64,000 nucleotides of DNA. Source: Octopus vulgaris (lineage: Eukaryota). Where the stretch lies: contig OX597835.1 in the NCBI GenBank assembly GCA_951406725.2, positions 12,958,001-13,022,000 on the forward strand. Reading direction: 5' to 3'. Positions 1 to 64,000 of this stretch are shown one piece after another (position 1 is the stretch's first letter; each line of letters opens with the position of its first letter). Made by a program: the position numbers and the translations under genes. Below the pieces are notes generated by a model. That model saw only the letters and a list, made by a program, of their open reading frames with translations. It was not told where the DNA came from and did no database searches.

Positions 1-26937: not shown

Positions 26938-26980
26938 TCCAGAGACTAGTTTCTGAGTATTTGCTCTTCATCAGTCTGGA
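26938..26980 (-). ncRNA. Minimal type I hammerhead ribozyme motif
   Basis: Minus strand: TCCAGA CTGATGA AGAGCAAATACTCA GAAAC TA GTC TCTGGA; 6-bp stem I, palindromic ACTAGT stem III, weak stem II. Confidence 0.75.
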
Positions 26981-27019
26981 GTACCATGGCTTGCTAGCTG
27001 TCTTTTATGAAGTGTGATC

Positions 27020-28095
27020 AGAAGGAGAGAGGGAGAGATGAGAAAAAGGGAGAAGGTGAGAGAGAGAGAGAGAGAGGGAGAGAGATAAGAAAGAGAGAGA
27101 GAGGGGGAGAGATGAGACAGAGACAGGAAAAGAGAAAGGGAGAGAGATGAGATGGAGAAATGAGAGAGAGGGAGAGAGATGAGACAGAGACAGGAAAAGA
27201 GAAGGGAGAGAGATGAGATGGAGAAATGAGAGGGAGAGAGATGAGACAGAGAGAAAGAAAAAGAGAAAGGGAGAGAGATGAGATGGAGAAATGAGAGAGG
27301 GAGAGAGAGTGAGACAGAGACAGGAAAAGAGGAAGGGAGAGAGATGAGATGGAGAAATGAGAGAGAGGGAGAGAGATGAGACAGAGACAGGAAAAGAGAA
27401 AGGGAGAGAGATGAGATGGAGAAATGAGAGAGAGGGAGAGAGATGAGACAGAGACAGGAAAAGAGAAAGGGAGAGAGATGAGATGGAGAAATGAGAGAGA
27501 GGGAGAGAGATGAGACAGAGACAGGAAAAGAGAAAGGGAGAGAGATGAGATGGAGAAATGACGGAGAGAGAGAGAGAGATGAGACAGAGACAGGAAAAGA
27601 GAAAGGGAGAGAGATGAGATGGAGAAATGACGGAGAGAGAGAGAGATGTGACAGAGAGAAAGAAAAAGAGAAAGGGAGAGAGATGAGATGGAGAAATGAG
27701 AGAGAGAGAGAGAGAGAGATGAGACAGAGACAGGAAAAGAGAAAGGGAGAGAGATGAGATGGAGAAATGAGAGAGAGGGAGAGAGATGAGACAGAGACAG
27801 GAAAAGAGAAAGGGAGAGAGATGAGATGGAGAAATGAGAGAGAGAGAGAGATGTGACAGAGAGAAAGAAAAAGAGAAAGGGAGAGAGATGAGATGGAGAA
27901 ATGAGAGAGAGAGGGAGAGAGATGAGACAGAGACAGGAAAAGAGAAAGGGAGAGAGATGAGATGGAGAAATGAGAGAGAGGGAGAGAGTGAGACAGAGAC
28001 AGGAAAAGAGGAAGGGAGAGAGATGAGATGGAGAAATGAGAGAGAGGGAGAGAGATGAGACAGAGAGAAAGAAAAAGAGAAAGGGAGAGAGATGA

Positions 28096-28135
<40 letters not shown>

Positions 28136-28310
28136 CAGGAAAAGAGAAAGGGAGAGAGATGAGATGGAGAAATGAGAGAGAGGGAGAGAGATGAGACAGA
28201 GACAGGAAAAGAGAATGGGAGAGAGATGAGATGGAGAAATGACGGAGAGAGAGAGAGAGATGAGACAAAGAGAAAGAAAAAGAGAGAGACAGGAAGACAA
28301 AAAGAGAGAA
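27020..28310. repeat. Purine-rich minisatellite, unit about 60 bp
   Basis: About 20 copies of gagatgagacagagacaggaaaagagaaagggagagagatgagatggagaaatga(ga)n. Confidence 0.95.
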
Positions 28311-28760
28311 GAAACTGACCCCAGTATTTGACTGGTACTCTACTTCTTGACAGAAAAACAGATGAAAGGCACAGCTAACCTTATAGGGACTTGAACCAGG
28401 AAGCAAAACAACATTCACCACAAGGTATGATAGCACAACCAATTCTCCAGCAGAGGACAAACATTTTAAAGAAACAACATCATTAAATTAGCGTTAGAGA
28501 CTGTATTCTTTGAAATTGTATATTTTGACATATTTTGGTCAGTGGCCAGATTTTAATAGCCACAGCTGTGTACTTGTGTGAATGGGTGTTTATATGTATA
28601 TATACATATACACACACACACATACACTCATATACGAATATATATATTCAGACATATGAACATATATATACATAGATACATACATATATATGTATGTATA
28701 TATGTATATATATATATATATGTATTTATGTATATATATATATGTATATATATATGTATG

Positions 28761-28809
<49 letters not shown>

Positions 28810-29651
28810 GTAGATATATAGATATATATATACATATATATATATGTATGTATATAGGTATATATATATATATATATATTTACACACACATAAATATATA
28901 TATATGCATATATGTGAATTTATATGAATGTGTATGTGCCTATATAGATATATATGTAATACATATGTGTGTATGTATGTATGTATATACATATATAGAT
29001 ATAGATATATGCATATATGTACGTGTACGTGTGTGTGTATGTGTATAATATATGTATATATGCATGTATGTATGTGTATATGTGTGTGTATGTGATGAGA
29101 GAAAGACAAAGAAAAAAAGAGAAAGAGAGAGAAACAAACAGAGAAAGTGAATTTACTTACAGTTTGCATAAATGAATATATTTAAATCACACACACACAC
29201 ACACACAGGCATAAACAAACACACACATAAACACACAGACACCTATGCTGTGACACAACATCTGTTGTGAGTTTTTCCAATGCTATTCTTCAAATGTGAA
29301 ATGTAAATTACATACTGCAATGCAGGAGTGAGTGTCAGATTGGGAAAGTGGTGTCAGATATAATTACACAGCTTCTCTTGTCAATGTCTCAATGAATTGT
29401 AATGTCCCACATACATCATATGCTGTGTGTGTGTGTGTGTGTTTATTGTGTGTGTGTGTGTGTGTGTGTGTGTTTGGTGTGTGGCTGCTTCAAGTTAAAC
29501 ACTGGTGGTGATACTGTGGACATGTGTATTTGTGTGTATGTGTGTATATAAGCATATATATGTATGTGTGTATGTATGCATATATATGTATTTGTGTCTG
29601 TGCATGTGTGTCTATCTATCTATCTATCTATCTATTTATCTATCTATCTAC

Positions 29652-29744
<93 letters not shown>

Positions 29745-29848
29745 CACAACAGACAGTGCAGCATGGTGCAGTCCTCTGGTTTGCTGGCTTCTGCCAAAGC
29801 ATCTGACCCATGCCAGCACAGGAAATGGATGTTAAATGATGATGGTGA

Positions 29849-29893
<45 letters not shown>

Positions 29894-30135
29894 TATCATC
29901 ATCATCATCATCATCATCATCGTTTAACGTCCGTTCTCCATGCTATATATGCATGGCACGTAAGAGAACCATCCGAACGTGACCGTTACCAGCGCCGCCC
30001 CGACTGTCCTTGTGCCGGTGGCATGTAAAAAGCACCATCCGTTCGTCGCCTTCTGGCTTCCCAGACCCCAGTTGAACCATCCAACCCATGCTAGCATGGA
30101 AAGCGGACGCTAAACGATGATGATGATGATGATGA

Positions 30136-30166
<31 letters not shown>

Positions 30167-30266
30167 ATATATGTATATATATCATCATTTTTTCCAATCT
30201 GTAGAGAAATGGCTAAAACTTGCCCTGTTTATTATTATACCATATGTTACACATGTACACACACAC

Positions 30267-31440
30267 AGGATGTCCCAGAAAGAATTACCTATTGATATTA
30301 TTCAAAATAAACTTAAGGTTCTAATGCGAATTGTCAATCCATTGTAGTAATTACATTTCAAAGTGACCCCTTTTTACCTTGATCGTAGCTGAATTGCATA
30401 GGTGCCGTATCACCTCTTCATCTAACTTGACCCATAAAGGCTGAGGGGCTTTCTTTAGATCTAACACATCTGAATAGGTGCTAATAGAAACATTACTCTC
30501 CATGATGGACCAGATAGCAAAGTCCTTGGAGTTGATGTCTGCATTTGAGAGAGGTCTTATCATCTTCTTCCAAAAACTGCTGAAATGCTTTCTGCACCAC
30601 CTCTGTGTCAAATTGGATATGTTGACCGGAGCCCTGCCTTGGGGGAAGATGTAACAGCCACCGAAGGTTTCTGTGGCCCAGGGTAGCACTTTCTCATCCA
30701 ACATTTCCACATAAACTTCACTGCTGATCTTGGCACCAGCATCGATGATGATCATGGGAGACTTGAGGGGAACCATATCATCTTGTCCCTAAAATGCTCT
30801 TTGCACCAACACTGCATCAAAATGGATGTGTGGGCCAGAGCCCTGTCTCGAGTGAAGATCTAACAGTCACCAAAGGTTTCTGTGATCCATTTTCCACATA
30901 AACTTCAGCATCGATGAAGATCAATGAAGACTTGAACCCATCAGATGCATTTTGTGCATAAAGCCTGTCATTCTGCCTGTTGGTAACAGCCTTCACGGTG
31001 AAGGTTTTCTTGTCGGACCAGATCAGCATTTTGTTAGCAGCATGCTTCATCTCAGCTAACATGGCTCTACCCCTTTTGAGCCACTTCTTCTTGGAAGCTG
31101 CTGAAATTAACTACCGTAATTGTTTCTTCTATGCAATGAGCTTTAAATCTTCTTTAAAAATCTTGTGCATTGACGATTTCGAAATATCAAGAGCTTTGGC
31201 AGTTTTCCTTGCATAGCTGCAAGGATTTCAGTTCATTTGTTTCTTCGCAGCTTCAACAGTTTGTTTAGTACAAATTGATCGTTTCCTACCAGGAATTGGT
31301 ATGCTAGGGGTAGTAACAGACTCCGTTTATTGTTTCCAGGTATTGAACACTGTTTTACAGCACACATTCAACTGTTTTGTTATGTGCTTGCTACTCACTC
31401 CAGCTGTTTCCAAAGCAAACAATCTGGTCACGTTTTCCAC
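30267..31440 (-). pseudogene. Decayed Tc1/mariner transposon, DD37D (maT)-type transposase
   Basis: IWSDKKTFTV..VTNRQNDR; FPQGRAP...37 aa...NADINSKDFAIWSIME (decayed QDGAP / SPDLNPxD); ends KRGHFE; N-terminal HTH remnant; TIR-like caggatgtcccaga. Confidence 0.85.
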
Positions 31441-31446
31441 ACAAGT

Positions 31447-31560
<114 letters not shown>

Positions 31561-31688
31561 ATATATTTATATATATATATATACACACACACATATATAT
31601 ATACATATATACATAAATATATACATATATACACACTCTCACACACACACACACACACAACACATATATATATACATATATATACACT

Positions 31689-31728
<40 letters not shown>

Positions 31729-31734
31729 CATATA

Positions 31735-31900
31735 CATGATGGGCTTCTTTCAGTTTCCATCTACCAAATTCACTTACAGGTCTTTGGTTGAACCGAATCT
31801 ATAGTAGAAGACACTTGCCCAAGGTGCCACACTGTAGTACTGAACCCAGAACCATGTGGTTGGGAAGCAAGCTTCGTACCACACAGCCATGCCTGCACCT
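31735..31900 (-). mobile_element. SINE B 5' half
   Basis: Homologous to 9833. Confidence 0.8.
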
Positions 31901-32104
31901 ATTATATACAAATATATTCCAAATTACCAAATTGCACCTCGACCAAACAGGTTGTCTGCAACCTAACAGAATCCAGTTTATTCTTTCTTTCTTTATTTTT
32001 TCCTATTTTTTTCATCTCAGATTGTGATGTATCTATTGGGAAAATATCTCTTGTCTAACTTCCTACTGAATACCACACAGGTCCCTAAGTTATTTTTATT
32101 GTAG

Positions 32105-32215
32105 GGGCCATAGACTCAGCAGCAGCAGCAGCCGTCCAAGAATTTGGACCTGGAGATCTCCATTTCCAGTGACTTCGAGGACCACCTCCCAGTGGTGTTG
32201 GGCGTCAACGAATAG
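32105..32215 (+). other. Candidate exon in a GC-rich unique island
   Basis: ttatttttattgtAG acceptor; frames give GAIDSAAAAAVQEFGPGDLHFQ* or TQQQQQPSKNLDLEISISSDFEDHLPVVLGVNE*. No recognised homology. Confidence 0.3.
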
Positions 32216-32910
32216 CCCTCGACTACAACAAGACGACCAAAGTTTGATTTTTTTCCAAGGTTTGGGGTCTCCCACCCCTAAGCCCTTGACCATCACCTAA
32301 TCACCCTTACCCGTCTTCTTGCTTAACAACAACAACAACAGCAGCAGCAACAGCAACAGATCTTATATAAAATGACGAAACCCCCTTTTTTTTCTATGTT
32401 TTTACCTCAATGAAGTAATGAATTATTCAGTAATATCGAAAGAGAGAACTTTGATAGTGAAACAAGATTCAGTGTTGTTGTTGTTGTTGTTGTTGCTGTT
32501 ATTCTGTTTTATTCCTTTCTATTTTGTTGATGTTGTTCTCGTTGTTTCTGTTATTGTTGTCGACGTTGATATTACTGCAGTTGTTGTTGTTTGGCATTGT
32601 TGTAGTTGTGGTTGTTGTTGTTAGTATTGTTCATAATCGATGTTCTTGTTGTTGCTTCTGTTGTTATTAAGAAGGTCATGAGGTCAGCTTTGCTTTAGCA
32701 AAATCCAGCCAAGCTACAGAAATACAAGGGATAATACATAACAAAATCATACTATTGTTTTTGGCTCAAAACTACAACACACAAACTTCCTCTTATTTTC
32801 ATTTTATTTCGTTTCATATTATAATCATTTTTTCCCCATTCATATAGATTTATTGTGATTGCTAACTTGATGTTAAAGTTTGAAATATGCCCTTCCTTAT
32901 TTCAAAGATA

Positions 32911-33299
32911 GTGGAGGTGCAATGGCCCAGTGGTTAGGGCAGCGGACTCGCGGTCATAGGATCGCGGTTTCGATTCCCAGATCGGGCGTTGTGAGTGTTT
33001 ATTGAGCAAAAACACCTAAAGCTCCACGAGGCTCCGGCAGGGGATGGTGGTGATCCCTGCTGTACTCTTTCACCACAACTTTCTCTCACTCTTACTTCCT
33101 GTTTCTGTTGTACCTGTATTTCAAAGGGCCGGCCTTGTCACTCTCTGTGTCACGCTGAATATCCCCGAGAACTACGTTAAGGGTACACGTGTCTGTGGAG
33201 TGCTCAGGCACTTACACGTTAATTTCACGAGCAAGCTGTTCCGTTGATTCGGATCAACCGGAACCCTCATCGTCGTAACCGATGGAGTGCTTCCATTCC
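32911..33299 (+). mobile_element. Full-length SINE family C
   Basis: A and B boxes present; flanked by direct repeat atttcaaagat. Confidence 0.9.
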
Positions 33300-33474
33300 A
33301 TTTCAAAGATGAAAGGGAGGGCATTGAGAGAATTTGTGGAACCTATGTCAAAACAGTTAAGTAAATTGAGATTGTTTTGCAGACACCGGTTCCAAGCAGA
33401 TTAATCTTTTGGCAAGAGCCAGCATCAAGCACTAAAATGGCATTTTGCAAGCATCAATAGCAAACATTAGCATC

Positions 33475-34625
33475 AGATTTTGGCGCAAGGGTAGCAGTTT
33501 TTGGGGAGAGAAGGGCTAAGGGGTTAAGGTGATTAGATTGACCCCAGTGTTCAACTGGTACTTATTTCATCAACCCCGAAAGGATGAAAGGAAAAGTCGA
33601 CCCCCAAAAGGATGAGAGCTGACGTCGACCCTGAAGGATTGAAGAGCAAAGTCGACGCAGGTGGAATTTGAACTCAGAATGTAAAGACGGAGGACATGCC
33701 ACTTAGCATTTCGTTCAGCATGGTAATAGTTCTGCCAACTCACCACCTTAACAGTTGCTTCAAATTTTTGGCACAAGGCCAGCAATTTCAGGGGAGGGTT
33801 GATTGAATTGACCCTGGTAGTACTTATTTTATCAACCCTCAAATGATGAAAGGCAAAATCGACCCCAGTGGAAATTGAACCCAGAATGTAAAGAAAGATG
33901 GAGATGCCACTCATTTTGCCTGGCCCCTTAGCAGCTCACCCACTTAACAGCAGCAAATGTTAACATCTTTTTTTTTTGCAAGACTCATTAGCAAGCACCA
34001 AAATCTTTTTGCACGGTGCAGCTAGATGCAGCTGGATCTTTTTGTAAGCAGTTGTAGTAAATTTTCCTTTCTTCTTTAGGTACAAGTCTTGAAATTTTAG
34101 GCTTGGGGGTTAGTCAATTACGTTGACCCCAACACCCAGTGCTCATCTGGTACTTGTGTCATCAACCCCAAAATGATGAAAAACAAAGTTGACCTCAATG
34201 AATTTAAACTCAGAATGTAAGGACGGACAAAATTCCTCTAATCAATTTTTCCAGGATGCTAACATTTCTGCCTGCTTGCTGCTTTAACCAGCAGCAAATA
34301 TTAGTTTCAAATTTTGGCTCATGGCCAGCAATTTCAGGGGTAGGGGTAAGTTGATTACATTAACCAAAGTGGATGCTGGTAGAATTTGAACTCAGAACAA
34401 GAAGATGAATGAAATACCGCTAAGTGTTTTCTTCTTTGAGTTAATGATTCTGCCAGAATAATGGTTTCGAATGTTGGCACAAGGCCAGCAATTTCAGAGG
34501 TGGGGGTAATTCAATTATATCGACCCCAGTGTTCAATTGGTACTTGTTTTATCGATCCCAAAAAGATGAAAGGTAAAATTGAATTTGAACTCAGAATGCA
34601 AAGACAGGCGAAATGCCAATAACAA
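33475..34625 (-). mobile_element. Head-to-tail array of about five degraded SINE A copies
   Basis: Repeated ttggcacaaggccagcaattt...gaatttgaactcagaa. Confidence 0.75.
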
Positions 34626-35469
34626 GTATTGAGATCTCTTTGCAAGTGCCAACCAGTAACAAGCGTTAAACATGTTTTTGTAAGCACCAGTAGCAATGCA
34701 TCTAGATTGCATTTCTTTAATTAGCACATTCTTGCTTGCAAATAAGAAAAATATTTAATATATGTAAACTGGAACACATGGAAAAATTTCCCTGAAAAAA
34801 ATTACTGTAATTTCTCTGATTGATTTGTGTTTATAAGAGGTGGGGGGAAAAAAATTGACTTTAAAAACCTCCATTTTGAATTTCTGCATTACGTATTGAG
34901 GCAATTTACTTACTTTTGACATGAAGCAAAATTATTATTCAAAGTAATTAATTGGAGAACTCATAATTTTAAATAATTTCCTAAAATATTGTTATTTCAA
35001 TCATTATTTCCTCATTCTTGTCTTCCATTTGTTTATTCATTTTCGTTTTTTCTTTCTATCAAACCTGTAATAAAAATCGTTGTTTTTTGCTGTTGTTTTT
35101 GTTACATATATTAATAGATATTCACAAGCTATATTACATCTAATATGATAAAAAAAAAGAATTATGAATTTTAAAAAAAATCGCCAAATATTATGAGATA
35201 TTTTGATATCAGTGTTGTGGAAACTCACCAATATATTGATGCCTTCGGCAGAAAAATAAATATTTTGCAGCTCTTTTTCTTTTTCTTAATGTATTCTCCC
35301 CCCCCCCCTCTTCACTGAAACAAAATTTTGCTTTCTCTATTGCAGATATTTTTGCTTCAGTCTTTCTCACACGCTTTTGTCAGCCTTAAATTCAATATTT
35401 TCAAGCTTCCTTAGCAATAATTTCTAAATAACCTCCTCCACGCTCCCATATTTCATTTAATCTGACAGC

Positions 35470-36112
35470 CATACTCTTTTACTCTTTTACTTGTTTCAGT
35501 CATTTGACTGCGGCCATGCTGGAGCACCGCCTTTTAGTCGAGCAAATCGACCCCAGGACTTATTCTTTGTAAGCCCAGTACTTATTCTATCGGTCTCTTT
35601 TGACAGCAACGTAAACACATCAGCATCGGTTGTCAAGCAAAGGCGGTGAGCTGGCAGAATCGTTAGCACGTCTGGTGAAATGCTTAGCAGTATTTCGGCT
35701 GCCGTTACGTTGTGAGTTCAAATTCCGCCGAGGTCGACTTTGCCTTTCATCCTTTCGGGGTCGATAAATTAAGTACCAGTTAGCATTGGGGTCGATATAA
35801 TCGACTTAATACCTATGTCTGTCCATGTTTGTCCCCTCTATGTTTAGCCCCTTGTGGGTAATAAAGAAATAGGTTGTCAAGCAATGCTAGGGGGACAAAC
35901 ACAGACACACAAACATACACACACACATATATATATATATATATACATATAAACGACGGGCTTCTTTCAGTTTCCGTCTACCAAATCCACTCACAAGGCT
36001 TTGGTCGGCCCGAGGCTATAGTAGAAGACACTTGCCCAAGGGGCCACGCAATGGGACTGAACCTGGAACCATGTGGTTGGTAAGCAAGCTACTTACCACA
36101 CAGCCACTCCTG
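35470..36112 (-). mobile_element. SINE B with nested SINE A (35640-35873, plus strand)
   Basis: ggttgtcaagcaa is duplicated around the nested SINE. Confidence 0.9.
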
Positions 36113-36142
36113 AAGAACTACAACCATATATATATATATATA

Positions 36143-36670
36143 CTAGCAGCTAAGCCCGGTTTCACCTGGTCTGTTTGGATGATGTGGCTGTGATCGTTTT
36201 CGGTCAGGCATAATCTAGAACAGCGTTTCTCAACCTTATCATTTCAGGTCCCCTGTTTCAATTGGAGCCTCCAGCTATCTGAAAATTTCCTGACCCCACC
36301 TCATCAGAAAACAGCTTCTAAGCAAATGGTTGTTTTAATGGCGGAAGAAAGAGGAGAATTCCCTTAGAAAAAGTTTTACTCAATTTTCTCGGTAACTATA
36401 GGGATAGGGGCTAGGGAAAAAATACAAACCACATTCCAATCTATACACCAGTCTCCACATGCGTGCCATTTTTCACGCGAATCCACTCAGCCGTTTGGCT
36501 GTGAACCTCAAGACAAGAAAGAATACAACGATCGCCCATGTCCAATTTATATTATAGATATATACATGTGTGTGTGTGTGTGTGAGCACACACGTGCATC
36601 TATATATGTGTGCATGTATGCATCTATATATGTGTATGTGTGCATCCATATATATATACATGTATATACA

Positions 36671-36722
<52 letters not shown>

Positions 36723-37253
36723 CATATACATACAATAGAGAGATGTTTTTGTTTCACTTTTAACACGTAATACTGAAATAGTGGAGAAGATAATTGTTGT
36801 GGGCTCACCCTAGGCAAGAAGTTAAAATTTCTTTTGCCCATGACATTCCATGGACCCTAAGTAAGGCATGTGTAAAATTTGAATGAAATTGGTTGTGTAG
36901 TTCTCAAGTTTTAGGGATTCATAGTGGAGAAAATATGATATTGCTATGGGCTTGCCCTAGGCAAGAAGTTAAAAATTTTTGCCCATGACACTCCATGGAC
37001 TCTAAGTAAGGCATGTGTAAAATTTGAATGAAATTGGTTGTGTAGTTCTCAAGTTTTAGGGATTCATAGTGGAGAAAATATGATATTGCTATGGGCTTGC
37101 CCTAGGCAAGAAGTTAAAAATTTTTGCCCATGACACTCCATGGACTCTAAGTAAGGCATGTGTAAAATTTGAATGAAATTGGCTGTGTAGTTCTCAAGTT
37201 TTAGGGATTCACACAGACAGACACACACACATTCTCAGTTTTATATAGATAGA
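36143..37253 (-). mobile_element. Non-autonomous Helitron with three tandem repeats of about 145 bp
   Basis: Minus strand 5' TCTAT...; 3' CCAGGTGAAACCGGG hairpin then CTAG|T; repeats start at 36781, 36924 and 37069. Confidence 0.75.
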
Positions 37254-37879
37254 TTGATAGAATAACATCTGAACAATATGTAATCTAATCTATGTAATAT
37301 TGCAACAGAATGACGAGGAGATAAAAAGCCCAAACACATGAAATCGATGACAAGAAAATGTCTTGTGAACTTAGCAGCTAGTTTAAGGGTTAACTTAATA
37401 CATTAGAGTAGCCTGAGATCATAAGGGGTTTTCTGTTTATTTTTGTATATTAAGTAAATGAAGGGAAGAATCACAACTGATGCTGACATTCTATGGGTTA
37501 ACATAGCACCAAGGAATAGCCAAACATCGAAGGCGTTTTCCTATTTATTTTCATATTATCAGAAGGTAAATGAAGAGAAGAATGACAACCAATGTTGACG
37601 TGGATGGTTTGCATTCCTGCCAAACCAGTCCAAAATTCATACCAGTTTGTTAAATTGTTTTCCGGTATAGATCTATAAATGTTGAAATGCTGTCAACGAT
37701 AAACATTCAAGGATATATTTTCTATCTTTCTTTTTTTTATTTTTGTCTTCAAATTTTTTCCACATCTTTGACAAAGCTAAATTCCATTTGTTTTGACTAA
37801 CAGTTTTATTTTTAAGTATCACTTGATTTTTCGGTATTGTTTCCTGTAGATTCAGGACAAACAATTGTTTTAATTTTTG

Positions 37880-38500
37880 TCTAACCTTTTTGATACGAAC
37901 CTACCTGAGGCCGTGCCTCATTCTACTATGCAGATTTCCTGTTTTAACGAGATCTAAATTAACAACTTCCTCAAAATTTCATGTAATTAATATTCCAAAC
38001 ACCAGCTTGATAGTAATAACAACAAAGTTATTTCACCAAGTTCATTGTTTTCAAAATAAACTGAAGCAAAGTCAGTGTAGTTCGAAACAAATATGGTAAC
38101 AAAAGGGTTAAAGTGATCTAAATTAAAACCATTCATCAAAATTTCCTATTAATTGATATTCCAATCACAAGGTTATTTTACTAAATTCTCCATTATTTTT
38201 GAACTTAAATGAATAAAAGGCAGAGTATTTCAACAGAAATATGGTAACAAAAGGTTTAAATCTTTTGATATTAATCTGCCTGAAGTTGCTCCTGGTTCTA
38301 TGATACAAATTTCCTGTTTTAAAAGTAATCCAAATTAAAAGCATCCTTCAGAATTTCAAGGTAAATTATGCTTTAAACACCTGCACAATGATGACAAAGG
38401 TATTTTATTAAGTTCTTCGTTATTCCTAAAAAATGGATTGATTCAAAGGAAATGTATTTCAACAGAAATATGGTAACAAAAGGGTTAAAGTGATCGAAAT
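37880..38500 (-). mobile_element. Tandem piggyBac-like MITE units
   Basis: Repeated aaatatggtaacaaaagggttaa. Confidence 0.6.
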
Positions 38501-38504
38501 AAAA

Positions 38505-38899
38505 ACTTCTCTTTTACTTGTTTCAGTCATTTGACTGTGGTCATGCTGGAGCACCACCTTTAGTCATTAGTGTATGACCATACTGGAGCACCACCTTGAA
38601 CAGGTTTTAGTTGAACTAATCAAACTTAAGACTTATTCTTTGTAAGCCTAGAACTTATTCTATTGGTCTCTTTTGCTGAACTGCTAAGTTACGGGGATGT
38701 AGACACACCAACATTCTCTTAGTCTTTTATTTGTTTCAATCATTTGACTGTGGCCAAGCTGGAGCACTGCCTTGAAGGACATATATTTCTTTTTAAGCCT
38801 AGTACTTACTTTATTGGATCTTTTGCCGAACTGCTAAGTTACAGGGGTGTAAACACATCATCAGCAGTTGTCAAGTGATGGTGAAGGACAAACACAAAC

Positions 38900-38956
<57 letters not shown>

Positions 38957-39253
38957 CACACAATTTTATTAATATTTCACAGAAGTAACAGAGTTACTCA
39001 GGGTCCAAGAGTTTCGTGTGTTGGCATGCATCAAACTGGTAACAGGCTGACGACCTGAGAGTTTGTATGGTTTTGTTTATAAGGCGCAGGAGTGGCCGTG
39101 CGGTAAGTAGCTTGCTTACGAACCACATGGTTCCAGGTTCAGTCTCACTGCGTGGCACCTTGGGCAAGTGTCTTCTACTATAGCCTCAGGCTGACCAAAG
39201 CCTTGTAATTAGATTTGGTAGATGGAAACTGAAAGAAGCCCATCTTATATATA

Positions 39254-39335
<82 letters not shown>

Positions 39336-39555
39336 TGTGTGTGTCTGTGTTTGTCCCCCCAACATCACTTGACAACCGATGCTGGCGTGTTTATGTCCCC
39401 GTAACTTAGCGGTTTGGCAAAAGAGACCGATAGAATAAATAAATACTAGGCTTACAAAGAGGAAACCCTGGGGTCGATTTGCTCAGACTAAAGGCGGTGC
39501 TCCAGCACGGCCACAGTCAAATGACTGCAACAAGTAAAAGAGTAAAGAGTAATGA
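38505..39555. mobile_element. SINE B cluster (minus-strand fragments at 38505-38900; full plus-strand copy at 39082-39555)
   Basis: Homologous to 9833. Confidence 0.85.
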
Positions 39556-39615
39556 GTAAATATATTTCCTTTTTGCTCTCTCTTTCTTTCTTTCTTTCTT
39601 TCTTTCTTTATTTCT

Positions 39616-39650
<35 letters not shown>

Positions 39651-39891
39651 GCTATGTCTTTGCTTATTGAATGACATAACAAGTAAACTATTTGAATCGT
39701 CCCATGTGACATTGTTATGATTCGTTCTAGAACAATCCAGAGAGAAATACTTTCATCAGTAACTGTATAAACTCACAGGCCTTTGACCTGTGACTAATTT
39801 GATAAGTGCCAAAGCAAGAAACTCTCAGACCTTCAGTTGTGTATGTGTATGTGTATATATATATATACATAAGTATGTGATTGTGTGTCTG

Positions 39892-39948
<57 letters not shown>

Positions 39949-39953
39949 GCATG

Positions 39954-39991
<38 letters not shown>

Positions 39992-40080
39992 AACACACAA
40001 ATATATATATGTGTGTGTGTATGTATATATATATATATATATAGACACACATATATATGTGTATGTGTATGTATATATAT

Positions 40081-40138
<58 letters not shown>

Positions 40139-40194
40139 ATTTGTATATATGTGTGTGTATATATATGTGTGTTTGTGTATGTATATAAATATAT

Positions 40195-40238
<44 letters not shown>

Positions 40239-40241
40239 ATG

Positions 40242-40275
<34 letters not shown>

Positions 40276-40335
40276 CGTATGTGTGTGTGTGTGTGTATGA
40301 GTGTTTGTTTTGTATATATTGATATATATATATAC

Positions 40336-55418: not shown

Positions 55419-55427
55419 CTGATGATA

Positions 55428-55460
<33 letters not shown>

Positions 55461-55800
55461 CTGATGATAGTCGTAATGGTGGTGGTAGTTGCAGCGGTGA
55501 TGGTGGTCGTCATTGTAGGAGTGAGCGGTAATGTTTGTGGTGGTAGTGGTGTTGATAGTGGTGGTGGTGGTGATGATAACGATGATAGTGGTAGAGGTTG
55601 TGGTGAGGGTGGTGGTGATGATGATGATGATGATGATGATAATGATAGCGTTAGAGGTTGTAGCGGTTGTGGTAGTGGTAGTGGTAGCAGTGGTGATGAT
55701 AGTGGCAGTGGTGGTGGTGGTGGTGGTGATGTTGGTGGTGGTGGTGGTGGGTGATGTTGACAATGATGATGATGACAATGATGATGATGATGATGATATT
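54390..55800. repeat. (TG/TATG) and (GAT/GGT) microsatellite fields
   Basis: Seen directly; unique island at 54920-55110. Confidence 0.9.
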
Positions 55801-56634
55801 GTTGATGCAATTCTCCGTTGTCAAGTTACTGTACCATTTGTCTTTCTTTTTTTTCTTCTTTCTTACTTTGCTGTTTCTCCACCACCACCACCACCACCAC
55901 CACCACCACCACCTCATAATATTACACCCACACACACACACACACACATACACACACAGAGAAACACATACACGTGTGTCGTGTGTTTTTCTTTAAAAAA
56001 AGCAACTCTCGCAATAAACAGAATATCAAACATTTTATTGCATCGTAAAGACAATATTCGGTACATTATCAAACTCTTAGACTGGGAATTACAGAACATG
56101 TACAAGAATTGCTGTTTGGTATAGGGGTAGATACGGGTTTTGTGGTAGGGACCCTTCTCTGATCTAGCTCAGCTTTTTATGTTTTCCTTTTGCTGTTTCC
56201 TGATCCCCTCTCCCCCGTCTCCGACTCTCTCCCCTCCTCTCCTCTCCCTCTAGTTTCCTTTTCCTTCTCTATAAAGACTCAATTCCCACTTGCTACCTTT
56301 TGTTGTAGGCAGATCCTGTTGACATAGCCGAGACAAAAAGTTATATGCATAGGATTGAATTTCGCTGTATTATTTTATAGTTTGATAAGCTTTTAACTAA
56401 AGAAAATATTGTGTAAGAGAAATTTTTTTTTCTCTCTTGCATAATTTCCTGAAACACACATATTAAATGCATTCAAAATATCAATATTTGTTTTGACTTT
56501 ATCATTGTATATATATATACATGTATGTATGTATGTATGTATGTATGTATGTATGTATGTATGTATGTATGTATGTATGTATGTATGTATGTATGTATGT
56601 ATGTTTGTATGTATGTATGTATGTATGTATGTAT

Positions 56635-56870
56635 ATCTGCCGGGCATGTGGAAGAAAGTGTAATTTGGCAGGTGGACTTAAACGACATGCAAAGGTACAT
56701 GAAGCCCAGTTACAACTACAGCCGGCTATAACCGGTAAAGGTATTAATTGCCAATTCTGTACAAGACATTGTAGATCTTTAACTGGGCTAAAAAGTCACA
56801 TTCGATCACACCACCAGTAACAGTCAAGCTTCGTGCAATGGCCATACTCGATAACGAGGGGGCAGCCATA
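56635..56870 (+). mobile_element. Two C2H2 zinc fingers plus short 3' UTR: 3' end of an RTE-like LINE within (TATG)n
   Basis: CRACGRKCNLAGGLKRHAKVH...CQFCTRHCRSLTGLKSHIRSHH*; no TGEKP linker or splice acceptor; about 50 nt of UTR then (atgt)n. Confidence 0.65.
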
Positions 56871-57213
56871 ATGTATGTATGTATGTATGTATATGTGTAT
56901 GTATGTATATATATATGTACCTTTCCTGGGTAGAATCATCACAAATGATGAAAAGTGGATTCCTGTAATTATATCTAATGAAAACAATAATGGTAAGTAC
57001 CCAGTGTGATAGAAGAATCCATTCCCAAATCCGGACTTCACCCCCAAAATTTTCGATTTTTGGCGGAATATGAAATATGTTACCTATCATGAAGTGTTAA
57101 ACCAAAATAAATCGGTAAATGCGAAAAGTTTGTCATTACTTGGAAGCATTTCACAAAAATTTGTAGGAAACGTATTTGTAGCGGGTAAGTTTTTTGGCCA
57201 CTACTTCTGGTCT

Positions 57214-57540
57214 GATCTGAGAGTAGTCCTAAAAAGGACTGTTATCGCATTCGAGGGTAGCCCTTAAAAGGATGGTTATCGCAATTAGATCCGATCCAAG
57301 AATAGTCCTAAAAAGGACTGTTATCGTAATTAGATCGGATCTGAGAGTAGTCCTAAAATGGATTGTTATCGCATTCGAGGGTAGCCCTTAAAAGGACAGT
57401 TATCGCAATTAGATCCGATCCAAGAATAGTTCTAAAAAGGACTGTTATCGTAATTAGATCAGACCTGAGAGTAGTCCTAAAAAGGACTGTTATCGCATTC
57501 AGATCAGACTTGAATTAGTCCTGAAAAGGACTGTGGTCGT
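57214..57540 (-). repeat. Eight hairpin units in a 124-bp higher-order repeat, resembling the histone 3' stem-loop
   Basis: Hairpins at 57225, 57259, 57304, 57349, 57383, 57428, 57473, 57517; minus strand AAC-AGTCCT-TTTY-AGGACT-A. Confidence 0.85.
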
Positions 57541-57714
57541 AATCAGCAAAACTGGACAGACGAAAGCAGTAGTTGAAATGATGAGCAGACAAGAGGTGTA
57601 AGTTTATACAGCGATTTATTTCAGGCGTGAAATAGCAGTGCAAAGGTTCAAGGCGGTGTGAGTGGCGAGCGTGGCAGGCGAGAGGGACATGATTTACATC
57701 TGTGCCAAAAAGCC

Positions 57715-57908
57715 AACTGCCTTTACAGCAATTTATGATGTCTATTTATACAAAAATATCAGCAGTGATGTTTAACCAGTGTCCAATAGAATGGCAGGTA
57801 GGTAGCTTTTGTCCAATGAAAGGTCAGGCAAGTCGCTGGAGGTAGTTGCTTTTGTTTTCTTTGGTGATGGCAGATGTATTTCTGGTGTCTGTGCAAGTTA
57901 CTTCCGGT
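57715..57908 (-). promoter_or_regulatory. Pol II promoter: ETS, two CCAAT boxes, TATA, Inr
   Basis: ACCGGAAGT 57900-57908; CCAAT at 57813 and 57783; TATAAATA 57750-57743; GCAGTT with its A 32 nt downstream of the TATA start. Confidence 0.55.
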
Positions 57909-58454
57909 GACTGTACATATTCTTTGTTAGTCATTTGTAAAAGGTGTATATGATAATATAAATCTCCATGTTACCCAGGTCACTCAGGAAGAGATTATGG
58001 TGCTAAATATCAAAGTTTCACCTAATCCTCCGTGACCCCTGACCTCGTTCCGTTCGACTGTTGGTTTTTCAGCTAAGTGCAGCATCATTTTGAGGGAAAC
58101 CAGTTTATTAATTGTGAAATGCTTAAAGTGATATTGGGAGTTTCTTTGTTTCAAAACCTGAAATATTTCATGCCTAAGGGATCAAGAATTTACCAACTCG
58201 ACAGGATTTGAATATAAATAATAAAATATTTATTTTGATTAAATATAGCAATTAAGACCAAAGAAACAGATGTTTCTTTCCCATCTTCAAATACAACTTG
58301 ATGTTTTTCCTACAACCTAATTATGTGTATGTGCATGTATATATATATATATGTATGTGTGTATATACATAGTCTATGTATATATATTGTCTATGTGTAT
58401 ATATATACATACACATGTACACATATTCATATACATAATGACGATGATATATAT

Positions 58455-58710
58455 TCCTTTTCTCTTACTTGTTTCAAGTCATTTGACTGTGGCCATGCTG
58501 GAGCACCGCCTTTAGTCAAGCGAATCAACCCCAGAATTTATTCTTTGTAAGCCTAGTACTTATTCTATTGGTCTCTTTTTGCCAAAACGCTAAGTTACAG
58601 GGACGTAAACACACCAGCATCAGTTGTCAAGTGGCAGAGAGGGACAAACACAAACTAAAAGATAGACACACAAACGCATACTTATTCAACAGGCTTCTTT
58701 CAGTTTCCAT
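58455..58710 (-). mobile_element. SINE B 3' portion
   Basis: Homologous to 9833. Confidence 0.8.
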
Positions 58711-58743
58711 TTAAAAAAAAGTATAACTACATAAGCATAGATA

Positions 58744-58782
<39 letters not shown>

Positions 58783-59099
58783 ATGTGCATGCGGGTGTGA
58801 ATGTGTTTGTGTAGGTGACATGCAATAATAAGAAAAAAACAAAAAAAAAAACTAATCTGAATAGAAACACAGAACTAAATTCCCCGCCCCCAACGTTCCT
58901 TCTATATTCACTGTCTGTATGTCTGTCTACCTATGTATGTATGTATGTATGTATCTGTCTGTCTACCTGTCTGTCTGTTTGTCTACCTACCTTCCTACCT
59001 ATCTATCTATCTAGCTAGCTGTGTGCTAGTCTGCTTGTCTGCTTGTCTCAGTGTCTGTCTGTTAGTCTGTCTCTCTCTGACTATCTCTCTCACCCTCTC

Positions 59100-59115
59100 T
59101 CTCTCAATGTATGTA

Positions 59116-59173
<58 letters not shown>

Positions 59174-59731
59174 CATACATAAACACACACACACATGTAT
59201 TTATATGTGTGTGTATGTGTGCACATACATATGTATATCAATATATGTATGTATGTGTGTATGTATGTATGTATGTATGTATGTATGTATGTATGAGTGT
59301 ATTGTATGTATGTATGCATGTATGTATGTATGTATAAATGTATGCATGCATGTATGTATGTATGCATGCATGTATGTATGTATGTATGTATGTATGTATG
59401 TATGTATGTATGTATGTATGTATGTATGTATGTATGTATGTATGTATGTATGTATGTATGTATGTACGTACATACATACATACATACATACATACATACA
59501 TACATACATACATACATACATACATACATACATACATACATACATACATACATACATACATACATACATACATGCATACATACATACATACAATACACAC
59601 ACACATACATACATACATACATACATACATACACATACATACATACAAACATACATACATACATACATACAAACATACATACAAACATACATACATGCAT
59701 GCATACATACATGCATACATACATACATGCA

Positions 59732-59765
<34 letters not shown>

Positions 59766-59832
59766 CATACATACAATACACTCATGCATACATACATACA
59801 TACACACATGCATACATACATACATGCATACA

Positions 59833-59866
<34 letters not shown>

Positions 59867-60280
59867 CATACATACAATACACTCATGCATACATACATAC
59901 AATACACACATACATACATACATACATACATTCATACATACATACATAAATACATACATACATACATATATACATACATACATACAATACACTCATACAT
60001 ACATACATACAACACACACATACATACATACATACATACACACACATACATACATGTATAAATAGATACATACATACATGCATACATAATATATACAATA
60101 CATACATACAATACATATATACATACATATATACATACATATATACATACATACATGCATGCATGCATACATACATGTGTGTGTGTGTGTGTACAAGTGA
60201 GTGTGTGGGCGTATAGGTGTATTTGTACATATGTATATATGTGTATATGTTTATATATATACCTACACACACATACTTAT
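59100..60280. repeat. (TATG)n/(CATA)n field with a palindrome centred at 59467/59468
   Basis: TATGTAC|GTACATA junction. Confidence 0.9.
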
Positions 60281-60284
60281 ATGA

Positions 60285-60650
60285 GCGTTGAACCTTACGG
60301 AGGCAAAGTGGTTGAGTTCCTTTCGAGTGTTGGGCCCCATGGAGGCAATGCCCAAGACCTTTTTGGCATTATGTCGAACTTGAGAAGAAGACCCATCAAA
60401 CTGAGCAAAATTGCAGTCTTGGTAAACACTGGTGTCACGCAAATGGCACCCATGCCAGTGGCATGTAAAAGCACCCATTACATTCTCAGAGTGGTTGGCG
60501 TCAGGAAGGGCATCCAGCTATAGAAAACCTTGCCAAAGCAGACTTGAGCTTGATGCAGCCTTTCAGCTTACCATCCTAGATAAACCATCCAACCCATGCC
60601 AGCATGGACAATGGATGTCAAATGATGATGAAGATGATGGTGATGATGAT
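60285..60650 (+). mobile_element. Family D (RTE tail)
   Basis: Diagnostic motifs and (gat)n tail. Confidence 0.8.
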
Positions 60651-61008
60651 AAGGGTATATATACACATATAAATATATGTATATATACATATGTGTGTGT
60701 GTGTTCATGCATGTATGCATTTATACATATGTATGTGTATGTGTATATGTGTATATTTATGTATATATATATATATATACATGCACACATACATACATAT
60801 ATATATAAATTATGGAATTTTGTCAGTGATCAGGTCGTGATCTCAAAGCGACAAAAATATTTTGGCAAATTAAATTTAAATGTTGAGGTGAATCTAACGG
60901 TTTTTGTGTGTTTCTTAAATGGCTTATAAACACCTTCAATGCTGCAATTGTTTTTGTTCCAGCACATGATCTCAGATTCGGTCACTTGCTATGCAAGTAC
61001 ATCTCCCA

Positions 61009-61070
<62 letters not shown>

Positions 61071-61279
61071 ACGCTGCTTTCTTCCAAGAAATCTAATGCT
61101 CTTAGGTTTGTTTTTCATTGGGGCTGGCCAGATTGGAGCAATCTCGAGTATAACCAGCCAAAATTGCAAAGGTAATCTGGAACTTGACTAAGGAAAGAAA
61201 ACTCCGAATGACCTGCCCTTGTTTTCTTTGTCTATCTTTGTCTATCTGGATGTTTTGTTGTCCCATTTTGTATTTTATG

Positions 61280-61321
<42 letters not shown>

Positions 61322-61327
<6 letters not shown>

Positions 61328-62609
61328 GAAGTCAAAATGCACTTTCACCATAACATATCTTTATTGTGATCGAAGTTTGAGCCTGATCATACCATTTTTC
61401 TTTTTTATGTCTTTACTGCCCACAAGGGGCTACACACAGAGAGGACAAACAAGGACAGACAAGCGGATTAAGTCGATTACATCGACCCCAGTGAGTAACT
61501 GGTGCTTAATTTATCGACCCCGGAAAGATGAAAGGCAAAGTTGACATCGACAGAATTTGAACTCAGAACGTAGTGGCAGACGAAATACCTATTTCTTTAT
61601 TACCCACAAGGGGCTAAACATAGAAGGAAGAAAAAAAGGACAGACATTGGTATTAAGTCGATCACATTGACCCCAGTGTGCAACTGGTACTTAATTTATC
61701 GAAACGCAGCGAGCTGGCAGAATCATTAGCATGCCGGGCGAAATGCGTAGCCGTATTTCGTCTGCCGTTACGTTCTGAGTTCAAATTCCGCCAAGGTCCA
61801 CTTTGCCTTTCATCCTTTCGGGGTCGATAGATTAAGTACCAGTTACACACTGGGGTCGATATAATCGACTTAATACCTATGTCTGTCCTTGTTTGTCCCT
61901 TCTATGTTTAATCCCTTGTGGGTAGTAAAGAAAATAGGTACTTAATTTATCGATCCCGAAAGGATGAAAGGGAAAGTCGACCTTGGCGGAATTTGAACTC
62001 ACAACGTAACGACAGACGAAATACGGCTGCACATTTTGCCTGGCGTGATAACGTTTCTGCCAGCTCGCCGCCTTCATGCCACTTTTCTTTCTGGCTTTAC
62101 AGTGCGAGCCTGGTCACTCCACTAGCAATGTGTCCCAAAGAAGAACAAAGAGCAGTGATCCAAGAGATGGTAACGGTAAACCAGTTCACCATTAGCATCT
62201 CTCGAGCTTACTCCAGTAGTAGAGATTAATGAGTGTCCTGCCTCCTCTTCATGCATTACACTCGTCTGGCCACTTCTAAACTTCTCGATCCACTCATACA
62301 CACTTCTACACGCTAGTCCACTGTCCCGTCCCTGTGTTGTGCTAAAAGTCTCCGATGAATTTCAGCACCTGACACACCTTCCGACCACAGAAATCAGATC
62401 ACTGGTCTTTGCCCTTCTTTGGTGCACCTTGCTAGTGGAGCGACCATTCTTACACTGCAAAACCAGAAATAAGAATGGTGTGATCAGACACAAACTTCGA
62501 TCACAGGACCACAATAATACCAACTATAAGCTTGCATGTGCAGAATGCAATGTAACACTAATAAAGATATGTTATGGCAAAAGTGTGGATAATTTTTGAC
62601 TTCCCCATG
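61322..62609. mobile_element. Non-autonomous mariner with nested SINE A copies (61410-62072)
   Basis: TIRs of about 50 bp (gggaagtcaaaa...ccataacatatctttatt) at both ends, in TA context; internal MCPKEEQRAVI resembles a mariner transposase start. Confidence 0.75.
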
Positions 62610-62638
62610 TATATACATGCACATATATATACACATGT

Positions 62639-62706
<68 letters not shown>

Positions 62707-62736
62707 ATACATATATATATATACATATATATATAC

Positions 62737-62791
<55 letters not shown>

Positions 62792-63579
62792 TATATATAT
62801 CTATATATATACATATACACCTTTGTATATGTGTATGAATTTATTTATATACGTGTGTGTGTGTGTATGTGTGTGTGTGTATATATAGCTATATCAGTAT
62901 GCAAAACAGACATCTGAAAGGCCGCCATGTATATTTATGTATATATGGTATTATGGTATGTTTTTATTGATTTTGCTTGGAAGCTAAATACATATGAAAT
63001 AGACTTCACCGCTCTTATCTTGTATTCCTATATCTAAATGCATCTTCCTCGCCTCACTGTCTCTCTCTCTCTCCCGCCCCTGCTGGCCCCTCCCCCTCCC
63101 CCACCCCGTTCTCTTCCCGTCCTTTTTCTCTCGTACACTTACACGTAGATACTCCCTCTTTTACCCCACCCCACCCCTTGTAATACAAGAACACACGTAC
63201 ATCCTCTCTGGTTCCCCCTTCATCTAGATCTTCATCTATGTACGTGTATGTGTGTGTATGTGCAACTATATACTATATATATATATATAGGTATGTATGT
63301 ATATATATACAGACATAGAGAAGGATATAGACTTCTGTATTTATACATGCATACACAAAGACACGCATAGACACACATAGACACACATGTACACGTACAT
63401 ATATATATAATGTACCCACCTTGGGATACTTAGTGAAAAGGACAATAACGCCTTTTTGTAATTTAATAGAAAATCTACAGAAATTATCAATTAATCATGA
63501 TTGTTGTCTTGGTAACCGAATTAACTATTATAACAGGAGTTTCTTCCATTGTATCACTTTGATGTATAAATATATACAG

Positions 63580-63639
<60 letters not shown>

Positions 63640-63646
63640 CGATATA

Positions 63647-63715
<69 letters not shown>

Positions 63716-63853
63716 CGATATATACACACACACACACACACACACATAATCATATTTGTATATACATATACATATAAATATATATGTATATATATATATA
63801 TACACACATACATAAGCAATTATATTTATATATATTCATCTACATATAAATAT

Positions 63854-63895
<42 letters not shown>

Positions 63896-63956
63896 GTGTG
63901 TGTATATATATGTCCCACCCATGCCAGCATGGAAGGTGGATTTTGGTGATGATGAT

Positions 63957-63990
<34 letters not shown>

Positions 63991-64000
63991 CTTATGTAGT

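Follow-up and report, generated by a model that had tools for sequence, protein, structure and literature searches.

The histone 3' stem-loop (RF00032) is recognised by SLBP, which reads the G-C at position 2 of the stem, the closing U-A pair and the first and third uridines of the loop. In animals, SLBP is regarded as specific for replication-dependent histone mRNAs. According to the accessible parts of the literature, the position 2 G-C and loop U3 are diagnostic of the histone stem-loop (bioRxiv 10.64898/2026.10.14.759114), SLBP also contacts adenines 5' of the stem (PMC10388802, PMC12775136), and these are required for full affinity (PMC10388802). In the available text of the respective papers, SLBP engages export and translation factors (PMC12775136), and its cross-links in HeLa cells fall on histone mRNAs only (PMC4604434).

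The nearest published case to the locus described here, judging from the accessible text, is the U7-pairing motif of human LTR12/HERV1, an LTR with U7-complementary HDE-like motifs that is repressed by U7 snRNA (PMC11417402). In both LTR12 and the octopus LTR a histone 3'-end signal is present several times close to the transcript start, beside CCAAT boxes, but LTR12 carries the U7-pairing element whereas the octopus LTR carries the SLBP-side hairpin and no U7 element. The Cassandra, Helenus and Ajax TRIMs also have a piece of cellular RNA within the LTR; as described in the available part of PMC10886601 these are tRNA or 5S RNA polymerase III promoters, whereas the octopus LTR has a tandem, putative protein-binding hairpin and belongs to a family with coding copies. 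With the CsRn1/PwRn1 clade the octopus element shares the marks of that clade, i.e. a 4-bp duplication, a CX2HX9CX3C Gag motif, the order PR-RT-RH-IN and a primer site putatively of the tRNA-Trp type, and no histone-type hairpin appears in the part of the clade's description that is available (PMC2582038). In our literature searches we found no report of histone stem-loops in an LTR.

Here we analyse a window of 64,000 nucleotides from Octopus vulgaris, whose minus strand contains eight tandem hairpins inside an LTR. The preferred explanation, to which we assign a probability of roughly 0.55, is that the array consists of SLBP-binding hairpins on the 5' leader of the element RNA, likely aiding export or translation when SLBP is present. 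The units share with the histone stem-loop the six-pair stem, the U-Y-U-N loop, G2-C, the closing U-A and the pyrimidine and purine arms, and in the family of the window LTR also a host-like 5' flank. They differ in their basal pair, which is A-U or open, in being tandem and in scoring below the Rfam cut-off, and the array as a whole differs in having no histone ORF, no U7 element and a predicted position in a 5' leader. The array likely works like the histone signal at the SLBP-binding step.

The window LTR and its family

On the minus strand, positions 57177-57917 form a 741-bp LTR with TG...CA ends. It is flanked by a 4-bp target-site duplication, AATA in the minus-strand reading, with the left copy at 57918..57921 and the right copy at 57173..57176. 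The element is a solo LTR of a CsRn1-like Gypsy family, here called family A, to which it was assigned via the full-length copies L041-L043. The sequence-only reading had called the region a putative LTR, and the ends, the duplication and the full-length relatives bear this out.

All predicted signals lie on the same strand. The predicted U3 has two reversed CCAAT boxes (57783..57817), putatively functional and both present in copy L008 too, followed by a predicted TATA box (TATAAA, 57745..57750); family A transcription would start about 25-30 nt downstream of the latter. An AATAAA poly(A) signal lies at 57615..57620 and is intact in 27/30 family A copies. The poly(A) addition site, 57599..57600, was placed using a contig of an L029-type copy and is the predicted R/U5 border, and the hairpin array (57225..57532) is in the predicted U5. 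The particular solo LTR in the window is probably inert.

A DNA search of the genome (2.8 Gb, 227 contigs) gave 61 matches, 40 of the 61 candidates were scored and 30 loci were retrieved. Nine of the 30 loci have a clear 4-bp duplication (L001, L002, L006, L007, L008, L019, L021, L025, L030). A search for the full-length element had been proposed, and it was found in L041-L043, which have two LTRs, a primer site, gag (DUF7041), protease, RT, RNase H, integrase and a purine tract, with broken reading frames and no sign of env. The two LTRs of L041 are 96.6% alike, the order PR-RT-RNase H-integrase is seen in L042 (Pfam), and the Gag motif CX2HX9CX3C is intact in L043 and altered in L041 and L042. 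From the gene orientation in these copies, the minus strand of the window is the sense strand of the element, and the hairpin lies on it. After the 5' LTR, TGGTGACCCCGAC forms the primer-binding site, a putative match to tRNA-Trp. By these shared marks family A appears to be a CsRn1-like Gypsy; the tree covered sequences of this genome only.

The number of units is between 2 and 18 in the 29 of 30 loci where anchoring was possible, six of which cluster on C23 and are not independent; 18 loci have four units. The 18 units of L002 are largely two types in alternation. Family A and its array also turned up in the DNA-type runs from organisms B, D and E, where the array holds too few variants for a covariation analysis. 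At L044/L045 (G000:C4:99571300-99585000) an insert several kb long, carrying LINE-like frames, interrupts a family A 3' LTR.

The hairpin array

The eight units are located on the minus strand at 57532-57517 (unit 1), 57488-57473 (unit 2), 57443-57428 (unit 3), 57398-57383 (unit 4), 57364-57349 (unit 5), 57319-57304 (unit 6), 57274-57259 (unit 7) and 57240-57225 (unit 8). Units 1, 2, 6 and 8 have full stems with six Watson-Crick pairs, and the imperfect stems of units 3, 4, 5 and 7 have one or two mismatches. Unit 1 has the loop UUUC, and unit 2 has the 5' flank ATAAC found in host H2B genes. The units are spaced by 44-45 and 34 bp, and a three-unit repeat of 124 bp occurs twice, as units 2-4 and 5-7, with starts at 57488, 57364 and 57240. 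Eight tandem units, four perfect stems and the higher-order repeat had all been read from the sequence at these minus-strand positions, and all were confirmed; the proposed loop UUUY applies to most units, while two have UUUA.

Shuffled DNA contains the paired core about 1.1e-6 times per base, and a genome-wide search with the tandem pattern found 102 matches, compared with 0 for the reversed control, so the array is not due to chance. In the window context the predicted folding is 0.00 for unit 5, 0.01 for unit 7 and 0.53 for unit 8. For the four units of copy L008 in the leader context it is 0.81-0.99.

Comparison with host histone genes

The Rfam Histone3 model (RF00032) matches three of the eight window units, and the best score, 23.9 bits for unit 8, is below the gathering cut-off of 34, so the cmsearch proposed by the sequence-only reading gave no hit above threshold. 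This is weak counter-evidence, since the same cut-off missed every stem-loop of a true histone cluster (L238, see below). A wide Rfam scan was dominated by microsatellite matches. Because the model also scores the downstream element, and because it missed the true cluster, the comparison was made with the host's own histone genes, using 27 distinct contexts 3' of H2A, H2B, H3 and H4-type frames.

The LTR units are near identical to the host H2B stem-loop, including the 5' flank. Several host H2B genes read ATAAC GGTCCT TTTC AGG(A/G)CC ACCC, and family A units read ATAAC AGTCCT TTTT AGGACT ACTC and similar. Host loops are TTTC, TTTA, TTTT and TCTA, and host pair 3 is C-G, U-A or U-G. The sole constant difference is the basal pair, which is G-C in 27/27 host contexts and almost never so in the LTR units (one G-U among 141 family A units), where it is A-U or open (open in 38/141 family A units and 23/80 units of family C, see below). 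In the perfect units the second G-C, the loop uridines and the closing U-A are retained and the basal pair is A-U, as had been noted from the window alone. Scored with a matrix of host flanks, the 5' flank of family A is in the top 1% and the 3' flank in the top 9%.

The likeness to the host ends about 5 nt outside the hairpin and extends to neither a UTR nor a U7 element. With the host downstream-element matrix no U7-pairing element, which is expected 10-20 nt after the stem, was found behind the LTR units: family A spacers score -5.3 to 0.1, against 4.1-9.3 for the host (leave-one-out) and a background median of -3.6. No histone ORF was seen around the window array, so both absences stated by the sequence-only reading, of a histone ORF and of a purine-rich U7 element, hold. 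An SLBP RNA-binding domain that includes the TPNK motif is encoded in the host genome (G000:C8:59843222-59843566). A single U7 snRNA candidate, which scores 28.7 bits (below the cut-off) and lies at an apparent intron/exon border, was not used.

The hairpin in related LTR lineages

Among related RT matches beyond family A, 40 of 147 places were sampled. Two further families, B and C (loci L055-L057, L065, L067-L091, L116, L122-L155), form one RT group outside A and D (midpoint root; support for A+D 90/90). Their RT is 66-71% identical to that of family A, and their LTRs have no similarity to the family A LTR once the hairpins are excluded. Family B has one hairpin about 40 nt 3' of the TATA box in 25/25 LTR-homology loci and in L057, with the hairpins picked by a lenient motif; L058 and L059 gave none. 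Most family C copies have two or three hairpins, and some have more. The C LTR has an additional hairpin deeper within, and in L154 and L155 family C forms short tandem TRIM-like arrays (LTR, primer site, about 200 nt, LTR) that keep the hairpins.

Six positions, i.e. G2-C15, the closing U-A and loop U1 and U3, are kept in 131-139/141 family A units (counting a false unit of a truncated copy and a unit with a loop deletion), in 26/26 B units and in 78-80/80 C units, the latter chosen via spacer anchors at loci some of which originated from the hairpin pattern search. Pairs 2-6 are each paired in 130-137/141 family A units. In the three families variation is concentrated at the basal pair, at pairs 3-4 and at positions 2 and 4 of the loop, and these are places where histone stem-loops vary too. 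In family B, none of the six critical columns varies, against 32/80 flank columns.

Of the 20 recurrent types, 10 have C-G at pair 4 and 9 have U-A, and the covariation score, inflated by relatedness, is 0.261 against 0.190 +/- 0.022 (0/500 shuffles). At pair 3, 126 units have U-G and one has C-A, as expected if the hairpin forms in sense-strand RNA, although these counts are of copies and reflect few events. Counted against one real family A copy, differences are found at 4/240 critical, 18/400 other hairpin and 46/1420 spacer sites, where a change private to the reference copy accounts for 10 of the 18. A lack of clear stem bias among family A copies is expected of dead copies. The stem covariation that had been proposed as a check is seen between LTR lineages, but without a clear conservation of stem over spacer within family A.

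Family D (L047-L051, L060, L061, L066) is the nearest RT relative of family A, young and intact, with LTR pairs 98-100% alike and long open pol frames. Neither family D nor about seven further LTR types have a histone-type hairpin in the leader, so the hairpin is dispensable for replication. An antisense hairpin-like match in the coding region of family D was taken as chance. E2F-type and CCAAT sites are found in the U3 of B and C, and also in D, whereas family A has only CCAAT; in B and C they are compatible with S-phase expression.

The near identity to H2B could also mean that the end of a histone mRNA was captured, copied into the LTR by template switching, multiplied by slippage and is now functionless. 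We regard this as unlikely, as the likeness stops just beyond the hairpin, two-sided changes relative to the host occur at pairs 1 and 4, and the hairpin is kept in two lineages with otherwise unalignable LTRs. These points have to be set against a shared 5' flank, a unit number that drifts from 2 to 18, a patchy distribution among LTR types and the missing stem bias in dead copies, all of which agree with a relic. The position 1 change in family A is moreover a G-to-A at a CpG, a probable mutation hot spot, and LTRs do take up cellular RNA pieces, according to the available part of PMC10886601.

Position of the array relative to the poly(A) site

In run X1 a contig, guessed to be RNA, ends in 21 T at 57599, and the depth is 340-375 upstream of the poly(A) signal against 13 in the array. 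The contig of run X17 stops at the poly(A) signal, and contigs of runs X4 and X7 continue through the array as far as the primer site. The deep contigs carry the flank of L029, a solo LTR in host sequence, which means that the poly(A) signal works and does not imply activity of the element. The poly(A) evidence thus comes from one copy with host read-through, in contigs that are guessed to be RNA and are possibly chimeric. An abundant host transcript apparently takes its poly(A) site from L029 (G000:C1:134635648), and this junction is seen in runs of three organisms.

With the poly(A) site upstream of it, the array falls in the predicted U5 and would be included only in RNA that starts in a 5' LTR, within the leader that precedes gag. 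The sequence-only reading had proposed from the upstream AATAAA that the array may be transcribed only by read-through, in the 5' LTR leader, and this is supported, with the signal used at one copy. Histone-type 3'-end formation at the array was rejected, as there is no U7 element and the poly(A) site lies upstream. We do not file the array among histone 3' ends, since three of the defining features fail.

Hairpins outside the Gypsy LTRs

A looser tandem search gave 318 matches against 36 in the control, and the following is drawn from the 100 matches listed. An old Helitron-like family, family F, has four tandem stem-loops close to its 3' end (L178, L179, L182-L215, e.g. G000:C4:30502390-30504690). 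It is non-autonomous and about 2.3 kb long. L179 begins with 5' TC, ends in a hairpin followed by CTAG and is inserted between A and T, which we take to be Helitron end features; the 3' end motif is found in 22/31 loci. Unit 1 is often host-perfect with an A-rich flank, and units 2 and 4 mostly have a basal A-U. Each hairpin is followed by a motif like the host H2B downstream element, with scores that are raised but not significant; we regard family F as a candidate DNA transposon with true histone-type 3' processing. Two two-hairpin matches (L180, L181) could not be grouped with any family and are probably chance.

Family F also bears on the possibility that the RNA structure is under selection because proteins of the element itself use it, Gag for packaging or dimerisation, with the histone likeness due to descent or convergence. 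Packaging signals of LTR elements lie in the 5' leader, which is where both lineages have the hairpin, the short non-coding LTR-primer site-LTR derivatives of family C retain it, and the flanks of B and C are poor for SLBP. Still, a Gag signal is improbable in our judgement: the same array is present in the Gag-less family F, the sister family D lacks it, and the fixed positions are those read by SLBP.

A metagenome scan gave seven matches, four of which (L237, L239, L240, L241) appear to be bacterial or coding and were excluded. L238:1291-3781 is a histone cluster with basal pairs G-C (H2B), C-G (H2A) and A-U (H1). Its H1 gene is followed by two tandem A-U-based hairpins, the second of which has the same 16 letters as LTR unit 1. 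A basal A-U is thus natural after a histone gene, though not in this host. L242:3001-3108, on a contig that matches SWIM weakly, is a five-unit A-U-type array whose period is 23 bp and whose spacers are A/C-rich. L236:118-184 has three A-U-type hairpins 3' of an ORF that matches only unnamed arthropod clusters and no Pfam family, and whose presumed resemblance to Polinton genes carries no weight here. Family F, L236 and L242 were found by pattern, so they show recurrence and not frequency. In viral contigs the RT search found nothing, and the tandem hairpin patterns gave 0 and 1 match, the latter a coding repeat.

A model of SLBP binding to the leader

According to the preferred explanation, a hairpin would have been tandemly expanded in the LTR of a CsRn1-like Gypsy, 3' of the LTR poly(A) signal. 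RNA from the 5' LTR would then read through 2-18 hairpins and the primer site into gag, and SLBP bound to the leader could bring export and translation partners to the unspliced RNA, without cleavage. The activity of the element would be tied to SLBP-rich cells, i.e. S phase or oocytes. The sequence-only reading had proposed recruitment or titration of SLBP/ERI1 for S-phase- or oocyte-coupled RNA control, and its interpretation is supported in part. In favour of SLBP binding to the leader we count the flank match, the near-fixed SLBP-read positions, the covariation, the retention in B and C, L238, family F, the folding and the host SLBP. Against it we count the Rfam shortfall, the open basal pairs, the U-rich flanks of B and C (at background on the host-flank matrix), the absence of the hairpin from family D and about seven other LTR types, the missing stem bias within family A, the non-folding units 5 and 7 and, from the accessible text, HeLa cross-linking confined to histone mRNAs (PMC4604434).

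SLBP might also bind and repress the RNA or promote its decay, by a cap-proximal block of scanning, by recruitment of UPF1 or as an SLBP sponge acting against histone mRNA. A protein bound near the cap can block scanning, as with the iron-responsive element, and the hairpins of B and C, about 40 nt 3' of the TATA box, are where this could happen; the family A array is about 200 nt from the inferred cap. Arrays of up to 18 units would suit a sponge, but a modest copy number (61 matches, 40/61 candidates scored) makes it a weak one. Even with UPF1 recruitment by SLBP described in the available part of PMC12775136, repression is distinctly unlikely. Very improbable, finally, is that the unit acts at the DNA level, as a palindrome bound by a dimeric transcription factor: the stem is an inverted repeat as DNA, tandem sites downstream of promoters are common and other small palindromes are present in the array spacers, but only one strand tolerates the U-G wobble, and the four bases between the arms are constrained to U-Y-U-N.

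If the leader does bind SLBP, it would be a natural non-histone target, with the hairpin acting 5' and without U7. The Gypsy leader hairpins would then be a cis-acting parallel to retroviral export elements, and an LTR element would have a mechanism to time its RNA to dividing or germ-line cells. A wider proposal, to which we give somewhat less than even odds, is that unrelated classes of mobile elements repeatedly evolve tandem stem-loop mimics that recruit SLBP. In Gypsy LTRs the hairpin would have moved to the 5' leader of a polyadenylated RNA and been uncoupled from 3' processing, and SLBP would serve there in export and translation, gated by the cell cycle or the oocyte. Natural variants of the basal pair, pairs 3/4, the flanks and the number of copies (1-18) form a series suited to direct binding and reporter tests.

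Elsewhere in the window, positions 15517-16560 contain a minisatellite with a period of about 20 bp across 1 kb.
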